Sequence record: OR067838.1 | DNA length: 64,000 bases | DNA from: Escherichia phage KKP 3954 | Reading direction: 5' to 3' (one strand) | Part shown: positions 1 to 64,000 of the stretch, piece by piece | Layout of the letters: every line of letters begins with the position of its first letter | How positions within the stretch are numbered: position 1 is the stretch's first letter | Program-made: the position numbers and the translations under genes | The notes under the pieces: model-generated | Databases searched by the model: none | Seen by the model: only the letters and a program-made list of their open reading frames with translations | Told to the model about the DNA's origin: nothing

Positions 1-1224
1 AGTTGTTCCGTTGACAGTTTGATAAACAAGTTTTACGGAATACATAGCAGAGGCTCCAGGAGAGAAACGAATAATTTCTTGTCCTCCGTCTTCTGTTGTA
101 ACTGTTATGTTCGTTGTTCCATGTGTCAAAGTGTTGATTGGTTTAGTTTTATAAATAACCTCGGCAACTTCTTCAGCACTTCCTCCATAAACTATAGTCT
201 GGAAAGTCATAGCTGGAGCATGTTCTTGATCATGCAATGTAGGGTTATCATAAATCTTCACCTTGGTAACACCATCGGTAAGCAACAGTGCTTTCACAAT
301 AGCTGCACGTGTCCCTGCATTAGCTTCGTCTACGTTGTCATTGAAACGAGAACGGAATTCTGCATCTGTCTCAACGTCTCGACCAGGAGAAAATGAATAG
401 AAGTTACCACTATCAAGATAACCTGTGAAGGTAGAAGAGATACCTGTAATGGACTCTACACCCACCGGATTATATCCTTTCTCTGCTGCAACTACCGGAA
501 TTTCACTCCATTTGGTTCCAACTGGAACACTAGCATAAAATTTGATAGGAGTTACTAGTCCCACTGGAGTATCATTGGTTAAAGAAGTAAAACCAATTGA
601 CAAGTTACCAGAATCAGAAAATACAAGACTACGATCAGCCTCTGTTAAGTTTGCCTTGATAAAAGTTTCAAGATCGGCTATAAATGTAGAAGAACCAGGT
701 GCAAGTGTTTTACTGTTTAGTCCTCCATCTATCGCACTTTGTGCATAAAAGGTAATATTTGGAACACCTGTAGCAGTTGCATTAGCACGAGAAATTTGAT
801 AAGCTGCAATCTTAGCATTCAACATAGTTGGTGTGCTAACATAGTAGTTCATATCGCTATCAGAGTTGAAGTAAATATCTGTGCCTAACTCGTAAGTCCA
901 AGCTGCTTTGTTATTACTTTTAACATATGCATAACCTGTGCTTGCTGCTGCCCCTGCTCGATAGAAACCACGTTTAGAAAAGATTTCGTCAAGATAAATA
1001 CCTTCTGCACCATCCAGTGTTTGAGTATTATAAACCCCTTGCATACCTTCCCACAATGTGTAATCTGTGTATGCAATTATTCTAAACAGTTGTCCGATCA
1101 CAGTATCTTCCGAAGTGGCTGCATCTGCACCAAATGTGTTTTTTACTGCTGTCATGTAGTTGTTTAAAACATCGTCAAAAGTCGGGATTACAAATCCCGC
1201 ATCTGTCAAACCATATTCGTCCAT
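1..1224 (-). CDS. structural protein, baseplate-J-like N-terminus; C-terminus lies beyond window start
   Basis: Stop-free minus-strand frame from ATG (1224..1222) to the window edge, absent from ORF track because no stop in window. N-term MDEYGLTDAGFVIPTFDDVLNNY. Start overlaps upstream stop (TAATG). Confidence 0.4.
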   Translation of the reverse strand, partial: MDEYGLTDAGFVIPTFDDVLNNYMTAVKNTFGADAATSEDTVIGQLFRIIAYTDYTLWEGMQGVYNTQTLDGAEGIYLDEIFSKRGFYRAGAAASTGYAYVKSNNKAAWTYELGTDIYFNSDSDMNYYVSTPTMLNAKIAAYQISRANATATGVPNITFYAQSAIDGGLNSKTLAPGSSTFIADLETFIKANLTEADRSLVFSDSGNLSIGFTSLTNDTPVGLVTPIKFYASVPVGTKWSEIPVVAAEKGYNPVGVESITGISSTFTGYLDSGNFYSFSPGRDVETDAEFRSRFNDNVDEANAGTRAAIVKALLLTDGVTKVKIYDNPTLHDQEHAPAMTFQTIVYGGSAEEVAEVIYKTKPINTLTHGTTNITVTTEDGGQEIIRFSPGASAMYSVKLVYQTVNGTT

Positions 1225-1466
1225 TAGTCATCCTCTTTGGTAGATTGTGATCTGCCCCAACGTAAATCAATAAGATTTTTCATGAGGCGAGAAGGGGTTA
1301 TCATGAAAACAAAAGCCCAACCCATCCATTCAGGAATTTCTTTTTCTATTCCTAAAAAGATAAACATGCCTGTCATAACCGACATGCCTACAGCGTTCCA
1401 GACTTTAGTAGAACTGACTTTATTATCAGGATATATACAGAACATACCTATTAAAAATTTTCTCAT
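1224..1466 (-). CDS. small membrane protein, possible holin-like
   Basis: 80 aa with two to three hydrophobic segments (VGMSVMTGMFIFLGI, MGWAFVFMI). Confidence 0.25.
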   Translation of the reverse strand: MRKFLIGMFCIYPDNKVSSTKVWNAVGMSVMTGMFIFLGIEKEIPEWMGWAFVFMITPSRLMKNLIDLRWGRSQSTKEDD

Positions 1467-1768
1467 AGTGCGTTCTCATTACTTTTTAAATCACGAGATA
1501 CAGCTAATTCCCCAAGGTCTACAGAACCCGCTGAATGCACAAATACAGCAGCACTAAGACTAATGGCAGTAGTACCTGGGGCAATATCAGCAGGTAGGGA
1601 ATACGCCCTTTGCGTCTCCTTGTCATAGATAACCTTATACCCACCCAAATCCACACCAACTGAGAAATAAACAACTTCTGATTGCTTAACTCCGAAGTGA
1701 CGGGCTATAGCTTGCTTGTTAGTTTGTTTTGCTACCGAGCCTGTTGGCTGAGTAAACATTTCATTCAT
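1463..1768 (-). CDS. hypothetical protein
   Basis: 101-aa ORF, 4-nt overlap with downstream gene. Confidence 0.3.
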   Translation of the reverse strand: MNEMFTQPTGSVAKQTNKQAIARHFGVKQSEVVYFSVGVDLGGYKVIYDKETQRAYSLPADIAPGTTAISLSAAVFVHSAGSVDLGELAVSRDLKSNENAL

Positions 1769-1820
1769 GGATTAATCCTCGTGTTTTAGTTTTAAATGCC
1801 CCGCCGAAGCGGGGTTTTGT

Positions 1821-4217
1821 TTAGTCGGTTATGCTTGATATCGCTGCATACTGGTTCACGGATACAGGAGTTGCGTCTATTCTAGTGTTTCTCGATGATG
1901 ACCTAACCATCAGAAACACCATAGCGCGTCCAGATCCGTCAACATACTTGAGTATCCCTGTTGTATTTGCGGATATTTGTTGTAGGAATATCTGTCCTTG
2001 CGTTGTCGATGTAATAACAGCCGGAGTAGACACCACGGCTGAACCGATTATAAATACACTTATTTTTCCGGATAATTGATACAAAAGCGCCGCAGTTCCA
2101 GAAAACGTACCGGATGCCAATGTAACATTTATATCCCCCGACAACCGGATATACGCGCTTGGTGATGCCGTTATTGTTACGGATGAAGCGTTTATACGAA
2201 ACCCTTTATAACTGGTTACGACTCTGGTAAGTGAGACAGACCCTGTTACATTTATAACGAAGTCGCCGCGAAAACCACCTTTTTGTCTAACGATGTTTAC
2301 AATTTCTATCGCCCGCTCCAGAGATGCTACAGCCCTACCAGAAACAAATCCGGAGTTCTCATCGTTACCAGTTGCAGGGTTAACAAAGATTTCTCTCGTG
2401 AAATCCATCCCTAAATAGTTTACAGCAGACCAGTTACCAATACTTCCATAATCAGTAATAGCAGGGCTTACATTCTCTACGCGCAATGGTGCATTAGTGA
2501 ATGTTCCACCAACCATCCCATTAGAGAACCCTCCGACTGGGGGCATACCACGAGCAATAACTTTACGCTCAGTACCATCTTGACCACAGAAGAAGAACCC
2601 ATAGGAAAGACAGGTATAGTTAATTTGCGACCAGTTATCCAAATCTATATAACTGTTAGCTATCACAAAATTGTGACGCATAATCATATTGCCGCCTACA
2701 TCTTCTACGTGCGGCTTTCGTAAGTGAATGTCTGTATCGTTAAATGCGAACGCCTGCCTCCACCATTCAACGACAGGTTCGTCGATAACAAAATCACGAA
2801 CTGTATCGCAAGTTATACCAGTATTCTGATTTTTTCCTTCAGCAGTCCATGCCGTTGCTGGATAGACTAATTCTGGATTGTCGGCGTTAGCACCAACTCG
2901 TGCAACATAAGGATTGGTTATACGTAGCCCGGCGTTTGCCTTATAAAGATGGATACCCTGACGCATAGCCAGCACTTTAGGGGAACGGAAATCAGCACCC
3001 CATGACCATCTAAAATACATTCCTAACATGGGTGCTGATACCAGATTACCGCCACGTTCTGTGATTCCTATACTGGTTTTTGTACCTTTACATCCAGGGG
3101 ACATTGAGAAGTTAAGACCTATCTTGACACCGCCAGAACATGCTACTGATAGGTCGAATAGGAATCCATCTGACATCGTGATATAACCGTTCACATCGGT
3201 AATATCGTTGTCAGGCGTGCCGATTAAAGCGCCAGTTTTCCTCACATAAGAAATACCTGACAACTCAAAAACAACTGGTTCTGTAGCAGCGGTGTTTAAA
3301 TCCGTCGGAGCATAATAAAAACCAACTGGTATTTGTCTGTTGAAATAGGTCTGCGCACCAACCTGATCGTAATGTACATGACGCATAAGCAGGAGCGGAA
3401 CAGCAGACTCTACACGAGAAGTAAACACCACATGAACTGGTTTAAGGCTATATTTATATGCCTCCAAAGCTGTAGCGTTGGCGTAAGATGATGCCATACC
3501 CGCTGTGATATAAGAGTTCAGAGCGTTGATTTTTTCTGTGCCTGTTCCGGCGAAATCATCAACGTAAAGCTCATTAATCAGTTTCGCATACAATCCATTC
3601 ACGATTGGCATCGGCGTGACTTCGGAAACAATCTCCCATCTGGATCCACCAGTTGACACTTTCTGACCCAGAATAAGAGTTGCATCAGCAGCCATAGCCT
3701 GGATATTACTAAAGCCGTGCACATAACGATCTCCACCCTCACTAGAGATGTTTTCTTTAAGAGATGCATCGCCAACACTAACCCACGCTCCTAATTTAAC
3801 CTCACCTGTGCTATCTGGAGTTGAACCAGTTGGAACTATTTTTGGTAGGTCACTATCCCAAGTGTAGCACTGACCACCTGCAATATACCAAACAGCATCA
3901 GTAGATGTGGATACAGTAGCCCCCTCTTCAAAACTACCATCAACAAGTGTTAACCCCGCTTCAGCAAGACTACGACGCCACTGTTCACGATCATTAAGAA
4001 GATTGTTATTCAACTCTTCCTGAACAGTATTACCATTTGAGGATTGTATTAAATCTGCTCCATCTGTATCTTTCAACTGGGTGGCTAAAACCACCCCAGT
4101 GTCAGTAAGAAAGTTGGAAACTGTGCTTTTAACAGTTTTATCAGGTTGATCTAAAACCAGGTAATCTGAACCATTAACTTTTGATGTTTCGGGTAAATTA
4201 GTAATTGTAGTTGACAT
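1821..4217 (-). CDS. tail spike / tail fibre protein
   Basis: 798 aa, Gly/Ser/Thr/Asn-rich repetitive composition typical of beta-helix tailspikes; position in tail module. Confidence 0.45.
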   Translation of the reverse strand: MSTTITNLPETSKVNGSDYLVLDQPDKTVKSTVSNFLTDTGVVLATQLKDTDGADLIQSSNGNTVQEELNNNLLNDREQWRRSLAEAGLTLVDGSFEEGATVSTSTDAVWYIAGGQCYTWDSDLPKIVPTGSTPDSTGEVKLGAWVSVGDASLKENISSEGGDRYVHGFSNIQAMAADATLILGQKVSTGGSRWEIVSEVTPMPIVNGLYAKLINELYVDDFAGTGTEKINALNSYITAGMASSYANATALEAYKYSLKPVHVVFTSRVESAVPLLLMRHVHYDQVGAQTYFNRQIPVGFYYAPTDLNTAATEPVVFELSGISYVRKTGALIGTPDNDITDVNGYITMSDGFLFDLSVACSGGVKIGLNFSMSPGCKGTKTSIGITERGGNLVSAPMLGMYFRWSWGADFRSPKVLAMRQGIHLYKANAGLRITNPYVARVGANADNPELVYPATAWTAEGKNQNTGITCDTVRDFVIDEPVVEWWRQAFAFNDTDIHLRKPHVEDVGGNMIMRHNFVIANSYIDLDNWSQINYTCLSYGFFFCGQDGTERKVIARGMPPVGGFSNGMVGGTFTNAPLRVENVSPAITDYGSIGNWSAVNYLGMDFTREIFVNPATGNDENSGFVSGRAVASLERAIEIVNIVRQKGGFRGDFVINVTGSVSLTRVVTSYKGFRINASSVTITASPSAYIRLSGDINVTLASGTFSGTAALLYQLSGKISVFIIGSAVVSTPAVITSTTQGQIFLQQISANTTGILKYVDGSGRAMVFLMVRSSSRNTRIDATPVSVNQYAAISSITD

Positions 4218-4225
4218 TTTTACTC

Positions 4226-6379
4226 CTATATATAAAATTTTTGTGTTGTTACTAAATCTTCTCCAGATTTAGTGGCTAATGTAATTCCACTTATGGTGGC
4301 AATCTCAACATTTACCTGTTTAAGAGTGATATCCTGTAAATAAACGTTCAAAGGCACGTTACCCATATAGAAAACTTGGGATTGAGAATTAACTACCGTG
4401 ATAGAATCATGCATTATTTGAGGATAGGCCCATATATATTGTGTAAGTCCGTCAAACTTATTGGCGTTCAACACTATGTTACCTATAATCATCTTCCAAA
4501 GATATGTGCGGTAGTTTGATTTAGGATCAAAGCCATACAAAGGTGCAAGAGTAGCATCTGGAACAAAACCTGAAAGGTAGTGAATATCAGAATATTCAAA
4601 ACCTAATTTTTCATGTGGTATAGTAATTGCATCAAATGCTTTCATCATCTTACCTTCCAGAAGCCAGTCATAACACTCTGAACAGTAAAAATCAAAAGCT
4701 TCAGGAATGTAGTAATCAGACGGGAAGTTAACTTTCTCCATCAAACCGTTGCCGATAATTGATGGCAAGAACGGAAGCAATGTTACCTTGGCTCCTGGGT
4801 AAGTTGCTCTAGTATCTGTTGCAAACTTTGTAACTCTTAATCCTAGTTTACGAGACAAAAATGCATAGTATTCGTCAAACGGCGTTCCTGTTTTATAATT
4901 ATCTATTGTTCCTGCATCTTGTGCAAATAAACCTGTTTCTGTGTTGAATGCCAGTTTGGTAGTGTAATCATATATGCAAGGCATTTTACTTGCTGTATTA
5001 TACCACCACCAAGGCTCACCAATTTGAATGACAACTGGAATATTATTAGCTTGCGAAATAGATGCTATTTTATTAATAACATTTTGCAAATATTCCATAC
5101 CTTCGTCAATAGTTGGAGACAATACGTAACTAGGAGGCTCATACCCTGTTGCTGCAAGAGCATCGTTCCAATCATGCTGGACCCATTCTACAGGACAAAC
5201 TGTGCTCATCAACTCAAAACTTAAAGAGTTCATTATTGTGTAACCCTTCTCGTTCGCTATAGCATGGAAACTATTTAGCCAAGCTTCTGTAGCGGGATTC
5301 AGGAAGACAGATCTATTTAAAGCCCAAGATGTTCCGTTCCATGAGAACTCATAATAGTGAGACATTCCATTGTAATGGTTAATCATTCCACGATAACCTA
5401 GCGCATATGTATTATAAATAACTCTCTCTGGAGTCAGGTTATACATATCATCATAAGATGTGCACATGCGAATATCATGTTCAGGCTGGACAAGGTTGCT
5501 GACTTTCATCATACTATAACCAGAAGTAGGTTCAAGAAGAGTGAAAGTAAACCAAGCCTCTTGACTGTCAATAGGTACAATCTCTTCTATTTCTTCATAC
5601 CTCGTTGTAATCAAAGAGAAGAAAATATCATCTACAGCACTCATATCCAAAGGAATATCATTATTAGGACCAGAGAAGATATTACCAAAATCTAATTTGA
5701 TTGTGGCTGTTTTACCATCTTCTGAAATATCTGAAGCGTAGAATCCTAAACTGACATAATGAACACTTTTATCCAAGAGAGTTACAGTCAAAGTCGGCAC
5801 CAAAGGTTCTTCTTTAAAACCTGGCATGTTTTGACTAATTTCCATTTTAAACCAAAGTTTCTCTGAACTTAAATCTGTGTGGGGTAAATACCCAACACCT
5901 TTATGGTCATATTTGTCAACTGTGCTCCAGATAACCCCTGCCAAACCTGCTGCTGTTCTGTTTACAAATCTTGCAGTAAAAGAGTCTCCATGAGATACAA
6001 TAGAACAACTTTCCGTTGCTTGAGAATCTATTGTCCAATACATAGGAGAGAACATTTTAACGTCTTTTGTAGTCCAAGTTATTGGAGTAGTATTTTCTTG
6101 GATCGTAGTTATAATACAATTGATGGTCGTTTCAACCATCATGTTATTTTGACTAATCCCTGAAACTTGGAGGGAGAAGTTAAGATCTATTGAGTTCTTT
6201 GGTCGTTCAAATACTTCAACCACAATGGTAGCAGAATCAGCATCATCAGGGAACACAAGTGTTCCCGATTTTGCAATATAATCTCTACCAGCGACTGCTG
6301 TTCCATCAACAGTCGTGTAGTTAAATGAACTCGCATTTACTCTCTTGTCTCGCGTGACAGTAAATATAGCTTGTTTCAT
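4226..6379 (-). CDS. tail fibre / receptor-binding protein
   Basis: 717-aa ORF adjacent to other tail fibre genes. Confidence 0.4.
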   Translation of the reverse strand: MKQAIFTVTRDKRVNASSFNYTTVDGTAVAGRDYIAKSGTLVFPDDADSATIVVEVFERPKNSIDLNFSLQVSGISQNNMMVETTINCIITTIQENTTPITWTTKDVKMFSPMYWTIDSQATESCSIVSHGDSFTARFVNRTAAGLAGVIWSTVDKYDHKGVGYLPHTDLSSEKLWFKMEISQNMPGFKEEPLVPTLTVTLLDKSVHYVSLGFYASDISEDGKTATIKLDFGNIFSGPNNDIPLDMSAVDDIFFSLITTRYEEIEEIVPIDSQEAWFTFTLLEPTSGYSMMKVSNLVQPEHDIRMCTSYDDMYNLTPERVIYNTYALGYRGMINHYNGMSHYYEFSWNGTSWALNRSVFLNPATEAWLNSFHAIANEKGYTIMNSLSFELMSTVCPVEWVQHDWNDALAATGYEPPSYVLSPTIDEGMEYLQNVINKIASISQANNIPVVIQIGEPWWWYNTASKMPCIYDYTTKLAFNTETGLFAQDAGTIDNYKTGTPFDEYYAFLSRKLGLRVTKFATDTRATYPGAKVTLLPFLPSIIGNGLMEKVNFPSDYYIPEAFDFYCSECYDWLLEGKMMKAFDAITIPHEKLGFEYSDIHYLSGFVPDATLAPLYGFDPKSNYRTYLWKMIIGNIVLNANKFDGLTQYIWAYPQIMHDSITVVNSQSQVFYMGNVPLNVYLQDITLKQVNVEIATISGITLATKSGEDLVTTQKFYI

Positions 6380-6387
6380 TTTACCCC

Positions 6388-7305
6388 TTACTCGGTAACG
6401 TCCACACTAATGTTTGCCATTGTCAAAACAGTAAGTGCAGGAATATTGCTCGAATCCAAAACAGGTAATGCATTTTGGGGATTAAGTTTTTTGTATAAAG
6501 CATACAACCCAAAACCACGTAACAACTCTCCAGCGTGGAAGCCAAAGAAGACTCCGTTATCACTATCTGGTCTAGGAGCGGAACTCCAACAGCCATTCAT
6601 AACATGATTAGGACCAAGAACAATATAATTTTCCTGAATAAGTTCAAAACAGCGGTCTGCTACTATTTTAATGTTAGGAATTTCTGAATCATACCCAGCC
6701 ATCCCCATTATAGCACATCCTGCCATAAAGAGCGCAGACATGTGACTTGTAAAGTCATCTACAGGTGCTGCCACTTCTCCGTTGGGATAAAATATTGTTG
6801 GTGTTCTTCCTTCGTTGTTGTCTTGGAACCACTTTAGATAGTTGATCCAGTTTTTACAAACTGTTAAAAGTTTTTCAGGAACTTCTGCCCCTCGTTGTTT
6901 CAGTTCGTATACTGTATGACACGCACAGAAGAATGCTCGTGCTTCATAACCATCCCAAGCTTTATCGTTCCAATGATACATTGTGAACTCATTCTTGTTT
7001 CCGTATTTATGAGCATCCCAACGATCCCAAACATAAGCTTGTGCCATTGGTCCAGGCATCACAGGGGCAAACTTATTATAAAACCACATTTGTGAATCAT
7101 ATAAAAAGTCTATACTGTTGTTCATACGAACCCAATCAATATCTCTCCCTTTAAAACAATATAAGGATGGGTATTGATAACCTGGGTAAGGAATACCACG
7201 CCAACCGTCATATAAGGCTGTGTTAGGATCACTGATATTGGAAAATGGAATGATTCCTGGAGTATAATTCAAACTGTTAAGTTTGTAGTCCAGTATTGTA
7301 TACAA
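6388..7305 (-). CDS. tail-associated protein, glycoside-hydrolase-like
   Basis: 305 aa, Trp/Tyr-rich, resembles alpha/alpha-barrel glycosidase fold by composition only. Confidence 0.3.
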   Translation of the reverse strand: MYTILDYKLNSLNYTPGIIPFSNISDPNTALYDGWRGIPYPGYQYPSLYCFKGRDIDWVRMNNSIDFLYDSQMWFYNKFAPVMPGPMAQAYVWDRWDAHKYGNKNEFTMYHWNDKAWDGYEARAFFCACHTVYELKQRGAEVPEKLLTVCKNWINYLKWFQDNNEGRTPTIFYPNGEVAAPVDDFTSHMSALFMAGCAIMGMAGYDSEIPNIKIVADRCFELIQENYIVLGPNHVMNGCWSSAPRPDSDNGVFFGFHAGELLRGFGLYALYKKLNPQNALPVLDSSNIPALTVLTMANISVDVTE

Positions 7306-9266
7306 TCTCCAAGTTTTGCTGTATAAGGATTTTCAGATGAAACTGTAACCCTGAAATACATTGTGTAATCATCACCAGTGGCTGAAGAATACAAAGATGG
7401 TATATCGTTAACGCAATAAAAATCGATTGCCCCTGTCAAGCCATTTGCAGGTTCAGAATCCAATGCAATATTGATCTGATCAACAGCAGTCAGGTTTATT
7501 GACGAAGGTTTTGCCTCTGTGTCTTCGTGATTAGGTTGCCAAGTACTTAATTTGAAATCGGCAGGACTTAAAGCTTTAGTAACCCATGCAGAATTTGTTT
7601 TTTCTAACATGGCCCACCATCTCCAACCTGCGGAATCCGTAATAGTGATGTTAAAATCATCTGCGTATGAACGATACGTAATAGATTTTAAATTGGCTGT
7701 TTTAGTTGGTGTTAACCAAAACCCAACAGTAAAACCACCATCTGAATCCATATTAGCAGAAACTATCTGATCACTATTTGTCCCAGCAATACCAGTTGCA
7801 TATTTATATTGTATCACAGTATTGCTTCCCCAGTCAACAATGATTCTAGGTTCAGCAATAATATATACACCACCCCCAGGAGGTTCGGTGCGCATAAAAC
7901 TGGATAGAGGTATATCCATCTTAGTCATATTAGCTGCACCAAGAGGTAAGCCACAACGATATGTCACTGTATCTGTTTCACTCTTAGTCTTGCTTAATTC
8001 TAACTCTGGACGGAAAAGAACACCTTCCCCTGCATCATCTACACCTTGAAACTCAATACGCAGTTTTGAATTCTGATCCACTCTGAACCAAACTGCCTGT
8101 TGTTCTAGAGTTGTTTGTGCTGCAACATCTTGGCGAATTACTGTGTATCCTAACTCGTCACGAGAATATTTAGGTATTGCTGTAGATGGGTATGAGTAAT
8201 CATACGAGATACCGTCTGTAAAAGGAATTATTGCTGTAGTAGATCTACGGAAGAATTTATCAAACATATCAATGTTTGAGTAGTCTTGGCACAGCAATAA
8301 AGAAGATTGCCAGCAAAGCCAGTATTTTCTCTCTCCTGTGATCTGATACATCAGGTAGTTTGCATCACACCACCACGTTTCAGCATCGGAAGCATTATCT
8401 TGATAACCTAACTCTACCGGAACGTTTACAGGACGGTTATGCCACATCTCATTACGCTTAAGCAGATATCCACCGTGTTCTACAGGGTTGCATGTAGCGT
8501 AGTTGAATTTATAGTCACCGTTCACAGAAGCATTTTTAAGCTGCACTGTTCCATATTCTGCGAAGCTGTGACCTGTAGATAAAATGTTACCATCCCAATC
8601 AACTTTACGTCCTAGACGATCTATAATCCATTCAACGTCCCACTGATCTCCATATTCTTTCCAGTTGGTTGAACCATCTGGGTTAATTGCATAAACTGTT
8701 GCGTTAACGGAGTTCCAACCAAGATTACCATTGAAAGCAAACCAAGCTTTATCTAAGTATTCCCCCCAATGCGGTGCACCTTTAGGAATAACAGTCCTTC
8801 CGTTAATCCAAGTCATCATGCTACCTTTGAACCCGCCGTGCGTAGGATACCCATCATCTGTGAGAGGGTAATGTGCTAAACGTGGTTCTTTACCATTGAT
8901 GATCCAGTTGGGACGATATTTAGCTGGAGGATCAGGAATAGGTTGGCCCCCGAAGAAGTGATCTATATAAGCTTGCCAATACTTTTCGGCAGATTCAAGA
9001 TATTTTTTATCCCCTGTAGCCAAATATGCATAAGCAAAACCAGTGATAAGCACAGATTGACCTTCGGTAGTAGCGTCACCGTTTGGTTGCCCTTCCTGCG
9101 CTGTCCAGTTAATAAAGTGTCTGTTGTTCGCCAATACGTTTTGTGGGTTGATAATGTAGTGCTGAACCGTAGGATCTATGGTAAGCCCAGTATTTCTTTC
9201 CAAAAACTGAACCAACCCTTCAATCAACTGAAACGTGTTGTCAATATTGTGCTTAACTCTTGACAT
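7269..9266 (-). CDS. tail protein with putative polysaccharide-degrading domain
   Basis: 665 aa; segment GFAYAYLATGDKKYLESAEKYWQAYIDHF recalls alpha/alpha-toroid glycoside hydrolases; aromatic-rich. Confidence 0.35.
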   Translation of the reverse strand: MSRVKHNIDNTFQLIEGLVQFLERNTGLTIDPTVQHYIINPQNVLANNRHFINWTAQEGQPNGDATTEGQSVLITGFAYAYLATGDKKYLESAEKYWQAYIDHFFGGQPIPDPPAKYRPNWIINGKEPRLAHYPLTDDGYPTHGGFKGSMMTWINGRTVIPKGAPHWGEYLDKAWFAFNGNLGWNSVNATVYAINPDGSTNWKEYGDQWDVEWIIDRLGRKVDWDGNILSTGHSFAEYGTVQLKNASVNGDYKFNYATCNPVEHGGYLLKRNEMWHNRPVNVPVELGYQDNASDAETWWCDANYLMYQITGERKYWLCWQSSLLLCQDYSNIDMFDKFFRRSTTAIIPFTDGISYDYSYPSTAIPKYSRDELGYTVIRQDVAAQTTLEQQAVWFRVDQNSKLRIEFQGVDDAGEGVLFRPELELSKTKSETDTVTYRCGLPLGAANMTKMDIPLSSFMRTEPPGGGVYIIAEPRIIVDWGSNTVIQYKYATGIAGTNSDQIVSANMDSDGGFTVGFWLTPTKTANLKSITYRSYADDFNITITDSAGWRWWAMLEKTNSAWVTKALSPADFKLSTWQPNHEDTEAKPSSINLTAVDQINIALDSEPANGLTGAIDFYCVNDIPSLYSSATGDDYTMYFRVTVSSENPYTAKLGDCIQYWTTNLTV

Positions 9267-9739
9267 TAAATAACTCCTGCTAAAACTAAGCTACCTGTCC
9301 AAGTTGCACCATTATCATAACTGATAAACTCAAAAGTGTCTGTTGCACCTTGACGATAACTCAAAACTGGGGAACGACCAAAACTCCATTTTACAGAAGA
9401 AGGCCATACGACTTTATTTGCACCACTTCCTTGACGCAAAGATAAAGTAAAGTTTAAAACTGCATTCGTTGCTACTGGAATATTAGTAAAACTAATTGTG
9501 CACGTTGCAGAAGATAAGGTTGCCGAAAAATATTCTGCTGAACTAATATCTAATGCCAAGGTGCTAGTTACTGTTCCCCGTGCATTTAAACGGTTTCTAG
9601 TTACCCCTGCACCACTCAATAGCACTTTCAAAGAAGTCTTCTTTGTTATTCCAGCCTGATCTGTTACAAAGAAATCTGTATCAGATACAGAGGTTGTTTG
9701 TGTAAGATCAGAAACTTTGATCGTAGTTAAATCTGCCAT
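9266..9739 (-). CDS. baseplate/tail protein
   Basis: 157-aa ORF translationally coupled to gp25-like gene. Confidence 0.3.
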   Translation of the reverse strand: MADLTTIKVSDLTQTTSVSDTDFFVTDQAGITKKTSLKVLLSGAGVTRNRLNARGTVTSTLALDISSAEYFSATLSSATCTISFTNIPVATNAVLNFTLSLRQGSGANKVVWPSSVKWSFGRSPVLSYRQGATDTFEFISYDNGATWTGSLVLAGVI

Positions 9740-10365
9740 TATTCTTCTACTCCTGTCATAGCTGTTATACCGAAATTATTGTTTGTAGCTAATGCATCAC
9801 CTTTTTCGTTAACCATGATTCTTTCCCCTGCTGACTCTGTAGACCATTCATTCCACCAAGTAGAGTAGGTATCACGTGGCAAACCAACAAAGTTGATAAA
9901 GCGATAAAGTCTATTCGAATTCTCAACAATACTGTAAGCTTCACAAATGATCGCTGCATTGTCTTCACCAGCTTCAGGGTAAATAAACTCTTCAGAAGGT
10001 TGAGTATTGAATATAGATGTTACTGTATCTGCTCCAACTGTGACCATAACTGTCATTGAGTAATAACGTTGATCCATGTCATAAGCAGATTTATAACTGT
10101 TTATTGTATCTATGTAAACGTTTTTGGCAATCTCTGCTAAAAATATTCTGTCTACAATATCTTTCTTTCTGGCAACACCAATAATCTCTTGTAAGTAAGG
10201 AACACCGAAGTTAGTATTTAAAAACCACTCTCCACGATACGTGTTCAGAGTTATCCCAAGAGTTTGTGCTGCAATTTCTGTTCTGGTTGTGGTGAGGACC
10301 AAATCCCCATCATCCATGATGAGGTCGTTGTTTGGTCCAAGCTTTAAGTCAAAAGGGATTCCCAT
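9739..10365 (-). CDS. baseplate wedge protein, gp25/GPW-like
   Basis: N-term DLKLGPNNDLIMDDGDLVLTTTRTEIAAQTLGITLNTYRGEWFLNTNFGVPY matches the GPW/gp25 family pattern. Confidence 0.55.
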   Translation of the reverse strand: MGIPFDLKLGPNNDLIMDDGDLVLTTTRTEIAAQTLGITLNTYRGEWFLNTNFGVPYLQEIIGVARKKDIVDRIFLAEIAKNVYIDTINSYKSAYDMDQRYYSMTVMVTVGADTVTSIFNTQPSEEFIYPEAGEDNAAIICEAYSIVENSNRLYRFINFVGLPRDTYSTWWNEWSTESAGERIMVNEKGDALATNNNFGITAMTGVEE

Positions 10366-10366
10366 G

Positions 10367-11101
10367 TTAGGCTCCTGTTGGTTTTAAGGACTCGGCACTT
10401 GAGCTACCGCTCTGAATGTTACGAACCGTGTGCGTGTGAGTATGGAATCCGATGCCATTACCATCTGTCATCAAACCGTTCTGATCTATTTTAAGACCAT
10501 TAATATCTGCTACGCCGCCTTTGAAAGTTAAATTACCACCTTTTAGATCCAAAGTCCCTGTGCCATCTGTAATAGTAATACCAGAGGTAGTAATATCTAT
10601 TCTCATCCCTTGACTATTCCATATTGAAATATTACCTGTAGGGTCGAAAGAAGCGTATGTGTTTTTGTTATTAGAAATAACTACCTTTTCAGAATCTACG
10701 GCTTCTGTTGAATCTGTTCCTGTAGCTATTTTGGGAATAAAACAAATAGGGTATAATCCACAAGGCTGCATAAAAGTGGATGACGAAGAGGTTTCCCCAC
10801 TAGTTTGCAGTGCATTAGAAGGATCTCTTTCAGAAAATATAACAGTTCCTAAATCGCCAGCTTTAATAGGGAATGAGATTCTTCCTGTCCCACCACCATT
10901 AACCATAAAAGGAACGTCTTCAAAAGTAGGATAATCTATTTCATCTTCACTAGATCGTGTGTTTTTAACAATAGACTCTAAAGTGACAGTTTTAGCACCA
11001 TAATTAACGCCAGTCACACGGACTGGCAAGGCTGTATGGACTTCTGCTAATTGTTCTGTCATTAAGCCACGCATTGCTGTGACAAAATTCAATGCATCCA
11101 T
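10367..11101 (-). CDS. baseplate central spike (gpV/gp5-like)
   Basis: C-terminal beta-helix-like G/T repeats and HTHTH metal-binding-like tip motif. Confidence 0.5.
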   Translation of the reverse strand: MDALNFVTAMRGLMTEQLAEVHTALPVRVTGVNYGAKTVTLESIVKNTRSSEDEIDYPTFEDVPFMVNGGGTGRISFPIKAGDLGTVIFSERDPSNALQTSGETSSSSTFMQPCGLYPICFIPKIATGTDSTEAVDSEKVVISNNKNTYASFDPTGNISIWNSQGMRIDITTSGITITDGTGTLDLKGGNLTFKGGVADINGLKIDQNGLMTDGNGIGFHTHTHTVRNIQSGSSSAESLKPTGA

Positions 11102-12111
11102 TATTTCTCCTTAGTCATTATTTCAGACACGGATACACACTCCACTTCAGTAACCCACTCTTTACCCTCTTTATCACCATTGTGAGAAACAGAAACAACT
11201 TTAAATGGACCATCATAATCTCGGCTTTTTAACCAGATTGTTTTTTCTGGTAAAATTGCACCGTTCATTTGGCATTTAAATTTAACACCATCTGTAGGTT
11301 TCTTTGCCTTCTTAGAGGACTTGGTAACTTTTTTAGTAGGTTTAATATCGTTGTGGAATGGTTCTGGACTTCCTATCAGACCAGTTTCAGGGCTAATATA
11401 GGCGCTACGTGCACTAGACATTTGTGAACGAGGAGTGACATAAACAGATCCATCTTGTATTGACACATTGTGATCAATACTTTTACAAATATGTTCTAGG
11501 TAATGTGAAGTGTTTCCACACATAGCTGTTGCTGAAGATAAGGTTTGATCATTATCTACGTGTATATTACCTTCTGTAGTTCCTAAATCCTTTACCAAAT
11601 CTGTAACAACACGTTTGATTTTAGTTCCTTTTGGATAACTGCGGCTTGTTCTTGCTTCTGCAATGTTAATACCGCCATCCAAACAGTGTAAAGTGGTTTT
11701 CCTGTCTACCGAGTCAAAAGTATCACTAACCCACTGGATAGTTCCTTTGAAGACCATAACCAACTCTTCACCTTCGTATCCTACCGCTAAAGCAACAGCC
11801 AAGTTATTTCGGATACCACGGTTTATATAGTTAACAGTATCATCCGAAAGGTTATAAACTACAATCTCTGCTTGGTTAGGATCTTTGTTATTATCTTTCT
11901 TAATGCTGAAGGTTATTTGATGGTCTTGCAACAAATACAAATTAGAAGAGGATTTTTCTGTTGTCCCTAACTTGGTATCCAAATCTACCGTAGATTTAAA
12001 TGCCGAGTTCTTAGTTCTCTTCTGTATTGTGTTTGTGGCAGAACCAATTAATAATTTGTATGCCCTGTTTAAATTAGGGGCAGGAGCTTTTGTATACTCT
12101 CTTTCTGCCAT
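11101..12111 (-). CDS. baseplate hub protein (gpD/XkdQ-like)
   Basis: 336 aa, position between TMP-proximal genes and spike. Confidence 0.4.
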   Translation of the reverse strand: MAEREYTKAPAPNLNRAYKLLIGSATNTIQKRTKNSAFKSTVDLDTKLGTTEKSSSNLYLLQDHQITFSIKKDNNKDPNQAEIVVYNLSDDTVNYINRGIRNNLAVALAVGYEGEELVMVFKGTIQWVSDTFDSVDRKTTLHCLDGGINIAEARTSRSYPKGTKIKRVVTDLVKDLGTTEGNIHVDNDQTLSSATAMCGNTSHYLEHICKSIDHNVSIQDGSVYVTPRSQMSSARSAYISPETGLIGSPEPFHNDIKPTKKVTKSSKKAKKPTDGVKFKCQMNGAILPEKTIWLKSRDYDGPFKVVSVSHNGDKEGKEWVTEVECVSVSEIMTKEK

Positions 12112-12120
12112 ATTATCTCC

Positions 12121-12399
12121 TTACGCCTGATTAGGTTTGTTATCAATATAAACCAATACAAAACGTTTATCTCGACCTGTAGTTGTATACCCAGGACGAC
12201 CATTAATCTTAACTGTATCTACTATATACAATTGACCATCTGGCACACTTTCAAGATATTTATAAGGTTTAAGAAGATCTAAACCATTTGTAACTTTGAA
12301 ACTTATACTTGGATCATCTCCAGATAATCCTATCTGACATTGCCAAGACTCGTCCCTAGTGTTCCACCTTAAACGAATGTCATAATCAACTCCATCCAA
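12121..12399 (-). CDS. small tail/baseplate protein; N-terminus probably extends to ATG near 12449
   Basis: Track start is TTG; adding one A to the A4 run upstream gives MVSEKLKSIPDQTYTVTLDGVDYD in frame from ATG at about 12449..12447. Confidence 0.3.
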   Translation of the reverse strand: MDGVDYDIRLRWNTRDESWQCQIGLSGDDPSISFKVTNGLDLLKPYKYLESVPDGQLYIVDTVKINGRPGYTTTGRDKRFVLVYIDNKPNQA

Positions 12400-12537
12400 T
12401 GTAACTGTATATGTTTGATCAGGTATACTCTTCAGTTTTCAGATACCATGCAAAATAAGTAGAATGGTCCTCCAGATAAACTGCACTGTAGCCTGTATTA
12501 CTTGTAGACCTTGTTGTTTTAGAATAAGTTGTCACTA

Positions 12538-13239
12538 TTAACCTCCGTTGTTTGTTGGGGTATTAGTAGCTTCAGCAGTTCTTACTGTAATATCTGACTT
12601 AGGACCATTCGAAGCAACTTGACCTTTCACATCACCACCAGTTGACTTATTTGGTGCTGTTTTTACAGCAATAGCGTTAGTAGTGGCCTTAGAAACGAGA
12701 CGGATTTGTTCAAACTCTAAATCAAATTGCATAGCAAATTCAGATTTATAATCATACGAATAACCTTTGAGGATAACATTTTCAAAAGTTCTGTGTTCTG
12801 TCAAAAGAACTATTGGTTGTCTTGCCTCAAATATTTGGTCTAGATATTCTATTGCTTGAGAAATCCTTGCTCCATTTACACCTGCACTGTATAATTGATC
12901 TCGCATAAGCCGAATTGGTGTTTCGGTAATTATACCTGAAAGTTTAAATCTGTTGTTTTTTATTTGAACGTGGTCACTTACATCCGATCCTGATTCTACT
13001 GGAAAACTTGTAACATCTGCCTCACGAGTTACACCTACTTCAGGGACCGAATCGAAAGTAATTGCTTTAAAGTTTTGAATGTATTGATCACTTGAACTAT
13101 TATAAACACTTGCTAAAATGCAGAAACCATTATCACCCTTTACAGTAGATGCCGAGGTATTTTTATTCTCGGTAGAGTTGATTTCCTGTTCTGCCTTATA
13201 GACGGCTCTCACCGACTGTTGTGGAGTCATTGCTGCCAT
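12538..13239 (-). CDS. tail protein of unknown function
   Basis: 233-aa ORF between tape measure and baseplate genes. Confidence 0.3.
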   Translation of the reverse strand: MAAMTPQQSVRAVYKAEQEINSTENKNTSASTVKGDNGFCILASVYNSSSDQYIQNFKAITFDSVPEVGVTREADVTSFPVESGSDVSDHVQIKNNRFKLSGIITETPIRLMRDQLYSAGVNGARISQAIEYLDQIFEARQPIVLLTEHRTFENVILKGYSYDYKSEFAMQFDLEFEQIRLVSKATTNAIAVKTAPNKSTGGDVKGQVASNGPKSDITVRTAEATNTPTNNGG

Positions 13240-13365
13240 GATAACCTCGTAGTAATGATAATGCCAAAAGGAAGATGCAAGATCTTCCCATATTGATTAT
13301 TGTAACACATATAGAAACTTCGTGTCAAGGAAAACGAAAATACCCCGCCGAAGCGAGGTATTTTA

Positions 13366-14985
13366 TTAACCACCAGTGTTAGATTGTCCACTTAGAGTTG
13401 AAAGAGACAAACGTTGGAAAATACTATTTCCGCTATTTTGAATTCTTGCATCAAGAATATTTCCAAACTCGGAAGAAGGGCTGATCGTAACTTTGATAAG
13501 ATCACTTGGTATTGCTACCGTATTCTCAACAACAGGTTGATTACGAGCCAAACTTACGTTAGGTGTATAGGCTGATTCACGTAAATCTTCAAGAGGATTA
13601 CCAAATCCAAAAGCACGTGTCCTTGTTTGTTCTCCTCTCCACATACGACCAATATCTTGTGTATCAATACCTGTTAAATTATACAACCAATCTGCTACAG
13701 GATTGCTGTCTCCACTTTGCGTTGCCTCGTATGCTTTTTGTGCCAAAGATTTATTAGGATCTGTGTTGTCTCCGAAGGTATCTGGGAATGTTTCTTTAAG
13801 CCAATTGGTAAAAGATCCGAAACCATCTCCTAATTCTTTAGCAAAACCACCAAGTTGAACTGTTGTTTTACCAAGTTCTTCACCTAAATCTTTGGCGAAC
13901 TGATCTAGCACTTTAACGTTATCCAACCAAGAATCATCTTTAGGTAAAGCTTTTACAAAACCTTCTAAGAAATGGTTCTGCATACCTTGACCTACAAGCT
14001 GAACTGTTGCAGCAAAACGAGTAAACTCTTTAGAAGCATCTATTTGTTCTTGAGTTAATGTTGCACCTGTTCTTTGAAGCATTTTCAATACTTCATTATA
14101 CCCTTCGCCGTTTTTACTAAACATACGTTGGTAGTGCATAAGGTCATCACCAAGGTTTTCAAGAAGTCGCCCGATTTGAGCGGAGTTCATACCTCGACGC
14201 TCACCTTCATTAACAGTAGCCTGAATAAAAGCTAAAGGATCGTTCTGTAAAGGTTTAAGCTGTTCTGGATTCCATCCAAACAAGTTCATAATGTCAGTTA
14301 TGCCATTATCACCGCCTTTCCACTTCCCTTCTTTCTCATTCCACTTTGCAGCTAAAACTGTATTACCAAGACGTTCACGAACGTCTTTAATATTATCTAT
14401 TGATTTAATAATATTTGCAGAGTCTACACCGTTCTGTTCACCCCAAGCTGTCATTGCCAAAATAGCGTTGGCGTTTGTCTGAACGTTTTCAGCACCACGG
14501 CTTACAAGTTTAATTCTTTCGTTAGTATTCATCAACGTGTTACCAACTACAGAACCACCTGCAAACAGCCCAGCACCTATTAAAGAGGATGCAATCATGC
14601 GTGGATTAAGACCTGCCGCACCTTCTTTTAATTGTCCATATCGACGATCACGATCACGTTTTTGTTGAGCTAATTCACGCTTACGGTTGCGTTCTATATC
14701 TCTAAGTTCACGATTTCGCATACGTATACGCATTTTAGCTTCTGCTTCTAACTCTCTACGAATACGGCGACGACCGCGAACCTCGTCTTCTATTTCAGCA
14801 TTCTTTTCACGATGCGATCTGCGTAAAGCATCCAACTGGTGAGCAAGAGCTTGGTTCATACGTTGAAGAGTTATTTCACCCTTTTTGTATTGCTCTACAG
14901 CTTTACCCATAACATCTCTAGCTTCTTGCATAGCGCCAGGACTGGCTTTACTAAATGCTCTTGCTCTGTAGTTAAAGTTCTGCAA
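13366..14985 (-). CDS. tail tape measure protein, main part
   Basis: 539 aa, Arg/Glu-rich coiled-coil N-region then Gly-rich hydrophobic segment; follows tail chaperones. Confidence 0.5.
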   Translation of the reverse strand: MQNFNYRARAFSKASPGAMQEARDVMGKAVEQYKKGEITLQRMNQALAHQLDALRRSHREKNAEIEDEVRGRRRIRRELEAEAKMRIRMRNRELRDIERNRKRELAQQKRDRDRRYGQLKEGAAGLNPRMIASSLIGAGLFAGGSVVGNTLMNTNERIKLVSRGAENVQTNANAILAMTAWGEQNGVDSANIIKSIDNIKDVRERLGNTVLAAKWNEKEGKWKGGDNGITDIMNLFGWNPEQLKPLQNDPLAFIQATVNEGERRGMNSAQIGRLLENLGDDLMHYQRMFSKNGEGYNEVLKMLQRTGATLTQEQIDASKEFTRFAATVQLVGQGMQNHFLEGFVKALPKDDSWLDNVKVLDQFAKDLGEELGKTTVQLGGFAKELGDGFGSFTNWLKETFPDTFGDNTDPNKSLAQKAYEATQSGDSNPVADWLYNLTGIDTQDIGRMWRGEQTRTRAFGFGNPLEDLRESAYTPNVSLARNQPVVENTVAIPSDLIKVTISPSSEFGNILDARIQNSGNSIFQRLSLSTLSGQSNTGG

Positions 14986-15043
14986 ACGAAGATTACCTAA
15001 GTCTTCCCTACGTGCTGCTGCTTTAGCTTCGCGTTCAGCAGCT

Positions 15044-15355
15044 TTACGAGCTTTTTTCTTCTTCTCTTCCTTGCGGGGTTTTAGGAGTTCTAGGTCTGCC
15101 AGATCCGCCTACAGGAGCACCCGCTCCAGCGGGAGTAGGTGCTCGCATAGGTTTTTGACTTTGAGTTTGAGCTTTCTTAAGTTCACGCTCAATCTCTTTC
15201 ATTTGTTGTCTAAACTTGGTCATGTTCATAGTGGGTTGCATTTTATTTGCAAACTTCTGAACACTCAACACGGCATCTTTTGCTTCCTTGAGACTGTTCT
15301 TGTCCACCTTAAACGTAACCACGTTACTAATTTTGGAGGCGTTAATTTCTAACAA
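15044..15355 (-). CDS. tape measure protein N-terminal segment, separated by apparent frameshift
   Basis: Frame stays open from 15099 into the 13366..14985 ORF; deleting one A of the A6 run at 15047-15052 fuses them. Confidence 0.4.
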   Translation of the reverse strand: MLEINASKISNVVTFKVDKNSLKEAKDAVLSVQKFANKMQPTMNMTKFRQQMKEIERELKKAQTQSQKPMRAPTPAGAGAPVGGSGRPRTPKTPQGREEEKSS

Positions 15356-15375
15356 AGTATGTTCCTCGTGTTGGA

Positions 15376-15714
15376 TTAAACAAGTTTCTTAAACAAATCT
15401 GACATTTTATTTGTCTGGTTTTGATGTTTTCTCTTTATTGAAGTGTCTTTAACATACATGGCTTCAACATACTCTTCGTATGTTAAATACTCATATAGTT
15501 TTAAAAGATAATCTACACCGTAGTTATCCAATGTTTTCAGTGTTTCCGAGGTATCTTTAACGACTTTGCAAAGAATAACCTCATACCACTTCAAAGTAAG
15601 GGTTTTCGTTGCTGTGTCGATAGCATGTTCAATCGCAGGTGTTAATTTGCTGCTAAACTCGTCATCGCCTGAAGCTGTGTGAACAGTTTTCCGAAACCTC
15701 GTTTGAAAAAAGGG
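15376..15714 (-). CDS. tail assembly chaperone frameshift extension (gpGT-like)
   Basis: The -1 frame is open from the slippery site into ORF 15376..15594. Confidence 0.45.
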   Translation of the reverse strand, partial: PFFQTRFRKTVHTASGDDEFSSKLTPAIEHAIDTATKTLTLKWYEVILCKVVKDTSETLKTLDNYGVDYLLKLYEYLTYEEYVEAMYVKDTSIKRKHQNQTNKMSDLFKKLV

Positions 15715-16124
15715 CCGTAGTTTACCTCCAGAACTTTAGCAGTAAGATCTAACACTAGTTCTGGGTGAGCCATAAATAATTCATCAAAATTTTCTGCAAC
15801 GTTATAACCGTCTTGAGTATAAACCTCATCTAAAATTTTACGCAAAAAGACAGTTAAATTCTTTTCTTCCAAACCTGCAAAAAGTTGGATCAGTGCCATA
15901 GCAATACGTGACTCAAGGTCTTCGTCTGCGGACATTGTTGCTGTGCTATACATAGTCATAGGAACAACCAGAACACTACCCAATTCTGGAATCCTGTCAA
16001 ACACTTTAGATGGACTCCACTTCATAATACGGAAAGTAACAGATCTGTTTCCATCTAACGGAATCTCAACTACTTCTTCTGGTCGAGCATATTTTTGAAT
16101 TGTGTTATCTTGTTCTTGTGACAT
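15642..16124 (-). CDS. tail assembly chaperone (gpG-like)
   Basis: 160 aa between tube and tape measure; contains slippery heptamer near 3' end. Confidence 0.5.
   Translation of the reverse strand: MSQEQDNTIQKYARPEEVVEIPLDGNRSVTFRIMKWSPSKVFDRIPELGSVLVVPMTMYSTATMSADEDLESRIAMALIQLFAGLEEKNLTVFLRKILDEVYTQDGYNVAENFDELFMAHPELVLDLTAKVLEVNYGPFFKRGFGKLFTQLQAMTSLAAN
15708..15714 (-). promoter_or_regulatory. -1 ribosomal frameshift slippery heptamer C_CCU_UUU
   Basis: Minus-strand GGC CCT TTT TTC; X_XXY_YYZ in the zero frame of the chaperone gene. Confidence 0.5.
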
Positions 16125-16169
16125 ATTTTCCTCTCTAATGATAAAAAGGGCATTTCTGCCCTTTATTTA

Positions 16170-16649
16170 TTATTGAATTGTCAGAGCAGAGATTGAGTTA
16201 AGGGTGCTCAAACCTACACCAACTTCATTACGCAGAAGGCTTGCATCTTTAAGACCAATAACCCATTGGTTCTCTGTAATCATTTCGCCAATAGTATCTT
16301 CAGGCTGACTTTGAATCCATCCAATCGTGCTAATGTAATAGCCACGTGGGTCTTCCAAGTAAACACTGAATGCTACTTGACGAGTAGAATACATTGTTTG
16401 TGCATATGTTGCAAGTACTTCGTTAGCTGGAGATGTGCGTTGCAAAGACATTGTGAGTGTTCCCAAACGGTTACGACTCAAAGCTAGTGAAACGTCGCCA
16501 TCAGTCCCTGAATAAGGGTTGATAATATCGTTAGATTTAGCAATAACGATTTTAGTATCAGCCGCAAAACCCCACGGTTCCCAACCACCTAATGAAAGGA
16601 TAACTTGAGATGGGTCGTAGGCCATTACGCCAGTAAGCATTTTATCCAT
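16170..16649 (-). CDS. tail tube protein
   Basis: 159 aa directly downstream of sheath. Confidence 0.5.
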   Translation of the reverse strand: MDKMLTGVMAYDPSQVILSLGGWEPWGFAADTKIVIAKSNDIINPYSGTDGDVSLALSRNRLGTLTMSLQRTSPANEVLATYAQTMYSTRQVAFSVYLEDPRGYYISTIGWIQSQPEDTIGEMITENQWVIGLKDASLLRNEVGVGLSTLNSISALTIQ

Positions 16650-16661
16650 TATAGATCCTCT

Positions 16662-17783
16662 TTATTTTGATAACGGGGGGCTTAACCCCCGCCGTATTAG
16701 TTTGCAAGTACGGTTAGTCAGGACGTTGACCTGAACTTTAACGTAATGGAAGAAGCCAGCGTAAACATATTCAATCTTCATCCCATCAACCAGACGAGCA
16801 TTGATTTGCGCATCGGTCATATCGGCACGAGAAGGAATATAAACAATAGGTTTCAGATCGACACGCAAACCAGTCTCTTCAGAAGTAACAACTTCATTAG
16901 CGATGGAACCGTTGAGGATACCTACTTGGATCGGGTTAGCCAGAACAGCTTGTCGAATCAAAGCCAGACCGTTTGAAGTAGCACGAACACCACCACCCAG
17001 CATAGACTGTTGTTTAAACAGTGTAAACAGTGATTCTTCTGTGCGAGCTTTAAACCACAAAGCATGAACAACATAGTCAACAAAGAAACCGCTAACCATC
17101 AATCCATCACGATAGAACAGAGTTCCATGCTCTTTACGATAGATGTTACCGTTCTGTTGAACAATATTGTTTTCCGAAGTCTGATCCAGTTTCTCGATCT
17201 CTACTCCTACCAGTGTTTTACCGTGAAGGGTAGTTAAACCAGGTTGACGAGAACAGATTGCACCAACAACTGCTGCTTCTGGGAATACAGAATCTGCATC
17301 AGTCATCCACAAAGCAAAGCAAGTGTTATTATAACCGAGGTCATTCAGTCGTTCCAGAACGTTATCTTCTGCTTTCGTTTTAATTCCAGGTTCAGAGCTA
17401 GAGAAGAAGTAAACTTTATCATTCTCTTCTACCCATGCAGCCAAAGCTAGAACATCTTCTGTTTCATGGGAATCTGAAAGGGTCCAGAACCAGCTACTAT
17501 CAATATCATGCAGAGCAGCGATATCTTCCGTAATAGCATTAGCATAGACAGTTTCTTGAGTGAAACCTGTGCTGTCAATAGAACCAAACTTACCTTCTAC
17601 TGGAGTGAAAGTCATTGCAGCGCCGTTGTTAGCTACTGTAAACAGTGGGCCATAAACAAGATCTGCATTGATCATTTCAGTCAGACCAACTACAATCTCT
17701 TGTGCAGTTGCAGTGTCATCAGCAATGAATTTAAATTCTTTTTTCTTGGGTACCATTTTTGATGGTAATTGTGTAAGTTGCAC
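16662..17783 (-). CDS. tail sheath protein, C-terminal part
   Basis: 373 aa; overlaps upstream fragment in another frame at an A6/T6 run. Confidence 0.5.
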   Translation of the reverse strand: MQLTQLPSKMVPKKKEFKFIADDTATAQEIVVGLTEMINADLVYGPLFTVANNGAAMTFTPVEGKFGSIDSTGFTQETVYANAITEDIAALHDIDSSWFWTLSDSHETEDVLALAAWVEENDKVYFFSSSEPGIKTKAEDNVLERLNDLGYNNTCFALWMTDADSVFPEAAVVGAICSRQPGLTTLHGKTLVGVEIEKLDQTSENNIVQQNGNIYRKEHGTLFYRDGLMVSGFFVDYVVHALWFKARTEESLFTLFKQQSMLGGGVRATSNGLALIRQAVLANPIQVGILNGSIANEVVTSEETGLRVDLKPIVYIPSRADMTDAQINARLVDGMKIEYVYAGFFHYVKVQVNVLTNRTCKLIRRGLSPPLSK

Positions 17784-18072
17784 TATCTTCTACGATTGGA
17801 GTTAGAGTAAAGTTTGTAACTTCACGCTTACCAACCATGACTTGATCTGGTGGGAACAAACCGTTAAACAGTTTGACTGCCATAATATACGCTGGATCAT
17901 TTAATCCATAACCTGCTTCCAAAAGTGCATCGGAAGAAGAGTAATATTGAATCGCTTCGCCAGTTACGTTCTGACCTGTAAGGATCAGAGGAATATCGAA
18001 CTGGGTTTCACGAATTGATGTAGCACCATACAGTAAAGTTACGGTTGCTACCTTTTCACGAAAAGTTGCCAT
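17731..18072 (-). CDS. tail sheath protein, N-terminal part
   Basis: 113 aa; together about 486 aa, typical sheath length. Confidence 0.45.
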   Translation of the reverse strand: MATFREKVATVTLLYGATSIRETQFDIPLILTGQNVTGEAIQYYSSSDALLEAGYGLNDPAYIMAVKLFNGLFPPDQVMVGKREVTNFTLTPIVEDSATYTITIKNGTQEKRI

Positions 18073-18106
18073 TTATGCTCCTGTTAGAAACTTAATTCCA
18101 ATGAGT

Positions 18107-18766
18107 TTATTCGGTAGGGTTGTTAAATAATGATCCATTTTGATTGACTGACGAGTATTCGCCTGGAACCAAAGTAATTGCATAAACCCTGTTTAGAATT
18201 AAATCTAAAGGGATAGGATCATTGTAACTATCTCTGAATGAACGGATGTGCATGTTGATTGCTTCTATTGGTGTAGTAGCAATATCTTCAATACTCATAC
18301 GAGTGTTGAACGTCATAACCATACGCGCTCTTAATTCAGTCTTATCTCCGTCTACAATCGTATTGGCTTGAGCTATATTAGAGGCTCCTAAAAAACCAAG
18401 ACCTTTAGAATAGAGATGTTTGTATTTTAATTCCTCTGCACCACGGAGAGCAGCCAGAACATAGCTCATCAAAGTGGTAGGTCTTCCACGATAGGCTACA
18501 AGTTCAATCTCGTAGGTATTATCCATCTCGTAGGAATACATATCATTTTGAATAGAGCTTCGGTAAGACCAACCTCCAGAATCGCTGGAAGTGATAATAC
18601 GTAGTGCTAGGTAAGGAGTATCCGGTTTAATGAATGGCTTATCCATAACATAGACTGGCAACCCCACTAATTCTTGAAGGAAGCCACCTATATTTAAGTA
18701 GATGGCATTTTCGTATGCTTCTATTTGTTGGTAAATATTAGCCAAAGTTTCCTCCTTCTGTTCCAT
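18107..18766 (-). CDS. head-tail joining / tail completion protein
   Basis: 219 aa, position between head and sheath genes. Confidence 0.3.
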   Translation of the reverse strand: MEQKEETLANIYQQIEAYENAIYLNIGGFLQELVGLPVYVMDKPFIKPDTPYLALRIITSSDSGGWSYRSSIQNDMYSYEMDNTYEIELVAYRGRPTTLMSYVLAALRGAEELKYKHLYSKGLGFLGASNIAQANTIVDGDKTELRARMVMTFNTRMSIEDIATTPIEAINMHIRSFRDSYNDPIPLDLILNRVYAITLVPGEYSSVNQNGSLFNNPTE

Positions 18767-19187
18767 AAGACCAGGAGTTGTTTTGATCGTCTAATATTGC
18801 AACACAGTGATGATGGACTAAGAAAGATGTTCTGGTCCAATCTTTAAGGGAATAAACAGAATACCATTTACCATCTATCAGTATCTGATCTGATAACTGT
18901 TCTGTTCCTTGTTGTAACCCCTTCATTTCTGTTTTAGTCCAGAAACTATATTGAGCCTTAGATCTGTAACCTTCAGGTAGTGCATTCAGTGTTTTACCAG
19001 ATATCGGTTGTAAGCTTGCCGCTTCAATAGTAAATGGTTCATATTCTACACTACTTTCTAAGTTAGCAATAACTGAACCAACCGCCTCTTTGTAGACTCG
19101 TCTACGACCTTGGTATTCAGTTAGATCAAGGAGAGTAAATTGATCTAGTAACACTTGTATCTCCTTTTTAGTATACATCAAAAACAA
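18738..19187 (-). CDS. hypothetical head-tail connector protein
   Basis: 149-aa ORF in morphogenesis operon. Confidence 0.3.
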   Translation of the reverse strand: MFLMYTKKEIQVLLDQFTLLDLTEYQGRRRVYKEAVGSVIANLESSVEYEPFTIEAASLQPISGKTLNALPEGYRSKAQYSFWTKTEMKGLQQGTEQLSDQILIDGKWYSVYSLKDWTRTSFLVHHHCVAILDDQNNSWSYGTEGGNFG

Positions 19188-19199
19188 AGTTTATGCAAG

Positions 19200-19688
19200 T
19201 TATTTTTTAGACTTGCTTTTTGTGATTTTTGTTTCGATTGCATTTATCATGTATGCCGTATCTATTAAGATATGATTAGAATAGTTGCCTTTATCTTGTC
19301 GTATCTTAATTGTCACAGGAGATAAAGGACGATAACGTTGCATTGCAATCGCTTGAGCTATTCCTTCTCTAGAGGCTCTCGCTATAGGCTCAAAAACAGC
19401 TAACCCAACATTATTCATTAAGTAATTTGCAAACACCTGCTTCATCTTTTTAGCGATATTGTTCTGTGAGATAACAGCACCATCTGTTATAAAAGGGCGA
19501 GCAGGTATGTTATTTGTTTCATTACCATATTGTTGAATAGCTGCTATTGCAGGAATAGTGAGATCTGATTCAGGATGCCTTTTGTTTGTTAAAAAACCAG
19601 CTTCGATTTGAACTTGTTCAAGGTCCATCATCTTTTTGATAATGGTTTCCCAATCCGTATCATCACCTGGTAAGATCTCACTTTCCAT
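19200..19688 (-). CDS. hypothetical head-tail connector protein
   Basis: 162-aa ORF in morphogenesis operon. Confidence 0.3.
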   Translation of the reverse strand: MESEILPGDDTDWETIIKKMMDLEQVQIEAGFLTNKRHPESDLTIPAIAAIQQYGNETNNIPARPFITDGAVISQNNIAKKMKQVFANYLMNNVGLAVFEPIARASREGIAQAIAMQRYRPLSPVTIKIRQDKGNYSNHILIDTAYMINAIETKITKSKSKK

Positions 19689-20236
19689 TATTTGTCCCTA
19701 CGATAAAAAGAAACAGGTCCATAATTTCGCAAATAATTAACGTTGCGTGTATTACGATCAACACTTGCAACATTACCAAGACCATTTACAGAGTTAGGAT
19801 CGCTGTTTACTCGATCAATCTCACGAGCATCAACACCACCAATAAGAACTTTACTGGTTGCTCCTCGTCCTGCCATGCACCCAGGAATAACCATAAGACC
19901 ATTTAAATAGTTATGATAAATATCTTCCCACGGAGACTTATAAGTTACTTGACCGTTGTTAAATTTAACTTCAACTTCGACTTCACCCATCTTTTCTCTG
20001 CGGGACATAGCTCCTCCTGTTTGAGTATTGTTATTAAGAACATCGTTGTTCCATAAATACTCTAAAACAGAAATCAAGCTGTTCCACAATACTGCACACT
20101 TATCCTTATCTTCATTCCCTATAATATCAATCCAAGTCTGGATGATCTGAATCAGCATTGCATCTGGCAATACTTCTTGAGAAGGGTTATAAACAAGAAT
20201 TCGGATCAGTGGTGCCAACTCTACCGCATTCAGCAT
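19688..20236 (-). CDS. hypothetical head completion protein
   Basis: 182-aa ORF, start/stop overlap with neighbour. Confidence 0.3.
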   Translation of the reverse strand: MLNAVELAPLIRILVYNPSQEVLPDAMLIQIIQTWIDIIGNEDKDKCAVLWNSLISVLEYLWNNDVLNNNTQTGGAMSRREKMGEVEVEVKFNNGQVTYKSPWEDIYHNYLNGLMVIPGCMAGRGATSKVLIGGVDAREIDRVNSDPNSVNGLGNVASVDRNTRNVNYLRNYGPVSFYRRDK

Positions 20237-20245
20237 AAGCCCACC

Positions 20246-20644
20246 TTATTTTTTACGAAGGGAACGTTTTTTAGCTGGAGTGTCTACCGCTTCTACTTTT
20301 AAAACTTCTTCTTTGATTTTTACAGGTGCATAGTCTTCGTAACTTACAAGATAGTAACCCATGTGTTCTTCACTTGCAAAAGGATGCACAAGAATACCTG
20401 TTTCTTCTCTCAAACGCGTGAGGAAGTGAATGAAGTTTCCACCTAATGCAATACGACCATCTTTCAGATAGAAAGACATTGGTGGCGCAGATACTAATGT
20501 TTTATCAGCATCAATCAGTGGTGAAAGCGATTCGAAATCACGAATCATTTCGTGATAACTAAAGTAACGTTTCAATTCTGGGTTTGACATATCAATCTCC
20601 TCATTGTAAACTCTTGTTGTAAACAGAAAAGGCTCGCCCATCAC
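20246..20644 (-). CDS. hypothetical protein
   Basis: 132-aa ORF downstream of major capsid. Confidence 0.3.
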   Translation of the reverse strand: MMGEPFLFTTRVYNEEIDMSNPELKRYFSYHEMIRDFESLSPLIDADKTLVSAPPMSFYLKDGRIALGGNFIHFLTRLREETGILVHPFASEEHMGYYLVSYEDYAPVKIKEEVLKVEAVDTPAKKRSLRKK

Positions 20645-20674
20645 GGACGAGCCTCTAATATTAACAGAGTTCTG

Positions 20675-21676
20675 TTAAGCCGTAGTCAGTTTAACTACCA
20701 GTTCTGGACGGGTGTTAACTGCGAGCAGCGAGAATTCAGACTGAAGCTGAATGGTGCGGTGCTGGCTGATCATGAAGGTATACAGTTCACGAGCCTGGGT
20801 GTTAGCCAGTTCTGGAGTATCCGCAGGAGCGTAGTGCGCCTGGAACATACCTTCGATACCCATAGGCAGAACATATGCTTCACCAGCAGGGATGTTACCG
20901 TGGATATCTTCAATGTAAGTTACACCGTTCCATTCGAACACCTGAACATCCATGTTACCGCTAAGGCGGTCACGCAGAAGGTTAGGAGTTCCCTGGAAAT
21001 ACTGATATGCCTGGCGAACAAATGGAGAGTTAACCAGAGATGCGAAAAATTCACGAGAACACAGAGCTACGATACGGGTAGCGGTAGAGCCATCTTGTTT
21101 AGTATCGATGATGTAAGCACGAGCTTCTTGTTCGATAGTGGCTGCTGGAGAAACAGTGGTAGAAGCAAAGTCTACAGCAACAGATTTCTGGGTAGCACCC
21201 CATTCGGTATACCAGTTGTATGCAGAGTTAGCTGCACCACCTACGCCGTTATAGGCACGACCCATAACTGCTTCTGCAAAGATTTTCTCTTTGGTTTTTG
21301 CTACGTCACGCAGAATCTGGGACATATAGCGGTTAACAACTTCAGCGTCTGTGCGCAGAGAGTCATTGATTCCTGCCATCGCAAAGCTACGGAAAGATTG
21401 AATATCTTGAGCTTTGATGTTTTTATCCAGAGGGAAGAACGGAATACGGAACGCTTTCAGTTCTGGATTTTTCATGGTCAGGAAGTTACGCTCACCACCA
21501 CGCTCACGAGCGGAGATCAGAGCATCTTCAGCTTTTTCTTTACCGATTTCAATAGCGGTAGTTGAATGATAGTCAACGCTGAACAGATTCAGGCTGGCAA
21601 TCAGTGTATCAGGGGAATCCTGAAGTTCGATCATAGGGCTGAAATCTACAACCTGATCTAAAATTACTGCTGGCAT
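20675..21676 (-). CDS. major capsid protein, lambda gpE-like family
   Basis: 333 aa; C-terminal block PMGIEGMFQAHYAPADTPELANTQARELYTF resembles lambda E (NTQAR). Confidence 0.65.
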   Translation of the reverse strand: MPAVILDQVVDFSPMIELQDSPDTLIASLNLFSVDYHSTTAIEIGKEKAEDALISARERGGERNFLTMKNPELKAFRIPFFPLDKNIKAQDIQSFRSFAMAGINDSLRTDAEVVNRYMSQILRDVAKTKEKIFAEAVMGRAYNGVGGAANSAYNWYTEWGATQKSVAVDFASTTVSPAATIEQEARAYIIDTKQDGSTATRIVALCSREFFASLVNSPFVRQAYQYFQGTPNLLRDRLSGNMDVQVFEWNGVTYIEDIHGNIPAGEAYVLPMGIEGMFQAHYAPADTPELANTQARELYTFMISQHRTIQLQSEFSLLAVNTRPELVVKLTTA

Positions 21677-21697
21677 TATATTAATCTCCTATTAAAA

Positions 21698-21973
21698 TTA
21701 AGAAGTGAAAACGACTTTTTCGGTCAGTTTCAGATCATGTGTTTCCAGTGCTGCTACGCCAGCGTCATCTACCAGGGAGCCATCTTTGTAGTATACTGCA
21801 AAGCGGTTCAGAGTAAGATCACGTACGCCAACAACTGCGGTGAAAGTGTCACCTACTGCTACATCATCAATACCGAACAGAGCATCAGTCCAAATCAGAA
21901 CTTTAGCAGCATCGGCAGCTTCAGCTTTAGCAGCTTCAGTGTTGTCAGCTTTCAGGATAGAACCAATTTTCAT
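21698..21973 (-). CDS. small head protein (decoration-like)
   Basis: 91 aa between scaffold and capsid. Confidence 0.3.
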   Translation of the reverse strand: MKIGSILKADNTEAAKAEAADAAKVLIWTDALFGIDDVAVGDTFTAVVGVRDLTLNRFAVYYKDGSLVDDAGVAALETHDLKLTEKVVFTS

Positions 21974-22117
21974 GGTTGCTGTTTTAACCAGGTTAACTTC
22001 ACGTATACACAGTGTCCAAGGTCAGAGCTAAACACTCCACCCAGAACCAGGTGTCCGAATTCCTGGCGAGAGTTAGATAAAGTAATTCCTTTAGCCATTT
22101 AATTTAATCTCCTAAGA

Positions 22118-23233
22118 TTATTGTTTCTGGGCTTTTTTAAGTTCAGCAGCTTTCTGACTAATCAGTTCAGAAGAAGATTTAGCTACAGGTTGAGTATTGA
22201 TCACATCAACACCACGTTCTGCTCCAAATTCTTTCTTAACTGCGTCCACTTCTGCACGTGCTTTTTCGAATGCTTTGACGATAGTTTCAGCGATATCTTT
22301 ATTATCTACCAGATATTTAACGAGAGCTTCAACTTTGTCTTCTTCTACGAAAGAATAGGATTTAACAACAGTTGTATATTCTTCTTCGATACGAGCTTGT
22401 TCAGCTTTACGAAGTTCTTCTGCTTCCTGTTCTGCCTTAGCGATTTTTTCCTGTGCTTCAAGTTCTGCGGCTGCACGTGCATCTGCGGCTGCTTTTTCTA
22501 CAGCTTCAGCGATCTGTGCTTTCATCAGTTCTTGGAATTCAGCAGATTTCAGGAATTCTTCTTTGTTGATATTTTCCAAAGGGGTTTCTCCTTTATTGAT
22601 TCCAGTTGTGTTTGCAGATTTATCACCTGCGGGGTTAGCCTCTGCATCCACAGAGTTTGTATTAGCTTTAGCGTGAGCTTTCACTAAATAATCTTTAACT
22701 TGACTTTGTTTCAAGGAACTCTTAACGAGATTACTCAAAGCATCGTCTAAAACGTCCTCAAAGAAATCAATGGAGATCATTACATCACCATCAACAACTT
22801 GATAATCAGTAACACGAACAACAGGTTTAGCAACCTCTTCAACTTCAACATTCAGTCCGTCAACTTTAAAGCCAACAGAGAACATACCGTTATCTGAACA
22901 GAAAATTGCAACGTTCGCATCGAAGTCAGCATCAATAACGTAAACCCAATCCCAACCAGCTTCAAATTTTTCACGCACTTTTTCAGAGATGCGATCCATC
23001 ACTTGTTGAATATAGCTTTTACGTAACTCTGTAACATCTTCTCCCATTTTAGTGAGAGCTTCTAACTTTTCAAAAGTTATGTCTGGAGATCCGTCTGACT
23101 TAAATAAAAGGGGGGTATTATAACCAGATGCCGCTCCACCTTGAAAATCAAAAGTGTAAGCAATATGAGCACCTAGTGACTCTTCCGTAGCTTTTCCTGA
23201 AAAGTCTACGTTAGTTAAATATGTATTTGCCAC
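22118..23233 (-). CDS. capsid scaffolding protein
   Basis: 371 aa, acidic, long Ala/Glu/Lys coiled-coil C-region. Confidence 0.5.
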   Translation of the reverse strand: MANTYLTNVDFSGKATEESLGAHIAYTFDFQGGAASGYNTPLLFKSDGSPDITFEKLEALTKMGEDVTELRKSYIQQVMDRISEKVREKFEAGWDWVYVIDADFDANVAIFCSDNGMFSVGFKVDGLNVEVEEVAKPVVRVTDYQVVDGDVMISIDFFEDVLDDALSNLVKSSLKQSQVKDYLVKAHAKANTNSVDAEANPAGDKSANTTGINKGETPLENINKEEFLKSAEFQELMKAQIAEAVEKAAADARAAAELEAQEKIAKAEQEAEELRKAEQARIEEEYTTVVKSYSFVEEDKVEALVKYLVDNKDIAETIVKAFEKARAEVDAVKKEFGAERGVDVINTQPVAKSSSELISQKAAELKKAQKQ

Positions 23234-23235
23234 GA

Positions 23236-23715
23236 TTAGTCCTTCTTGACTTTAACGCCCATTGCGCCTATACTCAAACCTTTAAGAACGCCGTCTTTAC
23301 GAGCTTGATATAATTCAGGGTCGTTGAATTGGATTTTAACGAGGGGAGTTCCTTCCACAACGAGTTCGTCACCAATGTAACAATCGACTTCATTTACCCA
23401 AGCTTTAATTGGAGAAAACTTATCGGTGTTCTTCATGTGACCAAGATTACCACTAATGTTGGTAATATTCTCATTGAAGTTGTCAACCATCTTCCTGATT
23501 TCCAAATCAGACATGCGCTCTCCGTGGAGATCGTCTTCTTCAGGTGGACAATACAAGACCTCAATAACCTGCATCTTTTCTTCATCAAATTTATTTTGTT
23601 TGACTAAAGTTTCAGGTTTTTGAGATGGTATAGAATCTTGTTGGGATTCAGAATTCTCTTTAAAACCAGCGAAGGTTTTGAAGAGTTCCCACAGTGTATC
23701 TTTATTGAGTTCCAT
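23236..23715 (-). CDS. head morphogenesis protein
   Basis: 159-aa ORF between portal and scaffold. Confidence 0.3.
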   Translation of the reverse strand: MELNKDTLWELFKTFAGFKENSESQQDSIPSQKPETLVKQNKFDEEKMQVIEVLYCPPEEDDLHGERMSDLEIRKMVDNFNENITNISGNLGHMKNTDKFSPIKAWVNEVDCYIGDELVVEGTPLVKIQFNDPELYQARKDGVLKGLSIGAMGVKVKKD

Positions 23716-23808
23716 TTGAAACCTCTTAAAAACAGATATCCCATAAATCTTAGTCTACAGGATATTTGTTGTTTTGTCAATAGAAAAATTAAAAAATATT
23801 AAATATTT

Positions 23809-25374
23809 TTAATTCGACAGGTTTTGTGCTGAAGGATCTAAAGCAGAAACAGTATCAGATGTTCCAGTCCCTGCTGTAGCTAAACCATCTCCTGATCGTG
23901 AAGTTTTGTCAGGCATATAGTTATCCATGAATTCAAAGAATTTCTCTTTATTGGCAACAATATCGTCAGGGATGCGATATTCAAAACCAATTTTTTCAAG
24001 GAACTCGTTAATAACTTCTGGGGTTAAAGGTATTGCACCAGAGGCTACCAACTGTTGAATAGCTTTAGCATTTACTTCAATATCAGGATCACCCATTTCA
24101 CCACTGACAAACTTAGGCATATCTTCATCAGAAAGGAAGATATTGTTTAGTCGTAGTGTTTGAGGGATTAGTTGAGAGTTTATAGCTTCTACAACAATAT
24201 CTACATCTCGCTCAATAAAATGAGACAATAGTGTTTGTTTGTTGTCAGAAAGCGCAAAACTTCCTGCATCACCATCACCCATAATCAACACACCCGCACC
24301 AAAGCGGTTATAAATATCTAGTTTGCGTTGTTTGATTAGTGCTTGAGTGTCAAACTGTTTACCCGTGCCATCAACACCTTGGAATACAAGATCGTATTGA
24401 CGCATCACTGTACCTTCATAAACGTCTGAAGGCAATACCATGTAGGCTTGCTCACCAGAGTGCAGGTTAGCGATGTTGGCTTGGAGAACTCGAAGAGATT
24501 GTGCTTCATCCCCAGCAGGATCTAAAGATGCCCTGTTTAGAATGTCACTTGGAACCTTAAGAACTGGCATACCGCCTAAATCTTTAGATACCCCAATAAC
24601 CTCAAATTCCTGAATAAGAGATTTTTCACGCCAGCTACGATATACAGCTAAAAGCGGACTAACTCCTAGTGGGTTATTCTCTGTAATGTTGCTACCAACA
24701 AATAAAACTTTACTGAAAGGAATTTCTTTAATACCCGTTTCTAAAGTTGTATTACCTGGGGCTAACATTGTATTGGTGATATTCTGGTTAACAGACAAGA
24801 TAGAACGTCCGTCTGCCGAATATGTAAAAGGTTGAGCCATGTGAAGAGTATCTTGTGGTCTAAAAGCCAGCTTAGTTAATCGCCAATACCCAAAGTAAGG
24901 ACTCTTAGGATCTTCATCCAACTCATAAACTTTTTCTGCGAATGCAAACCCGTATTGCTTATATGTCAAAAGTGATCTAACATATTGACGTAGAGGGGCT
25001 TGCATATTACGTAACATATAATCAATAAACTTAGCAGCTTTTCTTGACTTTGCCGAGCTTACATTGTATTTTATCTTAAAATCAAAGAATGCTCTATCTA
25101 CAAAGATATACGTAGCATCAAGAGCAGTAGCTACATCAGGGTCTTCACCCATCTCTTTAAAAGTTCGAATACATTCTGGGAAACGAGTCTCATAAGGCTG
25201 CATGAAATTCGTAAATGCTTTGATTGAGTTTAATCCGATCGTTCCTATTTCAGGTGACAGGAGTAACGTTTTCTCTTTCTCTGCTTCTTTTGTTGGAGAG
25301 AGAGCAGCTTTATTTGCAGCACCTTTGTCCCAGTATTCTGACTTTTTAGTATACGTTCTTTTTCCTGTTGACAC
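23809..25374 (-). CDS. portal protein
   Basis: 521 aa immediately downstream of terminase large subunit. Confidence 0.65.
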   Translation of the reverse strand: MSTGKRTYTKKSEYWDKGAANKAALSPTKEAEKEKTLLLSPEIGTIGLNSIKAFTNFMQPYETRFPECIRTFKEMGEDPDVATALDATYIFVDRAFFDFKIKYNVSSAKSRKAAKFIDYMLRNMQAPLRQYVRSLLTYKQYGFAFAEKVYELDEDPKSPYFGYWRLTKLAFRPQDTLHMAQPFTYSADGRSILSVNQNITNTMLAPGNTTLETGIKEIPFSKVLFVGSNITENNPLGVSPLLAVYRSWREKSLIQEFEVIGVSKDLGGMPVLKVPSDILNRASLDPAGDEAQSLRVLQANIANLHSGEQAYMVLPSDVYEGTVMRQYDLVFQGVDGTGKQFDTQALIKQRKLDIYNRFGAGVLIMGDGDAGSFALSDNKQTLLSHFIERDVDIVVEAINSQLIPQTLRLNNIFLSDEDMPKFVSGEMGDPDIEVNAKAIQQLVASGAIPLTPEVINEFLEKIGFEYRIPDDIVANKEKFFEFMDNYMPDKTSRSGDGLATAGTGTSDTVSALDPSAQNLSN

Positions 25375-25475
25375 TTGTTCCTCCAGTCAGGTATAAAATC
25401 GTTAAGGCAAGGCTGTATTATATACAACCTCACCTATCTAGTTATAATACACTTTAAAGTGACTTTTGTCAACAA

Positions 25476-27551
25476 TTATCTTTTACGGACACTATACGGT
25501 TGGTGAAATCCGCTGTTCATTCTACTGTATCCTGTAGGAGCATTTGTTGTTGTAGGAATAGCTACTGCCTTGAAAGTATTCTCTTTTGACAGAGTATTGA
25601 AACAAGAAGCAGCAGCATCGGGAATGTCATCTTTAATAGTGGCTGTAGATCTTTCACCATTGAAAGATTCCAATTCTTTATAAAAGTGGGTTAGAGTTTC
25701 CACATTAGGGAAAGAATCTTCAACAATATAAACAAAACCATTTTGACACGCACTACTAAAAGGCATAAAACGCTGAAGCTTTTTCTTGTTGCCTGGCATA
25801 GCATCTGGTTTAACAACAAAACCTTCTAGAATAAGTTTCTTTGCAGACTCTGTATATTCTATTGTTCCAGCACCAGATGGGTCTTTAGGAAGCACTACTG
25901 TAACTTCTGGTCCATCAATCTTACATTGATTAAGAATCAGATTATCCCTTTCCCCAGGTAGTCTTCTAAACCTTCCGAAAATTTTACTTTTCTCATCCAC
26001 AGCGTCATAGTCATAGTCACCAAAGATGTAGATATTACCATCCTGATCTTTACCCATTTTGACAGACGTTGTATAGTCTGGATAACGATAAGTTTCTGTA
26101 GGAACTGAAACAGCTTTATCCCAGGCTCGCATTAGTTTAAGATTGTTAGGAACATCTTTATAAGATATTTTATGTAACCATTCACGTTGAAAGAAAGATT
26201 CTTTCTGAATACGTGCAAACCAACAACCATCCAGAAGCTGTGCTCTTTTAATTGCTGTTTGTGATTTAAGCTGTGCTAAGTAATTAGGGTTAAGCCTAAT
26301 CAGTTCTGGGTTATCAAATATTGTCCCACCAATAAATACGAAAGTTTGTGGTTCAATAACAACTGTCTCCCCTGTATTAGGGTTTTCCATGAAACAGTTT
26401 TCTGGATATTTTTCTTTCAGTTCTTCAGGTGTGTCAGCAAAAACAGGTTCATCGTTAACAATGATGAAATATTTTTGTTTACCACACATATCTTCTCTAG
26501 GATAACCACCCTCATCAAGATAAGGTAACACCCAATTCAAAACCCAACTATCTGCATCGGGGTTACATGTGCACAACATGAAGCTTGTTTCTGATTCTGA
26601 ACGCATACGTCCCAGAAGATAGAGCATTTCATATTGCGTGAAGTGGGTTAACTCGTCAAAACCTACCATTGAATACTGTATACCCTGATGGTTTGTTTCT
26701 GCTGTTACGTTATCATTTTCCAAATGGTCGAATTTGAGGGTTCCACCACCAGTGGCTTCAAAAATGATATCCATTGTACTTTCTTTTACGTGCGGTTGTA
26801 AAGGAAGATACAAACGTTTTGCTTCTGTAAACAGACCACCTGGTTTACGGTGAGCAGTGGTGTTCTTACGAAAAAGTATTCCACCAAACAAAGGATCTTT
26901 GTAGGCGTATTTTAAAGCTTTCAGCAATAGCAGACGAGACTTGCCGCTATTCCCAGTAACGAAGCAGTGATCGCCACGTCTAAAGACAATATAGCTGCTT
27001 GGAGTCTCAAAACAATATTTCTTATCATCTGTTGAAATAACCTCGTGTATTTTTAAGTAAGTGCTCTTTTTACCAGGTATGTTAAAAGGAACACGTTTAC
27101 CGAATGGATTTTCTACATAACCTTGAAGGGGTTTTCCTATTTGCTGTAATGCAATAAGATCTCCTACAAGAATCTCGAAATGTTTCTTTGATTTCTTTTT
27201 CTTATAGAATACAAAACGGTGTTCCATACTAAGTTCTTGGAACAATCCTACACCATTTGTTATTCTGTATAGGTTATCTCCATTTAAATCGTATTCTACA
27301 AAATAAGGTGTTACCAATTCTAAACGCTTATTCTTAGGATTGTATTGGTAAATATCCTCTCCTGAATATTCACTAATCTGTCTCCAACCATCTTTTGTAA
27401 GATATTCCGTTTCAGCAGAAACACATCCAGCGGCACCACCATAAATCATAACTTCTGGCATTAAATCCATTGCAAGAGTCTGTTTACCTGGTTGAGCCTT
27501 TACTTCAATATCTACTCCAGCTAAACTACCTGCTGCCTTTTTCTTTGCCAC
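25476..27551 (-). CDS. terL: terminase large subunit with in-frame intein
   Basis: 691 aa; Walker A is split (YGGAAG / SGKSRLL) by a 159-aa Hint-like insert; C-terminal nuclease region. Confidence 0.75.
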   Translation of the reverse strand: MAKKKAAGSLAGVDIEVKAQPGKQTLAMDLMPEVMIYGGAAGCVSAETEYLTKDGWRQISEYSGEDIYQYNPKNKRLELVTPYFVEYDLNGDNLYRITNGVGLFQELSMEHRFVFYKKKKSKKHFEILVGDLIALQQIGKPLQGYVENPFGKRVPFNIPGKKSTYLKIHEVISTDDKKYCFETPSSYIVFRRGDHCFVTGNSGKSRLLLLKALKYAYKDPLFGGILFRKNTTAHRKPGGLFTEAKRLYLPLQPHVKESTMDIIFEATGGGTLKFDHLENDNVTAETNHQGIQYSMVGFDELTHFTQYEMLYLLGRMRSESETSFMLCTCNPDADSWVLNWVLPYLDEGGYPREDMCGKQKYFIIVNDEPVFADTPEELKEKYPENCFMENPNTGETVVIEPQTFVFIGGTIFDNPELIRLNPNYLAQLKSQTAIKRAQLLDGCWFARIQKESFFQREWLHKISYKDVPNNLKLMRAWDKAVSVPTETYRYPDYTTSVKMGKDQDGNIYIFGDYDYDAVDEKSKIFGRFRRLPGERDNLILNQCKIDGPEVTVVLPKDPSGAGTIEYTESAKKLILEGFVVKPDAMPGNKKKLQRFMPFSSACQNGFVYIVEDSFPNVETLTHFYKELESFNGERSTATIKDDIPDAAASCFNTLSKENTFKAVAIPTTTNAPTGYSRMNSGFHQPYSVRKR
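26949..27425 (-). mobile_element. mini-intein in the terminase P-loop
   Basis: Insert begins CVSAETEYLTKDGWRQI, ends FVTGN followed by Ser+1; splicing restores GAAGSGKS. No endonuclease domain. Confidence 0.6.
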
Positions 27552-27560
27552 ATTTCCTCC

Positions 27561-27905
27561 TTATTCAGCAATAATACCTTTTTCTTGCAGTGTTTTAATA
27601 TATGTTTGTAAACCTAAAACCTTTCGTCTATCTTGCTCCCAAAGAGCGTTGTTTTGAGTTTGGTTGTTAACAACTTCAGATCTACTGACCCCTTTTGCAA
27701 TTTGATTTTTAGTGTATGGCACAGGTGTCGATACTTTATCCATCAAGTCTGAATCTGGACCTTTAACCTTTTCTATGGCTACAGCCTTACACTCATCAAT
27801 AAGAACTGGGGAAACTTTTGTTGATGATGAACAACCCGTCATCATTAGGGGCAAAGCAAGACATACTGCCAGAATTAGTTTTTGCATAATTCGTTGTATC
27901 CTCAT
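27561..27905 (-). CDS. o-spanin (Rz1-like outer-membrane lipoprotein)
   Basis: Signal peptide with lipobox LMMTGC; overlaps i-spanin gene. Confidence 0.55.
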   Translation of the reverse strand: MRIQRIMQKLILAVCLALPLMMTGCSSSTKVSPVLIDECKAVAIEKVKGPDSDLMDKVSTPVPYTKNQIAKGVSRSEVVNNQTQNNALWEQDRRKVLGLQTYIKTLQEKGIIAE

Positions 27906-28206
27906 TGATCGTTTGTTTCTTCTTCTCTAAATCTGCTTTTAATTGTGCATTGTTTTTAGACAAGTTGTTTATTTGAGTATTTAATAATGCTCTTTCTTCA
28001 TCGGCTCTTTTTTGAAGAACATCAAAATCCTGTTTTGCTTTTGCTTGGGCTGCTTGATATAATTGCGTTTGATAGGCAACACCATCTTTGTAGCCAGACT
28101 CACGTATCTTGTTATAAGCAAACATTCCGGTAAGAATAAGAACAACAATTAAAACAAAACCTAATACAGTTTTAGTCTTTAGATTCATTATCTTCTGCTT
28201 CCTCAT
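27796..28206 (-). CDS. i-spanin (Rz-like)
   Basis: N-terminal TM helix then coiled coil; overlaps o-spanin in another frame. Confidence 0.5.
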   Translation of the reverse strand: MRKQKIMNLKTKTVLGFVLIVVLILTGMFAYNKIRESGYKDGVAYQTQLYQAAQAKAKQDFDVLQKRADEERALLNTQINNLSKNNAQLKADLEKKKQTINEDTTNYAKTNSGSMSCFAPNDDGLFIINKSFPSSY

Positions 28207-28387
28207 AAAATTTTATTTTAGGAAGAGAAGGGGCATTATTAACTATCTTCTTCACTTCCATTGGTTGAGCCTCCACTAGGATCTCTTCCCACGTCTTCTC
28301 TGTCATCATAAAGTTCTTCCTCCAAGTTCCAAGCCCGTGTGTAATCATTCTTTTTATCTTTATGATAAGAAGAACGGTTAAAATCAT
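28172..28387 (-). CDS. hypothetical protein
   Basis: 71-aa ORF upstream of spanins. Confidence 0.2.
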   Translation of the reverse strand: MILTVLLIIKIKRMITHGLGTWRKNFMMTEKTWEEILVEAQPMEVKKIVNNAPSLPKIKFYEEAEDNESKD

Positions 28388-28464
28388 TTTTAACTACAAA
28401 ATTGCGCATATTTTATCCTCCTCATATCTGATCTTATCACAAAAGGATATACAATTGCAAGCAT

Positions 28465-28500
28465 TAAAAATAAAAAAGCCCCTAACCTTTCGGAGAGGGG
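28465..28500 (-). terminator. rho-independent terminator
   Basis: GC hairpin followed by a U-tract on the minus strand. Confidence 0.4.
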
Positions 28501-28549
28501 TGTTAAAAATAACAAGGAGGAGGGCCAAAGCCCCAAGAGAGGAGAGGGA

Positions 28550-28846
28550 TTAGATTACGATCTTTTTAGGAACGTCATCTGTATTCTGCACGGCAGGGGT
28601 TTCTTCTTCCATAGCTTCATAATGTTCTTCTAACCATTCTTCTACTTGCTCTTTAATAGCTTTAGCTGCTTGGAAGCGGAGAGGTTTTGCTGCATCCTTA
28701 TCATTAACAAGTTCAACAATATACCGCATAGCTTCTAAATAATGCTCTGCAAATAATTCTTTTACACTTGCTTGCGCCGCATCCATTGCGTAAATCTGTT
28801 GCATTTCGGCTGTTGGTCTTCCACGACCACGTTTTAGTTTAGGCAT
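28550..28846 (-). CDS. small DNA-binding protein, possible terminase small subunit
   Basis: 98 aa with N-terminal KRGRGRP basic motif, acidic C-terminus. Confidence 0.25.
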   Translation of the reverse strand: MPKLKRGRGRPTAEMQQIYAMDAAQASVKELFAEHYLEAMRYIVELVNDKDAAKPLRFQAAKAIKEQVEEWLEEHYEAMEEETPAVQNTDDVPKKIVI

Positions 28847-28914
28847 AATAAAATCCTCCTAAACTTTATCTTAACATATAAAAAATAATAAGTCAAGTTT
28901 TATTCAATAGATAG

Positions 28915-28937
28915 CAAAAAGCCTCCAATAAGGAGGC
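28915..28937 (-). terminator. rho-independent terminator downstream of tRNA cluster
   Basis: GCCTCC-AATAA-GGAGGC hairpin with U-tract on minus strand. Confidence 0.45.
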
Positions 28938-29053
28938 CAATAAATACTGTTAATTTGAAATGCTTTATTATGATTGTGCGTTAAGGAGTCGCACCCCTCC
29001 ATCTTAGAAGGAACCAGGCAAGGTCTTCAAAGATACCGCTGGCAAGCGATATT

Positions 29054-29132
29054 TGGAGGCGGGAATTGGATTTGAACCAATGATCTCCAGCATATGAAAC
29101 TGGCGAGGACGACCAGACTCCTCTATCCCGCT
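29054..29132 (-). tRNA. tRNA-Met (CAU), CCA encoded
   Basis: Manual fold: acceptor AGCGGGA/UCCCGCC, D-stem GAGG/CCUC, anticodon loop UUCAUAU, T-arm AUUGG-UUCAAAU-CCAAU. Confidence 0.6.
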
Positions 29133-29139
29133 ATCATGT

Positions 29140-29208
29140 ATCCCGTGCTGGATTCGAACCAGCGTCACAATAAATTGTGGATCTCTTATCCTGTAAGTCT
29201 AACGGGAA
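29140..29208 (-). ncRNA. tRNA-like RNA with aberrant anticodon arm
   Basis: Canonical T-arm GCUGG-UUCGAAU-CCAGC and 6-bp acceptor, but the middle folds only as CACAA-UUUA-UUGUG; 69 nt. Confidence 0.35.
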
Positions 29209-29210
29209 AC

Positions 29211-29284
29211 TGGTTGTTTCGACAAGAATCGAACTTGTGTCTCACGATTATCAGTCGTGGGTTCTACCATTGAACTACGAAACA
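29211..29284 (-). tRNA. tRNA-Ile (GAU)
   Basis: Perfect 7-bp acceptor, D-arm GUUC/GAAC, anticodon loop CUGAUAA, T-loop UUCGAUU, CCA encoded. Confidence 0.7.
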
Positions 29285-29290
29285 TTTAAT

Positions 29291-29367
29291 TGGTCGGAAT
29301 TGCAGGATTCGAACCTGCGACCCTACGCTCCCAAAGCGTATGCTCTACCAAACTGAGCTAAATTCCG
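29291..29367 (-). tRNA. tRNA-Pro (UGG)
   Basis: 7-bp acceptor, D-arm GCUC/GAGC, anticodon stem UACGC/GCGUA, loop UUUGGGA. Confidence 0.7.
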
Positions 29368-29372
29368 TTATA

Positions 29373-29448
29373 TGGCTGGTCTGTCTGGATTTGAACCAAA
29401 CCTACGACAGTCAAAGTGTCGTGTGCTACCGGACTACACTACAAACCA
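29373..29448 (-). tRNA. tRNA-Gln (UUG)
   Basis: Acceptor with one G-U, anticodon stem CGACA/UGUCG, loop CUUUGAC. Confidence 0.65.
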
Positions 29449-29546
29449 ATAAATCATTTAATGAAGGGCAACCAGAAGAAGTGTGAGAGAAGGAGAAAAC
29501 CATGAGTAAAAGAGAAAGTTTTCTGGCAACCCTTTATTAAATAATT

Positions 29547-29620
29547 TGGAGCGTTCTACGAGGATCGAACTCGTGCCGCCGACTTGGAAGGACGGAATGC
29601 TACCGCTACACCAAGAACGC
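29547..29620 (-). tRNA. tRNA-Gly (UCC)
   Basis: 7-bp acceptor, T-arm ACGAG-UUCGAUC-CUCGU, anticodon loop CUUCCAA. Confidence 0.65.
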
Positions 29621-29933
29621 CCTATATATTTACTATACTACATTTTACTATTTGTTGTCAAGACTTTTATTGATTGGGACAGTGACGAGTATCCCGTTGG
29701 GTGACTAGCCCTACGTTCGGTAAGCTAACTTAAAATAATACAAAACCAAAGTCAAATATTATTCTTCGTTGCTGTCGATGGGAGAGCCGCTTCTCATTTT
29801 GCCCCATCCAACCCTACTCCGGTCAAGTTTCGGGTGACTCTTTTTGTGATCAACACAATACTAAGAACACTGTCTTTCGAGCAGACCTTGTGCACAGGAA
29901 CGACGATCAATCACAATGCTCTTAATGTTGTGT

Positions 29934-30008
29934 TGGTGCTCCCACACTGAATCGAACAGAGATCCACGGATTACAAAACCGTTGTAATAGCCATTATACT
30001 ATAGGAGC
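29934..30008 (-). tRNA. tRNA-Thr (UGU)
   Basis: Acceptor GCUCCUA/UGGGAGC, anticodon loop UUUGUAA; D-stem weak. Confidence 0.5.
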
Positions 30009-30015
30009 AATGCTG

Positions 30016-30091
30016 GGACTCGGCAGGATTCGATACCTGCAATTCCAGAAGCCTATTGGCGACTGGGGGTTTACCTTAACTCTACAAGTCC
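30016..30091 (-). ncRNA. tRNA-like RNA with 8-nt T-loop and no canonical anticodon arm
   Basis: Perfect 7-bp acceptor and T-stem GCAGG/CCUGC with loop UAUCGAAU; interior gives only short tetraloop hairpins. Confidence 0.3.
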
Positions 30092-30098
30092 ATAATTC

Positions 30099-30184
30099 TG
30101 GCGATGAGTATAGGATTCGAACCTATATTGTTCTTTCGAACACGGATTAACAGTCCGCCGCTTAAACCGTTCAGCCAACTCATC
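30099..30184 (-). tRNA. class-II-shaped tRNA with anticodon GUU (Asn anticodon on Ser-like body)
   Basis: 7-bp acceptor, G73, anticodon stem GCGGA/UCCGU, loop CUGUUAA, long variable arm GUUC-GAAA-GAAC. Confidence 0.45.
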
Positions 30185-30190
30185 TTAATT

Positions 30191-30278
30191 TGGTGGTGAG
30201 TGATGGAGTCGAACCACCCGAATCGCAATGATAACAGATTTACAGTCTGCCCCGCTACCCCTACGGAATTAACTCACC
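30191..30278 (-). tRNA. tRNA-Tyr (GUA)
   Basis: 88 nt with long variable arm, anticodon loop CUGUAAA, A73, CCA encoded. Confidence 0.6.
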
Positions 30279-30409
30279 TAAATACTAATATTTAAATTCT
30301 TTTTAAAATAGCCAGTGTTCGCACCACTAACTATGAGTTATCGGTAAGATGGTGGGGGGCTATCTTCCGAAAGTTTACTCTATTAAAGTAAGCTACATTA
30401 AAAAGAACT

Positions 30410-30495
30410 TGGCGGTAGATGTAGGACTCGAACCTACACGCCGTTTCCGACTACAGTTTAGCAAACTGTCGTGGCTACCATTTCACCAATCTACC
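30410..30495 (-). tRNA. tRNA-Ser (GCU)
   Basis: Long variable arm GUCG-GAAA-CGGC, anticodon loop UUGCUAA, G73. Confidence 0.65.
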
Positions 30496-30500
30496 TAATC

Positions 30501-30591
30501 TGGCGGAAGGAGGGAGAGTCGAACTCCCAAGGCTCTTTCAAGCTCGGCGGTTTTCAAGACCGTTTTCGTCGCCACATCGATTTGCCCTTCC
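30501..30591 (-). tRNA. tRNA-Ser (UGA)
   Basis: 91 nt, long variable arm, anticodon loop CUUGAAA, T-arm GGGAG-UUCGACU-CUCCC; position 8 is C. Confidence 0.5.
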
Positions 30592-30825
30592 ATACTTATA
30601 ATCTAACATAAAATAATGATTGTTGTCAATACTTTTTTAAAACATTTTACCATGAATGGTGACTCCACCAACCCCCGTTCTCCACGAACGGTGCTCTTCG
30701 AGCATTTATGTCTTCTAATATAACCGTGGCCTTTGTTTATAATGTCTGACATACTTGCCTCATTCTCTGCCACCATGATCAGTAGTGGGTTCAAATCACT
30801 TGAGCTAATTCATGTTAAAATGTTC

Positions 30826-30900
30826 TGGTGTCTTTACAAGGAATCGAACCTTGACTAAGAGTTTAGAAGACTCCTGTGCTATCCATTACACCATAAAGAC
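30826..30900 (-). tRNA. tRNA-Arg (UCU)
   Basis: Perfect acceptor, D-arm GUGU/GCAC, anticodon loop CUUCUAA. Confidence 0.7.
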
Positions 30901-30902
30901 GT

Positions 30903-30977
30903 TGGTGGCCCTGGCTGGTTTCGATCCAGCTACCTATCGGTTATGAGCCGACAGCTCTCCCATTGAGCTACAGGGCC
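30903..30977 (-). tRNA. tRNA-Met or Ile2 (CAU)
   Basis: Perfect acceptor GGCCCUG/CAGGGCC, D-arm GCUC/GAGC, anticodon loop CUCAUAA. Confidence 0.6.
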
Positions 30978-31224
30978 ATAAATGTGGTAACAGAGACGCT
31001 GACGATTGTAGAGAACCGCTACATTCTCTAAGACCAAGCCCAACTTTCAGCGTAAAAGTTCTTGAGCCGAGACTATTCCTTTTCCTCTTTGGTAGCTAAC
31101 CTCTGAAGAAGTAGTCTCTAACACTATCCGCAGTGCAAGCCCCTCTTAACAAAAGTCAACGACCCTGTTACCACACTTGATGAACGTATCCTAACATATG
31201 AAGGATACGTTTGTCAATAGTTAT

Positions 31225-31539
31225 TTAAGCATATTCTGCTACTTCTTCACTATCTTTCTTTTCCAGAAGAGCAACAACCAAAGCTTCTGCGTTAAAAGTA
31301 TTAATTTCAAGATCCATCTCTCGCATCAGAGCCAAGAAATCAATAACTTTAACATCTTTAGTGATTACAATAGAAGTTGTACCATTGTTTTCAGATGTGT
31401 ATTTTTCTGGATGGAAAAGAAAAACTGCATTGCCGTTACCATCTTCAAACACGTGTTTTTCTAATAGAGACATTGTTCCTCCTAATCTGTTAGTTGTTCG
31501 TCCTCTACCAAGTTTGACACGAGAACGTCTGTTATACAT
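31225..31539 (-). CDS. hypothetical protein
   Basis: ORF with probable true start at internal ATG near 31472 preceded by GGAGGA. Confidence 0.25.
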   Translation of the reverse strand: MYNRRSRVKLGRGRTTNRLGGTMSLLEKHVFEDGNGNAVFLFHPEKYTSENNGTTSIVITKDVKVIDFLALMREMDLEINTFNAEALVVALLEKKDSEEVAEYA

Positions 31540-31733
31540 TGATGCTGATAAACCCTTTCGGGACTATCATCAAAAGCCAAACCTGTGCAAATAGAACAGA
31601 GGTCTGATTCCTTGATGACTCCATTTTTATCACGTCTGGAGTGGTTTGTCAAATGCCTATTACAAGCACGGCACCTAAAATAAAAGCTATTTTGCATATA
31701 TCCTTCGAACCCCAAATGGGGAGTGATCGGCAT
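31482..31733 (-). CDS. zinc-ribbon protein
   Basis: 83 aa with CRACNRH and CSICTG cysteine pairs. Confidence 0.3.
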   Translation of the reverse strand: MPITPHLGFEGYMQNSFYFRCRACNRHLTNHSRRDKNGVIKESDLCSICTGLAFDDSPERVYQHQCITDVLVSNLVEDEQLTD

Positions 31734-31770
31734 CTCCTCACTTCTAGTTTAGCACGAAGGATATCTTAAG

Positions 31771-31956
31771 TCAACTAGGAATAATTTTATCCCTTTTGGT
31801 TTCATAACCAGTCCAATCTAAATCCTCCCAGCCTTCATCATCGTCTAACACATTGTCATCGTCATAAGATGCAATGTTATAAATAGAACGTGGATTACAA
31901 GACATACAATCTTTAATAGGCACATGATGCCATTTGCACGGATTATCACTAATCAT
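31771..31956 (-). CDS. small Cys-rich acidic protein
   Basis: 61 aa, CKWHH and CMSCNP motifs. Confidence 0.25.
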   Translation of the reverse strand: MISDNPCKWHHVPIKDCMSCNPRSIYNIASYDDDNVLDDDEGWEDLDWTGYETKRDKIIPS

Positions 31957-32433
31957 TGCACACCTCCATTCTTGTTAAGATGTTTCATGTATTGTACTTC
32001 ATACTAATCTATAGATCAAGTATTATTTATAATAATTTATTATTTTAATTGATAGAAGTTGATCTATACATACCAGTTCTGATACACTGTACCTGTTTGT
32101 TAGATCTAATAATTATTTATTATTAATATTTAATAATTATTAATCTAATACGAATGACAATATTTGAGTATGAGAGTACTACATCAACAACCTAAAACCT
32201 TAACTCGCTGCGCTCGTTAATAGATTTCTAGGGTAGCATACTTCGAACACAAAAGTCAAGTGTTTTATTAAAATTATTTTCTGTGTGCAAAAACCTTGCT
32301 TAAACAGGTAGCAATAGTATAGCCTATAACATAAGCTTCATAAGAGGCTCGTAGAGCAAGTTTACTTACTAGGTAAGGTGATTTATCATCTTATATATAA
32401 AAAGTGCGTCAGAGACGCGTTTAGGAGGCTAGA
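31957..32433. promoter_or_regulatory. AT-rich divergent control region
   Basis: About 480 bp without ORFs between minus and plus gene blocks; TAATAATTATTTATTATT-type repeats, palindrome GATCTATAGATC, inverted repeat GCGTCAGAGACGC before first RBS. Confidence 0.4.
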
Positions 32434-32757
32434 ATGAGATTTACAAGACAAGAGGTGGTTGTGCTGGACGAAGCAATGACAATGATCGTCTTTTACTATG
32501 AGGATATCTTCTGTGCAGCATATCATTTAAATGACATTCAGATTGAATGGCAGCAGATAGCATTCCTGTTGGACAAGAGTAATCATTTAGATGGCTTTGA
32601 GTATTTGGAGTGGGATGGTGCAAAGGAAGTTAAAATTGTAGGGTTAAATCACGATCAGATTGTTGACATGCAATGTAAGTTGTGTCATTATCAGTTCTCA
32701 AATAAAGTTAAACTCGAAAGGCAACTGGAGGTAGTTAAAGATGATAGCACTAATTAG
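32434..32757 (+). CDS. hypothetical early protein
   Basis: 107-aa ORF with AGGAGG RBS. Confidence 0.3.
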   Translation: MRFTRQEVVVLDEAMTMIVFYYEDIFCAAYHLNDIQIEWQQIAFLLDKSNHLDGFEYLEWDGAKEVKIVGLNHDQIVDMQCKLCHYQFSNKVKLERQLEVVKDDSTN

Positions 32758-32853
32758 TGAGCATCCAATCCTGGCAACAATTGTTCTGATTTTCGCCATT
32801 TGTGTGGTTCACGATGTTCTGGTAAGCTATTTTGACAACAAAGGAGGTAAGAA

Positions 32854-33048
32854 ATGAAAGACGTTATTCAAATGGTATTCCGTGTCACCCTGGATGATAT
32901 TCATGTTGTTAAAGGCACCCAGAACTACACAGAAGCGAAAGAACATTTCCTGGAATGGGTTGAGACGTTGAAGACACAAAACGTTTCCTACAACCGTGTG
33001 ACGCTCACTGGCGACCATACCCCAATCATGGAGTACGTAAAGAAATGA
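32854..33048 (+). CDS. hypothetical early protein
   Basis: 64-aa ORF with RBS. Confidence 0.3.
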   Translation: MKDVIQMVFRVTLDDIHVVKGTQNYTEAKEHFLEWVETLKTQNVSYNRVTLTGDHTPIMEYVKK

Positions 33049-33284
33049 GCAAATATCCAATTACAGGTGTAACCTATTCTTGTGTATCCAAAGGTGGCTT
33101 ATATACGGTCGTGGAATTTCCAAAACCTGCCGGAATATCTAAAGTGTTTGATCCTGTTGTTATCTATGAAGATCTTAGAACAGGTCAACGTTATTGGAGA
33201 TTTGTGAATGACTTTTTAGATCGTATGGAGGTAGTAAGTGGCGAAAACACCGAAGAAGTTATCAAAGCCAAAGAACGTTACTAA
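33045..33284 (+). CDS. hypothetical early protein
   Basis: 79-aa ORF, translationally coupled. Confidence 0.3.
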   Translation: MSKYPITGVTYSCVSKGGLYTVVEFPKPAGISKVFDPVVIYEDLRTGQRYWRFVNDFLDRMEVVSGENTEEVIKAKERY

Positions 33285-33591
33285 GAAACCGAAAAACGAG
33301 GTTCTCAAAGTAGCCAAATCAGTTCCTAAGAAAGATAAATTTGATACGGAGGCATTCGTCTTTGACACACCAATCGAGAAGATTGAAGAAGCGTTGCAAC
33401 GTCTTGAGGAGCAGGAGGCAGATCCAATGGCTGAACCACTCACGGCAGACCAAATTTATTGGTGGGGAATATGGACTTTGCAACTACCAGAAGCAAAAAG
33501 AAGAGGAATGACTTCAGTTCCTACTTGCGCAAAAGAAGCGGCTGTGTTAGGTTTGTATGAGAAATCTAAAAAGAGGAGCAAAAAGAAATGA
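33238..33591 (+). CDS. lysine-rich basic protein, possible nucleic-acid binder
   Basis: 117 aa, Lys-rich at both termini. Confidence 0.3.
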   Translation: MAKTPKKLSKPKNVTKKPKNEVLKVAKSVPKKDKFDTEAFVFDTPIEKIEEALQRLEEQEADPMAEPLTADQIYWWGIWTLQLPEAKRRGMTSVPTCAKEAAVLGLYEKSKKRSKKK

Positions 33592-33869
33592 TCAAGACTT
33601 TCCTGAAGTGTGTAAAAGCAACAGATAATGAGTGGTACTCTGGATTATTCACTGCTGGCAAGAAATACGAGATCCTCAACGGGACAGGCAAGAAGTTTTC
33701 TCTCGTTATAAACGATGAAGGCACGAAGCAAATGGTATTTGCTGAAAGTTCTGTTTATGGTATTTTTGAAGTAGTGCAAGAAGGCTCTCCAATGATTCTG
33801 GAGTATCATGGCACTAATAAACCATATACTGCTATGGATGTTATCAACAATAAGAGGAATGCAAAATGA
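33588..33869 (+). CDS. hypothetical early protein
   Basis: 93-aa ORF. Confidence 0.3.
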   Translation: MIKTFLKCVKATDNEWYSGLFTAGKKYEILNGTGKKFSLVINDEGTKQMVFAESSVYGIFEVVQEGSPMILEYHGTNKPYTAMDVINNKRNAK

Positions 33870-34048
33870 TTTTACTTTATTCCGGTAAGGCGAAATACAT
33901 GCAAGGTGTTAAACGTGTAGAGGTTACTAAGACAGTAACAATCGGAAAATCTTTTATAGTTTATTATTTCATTATTAATGGGAAGGAGTATGCTGTAGCA
34001 AAGACCTTGGTTGATAATGGTAAAACGTGGAAAGTGGAGGCACTATGA
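33866..34048 (+). CDS. hypothetical early protein
   Basis: 60-aa ORF. Confidence 0.25.
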   Translation: MILLYSGKAKYMQGVKRVEVTKTVTIGKSFIVYYFIINGKEYAVAKTLVDNGKTWKVEAL

Positions 34049-34251
34049 TCCCTGTAGCTGGGTGGGTGGTATTGGCAACACTTAATGGGAATGTTACTGT
34101 GGAGACTAAAACCATCTTCAAAGCACCAGAAGATTGCTATAACTCCTTGGTAACTTGGCCTCGTGACGAGGATGATAAGGCAGAGTATCAGTGTTTTTAC
34201 ATTGAGGGTAAGCCTGTAGAATTTGAGGTTAAAGTGAAGGAGGAAAAATGA
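34027..34251 (+). CDS. hypothetical early protein
   Basis: 74-aa ORF. Confidence 0.3.
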   Translation: MESGGTMIPVAGWVVLATLNGNVTVETKTIFKAPEDCYNSLVTWPRDEDDKAEYQCFYIEGKPVEFEVKVKEEK

Positions 34252-34718
34252 GAATTAAAGTAACTAAAGCTTACGATGATAACCCGAAGTTTATCTCTTT
34301 GAATAAGAGTTATGGTGTCGAAAACGGCGATGAGTTCGAGGTTATCGATCTTTTTGAGGACCACGGTTATATTGTCAAAGCCCCAATCACAGAGCAGGCT
34401 ATTATCATCTTACGCACAGAGGCTGTTGAGGTAGGTTCTGATGAGCCTCAATATGACAGCCCATACATGACAGAGTGGATTGTGGCTGTAGATGTTGGAG
34501 GCAGGGTTTCTGTATTGAAAGCTCCTAATCTCCATCCTAGTTTTACAGAGAACGGTAAGACAGCTTTGGATTATGGGTTGCCAGAAGATGTTGAGAATAC
34601 ACCGCCAGGTATGTACCGTTGGATTTGCTCTTTCCATGAAGAGAAGGATTGGGAATCAGGGCTTGTTGATGATTGGCATTTTGAAGTGGAAAGTTCTTTT
34701 TTAATCATGCCAGCTTAA
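34248..34718 (+). CDS. hypothetical early protein
   Basis: 156-aa ORF. Confidence 0.3.
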   Translation: MRIKVTKAYDDNPKFISLNKSYGVENGDEFEVIDLFEDHGYIVKAPITEQAIIILRTEAVEVGSDEPQYDSPYMTEWIVAVDVGGRVSVLKAPNLHPSFTENGKTALDYGLPEDVENTPPGMYRWICSFHEEKDWESGLVDDWHFEVESSFLIMPA

Positions 34719-34728
34719 AGGAGGTTAT

Positions 34729-35073
34729 ATGAAAGTTTGGATAGATGATATGCGGAACCCAGCCGACTATGGACAGGAAGATGCAATTTGGTTTAAAACG
34801 TCACAAGAAGCTATGGCCTTTCTCAATGATCCTGCTAAACTGTATCGAAGAGTAACCGAGTGGTCTTTTGACAATGATTTAGGTATGGAGTCAGACCAAG
34901 ATGGGTATGATGTTTTCCTGCACCTGGAAGAACTTCTGGCGTTTGGTAAACCTTGCTTTGGTTCACCTACCATTTTCGTGCATACTTCTAATCCCGCCGC
35001 TGGGGATAAATTCATGCTTGCAAAAGAATCCATGCTGCGTTATGGTATTAAAATGATTCGTGTGCACTACTAA
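34729..35073 (+). CDS. hypothetical early protein
   Basis: 114-aa ORF. Confidence 0.3.
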   Translation: MKVWIDDMRNPADYGQEDAIWFKTSQEAMAFLNDPAKLYRRVTEWSFDNDLGMESDQDGYDVFLHLEELLAFGKPCFGSPTIFVHTSNPAAGDKFMLAKESMLRYGIKMIRVHY

Positions 35074-35232
35074 GGAGAGAACATGCATCATTTGGTTTGG
35101 TCGGAACAAGAAGAGGACGAAGGTTACTTTATCTACCGAGAAGAAGAGGATTGGCCCGACACAAGTAATGATCTTTTACTTCCAGACACTAGTTTTTTCG
35201 AGGATAACTTAAGAGAGGAGGATTAGGAAACA

Positions 35233-35589
35233 ATGAGTGGTATTGAAAACAACATTTGTTACCAACCTCTTACCTGGATGGGTGAGGGTCATTATGCGCA
35301 ACGTGTTATCGTCTGTGCTGCAAATAAGTATATTTTGAATAATGGTGAAGAGTTAATTATTCCTTGTGTTCGACATGCAAATCCTGTACTATATGCACAG
35401 TTAAACGTGTTGAAAGAAGCAGGTGTAATCAACAAAACTTTGTGCACACCAGATAATCAAGGCTTTATCGATCAGTATTACAATTGGTGGAGTCGTGCGG
35501 ATGCTTACATCATCGCGGAAAATGCTGACCAGATCGACCATGAGCGTAATGGTCACGACCATGAATTATTTAGCGAGGGATTATACTAA
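35233..35589 (+). CDS. hypothetical protein
   Basis: 118-aa ORF with RBS GGAGGA. Confidence 0.3.
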   Translation: MSGIENNICYQPLTWMGEGHYAQRVIVCAANKYILNNGEELIIPCVRHANPVLYAQLNVLKEAGVINKTLCTPDNQGFIDQYYNWWSRADAYIIAENADQIDHERNGHDHELFSEGLY

Positions 35590-36140
35590 TGTTTATTACA
35601 AGCGATTTGCATTTTATGCATAAACGTATTCGAGAGTTTGCTCCTGAATATCGTCCCTGGGAAGATATGGACCACATGACAGAAGCCTTGATCGAAGCAT
35701 GGAACAAATGTGCTACTACTCCTGGTGTTAAGATGTGGCATTTGGGCGACTTCTGTTTCGGAACTGAAGAAGATACCCGTAAAATTGCTTCCCGTCTCCA
35801 AGGAGATATCACCTACTGTGTTGGGAACCATGACTACAGCAAACACCGAGAAGTGCTTGCAGAGTATGGAGAAGTGGTGTATTATGACGAAGTGAAATAT
35901 CAGAAGCTGTTCTTCGTCTTAAGCCATTACCCTATGGCCTCCTGGAATAAACAAGGTCGTGGATCAATCATGCTACACGGGCATTCCCACGGATCTTTCC
36001 CTGATGAAGCTTATGGTAAAATGTTAGATGTGGGTTGGGATGCACACGGAAAAATCTTGCATTTTGATGAGATAATTTCTATGATGAGTAAACGAGATAT
36101 CGTGACTGTAGACCATCACAAAATAATCAAAGGAGAGTAA
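35589..36140 (+). CDS. calcineurin-like metallophosphoesterase
   Basis: Motifs SDLHF, GDFCFG, GNHD, GHSHG. Confidence 0.6.
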   Translation: MFITSDLHFMHKRIREFAPEYRPWEDMDHMTEALIEAWNKCATTPGVKMWHLGDFCFGTEEDTRKIASRLQGDITYCVGNHDYSKHREVLAEYGEVVYYDEVKYQKLFFVLSHYPMASWNKQGRGSIMLHGHSHGSFPDEAYGKMLDVGWDAHGKILHFDEIISMMSKRDIVTVDHHKIIKGE

Positions 36141-36141
36141 T

Positions 36142-37074
36142 GTGACTAAATTTAATTGCGACGATTTGGTTGAAAAAGGTTTAGTTCATAAGAAAACATA
36201 TAAAGAAGGAGAGTATTCTGGTCTATCTGTTCTTAAGTATAAGAACAAAGTTTTCTGGGATAACTTATGGAGCATTGATTCTCGTCTTCTAGAATGTCGC
36301 GGAATCGTTGTTGATGCTGATGACAATGTTGTTATTTGGCCTTTCACTAAGATTTTTAATCGTTTTGAGAATGGCACAGATCTACCATTGGATGAACTTG
36401 TAGATGTGGTTCGTAAAGTAAATGGTTTTATGGCCTCTGTAGGTGTATATAAAGGTCAACTTATTGTATCGACAACAGGAAGCCTTGAATCAGATTTTGC
36501 AAGTATTGCAAAGAATCGTATTGTTTCAGAGTGTGATGACATAGAACATTTCATCAAATGGACAGAGAGTGCAAAAGCAACTTTCCTTTTTGAAATCTGT
36601 GATCCTTCTGATCCGCATATTGTCGAAGAAGAACCAGGTGCATACTTAATTGGTGCCAGAATTCAAAATCCTGATGGGACAAGTTTTATGTTACCTGAAG
36701 GTGCTCTTGATGGAATTGCTTCTGTCACCAAATTTAAGCGTCCTGAAGTTCATCCAATGGTTAAGTTTTCAGATGTTGTTGAAATGTCTAAACATTGTAA
36801 ACACGAAGGGTTTATTGTTCGTGAAACAAACTGTCCGTTTAACTTACTTTTAAAGATTAAGTCACCATACTATCTTACTAAGAAGTTTCTTATGCGTGGT
36901 GGAGATAAGAAGTGGGATCTTATTTGGGATAATCCAAAAAATGCCAAACAAATTGTTGACGAAGAATATTACACTTTGTTAGAATGGATTCGAAATAATT
37001 TTACGAAGACTCAATGGGCTGCTTTAAATCAGCAAGAGCGACGTGAAGAAATCGAAAACTTCTTTGGAGGATAA
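36142..37074 (+). CDS. RNA ligase, T4 Rnl1-like
   Basis: LLECRGIVVD and motif I KVNG, EGFIVRE, LLLKIKSPYY parallel T4 RnlA blocks. Confidence 0.6.
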   Translation: MTKFNCDDLVEKGLVHKKTYKEGEYSGLSVLKYKNKVFWDNLWSIDSRLLECRGIVVDADDNVVIWPFTKIFNRFENGTDLPLDELVDVVRKVNGFMASVGVYKGQLIVSTTGSLESDFASIAKNRIVSECDDIEHFIKWTESAKATFLFEICDPSDPHIVEEEPGAYLIGARIQNPDGTSFMLPEGALDGIASVTKFKRPEVHPMVKFSDVVEMSKHCKHEGFIVRETNCPFNLLLKIKSPYYLTKKFLMRGGDKKWDLIWDNPKNAKQIVDEEYYTLLEWIRNNFTKTQWAALNQQERREEIENFFGG

Positions 37075-37479
37075 ATGAAACAACTTATCATTTTACGTGG
37101 TGTTTCAGGTGCTGGTAAATCTACAGTAGCAGAAATTATTTCTGAAGGTTATTGGCCTATCTGCGAGGCAGATCAATATCATTACACAGAAAGTGGTGTT
37201 TACGATTGGAAGCCAGAAAATGTAGGTAAAGCACACGCATGGTGTCAGAGTATTGTTCGTGATGCTATGGCGTCTAATCTTAACAAGATTATTGTTTCTA
37301 ACACTTCAACCACAGAGAAAGAACTTAAACCTTATCTAGCTCTTGCTGAAGAGTTTGGTTATCAAGTTATCTCTTTAGTTGTTGAAAATAGGCACGGTAA
37401 TGATTCAATTCACGAGGTTCCACAATATATCCGTGATCAGCAAGAGAAACGTCTTCGTGGTTCACTTAAACTTCAATAA
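37075..37479 (+). CDS. polynucleotide 5'-kinase (P-loop)
   Basis: Walker A GVSGAGKST, IVSNTS block like T4 Pnk kinase domain. Confidence 0.55.
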   Translation: MKQLIILRGVSGAGKSTVAEIISEGYWPICEADQYHYTESGVYDWKPENVGKAHAWCQSIVRDAMASNLNKIIVSNTSTTEKELKPYLALAEEFGYQVISLVVENRHGNDSIHEVPQYIRDQQEKRLRGSLKLQ

Positions 37480-37488
37480 GGAGAAATA

Positions 37489-37815
37489 ATGCAGATTTAT
37501 ACAGATGATCGTAAATATGAGACAATTTTAGATGAAGATACTGGACGAATTACCGTTCTCCGTCACGGTGAAGAGTGGCGTGATGAAACGGGAGACAATT
37601 ATATCTTGTCTCTGATTCATCTTATTGAACAAATGCGTGATGATTACGCTGAACTGCATTATGAAAATGAGGCGAATAAAGTAAAATTTGAAAATGAATT
37701 AGAAGAGAAAGAATCTGAAATGGTATATCTAAAAGAAGAGATCTCCCGTTTGGAGGAAGAGATTGATGCTCTTCAGGAAGAGATTTACGAACTCAACAGC
37801 GAACTGAATGCTTAA
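37489..37815 (+). CDS. coiled-coil protein
   Basis: 108 aa, Glu-rich heptad C-terminus. Confidence 0.3.
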   Translation: MQIYTDDRKYETILDEDTGRITVLRHGEEWRDETGDNYILSLIHLIEQMRDDYAELHYENEANKVKFENELEEKESEMVYLKEEISRLEEEIDALQEEIYELNSELNA

Positions 37816-37824
37816 GGATGAATT

Positions 37825-38013
37825 ATGAAAAAAGATATCGTTGTTGATTGGCTGACTTGTCCTTGTGGCAGTCATGAAATCTCTGTAAACACAGAAGGTG
37901 ATAAACATTATTTGTTCTATGGTGATAAAATCACTTGCCTTTCTTGCGGACGCATTGGTATTATAGAAACAGATGATTGCTGTGTTTTTGAATCTTGGGA
38001 TGAAGATGAATGA
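37825..38013 (+). CDS. zinc-ribbon protein
   Basis: CPCG and CLSCG pairs in 62 aa. Confidence 0.3.
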   Translation: MKKDIVVDWLTCPCGSHEISVNTEGDKHYLFYGDKITCLSCGRIGIIETDDCCVFESWDEDE

Positions 38014-38231
38014 GTACTGCATTTTATGTTCGTAGCGGAGACGAGGATTTTCTAGCTACTTTTGATGACGGTGATCTTGAAGATATGTATGAAGATATGC
38101 TTGACTATGCCAAAGGGCAAGGTTTCACAAGCATTGATTATATGTTGGCAACATCTACAACGTTACTCGACGCAGATTTGGATGAAGTGTGTAACAGATT
38201 GAAAATTTCAGTTTTTAAATGGGAGGACTAA
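38010..38231 (+). CDS. acidic small protein
   Basis: 73-aa Asp/Glu-rich ORF. Confidence 0.25.
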   Translation: MSTAFYVRSGDEDFLATFDDGDLEDMYEDMLDYAKGQGFTSIDYMLATSTTLLDADLDEVCNRLKISVFKWED

Positions 38232-39346
38232 TGCAACAAACAAATCAAACGCTGTATGGTAAAGATTCAAAAGGAAAACTTAAACAGTGGACAGTGTATA
38301 CAGATGGTGCAGTTGTTACTGTAGCTCATGGAAGGGTAGGTGGAAAAATCACAGAAAAATCTTATACAGCAGAAGCAAAAAACATTGGTCGTTCCAATGA
38401 AACAACACCGGAAGAACAAGCTGAACTTGAAGCTTTTGCCAAATGGACAAAACAGTTAAAGAATGGCTATTATAAAACAAAAGAAGAAGCTGAAAACCAT
38501 GTTCCTTCTACACCAATGAAATGCCAGGATTATAAAGATTATCCTGAAAGGGTTGTGTTCCCTGGTTATGCACAATACAAACTGAACGGGTTACGTTCTA
38601 TGATTAACATGAAAGGGGAGTGTTTATCAAAAGCTGGGGAAGTGTATAACCTGCCACCTCATTGGGAAGGTATTCCAAACTTTATTAGTGAAGTTGTTGG
38701 TCATCCTCTTGATGGTGAAGTGTTTGCTGGGTTAGGTGTCCTTAGTCTGCAACAAATTAACAGTGCCTGGAAGAAGCATAATGCAAATACACCTTTGCTG
38801 AATTATTACGTATACGATATTCCAGTTCCAGATCTACCGTTTGAAAAACGTGTTGATGTTCTGGCTGCTCTTAAGGCAGTAGTGGAAGATTATGGTCTTG
38901 ATGAGCTTATTTGTGTAGTTCATACAGAGTATATTGAAAACCAAGAACAGTTTGATGCTTTCTATGAAAAAGCTTTACTTGAAAAGGCTGAAGGTGTAGT
39001 ATATCGTAATGCTCGCGGAGTTTACGAATTTGATAAACGTTCTTATGACGTTATTAAACGTAAGCCTCGCCACACCCTTGAAGTTAAAGTAACAAATTCA
39101 AAAAGTGATAAAAATGGCGATGGAGTGTTGACAGGTGAGATGGAAAATGGTAAAGTAGTCGAATTCTTAATGCGTAAAGATGCTCATGAGACTATCAATT
39201 ATCGTAAAGCAGAGAATGCTTCTACCTTGATTAATCAGTTCGTTGAAATAGAGTATGAAGAATTTTCAGATGAAGGTATTCCAACAAAACCTGTTGGTGT
39301 TCGTATTCGAGAAATGATCCCAGGCACTTGGGAACCAGCAGAATAA
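38219..39346 (+). CDS. ATP-dependent DNA ligase
   Basis: Motif I KLNGLR, motif IV EGVVYR, downstream KRK. Confidence 0.55.
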   Translation: MGGLMQQTNQTLYGKDSKGKLKQWTVYTDGAVVTVAHGRVGGKITEKSYTAEAKNIGRSNETTPEEQAELEAFAKWTKQLKNGYYKTKEEAENHVPSTPMKCQDYKDYPERVVFPGYAQYKLNGLRSMINMKGECLSKAGEVYNLPPHWEGIPNFISEVVGHPLDGEVFAGLGVLSLQQINSAWKKHNANTPLLNYYVYDIPVPDLPFEKRVDVLAALKAVVEDYGLDELICVVHTEYIENQEQFDAFYEKALLEKAEGVVYRNARGVYEFDKRSYDVIKRKPRHTLEVKVTNSKSDKNGDGVLTGEMENGKVVEFLMRKDAHETINYRKAENASTLINQFVEIEYEEFSDEGIPTKPVGVRIREMIPGTWEPAE

Positions 39347-39355
39347 GGAGGAAAA

Positions 39356-39550
39356 ATGTTCTTAGCCATTCTAATCGTTTTCAGTGTGCTTTCTTTTTAT
39401 TGTATGAATGCTTCTGAAAACTTTCCTAAGAATTCAAAGAAAAGAACCGTATGTATTGCGATTGATTCATGTATGTCTGGAGTTGGGTATGCGGTAGTTT
39501 CTTGTTTCTTAGCTTATCATTGTGCAAAATACCTGGAGGCATTTTTATGA
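39356..39550 (+). CDS. small membrane protein
   Basis: 64 aa, hydrophobic. Confidence 0.25.
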   Translation: MFLAILIVFSVLSFYCMNASENFPKNSKKRTVCIAIDSCMSGVGYAVVSCFLAYHCAKYLEAFL

Positions 39551-39729
39551 TAATTTTAGCAACAATTCTTATGATGTTGATAGCCATTGCTATTGTAATT
39601 CTGGCATCTTTTCCGGCGGATAAATGGTATTTCAATATTCCACGTATGCTTGTTTTCGGTTTCGCAGGAATTTACATGGGTGAGACTGTAGTAAATATTA
39701 GCAACTTTCTAGAAAGCTATTTTAAATAA
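39547..39729 (+). CDS. small membrane protein
   Basis: ATG overlaps previous stop (ATGA); two hydrophobic helices. Confidence 0.3.
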   Translation: MIILATILMMLIAIAIVILASFPADKWYFNIPRMLVFGFAGIYMGETVVNISNFLESYFK

Positions 39730-39738
39730 GGAGTTATA

Positions 39739-40464
39739 ATGATCGAGAATTTTTTTAAAGATATTAAATTCGATACTGAATTTTTCAAAAATGCAGCAAA
39801 GCACGTGATTGACTGGAATGCCAAAGCACGAGGTGGTGAACAACCGGAATTCACTCAAGAGCTATTTATGTCCCAAATCGGGTTCGTTCGTGAAGAGCTT
39901 AAAGAGTATGAAACAGCCGCGAAAGTAAACGATCATGTAGAACTCTTGGATGCAGCAGCGGATATTTTTGTAGTATCAAGTTATCTGACTTACATGTTCT
40001 TTGGTGAAGAACATACGATGAATTTCTTGGACTATGCTGTAGGCGATGTTTTTACTCCAACTGTGTATACTGATTTTGATGCTTTGGAACAAACATTTAC
40101 AGAGCCAGTTCAAATGGCACTAATGGCTGCTGGTATTATGCGTATGTCTCGTGACACTCTAATCCGTTCAAAATATCCAGAAAAGAAAGTTATTAAAGAG
40201 GTATTGAAAAGTAATGATTCCAAGTATCCAACTAAACAACAGTTGCTGAAAACTTGGAAAACTTCAGATATCGATTCAGCCATTGCACAAGAATGCACTG
40301 CAATTGAAGAACGAAATGCCAATCGTCCAGAAGGAGCATACACTGGTGTTCATGCTGTTTATAATGAAAAACAGAAAGTGTATGTGTTCTTTGATGATAA
40401 AGGTAAGATCATGAAACCATCGACCTTTGTCAAACCTAATATTGCAGGTATTATTAATAAGTAA
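39739..40464 (+). CDS. MazG-like NTP pyrophosphohydrolase
   Basis: EELKEYETAAKVNDHVELLDAAADIFVV resembles the MazG EExxE...D motif. Confidence 0.35.
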   Translation: MIENFFKDIKFDTEFFKNAAKHVIDWNAKARGGEQPEFTQELFMSQIGFVREELKEYETAAKVNDHVELLDAAADIFVVSSYLTYMFFGEEHTMNFLDYAVGDVFTPTVYTDFDALEQTFTEPVQMALMAAGIMRMSRDTLIRSKYPEKKVIKEVLKSNDSKYPTKQQLLKTWKTSDIDSAIAQECTAIEERNANRPEGAYTGVHAVYNEKQKVYVFFDDKGKIMKPSTFVKPNIAGIINK

Positions 40465-40520
40465 TGTTGTAAGCCGCCCTTTATGGGCGGTAATGTGAGA
40501 TGTATTAAATAGGAGGAAAC

Positions 40521-41399
40521 ATGTTTGTAAAATCTTTTAAATCCGCTCTGCCTATGGTTGTTGGTGACAATGCTTCTGTAGCATCCCTTAACAGCATTAC
40601 AGATATTCCTCTGGAATTTGTAACAGCAGAAGGCTCCCAGTCACACACTATCGGTCTTGTTCGTTTCGAAGATGACTCTAAATTTGTAAAAGAGTTTTCA
40701 GATCTTGAACTGCTTAATGTAGGTCAATCTGTGAAGAAGGTAGATAAAAAGAAAGTTAAACGTATTCTGAATGAACGTCTAGAAGAAATGCGTCAGGACA
40801 TGGAGAGCGAAGGTAAAGAGTTTTATGTCGATAAAGAAGTAGTCAAAGCAATGAAGGAAGATATTGAATTTGCACTATTGCCTGAAACAGAACCTGAAGA
40901 TTTCTTTAACTATGTTGTCTTGGATAAAACTACGAATCTTCTTTATGTTCTTAATGGAAGTAAAAAGGTTGCAGAAGAGATTACTTCTTTCCTCCGTTCC
41001 GTTCTGGGGACTTTCCCTTCGGTAGGTTTTAGTGTGCACGAAGAAGCTATTGTAAAAGGTTTTGGTGAATTGCTGGAGAATCACGAAGCAGATCGTATTA
41101 CTCTCGGAAATTATATCAAAATGGAGGATAGCGAGGGCGTTGTTGTTTGGAGTAAAGAATCTCTATACGAGTCTAAAGCTGTCGAACTAAAAGAAGATGG
41201 TAAAGATGTGGTTGCAATTGGTCTTGAATATGACGGTGTTGTAGATTTTGTAGTGGATAAAGAGTTTAAACTTTCTAAACTACGTTTTCCGAAATATTTT
41301 GCAGACGAAGAAGGTAGTATTGAAGCTTCAGTTCTTCTGTGCTTCAATGAGATTCGAGGTCTGATGGAAGATTTAACCAAAGCAACAATCCTTAAATAA
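40521..41399 (+). CDS. RdgC-like recombination-associated protein
   Basis: LLYVLNGSKKVAEEITSFLRSVLGTFP parallels RdgC; about 300 aa, acidic. Confidence 0.4.
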   Translation: MFVKSFKSALPMVVGDNASVASLNSITDIPLEFVTAEGSQSHTIGLVRFEDDSKFVKEFSDLELLNVGQSVKKVDKKKVKRILNERLEEMRQDMESEGKEFYVDKEVVKAMKEDIEFALLPETEPEDFFNYVVLDKTTNLLYVLNGSKKVAEEITSFLRSVLGTFPSVGFSVHEEAIVKGFGELLENHEADRITLGNYIKMEDSEGVVVWSKESLYESKAVELKEDGKDVVAIGLEYDGVVDFVVDKEFKLSKLRFPKYFADEEGSIEASVLLCFNEIRGLMEDLTKATILK

Positions 41400-41403
41400 G
41401 TTC

Positions 41404-41432
41404 TTGACTTGCGGGATTAGTTATGATATTAT
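41404..41432 (+). promoter_or_regulatory. sigma70-like promoter
   Basis: TTGACT, 17-nt spacer, TATTAT. Confidence 0.45.
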
Positions 41433-41461
41433 GCCTACCTACTTAATGAGGTAGGCTTTTT
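41433..41461 (+). terminator. rho-independent terminator
   Basis: GCCTACCT/AGGTAGGC hairpin plus TTTTT. Confidence 0.45.
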
Positions 41462-41471
41462 AGGAGGCGTT

Positions 41472-41681
41472 ATGAAAAAGATTCTGACAGTCGTTCTTTT
41501 AGCTTTTAGTTTCACAGTAGCAGCAGGTCAAATTACTTTAATCTTGTCTGATTCTGAAGTTAATGGCAACACAAAATATTGCTACTATTCTAACGCTAAC
41601 CAAGATGAAGTTATAGCAATCCCGAAAAGTCGTCAATGTCCGTATACTAAAACATTCTCAACAGAGGATGACGATGAATAA
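41472..41681 (+). CDS. small secreted protein
   Basis: N-terminal signal-like MKKILTVVLLAFSFTVAAG. Confidence 0.3.
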   Translation: MKKILTVVLLAFSFTVAAGQITLILSDSEVNGNTKYCYYSNANQDEVIAIPKSRQCPYTKTFSTEDDDE

Positions 41682-42122
41682 TTAGGGGGAAATATTAGCG
41701 GTTATATTTTAATTAAACCTGAAGATCTTCATTTATATGTCAACGAAGAAACAATAGCTGCAATTGATTATGATCAGATCGCTTTCCAAGCAGCGTCTGC
41801 ATTAGAGAAAAGAACAATCATTGCGAAGCACATCCCTTCGGGTGCTCAAAAGGAATTTAAAAATAAGACAGAGTTTTGGGGTAAAAGCAAGACTAAAATT
41901 GGAGGTTGGCTAGGAGATACAAATGCAGAAAGAGCCTCCAAAAACAAACGTCCCTTCACAAAGGAAGAGTTCGAAATCATTGATAAGCAATACCCGCCAG
42001 AAGATATCGGACACACCTTCCAAGCAGCTAAAACAAAAGTCTTAGGTATTCTAAAACATCTACGTTTAGAAAAATATTGCGGAGTTATTGGCGTAGGAAA
42101 AACTTTCAGACACGCCTTCAAA

Positions 42123-42812
42123 ATGCCCGTAGAATATAAATCTGAACGGTTAGATATCAAACCACTTCAGCTTTCAGAAACCAAAGATTATCTTGTGGAA
42201 TTCCACAATGGTGATGTTGTTACTGTAATAGAGGCTGACGATGAGTTGGAGAAATATGGTTTCCAGGGTTATAAAGATTATAAAAGGACGGGTAAATTTT
42301 CTTATATCGTAGTGTCTATCGATAAAGATAGTTTACATACTCCTAGTATCCTTTTTAATTTCTACAAAGAAGATGGAGTCTTTAAAAACCCAGATATAAT
42401 TCTTATTGATGAATCTATTGGCGACATATGGATCGTAGATAAAGGTAAAAAGAAAGAAGTTAAAGGTTGGGGCAGTTACTGGTTAGCATATCAAATGCTA
42501 ATGGGAGATAAAACAGATAGTATCCGACCTTATCAAGATTTTGATATTAAGTTTGGAGATATTACTTGTTTTAATCTTCTTTCAGCTTGTAAAACTCAAG
42601 CAGAGCTTTTCCAAACAGTTAAAGATACTTACTACTCATGGTTCCCAGATGGTGTTAATTTTACTTCTTGGGATGGAGAAGAAGTCCATATGACAACAGA
42701 TGAATGGATAGAAACAATTTTCCAGTTGGTATACATGAAACGCTGGGATAATGACGATACAACATTTGAGAGTATGCTTCAGTCATACATCTCACAACAG
42801 GAGGCAGAGTGA
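42123..42812 (+). CDS. hypothetical protein; open frame extends upstream to 41682 without canonical start
   Basis: Same frame is stop-free for 377 codons from 41682; strong SD AGGGGGA at 41683-41689. Confidence 0.35.
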   Translation: MPVEYKSERLDIKPLQLSETKDYLVEFHNGDVVTVIEADDELEKYGFQGYKDYKRTGKFSYIVVSIDKDSLHTPSILFNFYKEDGVFKNPDIILIDESIGDIWIVDKGKKKEVKGWGSYWLAYQMLMGDKTDSIRPYQDFDIKFGDITCFNLLSACKTQAELFQTVKDTYYSWFPDGVNFTSWDGEEVHMTTDEWIETIFQLVYMKRWDNDDTTFESMLQSYISQQEAE

Positions 42813-43459
42813 GCAGATTAACAGAAGAGCAGAAAGCAGATATCCTTAGTATGAGTGCAGAGGGTATGTCTTCTCGCAATATTGCAGCAATTGTTTTAGG
42901 TAGTCCAACAAGAAAAAGCACAGTAAATGATTTCCTTGCACGTTTCGGTGCAAGTAAACAAGAGCCAGTTAAAAAGAAACAACCAGTTATTAAAATTATT
43001 GATGTTGAAACTGCACCAGAGATTGCATATACTTTCCGTCGATTCAAAGCCTTCATTTCTCCAGACCAGGTAATTCGTAGGGGTTATTTGTTATCTTACT
43101 CTTCTGCTGATTTGTATACAGGTGAAGTAGAAGGTAAGAACTTATCTTCTTATCCTCTTTTCGATATCGATCATACAGACGATTGGGAGCTTTGCCAAGA
43201 TCTTTGGAACCTTCTGAATGAGGCAGATGTAGTTGTGGCACACAACGGGTATAAGTTTGACCGTGCATACATTAACCAACGATTTGCATATCACGATATG
43301 GCTCCTCCTTCTAATTATGTAGTTGTTGATACATTGAAGGCAGCTAAGAAACAATTTGCACTTCCTTCCAACTCCCTTAAAGAAATGGGAGCATATTTCG
43401 AAACAGAAAGTGAAAAACTGGATAACGAGGGGTTCCCCTTTATGGAAAGCATGTTGTGA
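42809..43459 (+). CDS. DnaQ-like 3'-5' exonuclease, N-terminal part
   Basis: Exo I IDVETAP, Exo II AHNGYKFD; N-terminal HTH-like segment. Confidence 0.5.
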   Translation: MSRLTEEQKADILSMSAEGMSSRNIAAIVLGSPTRKSTVNDFLARFGASKQEPVKKKQPVIKIIDVETAPEIAYTFRRFKAFISPDQVIRRGYLLSYSSADLYTGEVEGKNLSSYPLFDIDHTDDWELCQDLWNLLNEADVVVAHNGYKFDRAYINQRFAYHDMAPPSNYVVVDTLKAAKKQFALPSNSLKEMGAYFETESEKLDNEGFPFMESML

Positions 43460-43769
43460 AGGTGATCGTGATGCTTTTGAACGTATGCAGATTTACAATG
43501 ATGGCGATGTTGTTTCACTCCGTGATTTGTATATGAAAATCCTTCCGTGGATTCCACAGCATCCTAACTTATCCGCTTATTACCCAGATGAGAAGGTCCG
43601 TTGTTCTCGTTGTGGCAGTGATCACGTTCACGTTGTTACTGGTAAACAATACCACACTGCGGTAAGTTCTTTCGATATCATTCGTTGTGAATCTTGCGGA
43701 GGTTTGTCACGTAGTAGAGCAAACACCAGATCCAAGGATAAACGAGCAGCAACTATCATCGGAATCTAA
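43356..43769 (+). CDS. DnaQ-like exonuclease, C-terminal part after frameshift
   Basis: Exo III YNDGD then Cys4 zinc ribbon; frames meet at GGGG/CCCC runs near 43420-43430. Confidence 0.45.
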   Translation: MHFLPTPLKKWEHISKQKVKNWITRGSPLWKACCEGDRDAFERMQIYNDGDVVSLRDLYMKILPWIPQHPNLSAYYPDEKVRCSRCGSDHVHVVTGKQYHTAVSSFDIIRCESCGGLSRSRANTRSKDKRAATIIGI

Positions 43770-43775
43770 TAATAA

Positions 43776-43798
43776 GGGAGCTTCTTGCTCCCTTTTTT
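43776..43798 (+). terminator. rho-independent terminator
   Basis: GGGAGC-TTCTT-GCTCCC plus TTTTTT. Confidence 0.6.
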
Positions 43799-43799
43799 A

Positions 43800-43828
43800 T
43801 TGACAAAAATTTGATATTAGTGTATACT
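43800..43828 (+). promoter_or_regulatory. consensus sigma70 promoter
   Basis: TTGACA, 17-nt spacer, TATACT. Confidence 0.55.
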
Positions 43829-43855
43829 CTGCTAACCACAATAAAAGGAGGAAAT

Positions 43856-44083
43856 ATGAGCATTACATTAACAGGTAACGAAATTTTCGAACTGTTTGAA
43901 ATGTTAGGTTTGAACTATACCATCGAGAAAGACCCAGATTTACTTGACGTTGAAATAACAATTCAAGAAGATACAGCAATCTACAATGACGATGGTGATG
44001 TTATCTATCAAGGTAGGGTAGCTTATTATACAGACTACCCAGAAGAAGGCGCAGTAGGAATTCAGGAGGAAAATTATGTCTAA
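43856..44083 (+). CDS. hypothetical protein
   Basis: ATG after GGAGGA RBS. Confidence 0.3.
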   Translation: MSITLTGNEIFELFEMLGLNYTIEKDPDLLDVEITIQEDTAIYNDDGDVIYQGRVAYYTDYPEEGAVGIQEENYV

Positions 44084-44471
44084 TGCTTTTGATAATCAGG
44101 TTGACGGTGATCACTACACAAAAATGGCAATGCAACCTATCGAATTAGCTTATTTGGTTGGTGGCACACCTTGTTTTTGCAAATTGGCAAAATACGCAAC
44201 ACGTATTAAAGGTGAGCGTCAGATTAACCTGGATAAAGCTATCCATTGTATTGAACTGGAAAGAACGCTCATGGAAAATAACACGTATATGGTTCGTGAA
44301 AATTATCCGTCTATGACTAGTGCAGCTAAACATGATCAAGCTATGCTTCTTATCGATTTCTTCACAAAAGATCCTTTAATCCGAGTAGCACTGAAACACA
44401 TGTATAACTCTTCTTATGTAGATGCAATCGAAGCTATTAAACAACTTAAGGAACGTATTAGTGGCGAGTAA
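44076..44471 (+). CDS. phage protein, DUF3310-like
   Basis: VDGDHY ... MQPIELAY ... AKYATRIKG pattern. Confidence 0.3.
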   Translation: MSNAFDNQVDGDHYTKMAMQPIELAYLVGGTPCFCKLAKYATRIKGERQINLDKAIHCIELERTLMENNTYMVRENYPSMTSAAKHDQAMLLIDFFTKDPLIRVALKHMYNSSYVDAIEAIKQLKERISGE

Positions 44472-44644
44472 TACTAAACAATATGGAGCAGGAGAAGTTT
44501 ATAAAATATTCAACCGCAAAGGTGATAAACTTTTACTAACTTTGACTATTCCAGAAACAATGTGCAAGGCGGGGTTAGACCGCCTTTTGTTTTTTAAACA
44601 TAATATCCCACCAGGGGAATATACAGCTAAAAAGGTGAGCAATA

Positions 44645-45220
44645 TTGGCAGGTGAACCAAAAATAATGTGGGGTGAAGGAACACCCTGGAAAACACAAGC
44701 TGAATTTTATACTTATCTTAGGGGATGTTTTAGAAAAGCATGGATGAGACACCCTAATAAAATTAAGGTTATCAATGCAAGGCGTTTTAAAGTTGATCGT
44801 GTAGATAAAGACGGCAATGTAATGATAGACAAGAAAACTGGAAAACCAAAACAAGTTTGGAATTGTGAGTGTGAAATATGTGGACATAGAGGAGGAATGA
44901 AAGACTTCCAAGTGGATCATATTCACGCAGCAAAACAACTTCAATGTTTTGATGATATTCCTCTTTTTGTTTTCCGTTTAATCTATGTGAAAGAAGAAGA
45001 TTTGCGCATGGTTTGTAAATTGTGCAACTCTATTCTTGCTTATGCAGACAAACAAGGTATATCTTTTGAAGAAGCGAAAGCTGAAAAAGAGGCGATAGCT
45101 TTGTGTAGAGCTAAGAAAGATAAAGCTTGGTTGAAGAAGCGTAAAATAGAACCTGAAAGCACAGTAGCAAAACGCCGTAAACAAATAGTCAAAATCCTAT
45201 TGCAGGAAATTGAAAGTTAG
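44645..45220 (+). CDS. HNH endonuclease
   Basis: CECEICGH, VDHIHA, CKLCN arrangement. Confidence 0.5.
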   Translation: MAGEPKIMWGEGTPWKTQAEFYTYLRGCFRKAWMRHPNKIKVINARRFKVDRVDKDGNVMIDKKTGKPKQVWNCECEICGHRGGMKDFQVDHIHAAKQLQCFDDIPLFVFRLIYVKEEDLRMVCKLCNSILAYADKQGISFEEAKAEKEAIALCRAKKDKAWLKKRKIEPESTVAKRRKQIVKILLQEIES

Positions 45221-45256
45221 TATAAGATAACTATACTAAAAGAGAGAGGAGGTTTT

Positions 45257-45865
45257 ATGCAGATAGTATGTGATTGGGATTTAGTTGTGGCTCCGTTAGA
45301 TGTTGCTTGGTTAGAATGGTTGAATAAGATTAGTGGCCTTGGTGTTAAAATCGACACATTCACAAAAAATGCAGATTATGATCTTACCAACTATTTTCCT
45401 GGTTTCAGGGAAGAGTTCAACATAGATCCTTACGGATTTCTGGATAATCCTCATCTCTACGATACAATGGGTTTTGTTCCAGGTATGCCAGATTTCTTAA
45501 AGTATGTTTCAAGGAAAGGTAGCAATCTTTTGATCGCGAGTGTGACAAAAGGTGGTCACTTAAGTTCTAAACATAAACATGTTTTAAGAACATTAGATAC
45601 GATTGATTTTAGCAAAGGATCTGGTAACGGCTTTTTTGCTACGAAAGAAAAATACTTATTACCTTGTGATATAGCAATAGATGACAGGGCTGATAACCTA
45701 TTATATTTTCCAGATGAAGTAGTTAAAATATATTTTAATACACCTTATAAAGATAACCATCTAGAAGAACTAAAGAAAAAACCAAATGTTGTGATCACAG
45801 GTTTAGAAGATCAGTGGCTAACATGTTTGGATGTTTTTAACACTTTGAACAATTTTAAAAACTAA
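45257..45865 (+). CDS. HAD-like hydrolase, possible 5'-deoxynucleotidase
   Basis: N-terminal CDWDLV and later IAIDDRADN; sits upstream of thyX-like. Confidence 0.3.
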   Translation: MQIVCDWDLVVAPLDVAWLEWLNKISGLGVKIDTFTKNADYDLTNYFPGFREEFNIDPYGFLDNPHLYDTMGFVPGMPDFLKYVSRKGSNLLIASVTKGGHLSSKHKHVLRTLDTIDFSKGSGNGFFATKEKYLLPCDIAIDDRADNLLYFPDEVVKIYFNTPYKDNHLEELKKKPNVVITGLEDQWLTCLDVFNTLNNFKN

Positions 45866-45875
45866 GGAGAAAAAA

Positions 45876-46289
45876 ATGACAAAACAGATTTCGGCTAGTA
45901 TTATTGCACATTCCATCACTGAAGACGGAAAAGAGATTGTAACTTTCGAACTTGAATATCCACGTATTATTCATTCAGAACTGATGACTCACCGCCTGTT
46001 CAGTCGTAACGCTGCTTCTAGCCGTGCTATACCTGTTAAAACACTGATCGAAATGGTGCGAAATCAGCCTGCTCGTCCTTATCGTTTTGGTGCTAACCAA
46101 CCTGGTATGCAGGACAAAGGTGTTGACCATGATGCTCTTATTGATGCAGGTTATACTGCTCAAGAGTGGTGGGATCTTGCCGCGCTTAGCGCAGCACGTT
46201 TTGCAGAAGAATTCTCTTTGGCAGGGAATACCACAAACAAGTTGCAAACCGTCTTCTGGAACCTTTCCAACGAATTAAAACAGTTCTGA
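45876..46289 (+). CDS. thyX: flavin-dependent thymidylate synthase ThyX-like, N-terminal part
   Basis: THRLFSRNAASSR fits ThyX (R)HR-x7-S-x-R with Thr for the first Arg. Confidence 0.5.
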   Translation: MTKQISASIIAHSITEDGKEIVTFELEYPRIIHSELMTHRLFSRNAASSRAIPVKTLIEMVRNQPARPYRFGANQPGMQDKGVDHDALIDAGYTAQEWWDLAALSAARFAEEFSLAGNTTNKLQTVFWNLSNELKQF

Positions 46290-46357
46290 CAGCAACAGAA
46301 TATGAAAATTTCTGGTGGCTACGTGATGACAAAGAAGCCGATCCTACTATCGAAGCT

Positions 46358-46876
46358 TTGGCTAAAGAGATGCACAAAGAGTATGAAGAATCTACACCAG
46401 AAGTGCTGAAACCAGGGCAATGGCACACACCTTATGTAGACCATTTCTATGATAATATTGGCACAGAAGGTGACGATCATTTTGTTTTTGGTGGATACTA
46501 CGTTCAAGATGAATCTGGAGAAGTTGTTGTGCTTACTTTGGAAGAAGCTAAAGCTATTTCAGCTTCGTGTTGTGCACAGGTTAGCTATCGTCGTTTGAAT
46601 GCAACTAAAGATAAAGCTTTAGATATTTATGGTCGTTTGCTAACTGGGCGCAAGGTTCATGCTTCTCCATTTGAACATCAAGCCACCCCAATGCAAGAAA
46701 CATGCGAACAATACGGAGAGAACTGTTTTGAAGATTTGTTTATCAATGCTCCTTGGGATTTTAACTCTTGGGAACCAGGTATTACCCATGTAGATCGTAA
46801 TGGTAAGTTTTGGTCTGGCAATTTCAAAGGTTGGATTCAACATCGTCAACTTTTAACAAATCATACTAAATGGTGA
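46358..46876 (+). CDS. thyX: ThyX-like, C-terminal part after frameshift
   Basis: Frame open from 46190; ANRLLEPF...TATEYENFWWLRDDKEADPTI matches ThyX NF-x-LR-xD block. Confidence 0.45.
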   Translation: MAKEMHKEYEESTPEVLKPGQWHTPYVDHFYDNIGTEGDDHFVFGGYYVQDESGEVVVLTLEEAKAISASCCAQVSYRRLNATKDKALDIYGRLLTGRKVHASPFEHQATPMQETCEQYGENCFEDLFINAPWDFNSWEPGITHVDRNGKFWSGNFKGWIQHRQLLTNHTKW

Positions 46877-46892
46877 TCTGTTTAAATAGTTA

Positions 46893-46920
46893 TTGACTTT
46901 AGTATTAGTTTTAGTATAAT
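46893..46920 (+). promoter_or_regulatory. sigma70-like promoter
   Basis: TTGACT, 16-nt spacer, TATAAT. Confidence 0.5.
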
Positions 46921-46941
46921 ATAGCACAATACTGGGAGGAG

Positions 46942-47385
46942 GTGAGTCCTCCCATTCAAAACGAAGGAGAAAATATGTCATTAGTAAATACTACAACTTG
47001 GGCTACCGTAAGCATGTCTACTGTAATGTCTACCCCTATCTGGAAACTAGAATCAAATAAACACAATGGCAATATCCCACACGAGAAACAAAATGCTGTT
47101 ATTAGAGCGTCGCTTGTAATGCTGGGTATGGCTGAAGATTCACACTATTCTGTTGAGCGTAATGTGAATATCCGAAGCAATAACGATAAGCGAGTAGTGT
47201 TTGCAAATACAACGCTTTTCACTTTCCCTGTTTCACCTAATTGTGGTTTTAAACGAATCTATCAAGAAAATGATATTTTTCATTTTGGTGATGAAGAATT
47301 TACAGGTTGGGGTGCGTCACATATTAAGATGGATGATTTCGGTAACTCTTATGATCCTGCGAAAGCAGATGATACTAATCAATGA
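46942..47385 (+). CDS. hypothetical protein
   Basis: 147-aa ORF with RBS AAGGAG. Confidence 0.3.
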   Translation: MSPPIQNEGENMSLVNTTTWATVSMSTVMSTPIWKLESNKHNGNIPHEKQNAVIRASLVMLGMAEDSHYSVERNVNIRSNNDKRVVFANTTLFTFPVSPNCGFKRIYQENDIFHFGDEEFTGWGASHIKMDDFGNSYDPAKADDTNQ

Positions 47386-47636
47386 GAGGGACAATGACTG
47401 ATAATAAATATGAAGGCTGTGAAATCGAAGTCTATTTTGATGAAACTGTTGGTTGTAATGTAACTGTAATTCTAGACACTTCAAAACGTTTATCTCCTAA
47501 AAGACAAGAAGCAGATCGTCGAGCAAAAGCAAAAGGGTTTGATGACATAACTCATTTTGAAGGTTTTCTATATGCTAATGGACTTTTTAATGAAATGAAG
47601 TTCGGTTATGATGTAGATGTTTTGAATATGCATTAA
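47382..47636 (+). CDS. hypothetical protein
   Basis: 84-aa ORF. Confidence 0.3.
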   Translation: MRGTMTDNKYEGCEIEVYFDETVGCNVTVILDTSKRLSPKRQEADRRAKAKGFDDITHFEGFLYANGLFNEMKFGYDVDVLNMH

Positions 47637-47652
47637 TAATAGGGAGGAGAAG

Positions 47653-49893
47653 TTGATTCGTTTTGTAACTAAATCTAATGGTAAGACAGAGGAGTTTAAC
47701 CCAGAAAAACTTCGCAAGTGGTCTGAATTTGCAGCAGGTAAACTAAACTGGTCTGAAATTGAATTAGAAGCTGTGAAGCGGTGTTATGACGGTGTGTCTA
47801 CACGTGATCTGCATAAAGCAATGATTGCAGCGTGTATTGACAAGAAAACACAAGCTTACAGTGATATGGCAGGAAGACTTCTTCTAGGTATGATTTACAA
47901 ACAGGCTCATGGGGGATACCACAGTATCCCTTCACTGAATACCTTTTATCATGATATGGTAGAACGTGGACACTGGGCTAAAATGGATTATACTGATGAA
48001 GAGATCAAAGAAATCGGTAAGATTGTAAAGCATAATAAAAATCTAACTTATGGTTATTCTGTTTTACGTCAGATGGTAGATAAATATCTTATTCGAGATG
48101 CAGTAAACGATGTGGTGCATGAGTCTCCACAGTTTCTTTTCATTGGTATCGCAATGAAGGTTATGGAGATCCAACCAAAAGAACGCCGTATAGAAGATAT
48201 TAAAAAACTTTATACTTATGTTAGCGATCTTAAGATTAATCTGCCATCGCCGTATCTGACAACTCTACGAACTCCAATCAAAGGAAGTGCGTCTTGTTGT
48301 TTATTCCGTGCAGATGATACGGCAGAGTCTTTAGCCATTGCTAATTACTTAGCTCATGAGTATACATTGAATAACGCAGGTATTGGTGTTAATCTTCAAA
48401 CTCGTGCCACAGGTCAAGGTGTTAAGAATAATCGTATTATTCACGGTGGTCTTCTTCCGTATCTGAAATGGATGGAAGATAGTGTTGGAGCTTCAAAGCA
48501 AGCAAGCCGTGGAGGTAGTGCTACAGTTACCTTTACCATACTTGAACCAGACTTCGACGATCTGATTCGACTGAAGAATCCAACAACACCTATAGATAAA
48601 CGAGTGGATAAACTAGATTATTCTATTGTTGTTAACCGTTCGTTCTTGCGTCGAGCAGCAAAAAACGAAGACTGGATGTTAGTTAGTTGTGATGATGCTC
48701 CTGAACTTTATGAAGCTTTATATAAAAGTGAAGAAGAGTTTGATGCAGTTTATGACAAAGTAAGTCGTCGTCGCATTAAGAAAAAATTTGTTAAGGCTCG
48801 TGATCTTCTGACAGAGATTATTGTTCAACGTGCAGAAACAGGACGTATTTACATGTTCTTTGCTGACAACGTTAACAACCATACACCTTTCTTGGATACG
48901 GTGTATCAATCAAACCTGTGTCAAGAGATCTTCTTGCCAACTAAAGCTTTCCACAGTATGCCGGATCTCTTTACTGGTGAGAATACAGAAGATCAAGAAT
49001 TGGCTTTATGCTTCTTATCTTCTATTGTTGCTGGTCGTGTATTACCTGAAGAATATGAGGATGTTGCATACTACACTGTATTGACAATTGACAACGTTAT
49101 TGAAACAATGGATTATCCATTTAAACATAACGAAATAACTGCTAAAGCACGTAGATCTATTGGTGTAGGTATTACAAACTTAGCGCATTACTTGGCAAGT
49201 AATTTTGTAAATTATTCAGATGCTTATGCTAAAAAATTAATGCATGAACTTGCAGAACGTCATTACTTTTGGTTGGCAAAAGCCTCTCTGCGTCTGGCTA
49301 AGGAAAAAGGTAATGCGGAATGGATCGATAAGACAAAATGGCCTCAAGGTTGGCTACCAATTGACACCTATGCTAAAACAGTAGATAGTATCGGTAATTT
49401 TGATCTTAAAATGGACTGGGAAGGCTTACGTGCTGAAATCATTGAACAAGGTGGTATCCGTAACAGTGTATTGGCTGCTATTGCACCTAATGAGTCCAGC
49501 AGTTTGGTAAGCAATACTACTAACTCTCTGTATCCTGTTCGTGATACCATTATGTATAAACAAAGTCAGAAAGGTAGTGTATTATTTATTGTTCCAGACT
49601 ACGAAAAACTGAAAATGTTCTACCAATCTGCCTGGGATACTCCGGCTAAAGACCTTGCAGAAATGTATGGTATCTTTACCAAGTTTACTGACCAAGGAAT
49701 TTCTTGTGATTCTTGGCTAGATTATTCTAAATTGGTAGGTGGACGTTTATCCGTGAAAGCTGAGATGCAGTTTATTTTGAATTTTGCTAGACTGGGTGGC
49801 AAATCATTGTATTACCTTAATAGTAGAACAAAATCAGCAGACTCTTTAGCACAAGAAGATTCTGATGGTGGTTGTGAAGCTTGCAAGATGTGA
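47653..49893 (+). CDS. nrdA: ribonucleoside-diphosphate reductase alpha subunit
   Basis: 746 aa, N-terminal ATP-cone, class I RNR large-subunit length and C-terminal Cys pair. Confidence 0.9.
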   Translation: MIRFVTKSNGKTEEFNPEKLRKWSEFAAGKLNWSEIELEAVKRCYDGVSTRDLHKAMIAACIDKKTQAYSDMAGRLLLGMIYKQAHGGYHSIPSLNTFYHDMVERGHWAKMDYTDEEIKEIGKIVKHNKNLTYGYSVLRQMVDKYLIRDAVNDVVHESPQFLFIGIAMKVMEIQPKERRIEDIKKLYTYVSDLKINLPSPYLTTLRTPIKGSASCCLFRADDTAESLAIANYLAHEYTLNNAGIGVNLQTRATGQGVKNNRIIHGGLLPYLKWMEDSVGASKQASRGGSATVTFTILEPDFDDLIRLKNPTTPIDKRVDKLDYSIVVNRSFLRRAAKNEDWMLVSCDDAPELYEALYKSEEEFDAVYDKVSRRRIKKKFVKARDLLTEIIVQRAETGRIYMFFADNVNNHTPFLDTVYQSNLCQEIFLPTKAFHSMPDLFTGENTEDQELALCFLSSIVAGRVLPEEYEDVAYYTVLTIDNVIETMDYPFKHNEITAKARRSIGVGITNLAHYLASNFVNYSDAYAKKLMHELAERHYFWLAKASLRLAKEKGNAEWIDKTKWPQGWLPIDTYAKTVDSIGNFDLKMDWEGLRAEIIEQGGIRNSVLAAIAPNESSSLVSNTTNSLYPVRDTIMYKQSQKGSVLFIVPDYEKLKMFYQSAWDTPAKDLAEMYGIFTKFTDQGISCDSWLDYSKLVGGRLSVKAEMQFILNFARLGGKSLYYLNSRTKSADSLAQEDSDGGCEACKM

Positions 49894-49900
49894 TGAAACT

Positions 49901-49922
49901 AGGGGCTTCGGCCCCTTTTTAT
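49901..49922 (+). terminator. rho-independent terminator
   Basis: AGGGGC-TTCG-GCCCCT plus TTTTT. Confidence 0.6.
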
Positions 49923-49937
49923 TGAGGAGAATTTTAA

Positions 49938-51026
49938 ATGGCAGCAATTAATTTACACAATGAAGTTTACAAAACAGGAAAATATCCAGTATTTTTAGGG
50001 GAACAATTAGGGATCTTTGATTCTGTTAACGTAACTTATCCAGAGATGCACAAACTCTACAAACTTCAAAAAGCACAAGATTGGGATGAGAATGAAGTCA
50101 ATCTGGATCAGACACGTAAAGATTTCGTAGCTTGTTCTAAAAACAACTATGATGTTATGATTAAAAACTTATCGTTCCAATGGGAAAATGATTCTCTTGC
50201 AAAATCAATCATCACTTTGTTCTCTCCATTCTTGAGTAACAATGAAGCCTGTGCTATGATGATGAAGCAGAGTGAAATGGAAGTTCTCCATGCGTTAACG
50301 TATTCTGAAATAATCCGTCAATGTACTCCAGATCCAATCGAAGTCATCAATCAGATTATGATTAATGATAAAATTTTCAATCGTATGGGTATCATTGCTG
50401 ATATCATGGGTCAGTTGGAAGAAGCTGGTCATAAGTATGCTCTAGGATTGATTGAAGCTAACGATGAACTTCGACTGCTGATTCTTAAAGGGATGGTAGC
50501 CCTGATTGGATTAGAAGGTATTCAGTTTATATCTTCCTTCTCTGCTACTTTTGCTATGGCAGAACAACAACTGTTTGTTGGGGCTTGTAAACTGATCCAG
50601 AAAATTATGCTAGATGAAATCTTGCATGTTAAGATGGATTATGCTGTAATTGATGCATTGATGCATGACCCAATTTGGCGTAAAATTTACGAAGACAATA
50701 TTGAAGAGTTGACTTTGATCCTCGACACTGTTGTTGAACAAGAGGAACAGTGGTGTGACTACCTGTTTAGTGAAGGTCGTTTTATTGTAGGTCTTAACGC
50801 CGAATTGTCTAAACAGTGGGTTTATTTCAATGCTGCTCCTATTTATCGTCGATTGAAAATGAAAGCCAAGTTTAAAGCACCTAAACATAGCCCTTTAGCT
50901 TGGATGGAAAAATGGTTGAATCCTGATTTGATTCAGTCAGCAGCCCAAGAGATTCAGTTAACTAACTACAAATTGAATTCAGCTAACAAAGATCTCTCTG
51001 ATGATGAGGAGCTTGACTTCGAATGA
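49938..51026 (+). CDS. nrdB: ribonucleoside-diphosphate reductase beta subunit
   Basis: 362 aa directly after nrdA, diiron/tyrosyl-radical subunit architecture. Confidence 0.85.
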   Translation: MAAINLHNEVYKTGKYPVFLGEQLGIFDSVNVTYPEMHKLYKLQKAQDWDENEVNLDQTRKDFVACSKNNYDVMIKNLSFQWENDSLAKSIITLFSPFLSNNEACAMMMKQSEMEVLHALTYSEIIRQCTPDPIEVINQIMINDKIFNRMGIIADIMGQLEEAGHKYALGLIEANDELRLLILKGMVALIGLEGIQFISSFSATFAMAEQQLFVGACKLIQKIMLDEILHVKMDYAVIDALMHDPIWRKIYEDNIEELTLILDTVVEQEEQWCDYLFSEGRFIVGLNAELSKQWVYFNAAPIYRRLKMKAKFKAPKHSPLAWMEKWLNPDLIQSAAQEIQLTNYKLNSANKDLSDDEELDFE

Positions 51027-51232
51027 TTTTGAAATGTGTTGGTATAATCGACACATTCAAAGACGTTTTTGATAAAGGGGCTTCTTATGAAGCCTCTGAA
51101 ATGAAGAATGGTTTTTGTGATGTATTCGGTAAACGCCTGAAGAAAAACGGCGATCCTTGGCTAGGAGTTATGTCTTGTGGTCATATTATTGTAAATGGTG
51201 TTGCCAAATTTGAAATAATTAAGGAGGAATAG
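51023..51232 (+). CDS. hypothetical protein
   Basis: 69-aa ORF. Confidence 0.3.
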   Translation: MILKCVGIIDTFKDVFDKGASYEASEMKNGFCDVFGKRLKKNGDPWLGVMSCGHIIVNGVAKFEIIKEE

Positions 51233-51384
51233 TGGCTGAAAAACTTATTTTTTGTCCTGTGTGCGGTGGGACGGGACAGATGGAAGTGGAAATTATGGTA
51301 ACATTTCCTTGCCTGAATTGTCATGGTGAGGGACGAGTAGTAGTCTTTGAAAAAGAAGGGTTGGAGGTAGAAGATGGAGAGTGA
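51232..51384 (+). CDS. zinc-ribbon small protein
   Basis: GTG start after AAGGAGG; CPVCGG and CLNCHG; below track cutoff. Confidence 0.3.
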   Translation: MAEKLIFCPVCGGTGQMEVEIMVTFPCLNCHGEGRVVVFEKEGLEVEDGE

Positions 51385-51527
51385 AAAAGAGTATGTCCGC
51401 ATTCCACGAGAATTAACAGATCACATTGCAGAAGCAATAGCTTTCGAAGCTAGATGTTGTGGAGGTATTGCTTACGATATTTATGAAGCAATTATTAAAG
51501 CTGCTCAAGAAGAGGAGGAGATGAATA

Positions 51528-51854
51528 ATGGGTATTGATATCGAATGGCGTATGTTACAGGGTGCACCATATGATAAATGGAAAGAAATATTTGGAGACG
51601 ACCCACAAGTTGAAGACCAGTTCGATGGGGACTTTAATTGGTTTCTCTGCGAAGGTTTGGGCTTGGAAAACATTTCCCCGTGGTACGATGCAGATCCTGA
51701 AGATTGTGTCTTCGGTGTCAAGCTGTGTAGCGGTTGTGGTGCTTGTGCCATAGACCTCACAAGCTTAAATAAAAAAGCAAATGAGATCTATTTTGAACTA
51801 CTTAATAAGTATAATATTGAAACTGAAACATTAGTGTCACAAAACGTCTGGTAA
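51528..51854 (+). CDS. hypothetical protein
   Basis: 108 aa with CSGCGAC motif. Confidence 0.3.
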   Translation: MGIDIEWRMLQGAPYDKWKEIFGDDPQVEDQFDGDFNWFLCEGLGLENISPWYDADPEDCVFGVKLCSGCGACAIDLTSLNKKANEIYFELLNKYNIETETLVSQNVW

Positions 51855-51863
51855 GGAGAACTG

Positions 51864-52349
51864 ATGCGCTATCTGGTAACAGGTGGTCTTGGTTTTATTG
51901 GGAGCGCCGTGGTGCGCTCTCTTTGTCAAGATCCTAATAACGAAGTTTTTATCATTGATAAAATGGGTTATGCAGCAGACATTGAGAATGTAGGTGATAT
52001 CACTCACGCTAAACTAAGCATGACAGATTTGGCAAACGAAGCCCAGGTCAAAAGTTTAGTAGTAGAGTGCAATCCCGATTTCATCATTCACTTAGCGGCA
52101 GAGAGCCATGTGGATAATTCTATCAAGAATCCACGAGCTTTCATCGACTCCAATATTATTGGTACATACAATTTATTGGAAGCTGCAAGGCTCCTCCCAA
52201 AGAATAAACTGAAGATGTTCATACACGTCTCCACAGACGAAGTGTATACGGTGATATGGCAGACTCTGGCGTTCCCTTTACCGAAGAGACAGCTTATGCC
52301 CCTTCAAGCCCGTACAGTGCGTCTAAGGCAGCATCTGACCATCTTGTGA
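51864..52349 (+). CDS. rmlB: dTDP-glucose 4,6-dehydratase, N-terminal fragment
   Basis: Rossmann GGLGFIGS; reads through HVSTDEVY then leaves frame. Confidence 0.75.
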   Translation: MRYLVTGGLGFIGSAVVRSLCQDPNNEVFIIDKMGYAADIENVGDITHAKLSMTDLANEAQVKSLVVECNPDFIIHLAAESHVDNSIKNPRAFIDSNIIGTYNLLEAARLLPKNKLKMFIHVSTDEVYTVIWQTLAFPLPKRQLMPLQARTVRLRQHLTIL

Positions 52350-52858
52350 AAGCTTGGCACCGTACCTACGATTTACCTGTTGTGATAACCAACTGCTCCA
52401 ATAACTTTGGACCCTATCAACATCCAGAAAAGCTGATCCCAAAAATCATCACAAGTATCTTGACGAATAAAGAGATTCCGGTGTATGGTAAAGGCGATCA
52501 GGTGCGAGACTGGCTTTTTGTTGAGGATCATGCGCGAGCTATTCTTCAAGTGGCAACAGGTGGAGAACCAGGTAAAACGTATAATGTGGGAACACGTAAT
52601 CCCAAAACCAATATGGAGATCATCTATATGGTTTGTGACTACATGGATGCTGTACATCCAGAAGCAGGAACCTACCCTTCTTCCAACTTGATAACTTTTG
52701 TTGAAGATCGTAAAGGGCATGACTTGCGTTATGAAATCAATCCTTCTAAGATAGAGTTTGAACTGGGTTGGAGTGCAAACTCTACATTTGAACAAGATCT
52801 CTACTCAACGATTGAATGGTACTTAAACAACCCTCAATGGTGGAGTGGGAAGATTTAA
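52256..52858 (+). CDS. rmlB: dTDP-glucose 4,6-dehydratase, C-terminal fragment
   Basis: Continues VYGDMADSG...[13 protein letters not shown] (YxxxK) in shifted frame. Confidence 0.75.
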
Positions 52859-52866
52859 GGAGGGCT

Positions 52867-53745
52867 ATGAAAGGTATTATTTTGGCGGGAGGAAGTGGAA
52901 CCCGCCTTCATCCGGTAACACGCAGTGTGAGCAAGCAATTGCTCCCTGTGTATGACAAACCCATGATCTACTACCCTTTATCGGTATTGATGTTGGCTGA
53001 CATTAAGGATATCTTAATCATTACCACACCAGGCGATCAGGAAGACTTTGAGTATCTTCTCGGAGATGGGTCTATGTTTGGGATAAAACTCACTTACGCA
53101 ATCCAATCCGAGCCACGAGGTCTTGCGGACGCTTTCATCATCGGTAAAGATTTTATCGGAGAAGACTCTGTTGCTCTTATTTTAGGTGACAACCTATTCT
53201 TCGGACAAAGCTTTGGTAAACTACTGATTAACGCCAGTGAGATGGTAGATGTTTGTGGCGGAGCTTGTATCTTCGGGTATTTGGTGAAAGATCCTGAACG
53301 ATTCGGTGTGGTTGAATTTGGGAGTAATCGTCAAGCTATTTCTATTGAAGAGAAACCTGAAAATCCTAAATCAGATTATGCTGTCACAGGTTTGTATTTC
53401 TATGATAACTCTGTTGTTCAACGTGCATTAGAAGTAACCCCTTCCGCGCGTGGAGAACTGGAGATCACAGATATCAATCGCAGCTACCTCGAAGACAGGA
53501 AGTTACAAGTGGAAGTTCTCGGACGAGGATTTACTTGGCTTGACACAGGAACACACGCCAGTCTGATGGAAGCTGGTCAATTCGTGCAGACTATTGAGAA
53601 CCGTCAAGGATTGAAGATTGCGTGCCTGGAAGAAATTGCTTTCAAAAAAGGGTGGATTTCTTTAGAGACTTTGTTGTATCATGGAAACTCACTGAAGAAA
53701 ACAGAATACGGGCAATACCTACTCAAATTAGCGGAGAGAAAATGA
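52867..53745 (+). CDS. rmlA: glucose-1-phosphate thymidylyltransferase
   Basis: [32 protein letters not shown], near-identical blocks to enterobacterial RfbA. Confidence 0.9.
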
Positions 53746-54308
53746 AAGTAGAAAAAACAAAAATTGAAGGTGCGGTAATTATCAAACCAGACGTTTATAA
53801 AGATGATCGTGGTTTCTTTTTAGAAACATATAATGAACAAAAATACGAAGATATCATTGGTAGACAAACTTTCGTTCAAGATAACATGTCTAAATCAAAC
53901 TTCGGTGTTTTGCGAGGAATGCACTTTCAAACAAATAATCCGCAAGGTAAGCTTGTTCGTTGTGTAAGTGGGGAAGTATTGGATTTCGCTGTAGACCTAC
54001 GTAAAGATAGTCCTACTTACGGTGCTTGGGACGGTGTTGTTCTTCGTGCACGACACCATACACAGTTCTGGCTTCCACCTGGTTTGGCACATGGTTTTAT
54101 AGTGCTGAGTATGGATGCTATCTTCGAATACAAATGCACAACTCCATACGACCCTTCCAGCGAACAAAGTTTACGTTGGGATGATCCTGATATAGGGATT
54201 GATTGGGGCTTCGATATGATTTTTGACGAAGATTTTAAACCTATCTTATCAACAAAAGATGCAATGGCTAAGTCTTTTCAACAGCTACGTAGCGAGGGTG
54301 TATGCTAA
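53742..54308 (+). CDS. rmlC: dTDP-4-dehydrorhamnose 3,5-epimerase
   Basis: ATG overlaps rmlA stop; RGMHFQ cupin motif. Confidence 0.8.
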
Positions 54309-55144
54309 CATATCTGGTATTGGGTGGTAATGGACAACTGGGACAAGCTTTACGTAAAGTGGCTCCTTCAAATGTGTCTTTAATTTATCCTAAAGAACGT
54401 GTAGATATTACAAATTTTGAAGCTGTGCGAAACGCTATTGTTGAAGATTATGTAGATGGTGTTATTAATTGCGCTGCTTATACGGCTGTAGATAAAGCAG
54501 AACATGATTTTGCTACTGCTTTGGCTGTTAATGCCTATGGCCCTGCAAATACTGCGGCAGTGTGCAGCAAACTTAAAATTGATTTTGTGCATATTTCTAC
54601 AGACTATATTTTTAATTATTCTCATCCTATTTTTGAAGATACTACACCTAACCCAATAAACAATTATGGGTATACGAAAGAACTTGGTGAAAAAATGGTG
54701 CGAGGAGTTAACCCAAATGCATATATTATTCGAACAGCCTCGGTATATAGCGAATTTGGAAATAACTTTCTAAAAACCATGTTGTCTCGCTATAATGATG
54801 GACAACGTGATTTTATTATTGTTGCTGATCAGTTCTCTTGTCCAACATATGCCCCAGATTTAGCAGAAGCTATTTTTGAAGTATTAAAAACAGGTTGGTC
54901 AAGATCTGTAAAGACTTACCATTTTGCAGGAAGCCATCTTATTTCTTGGGCGGAGTTTGCGGAAAAGATCTTGACACAGATGCCAGAACCTGTTAAGATA
55001 TCGGCGGTATCAGCTTCAACCTATAATGCTCCAGCAGCACGTCCGGTGAAGTCACAATTAGTAACCAGTCACTATCTTACAAAATCAGATTTAAATAAAG
55101 GTATTGAACGGTCTTTAGCAGTATTACTTAATAAGGAGAGGTAA
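54302..55144 (+). CDS. rmlD: dTDP-4-dehydrorhamnose reductase
   Basis: 280 aa, N-terminal GGNGQLG Rossmann motif, operon position. Confidence 0.75.
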   Translation: MLTYLVLGGNGQLGQALRKVAPSNVSLIYPKERVDITNFEAVRNAIVEDYVDGVINCAAYTAVDKAEHDFATALAVNAYGPANTAAVCSKLKIDFVHISTDYIFNYSHPIFEDTTPNPINNYGYTKELGEKMVRGVNPNAYIIRTASVYSEFGNNFLKTMLSRYNDGQRDFIIVADQFSCPTYAPDLAEAIFEVLKTGWSRSVKTYHFAGSHLISWAEFAEKILTQMPEPVKISAVSASTYNAPAARPVKSQLVTSHYLTKSDLNKGIERSLAVLLNKER

Positions 55145-55404
55145 TGGAATTTGTAATTTTTGGTAAACCTAACTGTCAATTTTGCGAAATGTCAAAACAA
55201 CTATTAACCATGCGCAATAAACAGTTTGAATATTTAAGTCTTGACCAAGACTACGATTTAGAATCAATGACTAAAACAGTTGTTGATCTTACCGGAGTTC
55301 CTCCACGCACATTTCCACAAATTCTGTCTGAAGTGAACGGGGAGGTAACATACGTAGGCGGTTTTACCGAACTGCGTGATCTCATGGCTCAAATTGCGGA
55401 GTAA
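55144..55404 (+). CDS. glutaredoxin-like protein (NrdH/NrdC type)
   Basis: 86 aa with CQFC active site. Confidence 0.7.
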   Translation: MEFVIFGKPNCQFCEMSKQLLTMRNKQFEYLSLDQDYDLESMTKTVVDLTGVPPRTFPQILSEVNGEVTYVGGFTELRDLMAQIAE

Positions 55405-55409
55405 CAATT

Positions 55410-55559
55410 ATGAAAAGTAAACAGAAACGTAAGATCTTTTCTCGTGCTTTGGCAAATGAGCTGAAGTCCAACATAAAGAAAACGAAACCAAAACGTGAAA
55501 CTTCTCCAGAACACCTGTTGTTTAACGAGTTGGATCACGGAGTAGGAGACGACGAATAG
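55410..55559 (+). CDS. small basic protein
   Basis: 49-aa Lys/Arg-rich ORF, below track cutoff. Confidence 0.2.
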   Translation: MKSKQKRKIFSRALANELKSNIKKTKPKRETSPEHLLFNELDHGVGDDE

Positions 55560-55566
55560 GAAGTAA

Positions 55567-56067
55567 ATGGCTAAAGTAGTAGATGAGTTTGATATGCTAC
55601 GAGTCGATGAAGGACTGAAGCTTACTGTTTATCAAGACCATCTTGGTTATTGGACAGTCGGCATAGGACACCTTCTGACTAAAATAAAAGATAAAGCAAA
55701 GGCTATTCAAATCTTAGATAATCTCCTTGGTCGTAAGACCAATGGAGTTATCACAGAAAAAGAAGCCCGTCAAATCTTTGCTGACGATGTTGCAAAAGTG
55801 AAGAGAGACATAAAAAACAGTGCTATCTTATCACCAATCTATGATAAGGTGAGTGATACTCGTAAATTGGGAATAATCAACATGGTTTTCCAGTTGGGGT
55901 TAAAAGGTGCTGAAGGGTTTCAAAATAGCTTGACTTTAATCAGCAATGCATATTATACTCAAGCAGGTAAAAACATGCGTAAAAGCCGATGGTATAGCCA
56001 GACGCCAAACCGTGCTGAACGAGTAATTAAAGTTCTGACTTCTGGAACTTTAGATGCTTACAACTAA
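55567..56067 (+). CDS. endolysin, T4 lysozyme (gpe) family
   Basis: DEGLKLTVYQDHLGYWTVGIGHLL matches T4 lysozyme catalytic region. Confidence 0.85.
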   Translation: MAKVVDEFDMLRVDEGLKLTVYQDHLGYWTVGIGHLLTKIKDKAKAIQILDNLLGRKTNGVITEKEARQIFADDVAKVKRDIKNSAILSPIYDKVSDTRKLGIINMVFQLGLKGAEGFQNSLTLISNAYYTQAGKNMRKSRWYSQTPNRAERVIKVLTSGTLDAYN

Positions 56068-56104
56068 TAAAGGGGCTTCGGCCCCTTCTAAAAGGAGTGC
56101 TACT

Positions 56105-56863
56105 ATGGGAAATAAAACCGCAGCTAAAACACAACGGCAGAAACTGGCTAATTCAGCAAAGATTGAAAGCCGTTATGCAGCAAAAGCGGTAGGTAATGAC
56201 GATTACCGTTTAGATGAATTTATGCCTGAAGGGGACCAAAATAAGATTGTTCAAAGCATGATTTGGAATGATCTGACTGTTGTAAATGCTCCGGCAGGGA
56301 CTGGTAAAACCTCTGTTGCTTTATGGAAAGCTTTGCAGATGCTTCGTTCAGGAGACTTCCGTAAACTACTTTTTATCAAGAACCCTACTGAAGTCGGAGA
56401 TGATCAGATTGGTTTCTTGTCTGGGGATAAAACAGATAAACTAGCAGCACACTATGAATCTACAAAACGTATTTTCCAGCAATTCATGACAGCCAACAAA
56501 TTGGAAAACGATATTGGATCAGGTAAGATCGAATTGAATATTCCTAACTATTTGTTGGGAGCTACCCTGGATAATACAATTGTCATTATTGACGAAGCAC
56601 AACTTATGTCAACAGAAACACTTAAACTTCTTATTGAACGTGCAGGTATTAATACGCATGTTATTGTATTAGGCGATGTTCGCCAGACATATGCAATTAA
56701 AAAACGTAGCAATGGTCTGCATCAAATTTTGGAACTTTTATATCCAGAAAATGAAGAAGGTGTTCGTGAGCCAATTGTAGATTTTATTGGATATGTTGAA
56801 CTGACAACGGACGATAATAAACGTGGACGTTTGTCTAAACTGATTACTGAAGTGTTTATTTAA
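56105..56863 (+). CDS. phoH: PhoH-like ATPase
   Basis: Walker A APAGTGKT and Walker B IIDEAQ; ATG with RBS (track uses upstream alt start 56054). Confidence 0.8.
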   Translation: MGNKTAAKTQRQKLANSAKIESRYAAKAVGNDDYRLDEFMPEGDQNKIVQSMIWNDLTVVNAPAGTGKTSVALWKALQMLRSGDFRKLLFIKNPTEVGDDQIGFLSGDKTDKLAAHYESTKRIFQQFMTANKLENDIGSGKIELNIPNYLLGATLDNTIVIIDEAQLMSTETLKLLIERAGINTHVIVLGDVRQTYAIKKRSNGLHQILELLYPENEEGVREPIVDFIGYVELTTDDNKRGRLSKLITEVFI

Positions 56864-56898
56864 TAACGTGGCAGGGAAGCCATTTATAAGGAGGATTG

Positions 56899-57399
56899 AT
56901 GGGTGTAGCAACAATAGCTATCGGAAGAAGCGGTATAGATGAGTGCTATCAAACGGGACTCGTAAAACCTAACGAATTTCGTCAAATTTGTGTAAACCAT
57001 ATTGAAAAAGAGATTGCTCTTACTTTAGAGAATATGACCCTCCGAGATAAACTGGAAATGTTTAAATGTTGGTGTCTAGGAGAAGATTGGCTTTTAAACC
57101 ATTTTCAAGAACTTTCTGATAGTAAAGAAAGCTTGTTTGATTGTATAATAGGAATAGCTGGCTCCGATCCTAGCCTTCTGCACATAACAGAAGAAGAGGC
57201 GAAGTTACTGTTCTTAAGTAATTTGTTTAATAAGAAAGCACTGCTTGTTCGTGATTGCAGTGATCTTCTTAATAACCCGCTCGCAACGTCTGATCAAATT
57301 TTTGTTGACAAAGAGACACTACGTGCGATAGAATACATCTGCAAATATGTGAATGGCGGGAAAGCGGTTCTTAAAACATTAACAGAGGAGGAAGAATAG
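56899..57399 (+). CDS. hypothetical protein upstream of HslV-like gene
   Basis: 167 aa, translationally coupled to next gene. Confidence 0.3.
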   Translation: MGVATIAIGRSGIDECYQTGLVKPNEFRQICVNHIEKEIALTLENMTLRDKLEMFKCWCLGEDWLLNHFQELSDSKESLFDCIIGIAGSDPSLLHITEEEAKLLFLSNLFNKKALLVRDCSDLLNNPLATSDQIFVDKETLRAIEYICKYVNGGKAVLKTLTEEEE

Positions 57400-58091
57400 T
57401 GACGACAATTATTGCAACCAAAAATAAGATTTTGAGTGACGGTAAGGTAACTTTTGGTGGACGTGTAGATTCTATTAATTTCAAAAAGGTCCGAAAAATT
57501 GGAGATTACCTTGTAGGTGGTGCTGGTCGTCTGACCTCCGTGCTTTCTTTCTTTCAATGGTTTGAACAAAATCTACAGTGCGAAGCAGCACGTGATGCTG
57601 TCCCTGGTTTGATGATTCACTCTGATCCAGATAAAGAAGATGAAGAGTTTATTGCACTTGTTGTTCATCCTGACGGACGTATTTTCCTGCACGAAGGTAA
57701 CAACCCAACACGTGCATATCCGATTGATGAAGAATATTATGCGGTAGGAAGCGGGTCAGACTTTGCTTTAGCTGCTCTTGATGCAGGGGCAACACCAGAA
57801 CAGGCTATGGAAGTAGCTAAAAAGCGAGATGCTTTTTCTGGTGGTGAAACATTTGTTGAAGAACAAGATGAGATTATTGAATTAACAGACGATGATTTAG
57901 AAAACTTCTCCAAAGAAGAATTGATCAATCTTTTGAAATTCGGTAATCCCTACGGTGAAGAAGAACCTCGTAACGTGGCAGGTAACGAGGCGGATACTGA
58001 AGAAAAATCTGTTGCAGAAAACAACTTGACTTCTAAATCTGAAAATATTAATCTCGTAAATGTGGCGGATTTCGAAGGAACCGCTATTTAA
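57399..58091 (+). CDS. HslV/ClpQ-like Ntn-hydrolase peptidase
   Basis: MTTIIA N-terminus, KKVRKI, GGAGRLTSVLSFFQWFE and YAVGSGSDFALAA parallel E. coli HslV; acidic C-terminal tail. Confidence 0.6.
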   Translation: MTTIIATKNKILSDGKVTFGGRVDSINFKKVRKIGDYLVGGAGRLTSVLSFFQWFEQNLQCEAARDAVPGLMIHSDPDKEDEEFIALVVHPDGRIFLHEGNNPTRAYPIDEEYYAVGSGSDFALAALDAGATPEQAMEVAKKRDAFSGGETFVEEQDEIIELTDDDLENFSKEELINLLKFGNPYGEEEPRNVAGNEADTEEKSVAENNLTSKSENINLVNVADFEGTAI

Positions 58092-58096
58092 CAAAC

Positions 58097-58118
58097 TGCC
58101 CCTTCGGGGGCATTTCTT
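58097..58118 (+). terminator. rho-independent terminator
   Basis: TGCCCC-TTCG-GGGGCA plus TTTCTT. Confidence 0.5.
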
Positions 58119-58218
58119 AAACATAGGAGATTAATAATGTTACAAGTTCCTGCTAAGTTTGTTGAAGGCGCTATCCACTCTTACCGTCAAACATGTAAGA
58201 GGGCAAGAAACTGTTTAG

Positions 58219-58572
58219 ATGGTCTGGTGGCAAAAACCTATACTGTTGAAAAAGAAAAAACGTTGGTTTGGCAAAGATGTTTACGAAGTTAATATTTTTG
58301 GTGAACATAAACTAAACCACGATACTCCTGAAAACATGTTAGAAATATTTCTAAGAGATGACAAAATATCTCCTATGGATTACCAACTTTTAAAATTTTA
58401 TGATTCTTCTTTGGCTATTGATAAGTTTGTTGAAGATATTCTGTCTAGAAAAACAGATAAAAACACTTATCCTCTAGAGGCTGATCAAATAGGATTATTA
58501 AACGAGATTTCATCCTTTAAAGAGTTGGATAATATTACAAAAGAGGAGATTTTAGATGGCATTAGATTATGA
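58219..58572 (+). CDS. hypothetical protein; probably starts at ATG 58137 before a frameshift
   Basis: ORF from 58137 (RBS AGGAG) joins this frame at an A6 run near 58250. Confidence 0.3.
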   Translation: MVWWQKPILLKKKKRWFGKDVYEVNIFGEHKLNHDTPENMLEIFLRDDKISPMDYQLLKFYDSSLAIDKFVEDILSRKTDKNTYPLEADQIGLLNEISSFKELDNITKEEILDGIRL

Positions 58573-59065
58573 TCGCCCAACGAGCGATTATTATCCGACA
58601 CCGCAAAAAGCAATCAACAGTTTGTTTAGTGTTATAGATTTCAAAAATCTAAAGGAAGAAGGTTGGGTTTTTGCAGAACCTTGTAGAGGTGAAGCTGAAG
58701 CGATTTATCGCCATTTTCCTGAAGGTTCAGAATATTGTGAACTTGAAGAAGGTAAAGATTATTTTAGTCATGAATGGGAAAATCGTCCCGACATTATAAT
58801 CACAAATCCTCCATTCAAGTTAGCAATGGAGTTCTTGGAAAAGAGCTTAAAAGAGGCGGATGTTTGTATTTATCTTCTTCGGTTGGGCTTCTTGGAGTCA
58901 AAGAAACGACGAGAGTTCCATCAAAAGAATCCACCAACAAACCTTATAGTCCTTTCAGAACGGCCTTCGTTTGTTGCAGGTGGAACAGATAAGACAGCAT
59001 ACGCTTGGTATGTATACGACCCAAAGAATCGTTTGGGCCTCTCTCAACCATTTTATTTTGTTTAA
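58556..59065 (+). CDS. N6-adenine DNA methyltransferase, phage Dam-like
   Basis: DYYPTP and IITNPPF motifs in 169 aa. Confidence 0.55.
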   Translation: MALDYDRPTSDYYPTPQKAINSLFSVIDFKNLKEEGWVFAEPCRGEAEAIYRHFPEGSEYCELEEGKDYFSHEWENRPDIIITNPPFKLAMEFLEKSLKEADVCIYLLRLGFLESKKRREFHQKNPPTNLIVLSERPSFVAGGTDKTAYAWYVYDPKNRLGLSQPFYFV

Positions 59066-59077
59066 GGAGTGTGAACT

Positions 59078-59314
59078 ATGGGTAAACTAATTATGACAGT
59101 GGCTATTGATTTTGATGAAGTAGATGAAAGCCTCAACCTTTCACTTTCTACTGATGTAGAGGGTGAAATGGATAATATTGAAGCAGCTACTGCTCTTTTC
59201 TTCAAAAAGGCCATTGAAGTTTATGCCGAACATGCTGCAAATCAGGCAGTAGATTACGGTGGTATCGTGCGAGCTTTGGTTCACTCTACCGAGGACAATG
59301 ACTGGGAAGACTAA
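59078..59314 (+). CDS. hypothetical protein
   Basis: 78-aa acidic ORF. Confidence 0.3.
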   Translation: MGKLIMTVAIDFDEVDESLNLSLSTDVEGEMDNIEAATALFFKKAIEVYAEHAANQAVDYGGIVRALVHSTEDNDWED

Positions 59315-59517
59315 TGGCTTACAATTATTACTGCATTTATGCACATGAAAAGAAGAAAGGTGACACTGGGACTAACGTTTATGCGGAGTCTGAATCTCAT
59401 GCAAAAGAGATTGGTGCTATCCTTTTATCACGCTGGACTGGAAATAATTACAGTGCAGAAGATATGTTTGCAGAAGTGGATTCTAGTATCCAAGAAGGCA
59501 ACATAACAACTACGTGA
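59314..59517 (+). CDS. hypothetical protein
   Basis: 67-aa ORF. Confidence 0.3.
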   Translation: MAYNYYCIYAHEKKKGDTGTNVYAESESHAKEIGAILLSRWTGNNYSAEDMFAEVDSSIQEGNITTT

Positions 59518-59525
59518 TATACTTA

Positions 59526-59552
59526 TACTCCCTTCTCGGAGGGAGTATTTTT
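59526..59552 (+). terminator. rho-independent terminator
   Basis: TACTCCC / GGGAGTA hairpin plus TTTTT. Confidence 0.5.
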
Positions 59553-59563
59553 AAGGAGGGATT

Positions 59564-59758
59564 ATGCAGAGCGGAGAAGAACTTTTAGAGAAACAATTCT
59601 CAACGCGTCAACAAGCTTTAAGTTATATGGTTTTTCTAAGCAATCTTGATGTGAATGAGATACTTTTACGGCGCGAAGGTAATTTCTGGAGCGTTAAATA
59701 CCATGCAACAAGATCTGTAATCTACCTAGAAGAGGCGGAATTCTCTTTGGTAGAATGA
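59564..59758 (+). CDS. hypothetical protein
   Basis: 64-aa ORF. Confidence 0.3.
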   Translation: MQSGEELLEKQFSTRQQALSYMVFLSNLDVNEILLRREGNFWSVKYHATRSVIYLEEAEFSLVE

Positions 59759-60345
59759 TCCGAGGAGTAGTTATGCGTTCAACTTTCACTGGCAAAATAA
59801 ACGCTGGTTTAATTTTTACCGCAGTAAGCATTCTTAGCAAAAAGTTTAAAGTTGTTAACTTACCTGTGTGTGTCGATTTCGATCATGTCTTTGATCCTTC
59901 GAACCCCACTCGTTGCATAGTAAGGAGTAATGTTGAAAACCCAACAGAAAATCTTTTTTATGTAACAAAACCATCTCAAAGCATACTTAACCAGGTTGAG
60001 GCGAAATTGATACCTAACGGTAAATATTACTCCTTTTTACCTTGCAAGTCGGTTGAAGTAGAGAATAGCAATACTTTCGCTAACAACTTGTCTGTATTCG
60101 TTTTCTTTGTTTCGCACGAAGATGAAACAGATGAAATGGTAGCAACAGTGAGATCACTTTATGACTCTTTAGGGGTTGTTTATAGACAACAAGTGTGCGA
60201 AAATAATAAAGCTTGTGTAGATTTCATTATCAACGGTATTTGTGTTTGTAGAGTAGAATCTTTTTGGCTGCACGATACATATGTGACTGTAGCAGAGGTT
60301 ATATCTGAACCAAAATTTAGTCATGCGGTTTCGTTAATAATTTGA
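59755..60345 (+). CDS. hypothetical protein
   Basis: 196-aa ORF. Confidence 0.3.
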   Translation: MIRGVVMRSTFTGKINAGLIFTAVSILSKKFKVVNLPVCVDFDHVFDPSNPTRCIVRSNVENPTENLFYVTKPSQSILNQVEAKLIPNGKYYSFLPCKSVEVENSNTFANNLSVFVFFVSHEDETDEMVATVRSLYDSLGVVYRQQVCENNKACVDFIINGICVCRVESFWLHDTYVTVAEVISEPKFSHAVSLII

Positions 60346-60355
60346 GGAGGAAGGA

Positions 60356-60685
60356 ATGGAAATTACTACAGAACAAGCCCTTATCGACGAGGGTCGTAAA
60401 ATCTTAGAAAAGCATTTAGGGGAGATTCATAAAACTCCTGGCTATTTGGGTTGGAGAATTGTTGAAGCTGTAGATTTCCTTCCTCGTAACAGTAAAAGCG
60501 TCGAAATGCGATCTCTTTTCTTATTAGTAAAGGTGGATGGGGATACACCTTTTAAAGATGCCGCAGAGCATATTGAAAAAGTTGAAGAGAAAGCTTATGC
60601 AGAATTTGCCGATCTTGTTTTAGAACAAAAGATTGAAGGAAAGGTGAATATTTTTATTTTCTTAGATTTTGAGGAGGATAAGTGA
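60356..60685 (+). CDS. hypothetical protein
   Basis: 109-aa ORF. Confidence 0.3.
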   Translation: MEITTEQALIDEGRKILEKHLGEIHKTPGYLGWRIVEAVDFLPRNSKSVEMRSLFLLVKVDGDTPFKDAAEHIEKVEEKAYAEFADLVLEQKIEGKVNIFIFLDFEEDK

Positions 60686-61425
60686 TCATACATAGAGAAA
60701 TTACTGTTAAAAGCGATCAAGATCTTTTTATAATTGGAGATCTACACGGTTGTTATAATTTGTATGAAAAAGGAAAGGCAAAGTTAGGTATCCGAGATAC
60801 AGATGTAGTTGTATCTTTAGGAGATCTTACTGACCGTGGAAAGCAAAACTTTCGTTGTGTTTTAGAATTTACTCGTAAACACAATCGCTACGCTATTCGT
60901 GGAAATCATGAAGACATGATGATTAAAGGTATGCTGGAAGGAGATCGTAGCTACTTCGAGTGTTGGTATCAAAATGGAGGATATACAGTCCTTGAAGAAT
61001 GTGGTGAAGAAGGAGCTACAGCCTTAGCAATGATGACAGAAGATTTACCTGTTGTTCTCATTGTTAACTACAGAGGCATGAAACTTGCGTTTATTCATGG
61101 TGGGTATCCATCTTCTTTGGAATATCTCCCTGTAACAGATATTCCAGAATACACTTTGAAGATGACAAAAACACAGGAAAACCGTTTTGCTGAAGCACTT
61201 ATGTGGGACAGAGATATGGTGGACTGTGCTAAAGAGGGAATGAAACTTCCTGTTGTGATGGGTGTGGACTATGTGTTTCATGGACACTCTTATGTAAAAA
61301 CACCTATTATCAATGCGAATCGTGTTTATATGGATACTGGATCTGTGTTCAATAATAACTTAACATTTGCTTATTTCGATATGGACGGTGGTCTTCAATT
61401 TTATTCAACTCTTGAGGAGGATTAA
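60682..61425 (+). CDS. PPP-family Ser/Thr protein phosphatase
   Basis: GDLHG, GDLTDRG, GNHE motifs. Confidence 0.65.
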   Translation: MIIHREITVKSDQDLFIIGDLHGCYNLYEKGKAKLGIRDTDVVVSLGDLTDRGKQNFRCVLEFTRKHNRYAIRGNHEDMMIKGMLEGDRSYFECWYQNGGYTVLEECGEEGATALAMMTEDLPVVLIVNYRGMKLAFIHGGYPSSLEYLPVTDIPEYTLKMTKTQENRFAEALMWDRDMVDCAKEGMKLPVVMGVDYVFHGHSYVKTPIINANRVYMDTGSVFNNNLTFAYFDMDGGLQFYSTLEED

Positions 61426-61733
61426 TGTATAAGATTACAATTATTCAAAGTGTAGGTAATATCCGTAAAGAAGTTATCTTAGAAACAGAAGATGTTAATC
61501 TTGTTCGTGAGATTGTTTTTAAGGAAGATAACCTGCAAGCTGTAGAATCGGATGCACCGAATCTTATGGTGGATCAAGAATATTCTGAACTTCGTCGTAT
61601 TTTTGAAGAGATTCAGAAGAAAGAAACACAACCTACCATAAAACCTTTTGGTCCTTATGATCCGAGCAATCCTAGCAGTCCTTGGATCATGAGAAATACA
61701 GAACCATATACACCTTTTGAAATTACTTGCTGA
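61425..61733 (+). CDS. hypothetical protein
   Basis: 102-aa ORF. Confidence 0.3.
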   Translation: MYKITIIQSVGNIRKEVILETEDVNLVREIVFKEDNLQAVESDAPNLMVDQEYSELRRIFEEIQKKETQPTIKPFGPYDPSNPSSPWIMRNTEPYTPFEITC

Positions 61734-61740
61734 GGTGTTT

Positions 61741-62322
61741 ATGGCAGAATTGTTTTATACGGGAGTTGGAAGTAGAGACATCTCCGAAGAAGAGTGGGCT
61801 TTGATGGTAGGCATAGGGAAATGGCTTTCCAACCTTGGGTTTAAATTAAGGTCTGGGAAGGCAGAGGGTAGTGATTCTGCTTTTGAAACAGGTGTCCAAG
61901 AGTCTGAAAATCCTACTAACAAGGAGATTTATGTTCCTTGGGAAAATTTCAAAGGTAATCAGATTCCAGGTGATGTTATTGTTCTTGCAAAACCAGATAC
62001 AATGAACTATGCTATCTCTGTGCAATGGATCAAAGATGTTCACCCAGCTTATGAAAAGCTTAAGCAGGGTGCTAGAAAATTGCACCAACGTAATGTGCAT
62101 CAGGTGTTAGGTAAAGATTTGGAGAATCCTGCTCCATCATGTTTCTTGTTGGCTTGTGCCGATACTGATAAACACGGAGATGCAAAAGGCGGAACAGCTA
62201 CGGCTTGGAAGATAGCTAAAGCAAATAATGTTCCTTGTTTAAACATTCGTGGGAGAACAAAACAAGAGATTTATGATTTTCTACGACCTTTGGTAATGAG
62301 GGCAATAACAAGTGATTCCTAA
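61741..62322 (+). CDS. Rossmann-like SLOG/DprA-like protein
   Basis: YTGVGSRD and SGKAEGSDSAFE motifs. Confidence 0.3.
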   Translation: MAELFYTGVGSRDISEEEWALMVGIGKWLSNLGFKLRSGKAEGSDSAFETGVQESENPTNKEIYVPWENFKGNQIPGDVIVLAKPDTMNYAISVQWIKDVHPAYEKLKQGARKLHQRNVHQVLGKDLENPAPSCFLLACADTDKHGDAKGGTATAWKIAKANNVPCLNIRGRTKQEIYDFLRPLVMRAITSDS

Positions 62323-62824
62323 ACGTAAACGTGGTGAACAAAGAACAAACTTGGCAGAAATCTTAGATTACAACATGGTTAATGATGTGACAAAAGAAAT
62401 TCTCCCTGTTGTAGAAGATATTCTTCGTAGAGGGTTACGATTCTGCTCGGATCGGGTGCATTTCATGTGGACACATAAAAGTGATTCCGCTTTGAATTTC
62501 TATCCTTTAGACTACACTCTGAACAATGCAGAGATGAAAGATATTAACAAATATTTAATGGGGTATAAAGATATAACCGAAACTGTTCTTGGAGAATTGG
62601 CAGAAATCTTGGCTAACGATATCCTTAGAAATATTAATAAGGCTCTTGACAGAAGCCCAGAAGGAGTAGTAGTATCTTTTGCTGTGCCAGATATGGTTAA
62701 ATATGAGTCTACAATACCTAATAAAGCTTATGCCTTTCTTCGGAGAGACGTTCGTGGAAATGTGTTGGAGATGGAGTCAAACTACAAGATTGAGGAGGTT
62801 TTATGGCAGAGTTCGGATCAGTAA
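62312..62824 (+). CDS. hypothetical protein
   Basis: 170-aa ORF. Confidence 0.3.
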   Translation: MIPKRKRGEQRTNLAEILDYNMVNDVTKEILPVVEDILRRGLRFCSDRVHFMWTHKSDSALNFYPLDYTLNNAEMKDINKYLMGYKDITETVLGELAEILANDILRNINKALDRSPEGVVVSFAVPDMVKYESTIPNKAYAFLRRDVRGNVLEMESNYKIEEVLWQSSDQ

Positions 62825-63093
62825 CAAGTTTTGAAAGTAACTTCGTTACAGCTTGGGAAGCTTGGGATGAAATGGGTGTTGGGGAACTTTATTTTTACAA
62901 TGTAACATTACGTCCAGAGTATGCTTACCTGGTACCAGAAGGAACAGTTCAAATTGGCATGTATTTGTCTTCTCAAGACGGTGTTGTTCAATTTGAGTTT
63001 TATTCGAACACAACGGACAACGAATTTACATATCGTGCATTTCATGTCACCATGTCTTTAGGAGAGGAGAAATTTTATGACGACCAAGTTTAA
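62803..63093 (+). CDS. hypothetical protein
   Basis: 96-aa ORF. Confidence 0.3.
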   Translation: MAEFGSVTSFESNFVTAWEAWDEMGVGELYFYNVTLRPEYAYLVPEGTVQIGMYLSSQDGVVQFEFYSNTTDNEFTYRAFHVTMSLGEEKFYDDQV

Positions 63094-63274
63094 AACAGTA
63101 GAAGAAGCCGTAAAAGCAGCTTATGAGGCTTTAGCGGAAGCAGAGCAGTTAGCAGATGAGACTGGTAAAGGTTTCCGTTTCTCCCCTGAATATGGGATGG
63201 GTGGCTATTATGATCCAGAAGATGAAAATGAGAATACTGGAACAAATTGGCATCCATCTTCTTTAAGTTGTTAA
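63077..63274 (+). CDS. hypothetical protein
   Basis: 65-aa ORF. Confidence 0.3.
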   Translation: MTTKFKTVEEAVKAAYEALAEAEQLADETGKGFRFSPEYGMGGYYDPEDENENTGTNWHPSSLSC

Positions 63275-63561
63275 TAGGAGGTAAAGTGGGAATCGAAGAT
63301 ATCAAAGGTTATAAGGCGCATACTGACGATAAGATTGGCAAGGTTAACGCTATTAAAGATGCAGAAGAGCGTTTAGGTTTAATCTTCAAAGCTTTAGAGG
63401 AAGAGTATTGTGAAGCATATCATGGGTCTTTTGACGGCACAGAAAAAGAATTAGATCTTGCATACGAACGTATTGATCAAATCCGTTGTGCTATTAAACA
63501 TTTAAAAGAAGCTAGTATGTGGGCTTGTCGTTCAGTTTTCCAACCAGAGGAGAAATACTAA
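63247..63561 (+). CDS. hypothetical protein
   Basis: 104-aa ORF. Confidence 0.3.
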   Translation: MASIFFKLLIGGKVGIEDIKGYKAHTDDKIGKVNAIKDAEERLGLIFKALEEEYCEAYHGSFDGTEKELDLAYERIDQIRCAIKHLKEASMWACRSVFQPEEKY

Positions 63562-63779
63562 TGAGTGATCGTAATGTTGAAGAATTAACTGAAAAAGCCC
63601 AAGCTATTATGGCTTTAGTGGACGAACTTACAAAAGAAGCTGAAGATGCTGGTTTTGGTCTTAGTTTAGAAAATGACGCAATCTGTTTTGAAGATTGGCA
63701 ATCCTCTTCTTGTTATGGTGAAGGTGATGATGGTTTCGTCGTTAATTCTCAAGGCGTTTGGCACAGTAGTAGCTGTTAA
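63561..63779 (+). CDS. hypothetical protein
   Basis: ATG after GAGGAG; acidic, Cys-containing. Confidence 0.3.
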   Translation: MSDRNVEELTEKAQAIMALVDELTKEAEDAGFGLSLENDAICFEDWQSSSCYGEGDDGFVVNSQGVWHSSSC

Positions 63780-63788
63780 GGAGAGATT

Positions 63789-64000
63789 GTGGAGTCTGAA
63801 GGCGAACTGCTGATAAAAAAGAAAGTTAAAGAGATGGAACAAGCACAAAGAAAGTTTCGTAAGGAGATTGAAGAACTTTGTGAACAGTTTCAGGAACAAG
63901 CTTGGATAGGTGACTACGGTAACGGAGAAACTTATTACCCTACAGGAACGCCAGCCGCAGATCACTATATTGATTTCATTTGTGAAGATTATGGTGTAGA
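63789..64000 (+). CDS. hypothetical protein, 3' end beyond window
   Basis: GTG after AAGGAGAG; open to window edge. Confidence 0.3.
   Translation, partial: MESEGELLIKKKVKEMEQAQRKFRKEIEELCEQFQEQAWIGDYGNGETYYPTGTPAADHYIDFICEDYGV

Follow-up and report, generated by a model that had tools for sequence, protein, structure and literature searches.

The bacteriophage T4-type tRNA cluster comprises eight to ten tRNAs together with two stable RNAs, species 1 (rnaC) and species 2 (rnaD). In the T5-like phages (Demerecviridae), small ORFs and pseudo-tRNAs are scattered among the members of a large tRNA gene set. We analysed a tRNA array in Escherichia phage KKP 3954 (OR067838.1); the stretch under analysis, 64,000 nt in its entirety (the window), belongs to Phapecoctavirus, that is, the phAPEC8-like E. 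coli myoviruses of roughly 150 kb. The array region is 98.7% identical, over its full length, to annotated GenBank phages, and the cluster itself is therefore already known; as a tRNA cluster it is nothing new, such clusters being textbook in large virulent coliphages and this one being annotated in dozens of near-identical genomes (in vB_EcoM_01, AV126, ESCO5, ASO2A and others, the region is 98–99% identical, with no substantive difference). The array occupies the same locus, upstream of the spanin and terminase genes, in phAPEC8, phi92 and other Stephanstirmvirinae; some relatives have a second Pro-UGG, and in Justusliebigvirus and the Klebsiella members 16–19 tRNAs were detected, among them those for Leu, Lys, Phe, Val, Ala and Asp. 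Like the T4-type cluster, the array is compact, provides tRNAs for host-rare A/U-ending codons and contains structured non-tRNA RNAs, with co-transcription suggested by motifs. The end of rnaC in a T arm and an acceptor-like stem is a precedent for two tRNA-like elements of the array (TLE1 and TLE2); no sequence similarity was found between rnaC and anything in the array. The T4-like phage Kha5h has ten anticodons in its array, and nine of them also occur here (Gln-UUG, Gly-UCC, Pro-UGG, Ser-UGA, Thr-UGU, CAU, Tyr-GUA, Asn-GUU and Arg-UCU). Unlike the T4-type cluster, the array lacks Leu-UAA, adds Ile-GAU, Ser-GCU and an initiator-derived tRNA, and has internal promoter-like sites and long structured spacers that divide it; the Asn tRNA of Kha5h is an ordinary 75-nt class I molecule, whereas that of the array is class II. 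The T5-like loci examined contain isotypes missing from the array (e.g., Cys, Asp, Glu, Phe and Lys), and their gene order and flanks differ.

At default settings, ARAGORN identified 10 minus-strand tRNAs in 29054–30977 and no others in the rest of the 64 kb. The Rfam model RF00005 at its gathering score (29 bits) returned 11 (39–72 bits), adding Tyr-GUA, which it places at 30194–30278. The twelfth gene, Ser-UGA, matched the tRNA-Sec clan model only (35.7 bits; gathering score 47) and was recovered by ARAGORN once the threshold was relaxed. In the near-identical phage ASO2A, annotation based on tRNAscan-SE gives these same 12 anticodons, Ser-TGA and Tyr-GTA among them, and names the upstream CAU tRNA Ile-CAT. 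A preceding sequence-only reading had folded twelve minus-strand tRNAs by hand, and its anticodon list (Met-CAU, Ile-GAU, Pro-UGG, Gln-UUG, Gly-UCC, Thr-UGU, Asn-GUU, Tyr-GUA, Ser-GCU, Ser-UGA, Arg-UCU and a second CAU) agrees exactly with the predictors, which recovered neither far fewer tRNAs nor other anticodons. The CCA end, claimed for most of the genes, is encoded in all 12. All 12 ARAGORN structures are intact cloverleaves, with a 7-bp acceptor stem, a 7-nt anticodon loop with U33, a T arm and a discriminator followed by CCA, the one exception being an A1xC72 mismatch in the Met-like tRNA. The claimed spacing of 2–10 nt holds for five of the 11 junctions, which are tight (2–6 nt), and fails for the other six (78–313 nt; the gaps are 2, 235, 5, 131, 6, 90, 313, 98, 5, 6 and 78 nt). 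The proposed downstream terminator is present, at 28938–28920 on the minus strand, and the equivalent site in ASO2A is annotated as rho-independent. The array also lies between modules, as had been stated: the low-coordinate flank carries Rz-like spanins, the large terminase and the portal gene on the same strand, and the high-coordinate flank carries small ORFs of unknown kind followed by a plus-strand block.

Table 1. Features of the array and its borders, from the upstream to the downstream end of the minus strand
Feature	Coordinates	Strand	Evidence or remark
P1, TTGACA-18-TAGGAT with TG	31188..31217	-	motif; upstream of array
Structured leader RNA, ~205 nt	30978..31182	-	between P1 and first tRNA
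CAU tRNA, Ile2-like	30903..30977	-	ARAGORN, Rfam 64.5 bits
tRNA-Arg(UCU), reads AGA	30826..30900	-	ARAGORN, Rfam 66.3 bits; CCA encoded
Structured spacer RNA after tRNA-Arg	30640..30825	-	MFE, shuffles
P2, TTGACA-18-TAGATT with TG	30600..30629	-	motif
tRNA-Ser(UGA), class II	30501..30591	-	sub-threshold tRNA-Sec 35.7 bits, relaxed ARAGORN, ASO2A annotation
tRNA-Ser(GCU), class II	30410..30495	-	ARAGORN, Rfam 56 bits
Three-hairpin RNA element upstream of tRNA-Tyr	30279..30409	-	RNAalifold, 10 variants
tRNA-Tyr(GUA), class II, irregular D arm	30191..30278	-	Rfam 39 bits; ARAGORN at relaxed threshold only
tRNA(GUU) 'Asn', class II body	30099..30184	-	ARAGORN, Rfam
TLE1, tRNA-like RNA	30015..30091	-	ARAGORN at relaxed threshold only; z = -3.1
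tRNA-Thr(UGU)	29934..30008	-	ARAGORN, Rfam 55.6 bits
Thr-Gly spacer, long hairpin then conserved blocks	29668..29933	-	sequence conservation
P3, TTGACA-18-TATAGT, 11/12 matches	29632..29661	-	motif
tRNA-Gly(UCC)	29547..29620	-	ARAGORN, Rfam 56.1 bits
Stem-loop RNA between Gly and Gln genes	29466..29532	-	z = -5.2
tRNA-Gln(UUG)	29373..29448	-	ARAGORN, Rfam 54.9 bits
tRNA-Pro(UGG)	29291..29367	-	ARAGORN, Rfam 70.8 bits
tRNA-Ile(GAU)	29211..29284	-	ARAGORN, Rfam 72.2 bits
TLE2, tRNA-like remnant	29140..29207	-	relaxed ARAGORN; z = -3.1
CAU tRNA, initiator-derived	29054..29132	-	ARAGORN, Rfam 50.1 bits
Conserved 3' element ending in H-type pseudoknot	28976..29053	-	comparative pairing
Intrinsic terminator closing array	28911..28938	-	7-bp stem, 5 G:C pairs, T run

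The array heads the minus-strand block of lysis, packaging and structural genes. Three sigma-70-type promoter-like sites would split it into three units (P1: leader, Ile2 and Arg; P2: Ser-UGA, Ser-GCU, Tyr, Asn and Thr; P3: Gly, Gln, Pro, Ile and Met-like), with the one intrinsic terminator at the end, and host RNase P and 3' processing enzymes would cut the polycistronic transcripts into tRNAs. A TTGACA...ATGTTAGGAT motif is common to P1, P2 and the post-terminator promoter; Justusliebigvirus loci keep the P2 motif in front of Ser-UGA, and the loci of the phiWec and Klebsiella phages keep P3 in front of tRNA-Gly. With 6 promoter-like matches, compared to 7.1 in shuffled sequence, the region does not exceed chance, so that P1 is a putative promoter. 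Co-transcription of the array is a prediction from promoter and terminator motifs, and we likewise infer promoter use, processing, aminoacylation and an effect on fitness.

To compare codon usage, we counted 14,537 codons in the 55 ORFs of the window (38.8% GC) and used as the reference E. coli K-12 frequencies that we take to be those of the Kazusa table. The cognate codons of 10 of the 12 tRNAs are enriched 1.5- to 4.0-fold over K-12 (ACA 4.0x, AGA 3.7x, ATA 3.0x, GGA 2.2x, TAT 1.8x, CCA 1.7x, AAT 1.7x, TCA 1.65x, AGT 1.6x and CAA 1.5x). The suggestion that the set compensates for AT-rich codon usage thus stands for these ten and not for Met-CAU and Ile-GAU, which compensation leaves unexplained because their codons are not enriched (ATG 0.99x, ATC 0.7x, ATT 1.1x). 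Seven host-rare codons together occur 126 times per 1000 codons in the structural-side genes and 101 times in the other block, compared to about 52 in E. coli. Three enriched codons have no tRNA in the array (CTT 1.9x, TTA 1.4x and AAA 1.4x); Leu and Lys tRNAs are carried by sister genera. We consider it highly probable (roughly 85%) that 29054–30977 is a Phapecoctavirus tRNA array that mainly raises the adaptor supply for A/U-ending codons. The 39%-GC phage uses the supplied codons (AGA, AUA, ACA, GGA, CCA, CAA and UCA, plus AAU, UAU and AGU) two to four times more than E. coli, which reads them with minor tRNAs, and the effect of the supply would be greatest for highly expressed late structural genes.

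The two CAU tRNAs are of different kinds. The acceptor stem of the upstream one (GGCCCUG...CAGGGCC) has C4:G69 and C5:G68 like ileX, not the metT-type U4:A69 and A5:U68, and C4-G69 is a listed Ile determinant (PMC9976931). Its global identity is 76% to ileX, 65% to metT and 62% to metZ, and its closest matches in E. coli genomes are annotated as tRNA-Ile. Judged by its sequence, this tRNA is Ile2-like, and it is predicted to decode AUA after TilS has modified C34 to lysidine and IleRS has charged it. The downstream one has an A1xC72 mismatch (C1xA72 in metZ) and a D stem GAGG/CCUC with A11:U24 (GAGC/GCUC in metZ); a 1-72 mismatch and an R11:Y24 pair are the recognition elements of the formyltransferase (PMC9976931). 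Acceptor positions 2–6 (GCGGG) are like those of metZ, the T loop is UUCAAAU, the anticodon loop is UUCAUAU, and the discriminator is U73. Identity to the host genes is 68% for metZ, 58% for metT and 53% for ileX; no match was found in 5,426 E. coli genomes, and tRNAscan-SE labels the gene pseudo in one relative. The anticodon stem, CCAGU/GCUGG (A29:U41, G30:C40, U31.G39; UCGGG/CCCGA in metZ), has one of the three consecutive G:C pairs of an initiator. Because this run of three pairs is incomplete, we rejected the assignment as a true initiator tRNA and classify this gene as initiator-derived only.

The tRNA(GUU) has a 3-bp D stem, G73, CCA and a variable region of 15 nt in which GAAA caps a 4-bp stem; this region places it in class II, defined by a long variable arm of at least 10 nt with its own stem-loop (PMC7609411). 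Among 8 phage homologues, 99.5% of the cells of the cloverleaf are paired (0 of 500 shuffles reached the observed score), and the four variable-arm pairs all covary and are 100% paired. The same long-arm tRNA(GUU), with the variable arm GUC-GAAA-GAC, occurs in T5-like phages. We identified at least 71 distinct long-arm sequences in viral contigs, all within tRNA arrays; of the 17 verified cases in bacterial genomes, 11 lie inside arrays of 7–36 tRNAs within 8 kb. These bacterial or mobile-element arrays contain the same gene type as the phage array, but they belong to unrelated bacteria (Micromonospora, Verrucosispora, Agromyces and various metagenome-assembled genomes), and none is syntenic with the phage. 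No published description of the odd-shaped asparagine tRNA was found. Both elements of the AsnRS identity rule, the anticodon GUU and G73 (PMC9976931), are present (G34 U35 U36 and G73), and the anticodon arm is identical to that of E. coli asnT over 19 nt. The SerRS rule combines a long arm, G73, G1:C72 and G2:C71 (PMC9976931), of which the first three are present. Position 2:71 is A:U in all Stephanstirmvirinae copies, in contrast to G2:C71 in the T5-like and X20 copies, and the sequence therefore decides neither for nor against serylation. The long arm may be a shape disguise against an enzyme that recognises ordinary tRNA-Asn; the more radical option is that SerRS may charge this tRNA with serine, with Asn codons partly recoded.

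Comparison to the real tRNA genes of MG1655 shows an overall identity of 53–76%, so that the array tRNAs are an old phage lineage and not recent captures. The anticodon stems are unlike those of the host in 11 of the 12 tRNAs, whereas the 7-nt anticodon loops are the same in eight, including Tyr (tyrU), Asn and Arg (argU, with a different stem) as well as Ser-UGA (serT, whose acceptor GGAAG is also shared), Gly (glyT), Pro (proM) and Ile-GAU (ileV). The four differing loops are those of Thr (U32 where thrU has C32), Gln (positions 32 and 38 differ from glnU), Ser-GCU (the tRNA itself being 96.5–100% identical across both genera) and the Met-like tRNA. Tyr-GUA, which is annotated in relatives as Tyr or pseudo, is 84–92% identical to the tRNA-Tyr of T4-like phages; in a Vequintavirus copy it is 100% identical, next to a three-hairpin element that is 85.5% identical.

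An escape of phage tRNAs from defences that target tRNAs has been proposed (PMC10264068), and a T5-family tRNA-Tyr rescues phage from the retron Ec78 PtuAB (bioRxiv 10.1101/2023.03.15.532788). With these precedents, the array could be mainly a counter-defence kit that is shaped for escape and replaces host tRNAs destroyed by anticodon nucleases or other immune effectors; such a replacement was the other suggestion of the sequence-only reading. Its Tyr tRNA is of the class that rescues T5-family phages from Ec78 and has moved, with its upstream element, between phage subfamilies; the divergent stems (11 of 12) and loops (4 of 12), the unusual body of the Asn tRNA and the lack of a codon-usage rationale for Met-like and Ile-GAU all point in the same direction. 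However, the anticodon set closely tracks codon bias, the Asn anticodon arm is that of the host over its 19 nt, and eight of the 12 loops are identical to those of the host, including Tyr, Asn and Arg, whose host tRNAs are classic colicin E5 and D targets, so that the array as a whole does not bear the mark of loop-level escape of the type described in PMC10264068. We therefore regard a kit of this kind as a possible but minority explanation. Improbable, too, is upkeep of translation after the degradation of the host chromosome and RNA pools, an idea that reportedly comes from work on vibriophage tRNAs and under which the content would reflect the fastest-depleted host tRNAs rather than codon bias: the phage is a virulent myovirus of large size, and two of its tRNAs, the initiator-like one and the Ile tRNA for a major codon, go beyond the need set by codon bias, but only twelve anticodons are covered, and these are skewed to host-rare codons. 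Within an array that mainly serves codon supply, the initiator-derived CAU tRNA, Ile-GAU, Tyr and the long-arm Asn tRNA probably have a second purpose, namely to keep translation going when host tRNAs are attacked or lost.

The long gaps contain folded RNAs. The leader has an MFE of -77.2 kcal/mol (z = -5.7; 0 of 200 shuffles equally stable), and RNAalifold yields 74 pairs, 8 of them with compensatory double changes relative to the phiWec variants; 70 Phapecoctavirus records contain it, none of those listed annotates an RNA feature there, and Rfam gave no match. The spacer after tRNA-Arg (-53.8 kcal/mol, z = -4.0, 0 of 200 shuffles) is partly conserved in phiWec phages. The three-hairpin element has 27 pairs, and two pairs of its middle hairpin show double changes in 4 sequences each. 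The stem-loop between the Gly and Gln genes consists of a 12-bp stem around a conserved CU-rich loop containing CUCAUGGUUUUCUCCUUC; its three variants differ by many compensatory changes, with G.U pairs on the tRNA strand only, and the window contains no second match. On the opposite strand of this segment, AAGGAG-N7-ATG is followed by an ORF of 8–12 codons. The conserved blocks of the Thr-Gly spacer are kept into the Klebsiella Stephanstirmvirinae, and the inserts between these blocks have lengths that are not divisible by three; the spacer's folding z is only -1.85, and it has no Rfam match. In all 133 Stephanstirmvirinae records examined, the 3' element comes after the last tRNA, and its pseudoknot (GGAG-GG-GUGCG-A-CUCC-UUAA-CGCAC, minus strand, 29000–28976) is 98.1% paired, with double changes in 3 pairs and 1 of 500 shuffles reaching the observed score.

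The two tRNA-like elements were rejected as tRNAs, since they have neither a 7-nt anticodon loop nor CCA. TLE1 has a 7-bp acceptor stem, a D-arm remnant, a 5-bp T stem and an 8-nt T loop, and a capped hairpin takes the place of its anticodon loop; when the window type is compared with the phi92 type, 4 pairs have compensatory double changes. It is present in 87 Stephanstirmvirinae records and annotated in none of the 40 listed. TLE2 has a 6-bp acceptor stem and a canonical T arm, with a 5-bp stem and a UUUA tetraloop replacing the anticodon arm; it aligns to a genuine Vequintavirus tRNA-Arg(UCU) with a 3-nt gap in the anticodon loop, its hairpin is disturbed by substitutions among Phapecoctavirus copies, and it is absent from Justusliebigvirus. 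It is very unlikely that much of the array is evolutionary baggage, i.e., recombination-shuffled, decaying tRNAs with dead tRNAs in the spacers: the locus is a hotspot of gain and loss (relatives have the extra Pro-UGG, lack Asn or carry an inserted HTH gene), the drifting TLE2 resembles a tRNA-Arg with a 3-nt deletion, and Tyr and Met-like are labelled pseudo by tRNAscan-SE in one record, but cloverleaf and CCA are intact in all 12 tRNAs, the codon match is tight, and compensatory changes keep the stems of TLE1, the leader, the pseudoknot and the long-arm Asn tRNA.

We found no published description of conserved folded RNAs in these gaps, and the leader, TLE1, TLE2 and the pseudoknot are not annotated as RNA features in the records of relatives examined. 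That the array reaches beyond codon supply, as a mixture of tRNAs, look-alikes and folded RNAs shaped by a conflict over tRNAs, seems doubtful to us. On such a reading, TLE1 would inhibit a host factor that binds tRNAs or serve it as a decoy, and the phage would make functional small RNAs from the 205-nt leader and the 3' pseudoknot.

Taken together, the array is a clean, well-conserved example for the question of why phages carry tRNAs, in which compensation fits 10 of the 12 tRNAs quantitatively, and the Met-like tRNA, Ile-GAU and the odd body of the Asn tRNA need an explanation other than codon compensation. It also bears on the nature of the non-tRNA RNAs in phage tRNA arrays, a question that dates from the discovery of the T4 species 1 and 2 RNAs. 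The long-arm tRNA(GUU) breaks the bacterial rule that class II is confined to Leu, Ser and Tyr (and Sec), and it recurs in mobile tRNA arrays and in several phage families.

In the 64-kb window, we identified 10 tRNA genes with ARAGORN, all on the minus strand at 29054-30977, and 11 with the Rfam tRNA model at its curated threshold (39-72 bits), the addition being Tyr-GUA. The remaining gene, Ser-UGA, was called by ARAGORN after relaxing the threshold, and Rfam shows for it only a sub-threshold match to the related tRNA-Sec model. The sequence-only reading had listed twelve minus-strand tRNAs, and this list stands: the two predictors recover most of the set, no anticodon differs from those proposed, and vB_EcoM_ASO2A, a near-identical phage with tRNAscan-SE annotation, carries the identical set of twelve anticodons. 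The 3' CCA, initially ascribed to most of the genes, is encoded by all of them (12/12), and the downstream terminator is real and annotated in ASO2A too. The tight spacing first described holds for five junctions (2-6 nt), whereas six junctions measure 78-313 nt.

Coordinates of the tRNA genes, promoter-like sites and structured elements discussed in the text (TLE, tRNA-like element between tRNAs)
Feature	Position	Strand	Description
P1, sigma-70-like promoter match	31217-31188	minus (tRNA strand)	just ahead of a sub-cluster
Leader RNA	30978-31182	minus	205 nt between P1 and the first tRNA; z = -5.7 vs. shuffled sequences
Upstream tRNA(CAU)	30903-30977	minus	
Second sigma-70-like promoter match	30629-30600	minus (tRNA strand)	just ahead of a sub-cluster
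tRNA-Ser(UGA)	30501-30591	minus	
Ser-Tyr element	30279-30409	minus	131 nt; three hairpins with covarying pairs
tRNA-Tyr(GUA)	30194-30278	minus	
tRNA(GUU)	30099-30184	minus	86 nt
TLE1	30015-30091	minus	acceptor stem, D-arm remnant and T arm; no CCA
Third sigma-70-like promoter match	29661-29632	minus (tRNA strand)	11 of 12 matches; just ahead of a sub-cluster
Gly-Gln spacer RNA	29466-29532	minus	12-bp stem enclosing a conserved CU-rich loop
Complement of the Gly-Gln loop	29489-29506	plus	AAGGAG-N7-ATG, a perfect ribosome-binding site and ATG
TLE2	29140-29207	minus	layout of TLE1: acceptor and T arms, capped hairpin; no CCA
Downstream tRNA(CAU)	29054-29132	minus	
H-type pseudoknot	28976-29000	minus	GGAG-GG-GUGCG-A-CUCC-UUAA-CGCAC; ends the 3' element
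Terminator	28938-28920		downstream of the array

Over its full length, the 3.2-kb region around the array shares 98.7% identity with Escherichia phages assigned to Phapecoctavirus, a genus of phAPEC8-like, roughly 150-kb myoviruses in the subfamily Stephanstirmvirinae, and 63 records cover at least 80% of this region. Because tRNAs are annotated in those records, the cluster itself is not new. On the array's strand, the downstream genes are a conserved one of no known function, two for Rz-like spanins, and those for the large terminase and the portal; upstream lie small ORFs of no known function followed by a plus-strand block, in agreement with the proposed position at a module boundary. Parts of the array have been gained and lost among close relatives. 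Many of these have an additional Pro-UGG, located between Pro and Gln and absent from the window (L003:2484-2558), the phiWec phages (L004, L005) have a small ORF at the position of Asn, and in Klebsiella phage ZCKP1 an HTH 'antitoxin' gene is inserted between Thr and Gly (L012:2015-2356).

Codon usage was calculated from 55 non-overlapping ORFs of the window (14,537 codons, 38.8% GC), with the Kazusa table for E. coli K-12 as the reference. Codons with a cognate phage tRNA that are enriched over E. coli comprise ACA (4.0-fold), AGA (3.7), ATA (3.0), GGA (2.2), TAT (1.8), CCA (1.7), AAT (1.7), TCA (1.65), AGT (1.6) and CAA (1.5). The summed frequency of seven host-rare codons is 126 per 1000 in 27 structural-side ORFs and 101 per 1000 in 39 other-side ORFs, against about 52 per 1000 for E. 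coli. Classical codon compensation, one of the two roles suggested from the sequence alone, is thus well supported for most of the cluster, fitting 10 of the 12 tRNAs; it does not extend to Met-CAU and Ile-GAU, which codon usage leaves unexplained because their cognate codons are not enriched (ATG, 0.99; ATC and ATT, 0.7 and 1.1, respectively). Nine of the ten anticodons of the T4-like phage Kha5h also occur in the array.

The other suggested role was replacement of tRNAs depleted by host defences. Comparison of the phage tRNAs with the MG1655 genes asnT, thrU, tyrU, glyT, glnU, metT, proM, argU, ileX, serT, serV, ileV and metZ shows overall identities of only 53-76%, so that none is a recent host capture. 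A loop-level escape signature has been proposed for phage tRNAs (PMC10264068). The possibility that all the phage tRNAs have altered anticodon loops was rejected, given that the 7-nt loop is the same as the host's in 8 of 12 (the exceptions are Ser-GCU, Thr, Gln and the Met-like downstream CAU tRNA), and there is therefore no general signature of that type. The anticodon stem differs from the host's in 11 of 12, Asn alone being identical, and such differences in the stem or body could be relevant to defence. According to one report (10.1101/2023.03.15.532788), a T5-family tRNA-Tyr rescues phages from retron Ec78, and a defence role of the phage tRNAs is plausible. The Tyr tRNA is 100% identical to a copy in a Vequintavirus, and the Ser-Tyr element immediately upstream is 85.5% identical to its Vequintavirus counterpart (both in L007:1505-1722); because both parts are shared with phages of a different subfamily, the comparison suggests that they spread horizontally as one module.

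The upstream CAU tRNA has an ileX-type acceptor stem (C4:G69, C5:G68), its best host match is ileX (76%, vs. 65% for metT and 62% for metZ), and its matches in E. coli genomes are annotated as tRNA-Ile only. It is almost certainly of the AUA-reading Ile2 type, an assignment from sequence features that agrees with the 3-fold excess of ATA codons. The closest host gene of the downstream CAU tRNA is the initiator metZ (68%, vs. 58% and 53%), with which it shares acceptor positions 2-6, a 1:72 mismatch, A11:U24 and the T loop; these traits include formyltransferase recognition elements (PMC9976931). It lacks the three anticodon-stem G:C pairs, carries U73 and has a loop unlike that of metZ. Since one defining feature of initiators is thus absent, we term it initiator-derived only. 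This tRNA is 94-97% conserved across Phapecoctavirus and Justusliebigvirus, and no match to it was found among 5,426 E. coli genomes.

The sequence-only reading had called the GUU tRNA 'Asn-like', a hesitation that proved justified, as this tRNA has a class II architecture, in which the D stem has 3 bp and the 15 nt of the variable region form a 4-bp stem capped by GAAA (ARAGORN). In an alignment of eight homologues from three phage lineages, namely Stephanstirmvirinae (of E. coli, Serratia and Klebsiella), T5-like Demerecviridae and the T4-like Winklervirus X20, 99.5% of the cells are paired and all four variable-arm pairs covary (4/4), a score that was reached in 0 of 500 shuffles. The 19-nt anticodon arm is the same as that of E. 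coli asnT and the discriminator is G73, so that the tRNA has the complete Asn identity set (as defined in PMC9976931). The long arm and G73 are also features on which SerRS relies, and the tRNA could be read as a tRNA-Ser with a swapped anticodon. That reading is weakened by A2:U71, which replaces the conserved G2:C71 (kept in the T5-like copies), and by the many viral homologues with Asn-type UCC... acceptor stems, whose D stems have 4 bp and whose variable region contains an inserted hairpin.

To survey the class II GUU architecture, we used a restrictive pattern scan (loci L034-L215) and verified the matches by ARAGORN as tRNA(GUU) of 80 or more nt. In IMG/VR viral contigs, at least 120 loci matched, of which at least 91 were verified and at least 71 were distinct; among the matches listed, all verified copies lie inside tRNA arrays, with a median of ten tRNAs per locus. 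Of 64 loci matched in 185,579 species genomes, 17 were verified, all in bacterial genomes, and 11 of these lie in arrays of 7-36 tRNAs. The variable-arm stem has 3-5 bp in 56 of the 71 distinct viral sequences listed, and GAAA is its most frequent loop. In those viral loci, which were chosen for Asn and hence are biased, tRNAs of other types that are normally short rarely reach such a length. The class II tRNA(GUU) thus occurs widely in tRNA arrays of phages and mobile elements and is no quirk of KKP 3954, and we found no description of long-arm tRNA-Asn in phages in the searchable literature. Klebsiella Stephanstirmvirinae carry an 89-nt class II tRNA with the Glu anticodon UUC, A73 and a variable arm capped by GAAA (L018:1937-2025; L019:1366-1454), a further instance of a class II body bearing the anticodon of a class I amino acid. 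In Klebsiella phage 05F01, the Asn tRNA is adjoined by a miniature tRNA-like element consisting of an acceptor stem and T arm only and by a tRNA-like gene whose 9-nt anticodon loop contains UUA (both in L020:136-355).

Promoter-like matches in the region are not above chance (6 vs. 7.1 in shuffles). Given that the second and third sites are kept at the same positions in other genera and that all three share a TTGACA...TGTTAGAT-like form, we infer three putative transcription units closed by one terminator. The transcripts are assumed to be processed by RNase P and 3' nucleases of the host. The long spacers are not junk. Permissive Rfam searches of 28400-31600 returned only tRNAs and obvious chance matches, with no family for the leader, TLE1, TLE2, the pseudoknot or the Thr-Gly spacer. 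For the leader, RNAalifold retains 74 pairs, 8 with compensatory double changes, in comparison with 81%-identical phiWec variants; it occurs in Phapecoctavirus only, and no RNA is annotated there among the records listed. TLE1, in which a capped hairpin replaces the anticodon loop, is present in 87 records and annotated in 0 of the 40 listed. It comes in two sequence types that are four compensatory pairs apart, both devoid of an anticodon loop, and was not found in Klebsiella Stephanstirmvirinae, where other odd tRNA-like fragments occupy the position. TLE2, which resembles a tRNA-Arg with a 3-nt loop deletion and is drifting, is probably a dead gene.

The stem of the Gly-Gln spacer RNA has many compensatory changes, and its G.U pairs occur on the tRNA strand only. 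On the plus strand, the ribosome-binding site and ATG are followed by an ORF of 8-12 codons, and either a tRNA-strand hairpin RNA or a tiny opposite-strand gene may be the product. In a search for a trans target of the CU-rich loop, its complement GAAGGAGAAAACCATGAG matched only its own locus within the window. A 3' element, in whose terminal pseudoknot both stems are backed by covariation, comes after the last tRNA in all Stephanstirmvirinae genomes examined. The Thr-Gly spacer has sequence blocks kept into Klebsiella phages and variable inserts with lengths that are not multiples of three. The closest precedent for these RNAs is the stable RNA species 1 and 2 of the T4 tRNA cluster. T4-type rnaC, which has no annotated function, likewise terminates in a T arm plus an acceptor-like stem, and no similarity of the array to T4 rnaC or rnaD was found beyond the generic T loop. 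In phiWec188, an insert just after TLE1 (L005:1863-1979) resembles the sequence preceding rnaC of Kha5h (GAAACNGGGTCGCTNCC.GTAAGTCGTC...) and is possibly an rnaD-like RNA.

The conserved structured RNAs between the tRNAs have no RNA annotation in the records examined. The tRNA cluster itself is real, accurately described and ordinary of its kind, and it already appears, with annotation, in public phage genomes. The class II tRNA(GUU), the initiator-derived CAU tRNA and the structured RNAs between the tRNAs, secondary as they are to the finding as first written, are worth a specialist's second look.

Follow-up and report, generated by a model that had tools for sequence, protein, structure and literature searches.

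Two selectively maintained, tRNA-shaped and non-decoding RNA genes in the tRNA cluster of a Phapecoctavirus coliphage

Introduction

What are RNA genes that sit in a phage tRNA cluster with the body of a tRNA and no anticodon loop? Phage tRNA genes have come to be seen as tools against tRNA-cleaving bacterial defenses. The question arises twice in a stretch of 64,000 nucleotides from Escherichia phage KKP 3954 (OR067838.1; hereinafter the window), for which an earlier note had reported tRNA-like elements at 29140-29208 and 30016-30091. Both are found there, within a Phapecoctavirus (phAPEC8-like) tRNA cluster, on the minus strand and in the same sense as the tRNAs; we term them E1 and E2. The features considered, from upstream to downstream on that strand, are:

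30600..30629, minus strand: putative sigma-70-like promoter (TTGACA, 18-nt spacer, TAGATT, extended TG), a consensus match only
30099..30184, minus strand: tRNA-Asn(GUU) with a long variable arm, its 3′ end 7 nt ahead of E2 (ARAGORN/Rfam)
30091->30016, minus strand: E2, a 76-nt tRNA-like RNA gene (from folding, near-invariance and covariance models)
29934..30008, minus strand: tRNA-Thr(UGU), beginning 7 nt past the E2 discriminator base (ARAGORN/Rfam)
29632..29661, minus strand: putative sigma-70-like promoter (TTGACA, 18-nt spacer, TATAGT; 11/12 positions), a consensus match only
29211..29284, minus strand: tRNA-Ile(GAU) with encoded CCA, its 3′ end 2 nt ahead of E1 (ARAGORN/Rfam)
29208->29140, minus strand: E1, a 69-nt tRNA-like RNA gene (from folding, alignment and a covariance model)
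29054..29132, minus strand: tRNA-Met-like gene (CAU) with an A1xC72 mismatch, beginning 7 nt past E1 (ARAGORN/Rfam)
28920..28938, minus strand: intrinsic-terminator-like hairpin (GGCCUCC..GGAGGCU, then UUUUG), downstream of the cluster's last tRNA

Organization of the tRNA cluster

The good acceptor stems and T-arms and the tRNA-like spacing that had been ascribed to the two elements are borne out: the acceptor stems comprise 6 bp plus a U1xU72 mismatch in E1 and 7 bp in E2, and spacers of 2-7 nt separate the elements from the adjoining tRNAs. ARAGORN identifies 10 tRNAs and Rfam 12 in the cluster, and all 12 encode the 3′ CCA. One of the putative promoters (30600..30629) lies directly upstream of tRNA-Ser(UGA) and is likely the start of a unit Ser-Ser-Tyr-Asn-E2-Thr; the other (29632..29661) lies directly upstream of tRNA-Gly and is likely the start of a unit Gly-Gln-Pro-Ile-E1-Met. 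Genes for a phosphoesterase, a T4 Rnl1-type RNA ligase and a P-loop kinase stand adjacent to one another within the same window. We read this trio as an RNA-repair module, which would point to pressure on tRNAs.

tRNA-like bodies without an anticodon loop

Neither ARAGORN nor the Rfam tRNA model calls E1 or E2, and RF00005 (gathering threshold 29 bits) does not match them even at E<=10; a tRNA-finder and covariance-model check, which had been suggested for these elements, thus does not fold either as an ordinary tRNA. A search of the cluster with 4227 Rfam families at E<=10 likewise yields nothing on E1 or E2, the matches to YrlA, mascRNA and tRNA-Sec all falling on real tRNAs of the cluster. 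RNAfold, in turn, gives the folds that had been drawn by hand, with z-scores of -2.7 (E1) and -3.7 (E2). We also scanned both strands of the window for elements combining U8, a T loop on a 5-bp T stem, and an acceptor stem paired at 6/7 positions or more. This scanner returned 11 elements, all within the tRNA cluster (nine tRNAs, E1 and E2), and had zero matches outside it across 128 kb.

E1 and E2 both have an acceptor stem, U8, a TΨC-type T arm and GG in the D loop, the exceptions to the usual tRNA features being U1xU72 in E1 and, in E2, the T loop UAUCGAAU, which is indeed 8 nt long as had been claimed for the second element. Both lack an anticodon stem of 5 bp topped by a 7-nt loop in which U33 and a purine at 37 are present, and the loops at this position are 3-4 nt in relatives. 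Lacking an anticodon loop, neither element can read codons. The further claim that the interiors fold only into tetraloop hairpins stands for the tetraloop hairpin but not for the “only”, since a D-arm-like hairpin with a GG-containing loop is also present.

E1: A covarying cloverleaf in three coliphage lineages

E1 folds as UUCCCGU-UA-GA(CUUA CAGGA UAAG)AGA-UC in its 5′ part and (CACAA UUUA UUGUG)-AC-(GCUGG UUCGAAU CCAGC)-ACGGGAU in its 3′ part, with arms in parentheses. The six pairs of the acceptor stem, among them C3-G70, and the U1xU72 mismatch are followed by U8-A9, a bulged D-arm-like helix with the loop CAGGA, a closed 5-bp hairpin with the loop UUUA where the anticodon arm would be, and a canonical T arm with a 7-nt loop. 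In the window copy the arm at the anticodon position measures 14 nt, which makes a 7-nt loop impossible, and the 3′ tail is ACA, not CCA (..GGGAU-ACA); given this tail and U1xU72, this copy may be a poorer substrate. An alternative 9-bp acceptor stem formed by pairing of G-2/U-1 with the tail was rejected as Mt1B1_P17 has an A at -2.

A covariance model of the E1 family (R2) scores the window copy at 98.1 bits. The family is carried by three unrelated coliphage lineages, namely Phapecoctavirus, a few Vequintavirinae (A7_1, UPEC06 and others) and the siphovirus phiEB49, and its neighbors differ between them, being tRNA-Ile, Tyr or Arg. In the E1 alignment 95% of the cells are paired, as compared to 37-46% in slid controls. 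Six pairs have changed on both sides, in the acceptor stem, the D helix, the hairpin and the T stem; the covariation score was reached by none of 500 shuffles, and RNAalifold independently predicts the same cloverleaf. The hairpin retains a stem of 5-7 bp, with a loop that varies in length and sequence (UUUA, CUUA, CUA, UAU, UCU, AAC). The 3′ tails are ACC in most Phapecoctavirus copies and CCA in A7_1, with a clean A73-CCA in phiEB49 only. A metagenome scan and a bacterial-genome scan with the E1 pattern recovered only further Phapecoctavirus copies. BLAST searches with E1 and E2 against 5,426 complete E. coli genomes gave no match; hence, neither element has a host counterpart or a prophage-borne copy in those genomes. 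A search for a partner protein common to the E1 loci of phiEB49 and the Vequintavirinae and to the window found nothing relevant.

As for its origin, E1 in phiEB49 adjoins a tRNA-Arg(CCU), with which it has in common the D loop ACAGGAUAA (including A20) and the T arm GCUGG-UUCGA(A/G)U-CCAG, along with a similar acceptor stem pattern. The best canonical matches of R2 are tRNA-Arg genes at 31-40 bits, including the tRNA-Arg of T4. E1 departs from phage tRNA-Arg in a 3-nt bulge in the 3′ strand of the D stem and in an anticodon loop that is zipped into a closed hairpin without a usable anticodon. We posit from these comparisons that E1 was probably derived from a phage tRNA-Arg.

E2: A conservation island with an 8-nt T loop

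E2 folds as GGACUUG-UA-(GAGU UAAGGUAA ACCC) in its 5′ part, (CCAG UC GCC AAUA GGC UU CUGG)-AAUU in the middle and (GCAGG UAUCGAAU CCUGC)-CGAGUCC in its 3′ part. The 7-bp acceptor stem (with G1-C72, G2-C71, A3-U70 and one G.U pair) is followed by U8-A9 and a D arm, GAGU-UAAGGUAA-ACCC, that retains GG in its loop. The position of the anticodon arm is taken by a 22-nt closed hairpin (4 bp, a 2x2 internal loop, 3 bp and the tetraloop AAUA), which the linker AAUU joins to the T arm GCAGG-UAUCGAAU-CCUGC with its 8-nt loop. The discriminator base is C, and CCA is not encoded (..GAGUCC-C-AGC).

The covariance model R1 scores E2 at 112 bits, and R1 and R2 together score orthologs at 79-113 bits. E2 is nearly invariant across the Stephanstirmvirinae, with all substitutions lying in loops or junctions or yielding G.U pairs. 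Between two genera it retains 96-99% identity, as against 74-78% for the flanking tRNAs and 72-75% for the coding flanks; by this measure E2 is a conservation island, though part of this could come from the genera having recently exchanged the tRNA region. E2's own alignment holds no double-sided compensatory change; the case for its structure is made by folding, near-invariance and analogy. In one isolate E2 is partially duplicated.

A viral class of elements with an 8-nt T loop

From IMG/VR contigs we defined a class of elements (alignment A4, model R3) whose T arm consists of a 5-bp stem and an 8-nt loop, YAUCRAAY. The T-arm 14-mer has 119 viral occurrences, 79 of these within a perfect 5-bp stem, and only three of the 119 are ARAGORN tRNAs. 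The 41 strict members have acceptor stems paired at 7/7 positions with covariation; the consensus D arm of the class, UG-GCG-GAAGAUAGA-CGC, is tRNA-Leu-like and lacks G18G19. Where a tRNA has its anticodon arm, these elements carry a variable insert of about 20-180 nt; element sizes (with E1 and E2 counted) range over 69-230 nt. Some of the long inserts look pseudoknot-like by eye. We rejected the reading of the long elements as class II tRNAs whose variable arms are exceptionally long, since anything resembling a plausible anticodon arm follows the D arm in just 3/41 strict members. A T-arm match in a Microcystis phage was also set aside as an ordinary tRNA-Leu with a 7-nt T loop. In 29 of the 41, the fetched locus has no called tRNA gene, and no neighbor protein recurs among the 41 class loci.

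E2 has the plan of this class: a 7-bp acceptor stem joining its two ends, a 22-nt closed hairpin for the anticodon arm, and a T arm identical to the commonest one of the class, the flanking U and C included. Its D arm with the preceding UA resembles that of the class in layout, agreeing by eye at ~11/18 positions, but differs in keeping GG; other short elements (S-CAM9, L059, L073, L101 and L134) are also off the class D-arm consensus. R3 matches E2 over model positions 1-116 with 29.0 bits (E 2e-5), of which ~20 bits are attributable to the T arm alone. This is the sole significant match in the window: R3 has none to E1 or any of the 12 window tRNAs, its only other match being a T-arm fragment within tRNA-Pro (E = 6.4). 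E1, with its canonical 7-nt T loop, falls outside the T-loop feature of the class. The E2 model, for its part, finds an unannotated analog in cyanophage S-CAM9 between tRNA-Leu and tRNA-Thr. No Rfam family matches the class elements; a description of the class or of E1/E2 was not found in the literature searched, sequence motifs included; and neither E1 nor E2 is annotated in about ten annotated phage records or in the E2 BLAST match tables.

We advance tentatively, as a proposal that we hold at somewhat below even confidence, that E2 is a minimal member of a large, undescribed viral “tRNA-scaffold” RNA class, with E1 being an independent, tRNA-Arg-derived parallel. Under this proposal, the shared D arm of the class, beside its covarying acceptor stem and its 8-nt T loop (UAUCRAAY), would descend from tRNA-Leu. 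The tRNA body would provide RNase P processing and stability to a variable cargo ranging from a tetraloop hairpin to ~180 nt, in phages from coliphages to cyanophages, and the modules would act as decoys, aptamers or regulators. E1 would represent the same trick invented separately, possibly against tRNA-targeting defenses.

Proposed function and alternatives

E1 and E2 are selectively maintained genes with the shape of a tRNA that do not decode. Beyond this, we lean, with a little better than even confidence, toward their being functional, excised, non-decoding tRNA mimics. As such they would be co-transcribed with the tRNAs, and their acceptor/T-arm half would guide RNase P to the 5′ end. 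The 3′ end would arise from the RNase P cut of the next tRNA (cleavage at the tRNA-Met-like gene setting the 3′ trailer of E1) and subsequent 3′ trimming; the host CCA-adding enzyme may act next, by analogy with T4 tRNA precursors that lack CCA. The products would accumulate as stable RNAs of about 70-76 nt. In such mimicry the tRNA body would confer processing, stability and recognition by tRNA-binding proteins, and the missing anticodon would keep the RNA from translation. The leading candidate role is to act, as decoy or competitor, on a tRNA-processing enzyme or on a host factor that targets tRNAs (a defense nuclease or toxin, for instance); phage tRNAs have been discussed as decoys or supplements against tRNA-cleaving defenses (PMC13096335). 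Taken alone, a specific decoy role for E1 and E2 is doubtful. For the wider class, we envisage the tRNA body instead as a natural scaffold that bears a variable RNA module.

An unlikely alternative, though the best placed of those we considered, is that the elements are former tRNAs kept in cis for RNase P entry, folding or spacing of their neighbors (Ile/Met and Asn/Thr), with the excised RNA having no job. It draws on their position 2-7 nt from real tRNAs in polycistronic units, on the concentration of the strongest conservation in the part read by RNase P (acceptor stem, T arm and elbow), and on the lack of an encoded CCA in both window copies. However, the other tRNAs of the cluster mature with 2-9-nt spacers and without any such element, and E1 adjoins an Ile, Tyr or Arg tRNA depending on the phage. 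Moreover, the E1 hairpin is dispensable for RNase P but is preserved by compensatory changes, and the class relatives of E2 are mostly solitary, as seen in the 29/41 loci without a called tRNA gene.

The earlier note had also allowed for decayed tRNAs, that is, pseudogenes heading for loss after duplication. The missing anticodon loop and encoded CCA fit this, as does the 1:72 mismatch, which is present in all Phapecoctavirus copies of E1. E1 is also more variable within the genus (91-100% identity) than the adjoining tRNA-Ile (98-100%), and single isolates show the partial E2 duplication and, in another phage, an extra base in the E1 T loop. Decay is nevertheless quite improbable and is contradicted by the compensatory changes that hold four E1 helices on both sides across three lineages, by the 96-99% identity of E2 amid flanking tRNAs at 74-78% and coding DNA at 72-75%, and by the recurrence of its supposed defects, the closed arm and the 8-nt T loop that is a class hallmark, as a defined pattern in very distant phages.

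We consider it very improbable that the elements are working tRNAs with unusual anticodon arms, perhaps made usable by RNA editing or processing. The phiEB49 homolog of E1, with its A73-CCA, is a tRNA-Val(AAC) according to both ARAGORN and GenBank; the arm has exactly the canonical 17 nt in A7_1, UPEC06 and phiEB49; and the central triplet of UPEC06, UCU, is an Arg anticodon. Against this, the loops are 3-4 nt and closed by Watson-Crick pairs, and the 14-nt arm of the window copy is too short for a 7-nt loop. A7_1 and UPEC06 have neither U33 nor R37 (CG-NNN-CG), and the loop triplets differ between phages (UAU, UCU, AAC). RF00005 is silent in the window on both elements and gives the phiEB49 copy 24.6 bits, below its threshold of 29, with the anticodon arm unmatched, while E2 has a 22-nt arm with a tetraloop. 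Finally, chance resemblance to tRNAs in AT-rich spacer, for which it can be said that short stems are common and nothing further, is refuted and retains practically no probability: it is excluded by the absence of scanner matches elsewhere (zero false positives in 128 kb), and by the ortholog scores of 79-113 bits and the homologs in distant phages.

Significance

Selected, non-decoding RNAs of tRNA shape suggest a second use of the tRNA fold by phages, in mimicry or scaffolding rather than translation. The 8-nt T loop is a simple feature by which hundreds more could be found in viral metagenomes. Should the class prove real, it would supply new candidate RNA-based anti-defense or host-takeover factors, directly testable in an easily grown E. 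coli phage.

Comparison with known systems

The earlier note had likened the elements to the stable non-tRNA species of some phages, and the likeness holds in kind. RnaC and rnaD of T4 (species 1 and 2) also lie within a coliphage tRNA cluster on the tRNA strand and have no assigned function, and rnaC has a canonical T arm (CCGGG-UUCGAAU-CCCGG) beside an acceptor-like stem, as in E1 and E2. They are longer, however (139 nt for rnaC and 119 nt for rnaD versus 69 and 76 nt), and lack a tRNA-sized cloverleaf, rnaD having no clear tRNA-like fold. On L185 1909-2172, R1 (E<=1) and R2 (E<=0.01) leave rnaC and rnaD unmatched, R2 finding only the T4 tRNA-Arg; by these searches, homology of E1 or E2 to rnaC or rnaD is not detectable.

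YrlA RNAs (RF02553), the Y RNA-like RNAs of bacteria and phages, are tRNA mimics bound by Ro60/Rsr, with genes that adjoin Ro60. They are non-decoding, mimic the T arm and D arm, are found in some phages, and are substrates of RNase P, CCA addition and pseudouridine-55 formation (PMC4201824). The YrlA module has a permuted layout, with the 5′ and 3′ ends pairing into the Ro-binding helix where a tRNA has its anticodon arm and a closed stem-loop standing in for the “acceptor” (PMC4201824), whereas in E1 and E2 the element's own ends form the acceptor stem. No TROVE/Ro domain is present among the 30 window ORFs scanned, and the best match of RF02553 (22.8 bits, with at least 69 needed) is located over real tRNAs.

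The tRNA-like domain of tmRNA resembles the 8-nt T-loop class in that it has an acceptor stem and a T arm but, instead of an anticodon arm, a large non-tRNA insert. E1 and E2 differ from it in having no G3:U70 pair, the alanine identity determinant, and no tag reading frame and in possessing a real D stem. E1, E2 and the class elements, at 69-230 nt, are below the typical size of tmRNA, and ARAGORN makes no tmRNA call at E1, E2 or the class sites.

The engineered tRNA scaffold and mascRNA consist of a tRNA body with the anticodon arm replaced or shortened, which provides RNase P processing and stability to a non-decoding RNA. RF01684 (mascRNA) gives only a sub-threshold match, on a real tRNA; the tRNA scaffold is an engineered construct and mascRNA comes from eukaryotes, neither is encoded by a phage, and no sequence relationship links either to E1 or E2. 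Their design principle is nonetheless that of E1, E2 and the 8-nt T-loop class, which, if real, would be the natural counterpart of the engineered tRNA scaffold.

tRNA-like elements E1 and E2 in the phage tRNA cluster

E1 (69 nt) and E2 (76 nt) are real, conserved, unannotated tRNA-like RNA genes that do not decode. The 2.3-kb region around them shows 98.5% identity to the genomes of Phapecoctavirus, a Stephanstirmvirinae (subfamily) group of phAPEC8-like myoviruses that infect E. coli and measure ~150 kb. On the minus strand they read as follows:

E1: UUCCCGU-UA-GA[CUUA-CAGGA-UAAG]AGA-UC-[CACAA-UUUA-UUGUG]-AC-[GCUGG-UUCGAAU-CCAGC]-ACGGGAU
E2: GGACUUG-UA-[GAGU-UAAGGUAA-ACCC]-[CCAG-UC-GCC-AAUA-GGC-UU-CUGG]-AAUU-[GCAGG-UAUCGAAU-CCUGC]-CGAGUCC

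Neither has a decoding loop. The structures described in the earlier note, good acceptor stems and T arms at these coordinates, are accurate, and RNAfold reproduces both folds (z = -2.7 for E1 and -3.7 for E2); its view that the interiors form only short tetraloop hairpins holds for the hairpins themselves but overlooks a D-arm-like hairpin with a GG-containing loop in each. In the tRNA prediction and covariance scan that it proposed as tests, ARAGORN calls neither element a tRNA and the Rfam tRNA model matches neither even at E ≤ 10. A scanner demanding a T arm, an acceptor stem and U8 on both strands of the 64-kb window returned 11 elements, all inside the cluster: nine tRNAs, E1 and E2. Given the agreement of RNAfold, the silence of the tRNA finders and the restriction of the scanner to the cluster, the tRNA-like architecture is real and chance is excluded.

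Features of the tRNA cluster
30977 to 29054, minus strand: tRNA cluster
31217-31188, minus strand: predicted sigma-70-like promoter
30629-30600, minus strand: predicted sigma-70-like promoter
30505-30591, minus strand: tRNA-Ser(UGA)-like gene with an odd D arm
30194-30278, minus strand: tRNA-Tyr(GUA)
30091-30016, minus strand: E2
29661-29632, minus strand: predicted sigma-70-like promoter
29208-29140, minus strand: E1
28938-28920, minus strand: terminator-like hairpin

ARAGORN finds 10 tRNAs in the cluster and Rfam contributes two that it misses, tRNA-Tyr (39 bits) and the tRNA-Ser-like gene (35.7 bits, with the tRNA-Sec model only). Several related genomes carry an annotation for the former, which one calls a pseudo-tRNA, and the phiWec188 record carries a tRNA-Ser at the position matching the latter. 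CCA is encoded in all 12. The promoters, which match 10–11 of 12 consensus positions across the three, and the terminator-like hairpin are predicted to split the cluster into transcription units; E2 lies in a putative Ser-Ser-Tyr-Asn-E2-Thr unit and E1 in a putative Gly-Gln-Pro-Ile-E1-Met unit, placing both in promoter-to-terminator tRNA units.

Several other cluster features on the minus strand are unusual. Between promoter 31217-31188 and the first tRNA-Met, a 205-nt leader (30978-31182) folds very stably (-77 kcal/mol, z = -5.7) with a 16-bp closing helix (GUGGUAACAG.../...CUGUUACCAC), is 98.6–99.5% conserved among the Phapecoctavirus loci that cover it, and has no Rfam match; it may be a further structured non-coding RNA. 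In the tRNA bearing anticodon GUU (Asn; 30099-30184), the variable arm is long (~14 nt), a class II shape that in bacteria is normally confined to Leu, Ser and Tyr tRNAs, and its charging identity could be unusual. The last tRNA (CAU; 29054-29132), labelled 'pseudo' in some records, shows an A1xC72 mismatch alongside a long D loop and is 95–97% conserved between genera, on par with E2. Two tRNA-free stretches, 29621-29933 (~310 nt) and 30279-30409 (~130 nt), are far more variable than E2; the former folds only somewhat more stably than its shuffled versions (z = -1.7), and Justusliebigvirus has a small ORF at its position.

E1 is a conserved, covarying family

BLAST places E1 in 75 phage records, mostly of Phapecoctavirus (90–99% identity), with a few Vequintavirinae (A7_1, A73, UPEC06, LTH01) at 77–81%; a separate search added the Vequintavirinae phage W70, and a pattern scan of IMG/VR a copy in the siphovirus phiEB49. 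The preceding tRNA is Ile in Phapecoctavirus, Tyr in Vequintavirinae and Arg in phiEB49; therefore, E1 travels as a module the size of a tRNA. The aligned sequences of 10 distinct E1 copies support a four-helix cloverleaf, with 95% of cells paired and two-sided changes at six pairs (e.g., 3:70 C-G to U-A, 11:28 A-U to G-C, and 49:65 G-C to A-U). In 500 shuffles the observed score was never reached, pairing falls to 37–46% with slid partners, and RNAalifold independently yields the same cloverleaf.

The hairpin at the anticodon position is closed by 5–7 bp in every copy, while its loop varies in length and sequence (UUUA, CUUA, CUA, UAU, UCU, AAC). The A7_1, UPEC06 and phiEB49 arms have exactly the tRNA length of 17 nt, with 32/38 and 33/37 complementary so that the loop is zipped shut; read directly from the sequence, the 7 bp of phiEB49 require one bulged U. 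Both ARAGORN and GenBank label the phiEB49 copy tRNA-Val(AAC), and it scores 24.6 bits against the Rfam tRNA model (threshold 29) with the anticodon arm unaligned. E1 is a conserved family and not a wreck. Its most likely source is a tRNA-Arg gene of a phage: E1 and the adjoining phiEB49 tRNA-Arg(CCU) have both D loop (ACAGGAUAA) and T arm in common, and the best canonical matches of the E1 covariance model are tRNA-Arg genes, T4's included, a ranking partly biased by the choice of some loci with the same D-loop word. The 3′ ends differ, with A73-CCA in phiEB49, CCA right after the stem in A7_1, ACC-U in most Phapecoctavirus and ACA in the window; all Phapecoctavirus copies share a 1:72 mismatch.

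The ESCO25 copy (locus L051, 2208-2281) has an extra A opening an 8-nt T loop (AUUCGAAU). Separately, Vequintavirinae (L003 1442-1519; L004 1069-1146) and Justusliebigvirus loci (L053 1307-1384; L054 1313-1390) carry an uncalled tRNA-like gene. Besides its acceptor stem and T arm it has a perfect Arg anticodon arm with loop CUUCUAA and with stems that covary from one lineage to the other; it lacks a normal D arm, and a long segment follows the anticodon arm.

E2 is a conservation island

Records with E2 come only from Stephanstirmvirinae (87 records, at least 94% identity), and in each of them the element is flanked by tRNA-Asn and tRNA-Thr. Between the window and Justusliebigvirus (phi92-like) it is 96–99% identical, as against 78% for tRNA-Asn, 74% for tRNA-Thr and 72–75% for the coding flanks, with the spacers mostly unalignable; tRNA-Ser(GCU) and the last tRNA-Met alone match it in conservation. 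Thus, E2 is a conservation island. Substitutions in it are few: they change the tetraloop from AAUA to AAGA, affect the internal loop, the C-run of the D-stem junction or the discriminator base, or form G.U pairs. As the alignment holds no two-sided pair changes, the fold rests on thermodynamics, near-invariance and analogues. In phage Esher1 (MirsaeidiM_Esher1, L048 1150-1295) the 5′ half of E2 shows a tandem partial duplication.

A wide viral class with an 8-nt T loop

IMG/VR has at least 119 occurrences of the central 14-mer of the E2 T arm (AGGTATCGAATCCT). Among the 119 matches listed, 79 have a perfect 5-bp stem around it (~17 expected by chance) and only three are ARAGORN tRNAs. Many of these elements share a plan: a 7-bp acceptor stem, unlike in sequence in each and perfectly paired; after its 5′ strand, UG-GCG-GAAGAUAGA-CGC, which is the D arm of a tRNA-Leu-type class II tRNA lacking G18G19; an interior of ~20–180 nt; the 8-nt T-loop arm; and the acceptor 3′ strand. 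Independent selection by the D-arm 16-mer gave 31 elements closable by a strict finder, 28 of them with an 8-nt T loop (UAUCGAAU, UAUCAAAU, UAUCAAAC or CAUCGAAU). Rather than reflecting damage, a T loop of 8 nt is a signature feature.

The 41 strict, distinct members measure 82–228 nt; three have anything resembling an anticodon arm after the D arm, 29 have no ARAGORN tRNA gene in their locus, and no recurrent neighboring protein was found across the 41 loci. Some members of the class encode ACCA, and several inserts look pseudoknot-like by eye. No Rfam family is reported at these elements, and literature searches, including queries with sequence motifs, returned no description of them. The class as a whole spans 63–228 nt and goes uncalled by tRNA finders, with a covarying 7-bp acceptor stem, the T loop UAUCRAAY, a tRNA-Leu-like D arm without GG (GCGGAAGAUAGACGC) and a variable insert where an anticodon arm would stand; IMG/VR examples are L074 7705-7773, L159, L068 6335-6443, L063, L061, L239, L055 and L136.

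A covariance model of 16 class members matches E2 over its full length (29.0 bits, E 2e-5), its sole significant match in the window; neither E1 nor any of the 12 canonical tRNAs matches significantly (a T-arm fragment within tRNA-Pro has E = 6.4). Since the T arm alone can supply ~20 bits and the E2 D arm departs from the consensus, membership of E2 is supported but not proven. Short E2-like elements occur in IMG/VR (e.g., L059, L073, L074, L101, L134); their acceptor stem encloses a small D arm and a closed hairpin, then a linker of 3–4 nt that leads to an 8-nt T-loop arm. The cultured cyanomyovirus S-CAM9 (L277 364-433) has one, an unannotated 70-nt element between tRNA-Leu and tRNA-Thr with a UUCG-type hairpin loop and T loop UAUCAAAU, which the E2 model scores at 34 bits as against 17 for the neighboring tRNA-Thr. 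Unexpectedly, E2 may offer a way into a large class of viral RNAs.

Proposed processing and role

RNase P reads the elbow together with the acceptor and T helices as stacked, and hence, by analogy with established tRNA processing, would be expected to cut E1 and E2 at their 5′ ends. Its cut of the next tRNA would leave a 7-nt trailer for trimming by 3′ exonucleases, and the host CCA-adding enzyme, which completes CCA-less T4 tRNA precursors, may finish the 3′ ends. The products would be stable tRNA-shaped RNAs barred from decoding. We posit that mimicry is their most likely role: they would act as decoys or competitors for a host factor that binds tRNA or, for members of the wide class, as tRNA scaffolds for a variable module.

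That they serve instead as in-cis processing aids is unlikely, as the neighbors of E1 differ between phages, the hairpin is dispensable for RNase P yet under selection, and wide-class members mostly stand alone. Decay into pseudogenes, offered in the earlier note, is still less probable and is countered by the covariation of E1 and the conservation island of E2. We give little credence to odd but working tRNAs in view of the loop geometry and the variable loop triplets, and a chance resemblance to tRNAs is negligible.

Three lines fit mimicry. About 6 kb from the cluster (35589-37479, plus strand), adjoining genes for a calcineurin-like metallophosphoesterase (183 aa), a T4 Rnl1-type RNA ligase (PF09511, 310 aa) and an AAA_33 P-loop kinase (134 aa) can be read as a complete RNA/tRNA healing-and-sealing repair module. 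Such repair is the classical answer to anticodon nucleases, implying pressure from host tRNA nucleases. E1 is patchy across unrelated coliphages, resembling accessory counter-defense genes. Finally, a decoy or supplement role of phage tRNAs against tRNA-cleaving defenses has already been discussed (PMC13096335).

Elsewhere in the window, a dTDP-rhamnose gene set (51864-55144, plus strand) comprises an rmlB-like dehydratase, rmlA, rmlC and rmlD; the dehydratase is divided between ORFs 51864-52349 and 52256-52858, whose overlap points to a frameshift or sequencing error.

Comparison with known tRNA-like RNAs

The likeness to stable non-tRNA species suggested in the earlier note is borne out best by T4 rnaC, the closest in kind: this stable RNA is likewise encoded among the tRNAs of a coliphage and has a T arm beside an acceptor-like stem. 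However, rnaC is 139 nt long and has no homology to E1 or E2. The engineered tRNA scaffold and mascRNA embody the same principle. tmRNA likewise joins a tRNA top to an insert, but its G3:U70 and tag frame are absent from E1 and E2. The YrlA Y RNAs are also tRNA mimics, distinguished from E1 and E2 by their permutation and Ro60 link (PMC4201824). By their defining tests, E1 and E2 are neither canonical tRNAs nor rnaC, YrlA, tmRNA or scaffold/mascRNA; they belong among the tRNA mimics, a known kind of RNA.

Follow-up and report, generated by a model that had tools for sequence, protein, structure and literature searches.

In bacteria, a long variable arm is, by the textbook rule, confined to the tRNAs for Leu, Ser, Tyr and Sec. 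The nearest literature to the gene described here concerns the allo-tRNAs, or (8/4) tRNAs, which have an 8/4 or 9/3 division between the acceptor and T stems and carry Ser or Ala identity elements; some allo-tRNAs sit in phage tRNA clusters, and some have anticodons that do not match their Ser or Ala identity (Mukai et al., PMC5389517). Other phage tRNAs act against host defences. The tRNA-Tyr of T5 counters retron-Eco7, and rescue by phage tRNA-Tyr needed an intact anticodon, i.e. translation (Azam et al., PMC11555353); the tRNA-Lys of T5 counters PARIS (PMC11464382). A tRNA-Asn from the T5-like phage SP15 was cloned as a non-rescuing control against PrrC170, with its structure not commented on (PMC11555353).

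The window analysed here, a stretch of 64,000 nucleotides from Escherichia phage KKP 3954 (OR067838.1), contains a tRNA gene that combines the anticodon GUU with a long variable arm. Like the allo-tRNAs, it has an unusual class II-like outline; it differs from them in its standard 7-bp acceptor and 5-bp T stems and in its Asn identity, and the 12-bp acceptor/T arrangement of the 8/4 or 9/3 type was not found in it. Like the anti-defence phage tRNAs, it is a copy of a host isoacceptor with a divergent body in a tRNA-rich region, but those tRNAs have named defence targets, whereas no defence that targets tRNA-Asn is linked to the window tRNA(GUU). PARIS was considered as a system targeting tRNA-Asn and was dropped, as Asn is not mentioned in PMC11464382. 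Judging from its sequence and those of its relatives, the gene almost certainly carries Asn and not Ser, and it is likely to be ordinary in its function, with an architecture that is unusual and unexplained.

The 2.2 kb around the gene are 98% identical by BLAST to many phAPEC8-like E. coli phages, and the window phage is a phAPEC8-like E. coli myovirus of the genus Phapecoctavirus. The tRNA array lies on the minus strand from ~30977 to 29054 and includes ten ARAGORN tRNA calls, one of which, tRNA-Asn(gtt) of 86 nt with an encoded CCA, falls at exactly 30099–30184 (Table 1). The Rfam RF00005 covariance model matched the same interval over its full length with 60.5 bits (E = 6e-12; gathering threshold 29 bits), a score higher than those of six of the ten other tRNA matches in the array. 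In the Rfam alignment, CUGUUAA forms the anticodon loop and ~12 nt of the variable region are handled as an insertion, so that the covariance model and ARAGORN both place the anticodon where the first-pass annotation of this DNA had put it. The perfect 7-bp acceptor, G73, 3-bp D-stem and long variable arm of that annotation, which had named no strand, are likewise present and lie on the minus strand, the acceptor being Watson-Crick throughout and the D-stem having G13.A22 next to its three pairs. The variable-region helix is present in the single-sequence fold, and the last base of the trailing AAU acts as U48.

Table 1 Parts of the tRNA(GUU) gene and neighbouring features in the window
Feature	Position	Strand	Basis or remark
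Whole tRNA(GUU) gene with encoded CCA	30099–30184	-	ARAGORN, Rfam RF00005
Acceptor 5' strand GAUGAGU (G1, A2, U3...)	30178–30184	-	Seven Watson-Crick pairs with 30103–30109
U8 G9 between acceptor and D-arm		-	Reading of the sequence
D-arm GCUG-AACGGUUU-AAGC	30160–30175	-	3 bp plus G13.A22; A15 pairs with U48
G26 and anticodon stem-loop GCGGA-CUGUUAA-UCCGU	30142–30159	-	All 18 bases as in E. coli asnT 26–43
Anticodon GUU (AAC/AAU codons)	30149–30151	-	ARAGORN, Rfam; plus strand reads AAC
Variable region GUUC-GAAA-GAAC-AAU, 15 nt	30127–30141	-	Hairpin (G)UUC-GAAA-GAA(C), then unpaired AAU
T-arm AUAGG-UUCGAAU-CCUAU	30110–30126	-	Rfam, family covariation
Acceptor 3' strand ACUCAUC (30103–30109) and discriminator G73 (30102)	30102–30109	-	Rfam
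tRNA-Tyr(GUA), class II	30191–30278	-	Rfam, 39 bits; no ARAGORN call
tRNA-Ser(GCU)	30410–30495		15-nt variable region; 225 nt from tRNA(GUU)
tRNA-Ser(UGA), class II	30501–30591	-	Rfam; no ARAGORN call
Candidate sigma-70-like promoter TTGACA-18-TAGATT, with TG	30600–30629	-	Consensus scan only

Asn identity in E. coli resides in G34, U35, U36 and G73, a set that can be transplanted into another tRNA (Giege and Eriani, PMC9976931), and all four bases are present in the window tRNA. For comparison, E. coli K-12 tRNA genes were taken by coordinate. The asnT, asnU, asnV and asnW genes share with the window copy GUU, G73, the segment comprising G26 and the anticodon stem-loop (18 of 18 positions) and the 7/5 division of acceptor and T arms. 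They differ from it in the acceptor stem, where none of the 14 bases are identical, in the D-stem, which in the window copy has 3 bp with G13.A22, and in the variable region, where the loop of 4–5 nt expected of a class I tRNA (5 nt in E. coli tRNA-Asn) is replaced by a 15-nt hairpin region. The short variable loop is a structural trait of cellular tRNA-Asn and not a known determinant for AsnRS. U1-A72, which is required for the GatCAB route and is present in E. coli tRNA-Asn, is replaced in the window copy by G1-C72. This pair is not among the listed E. coli AsnRS determinants (PMC9976931).

The outline of the window tRNA looks class II and Ser-like in its G1-C72, U8-G9, C11-G24 and 3-bp D-stem, so it was reasonable for the first-pass annotation to describe a Ser-type body with an Asn anticodon. 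Ser identity lies in the long arm and its orientation, G73 and the acceptor stem, where bacteria have two 'absolutely conserved' pairs, G1-C72 and G2-C71 (PMC9976931). The window tRNA has the long arm, G73 and G1-C72, but its pair 2-71 is A-U, whereas G2-C71 is present in both tRNA-Ser of the same phage (acceptors GGUAGAU and GGAAGGG) and in all three E. coli K-12 tRNA-Ser genes compared. The arm consists of 4 bp (three core pairs plus G-C) followed by three unpaired 3' bases, in contrast to the longer stem and 0–2 unpaired 3' bases of tRNA-Ser. This layout, with ~1 unpaired base, a stem of 3–4 bp, a loop of 3–5 nt and three unpaired bases, is that of the E. coli tyrT arm (C-GUC-AUC-GAC-UUC) and of phage tRNA-Tyr. 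The likeness to the arm of the neighbouring tRNA-Ser(GCU) that had been pointed out therefore holds for the 15-nt length and not for the stem or the geometry, which is Tyr-like. With A-U at 2-71, this arm, the full Asn identity set and the asnT-identical anticodon arm, the reading of the body as Ser-type is not supported. The Tyr anticodon GUA is one base from GUU, but tRNA-Tyr carries A73, which is critical for TyrRS, and the window tRNA has U35 and a G73, a base that blocks LeuRS and TyrRS (PMC9976931).

Other Phapecoctavirus isolates have the same gene, in which only the D-loop, T-loop or tail of the arm is changed. Among close relatives, pair 2-71 is A-U or G-C and pair 3-70 is U-A, G-C or C-G, and GUU and G73 are constant. 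GUU is not a sequencing accident, as the independent Phapecoctavirus isolates all retain GUU and G73 and several hundred phage records carry a tRNA-Asn homologue. BLAST homologues annotated as tRNA-Asn were found in 446 phage records, covering T5-like phages (Demerecviridae), T4-like phages (Winklervirus, Moonvirus and Karamvirus), Vequintavirinae, Proteus phages and jumbo phages; the long-armed gene is thus already annotated as a plain tRNA-Asn in hundreds of GenBank records.

In IMG/VR, a pattern scan that required an Asn anticodon arm and, at class II spacing behind it, a T arm gave 68 contigs with the strict pattern and at least 120 matches with a looser one, and the ARAGORN-confirmed set comprised at least 137 distinct long-armed tRNA(GUU) sequences. 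In the 137 among the matches listed, the variable region measures 9–22 nt, with a mode of 15–17. Against the 68 viral contigs, the strict pattern occurred at six loci in 185,579 bacterial and archaeal species (one genome each), in keeping with the first-pass view that a class II outline with GUU is not a normal cellular isoacceptor. ARAGORN confirmed four of the six cellular loci, two of which lie in phage-like tRNA arrays, while one, in a Devosia MAG, looks chromosomal. Since the cellular loci are few and two of the four confirmed ones are in phage-like arrays, the family is almost exclusively viral. The Devosia gene (locus L076, 2414–2497, on a 135-kb contig) lies near genes for a DUF2125 protein and a response regulator and has a 13-nt variable region without an obvious hairpin.

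The place of the long form within tRNA sets was judged in 20 arrays with at least 15 isotypes. Among the matches listed, it is the sole tRNA-Asn in 17 of the 20, and an ordinary tRNA-Ser is also present in 17 of the 20. A short tRNA-Asn occurs beside the long one in about a quarter of the long-Asn loci, often adjacent to it. Among neighbours of the long tRNA-Asn, Cys ranks next after Asn and Met in frequency, and, Asn apart, the acceptor stems of tRNA-Cys are on average the most like those of the long form. In the T5-like phage SIY1lw (L001, 3914–4081), tRNA-Cys and the long tRNA-Asn are 6 nt apart, with D-arms alike at 13 of 16 positions by an eye count.

The family as a whole has Asn-like acceptor stems. 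In the 137 distinct long tRNA(GUU) among the matches listed, G73 is present in 91% and U1-A72 in 60%, with no constraint at pairs 2-71 and 3-70; the short tRNA-Asn encoded on those contigs have a similar acceptor profile, with U1-A72 in 52%. Phage tRNA-Ser (n = 96) have G1-C72 in 89%, G2-C71 in 96% and A3-U70 in 84%. The acceptor stems of the long forms are closer to those of the co-resident short tRNA-Asn than to those of class II tRNAs (p ~5e-5). A naive Bayes isotype classifier was built on the acceptor stem, positions 8–9, the discriminator, the T-arm and loop positions 32, 33, 37 and 38; it sees neither the anticodon and its stem nor the D-arm or the variable region, and its cross-validated accuracy is 72%. 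It assigned 94 of 134 long forms among the matches listed to Asn, the same rate as its recall of true tRNA-Asn (10 of 14), and 1 to Ser and 4 to Tyr.

The arms of the family are also unlike those of tRNA-Ser. A stem of 3–4 bp with 3–4 unpaired 3' bases, as in the arms of phage and E. coli tRNA-Tyr, is found in 100 of 133 long tRNA(GUU) among the matches listed. Ser geometry (at least 4 bp, within a defined range of 4–7 bp, with 0–2 unpaired 3' bases) is found in 135 of 147 phage tRNA-Ser as against 14 of the 133 long forms; the arm stems of E. coli tRNA-Ser have 5–7 bp. The Ser acceptor signature and Ser arm geometry occur together in none of the 133 long tRNA(GUU) among the matches listed, compared with 70 of 147 tRNA-Ser. 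The long tRNA-Asn of Erwinia phage pEp_SNUABM_01 matches E. coli tRNA-Asn at 32 of 34 positions over 10–43 and has the same T-loop, and it reads as a host-type tRNA-Asn that appears to differ mainly by an inserted hairpin. The D-arms of some family members resemble that of E. coli tRNA-Tyr. An origin from tRNA-Tyr was considered and not upheld: over 104–137 cases, the acceptor stem and D-arm were not preferentially Tyr-like, and only the arm geometry was, so that an origin from a class II donor is conceivable.

These data bear on the proposal, also made in the first-pass annotation, that the gene encodes a serylated tRNA reading AAY codons. Such a tRNA would derive from tRNA-Ser(GCU) by a C35-to-U35 change and would serve deliberate recoding or mistranslation. 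GCU and GUU are one base apart, 225 nt separate the gene from a tRNA-Ser(GCU) whose arm likewise measures 15 nt, and anticodon mutants of tRNA-Ser remain serylated in other systems (PMC9976931). However, that neighbour differs from the gene in the stems of the anticodon and extra arms as well as in the acceptor and D-arm, the anticodon arm of the gene is identical to that of the host tRNA-Asn, the acceptor stems of the family are Asn-like with both Ser features together in none of the 133 long forms among the matches listed, and the long form is the only tRNA-Asn in most near-complete arrays, which already have a tRNA-Ser. We consider such a seryl-tRNA extremely improbable, and the gene offers no evidence of recoding.

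A further alternative is a dual identity, in which the tRNA would be mainly charged with Asn and a fraction serylated through the arm and G73, so that AAY codons would at a low level be read as Ser instead of Asn. The window copy has partial Ser determinants (G1-C72, G73, C11-G24, the 3-bp D-stem and the long arm, with a variable region of 15 nt as in the phage's own tRNA-Ser(GCU)), and its body scores close to Ser in the classifier, where it is an outlier (Cys -30.8, Ser -31.2, Asn -36.5). Some serylation is conceivable because SerRS does not read the anticodon (PMC9976931). Against this, the window copy has A2-U71 where bacterial tRNA-Ser has the absolutely conserved G2-C71, and its arm has three unpaired 3' bases as in tRNA-Tyr, a feature that matters since class II synthetases discriminate by how the arm is oriented and how many bases are left unpaired (PMC9976931). 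Pairs 2-71 and 3-70 vary among close relatives, which indicates that positions read by SerRS are free to drift. In addition, AAY makes up 5.6% of the phage codons (56 per 1000 in ORFs, or about one codon in 18), so appreciable misreading as Ser would be costly. We regard dual identity as improbable.

Both the cloverleaf and the extra arm are maintained by compensatory evolution. In 80 family members, compensatory changes were found at 18 of 20 cloverleaf pairs. In a whole-tRNA MAFFT alignment the length-variable arm was misaligned and was left unpaired by RNAalifold; a fixed-length segment was used instead, from the 34 members with a variable region of exactly 15 nt, as in the window. The three core arm pairs are formed in 33, 34 and 32 of these 34 sequences and are changed on both sides in 14, 20 and 12 of them. 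Register-slide controls gave 31–43% pairing, and none of 500 shuffles equalled the observed covariation. These fixed-register tests supersede a first test that allowed any register, in which 42–50% of shuffles or chimeras formed at least 3 bp. Over all arm lengths, 103 of 121 distinct arms fold into hairpins of 3 bp or more, with 47 different stem sequences; when strands were swapped among members, 10.5% paired, compared with 9% for genuine tRNA-Ser arms. The covariation shows that the insert has to remain helical, from which an advantage of its own does not follow. The pattern of compensatory change suggests that the arm is most likely kept as a selected helix. The core of the tRNA follows the usual rules: G15 occurs with C48 in 52 of 52 cases and U48 solely with A15 (p = 7e-10), the window copy having A15-U48. 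As the variable region ends in a base that takes the role of position 48, the core folds normally and the hairpin is inserted between 44/45 and 48.

This canonical structure also weighs against a role outside translation, whether as a decaying pseudogene or as a decoy or sponge that would occupy a host nuclease aimed at tRNAs or another tRNA-binding factor. Phage tRNAs are known to act against tRNA-cleaving defences (PMC11555353, PMC11464382), and the same array contains two degenerate tRNA-like elements. In the window tRNA, by contrast, every helix and the 15-48 pair covary, the T-loop and anticodon loop are canonical, CCA is encoded and the Rfam score exceeds most of those in the array; the long form fills the Asn slot in complete sets, and rescue by phage tRNA-Tyr in Azam et al. 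required an intact anticodon (PMC11555353). A decoy, which had been put forward as one reading of the gene, is therefore unlikely, and we consider a non-translational role as a whole highly improbable.

We consider it probable that the window gene is a functional elongator tRNA-Asn that is charged by the host AsnRS, decodes AAC and AAU, and has a variable loop into which a hairpin has been inserted. Host AsnRS would recognise the tRNA through GUU and G73, and the Asn-charged tRNA would read AAC and AAU in the translation of the AT-rich, Asn-rich phage proteome. A hairpin with a stem of 3–4 bp, a tetraloop and three trailing bases, inserted between positions 44/45 and 48, would produce the class II outline, which would then reflect an insertion into an Asn tRNA rather than the remnant of a Ser tRNA with a mutated anticodon. 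Such a decoding role would fit the usual roles of phage tRNAs in meeting codon demand and in keeping translation going as host tRNAs run short.

AsnRS belongs to the class IIb synthetases. Its relative AspRS is reported to approach the tRNA from the variable-loop side (Ruff et al. 1991), so the extra arm might hinder charging with Asn. Charging of the window tRNA by AsnRS, if it takes place, would mean that an enzyme of this class copes with a large insertion on the presumed approach face of its tRNA, a point relevant to identity rules and to orthogonal tRNA design. For annotation, the practical outcome is that the gene stays a tRNA-Asn.

Hairpins of the same build occur in the variable loops of phage tRNAs for Ile, Thr, Met, Cys, Lys, Asp, Glu and Trp, and a T5-like tRNA-Thr(UGU) is among these hairpin-bearing class I tRNAs. 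Among 78 hairpin-bearing class I tRNAs, 69 retain the majority discriminator of their own isotype, with U73 in Cys, A73 in Ile, Met and Lys, and G73 only where it is native (Asp and Trp). Because the hairpin forms keep their own discriminators, the arm appears to be independent of isotype; such retention is what isotype-independent insertion would predict and is the opposite of the prediction for Ser-derived chimeras, which also tells against a seryl-tRNA origin for the window gene. Individual hairpin-bearing loci include L008 and L042 (T5-like, Thr-UGU), L022 (Cys, Thr and Ile), L074 (Lys, Ile and Glu) and L110 (Lys).

Frequencies were estimated in viral arrays chosen only for containing tRNA-Asp; a separate scan for the short-armed form under the strict pattern gave at least 120 matches. 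In these Asp-anchored arrays, 6 of 56 distinct tRNA-Asn (11%) are long-armed, the highest rate of any class I isotype, followed by Trp (9%) and by Thr and Ile (8%), with most others at or below 5%. Overall, hairpins are present in about 3–10% of genes for class I isotypes other than Asn. They are modestly enriched in arrays with a long tRNA-Asn, at 5.2% versus 2.9% (p = 0.013). In the converse direction, 30 of 86 tRNA-Leu in the Asp-anchored arrays lack a long arm according to ARAGORN calls, an example being the 77-nt tRNA-Leu(UAA) called by ARAGORN in a T5-like Salmonella phage (L001, 1843–1919).

The persistence of the arm and its coexistence with short tRNA-Asn genes hint at a distinct role. 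With low confidence, the arm may alter how the phage tRNA looks to tRNA-binding proteins other than AsnRS, such as nucleases or enzymes that modify or process tRNAs. A bolder possibility, which we think rather unlikely, is that the arm is a selected functional module grafted onto class I phage tRNAs to mark or shield the phage copy. Such a module, on the same doubtful footing, would have been added most often to Asn and also to Thr, Ile, Cys, Met, Trp and other tRNAs, leaving recognition by their synthetases intact. It might protect the tRNA from host tRNA-cleaving immune nucleases or allow a phage factor to tell phage tRNAs from host tRNAs. If true, this would explain why the arm has persisted through deep divergence, why long and short tRNA-Asn stand side by side and why hairpin-bearing isotypes tend to share phages, and a functional arm would add a structural strategy to the emerging range of means by which phages turn tRNAs against host defences.

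A class II-shaped tRNA-Asn conserved across T5-like, T4-like, phAPEC8-like and many uncultured phages runs against the textbook rule on long variable arms. We found no description of a class II-shaped phage tRNA-Asn in the literature searched, which covers few subscription journals; nor was arm insertion found described as a recurring trait of phage class I tRNAs, although an older mention, such as one in the T5 tRNA sequencing papers of the 1980s, is possible. Aminoacylation, expression or proteomic data on the window tRNA or its homologues were not found in the literature searched. The run downstream of the candidate promoter at 30600–30629 is Ser(UGA)-Ser(GCU)-Tyr-Asn. This candidate promoter, located by consensus, is predicted to drive the tRNA run that includes the Asn gene.

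Several minor features of the array were also observed. A second near-consensus sigma-70 promoter (TTGACA-18-TATAGT) is present at 29632–29661 on the minus strand, so that two sigma-70-like promoters of the same orientation (29632–29661 and 30600–30629) split the array into parts, and a strong terminator-like hairpin closes the array at 28920–28938 on the minus strand. The acceptor of the tRNA-Tyr(GUA), GGUGAGU, differs from the adjacent Asn acceptor GAUGAGU solely at pair 2-71; this tRNA-Tyr has an odd UAAUU before its CCG...CGG D-stem and is labelled 'tRNA-Pseudo-GTA' in phage Mt1B1_P17. The tRNA-Ser(UGA) has a match to the tRNA-Sec model as its sole Rfam match, at 35.7 bits, below the threshold of 47 bits. 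Two tRNA-like elements on the minus strand have neither an ARAGORN nor an Rfam call. The first, at 30012–30091 between the Asn and Thr genes, has a 7-bp acceptor (GGACUUG/CGAGUCC) and a T-arm (GCAGG-UAUCGAAU-CCUGC), and its anticodon region forms a stem with an internal hairpin (CCAG..GCC-AAUA-GGC..CUGG) without a 7-nt loop; its fold has an MFE of -27.6 kcal/mol (z = -2.8). The second, at 29133–29206, has an acceptor CCCGU/ACGGG, a T-arm GCUGG-UUCGAAU-CCAGC and an 'anticodon' hairpin CACAA-UUUA-UUGUG with a loop of only 4 nt. The tRNA-Met(CAU) at 29054–29132 on the minus strand has an A1/C72 mismatch atop its acceptor and an unusual anticodon loop, UUCAUAU, and could be an initiator-like or lysidine-type tRNA.
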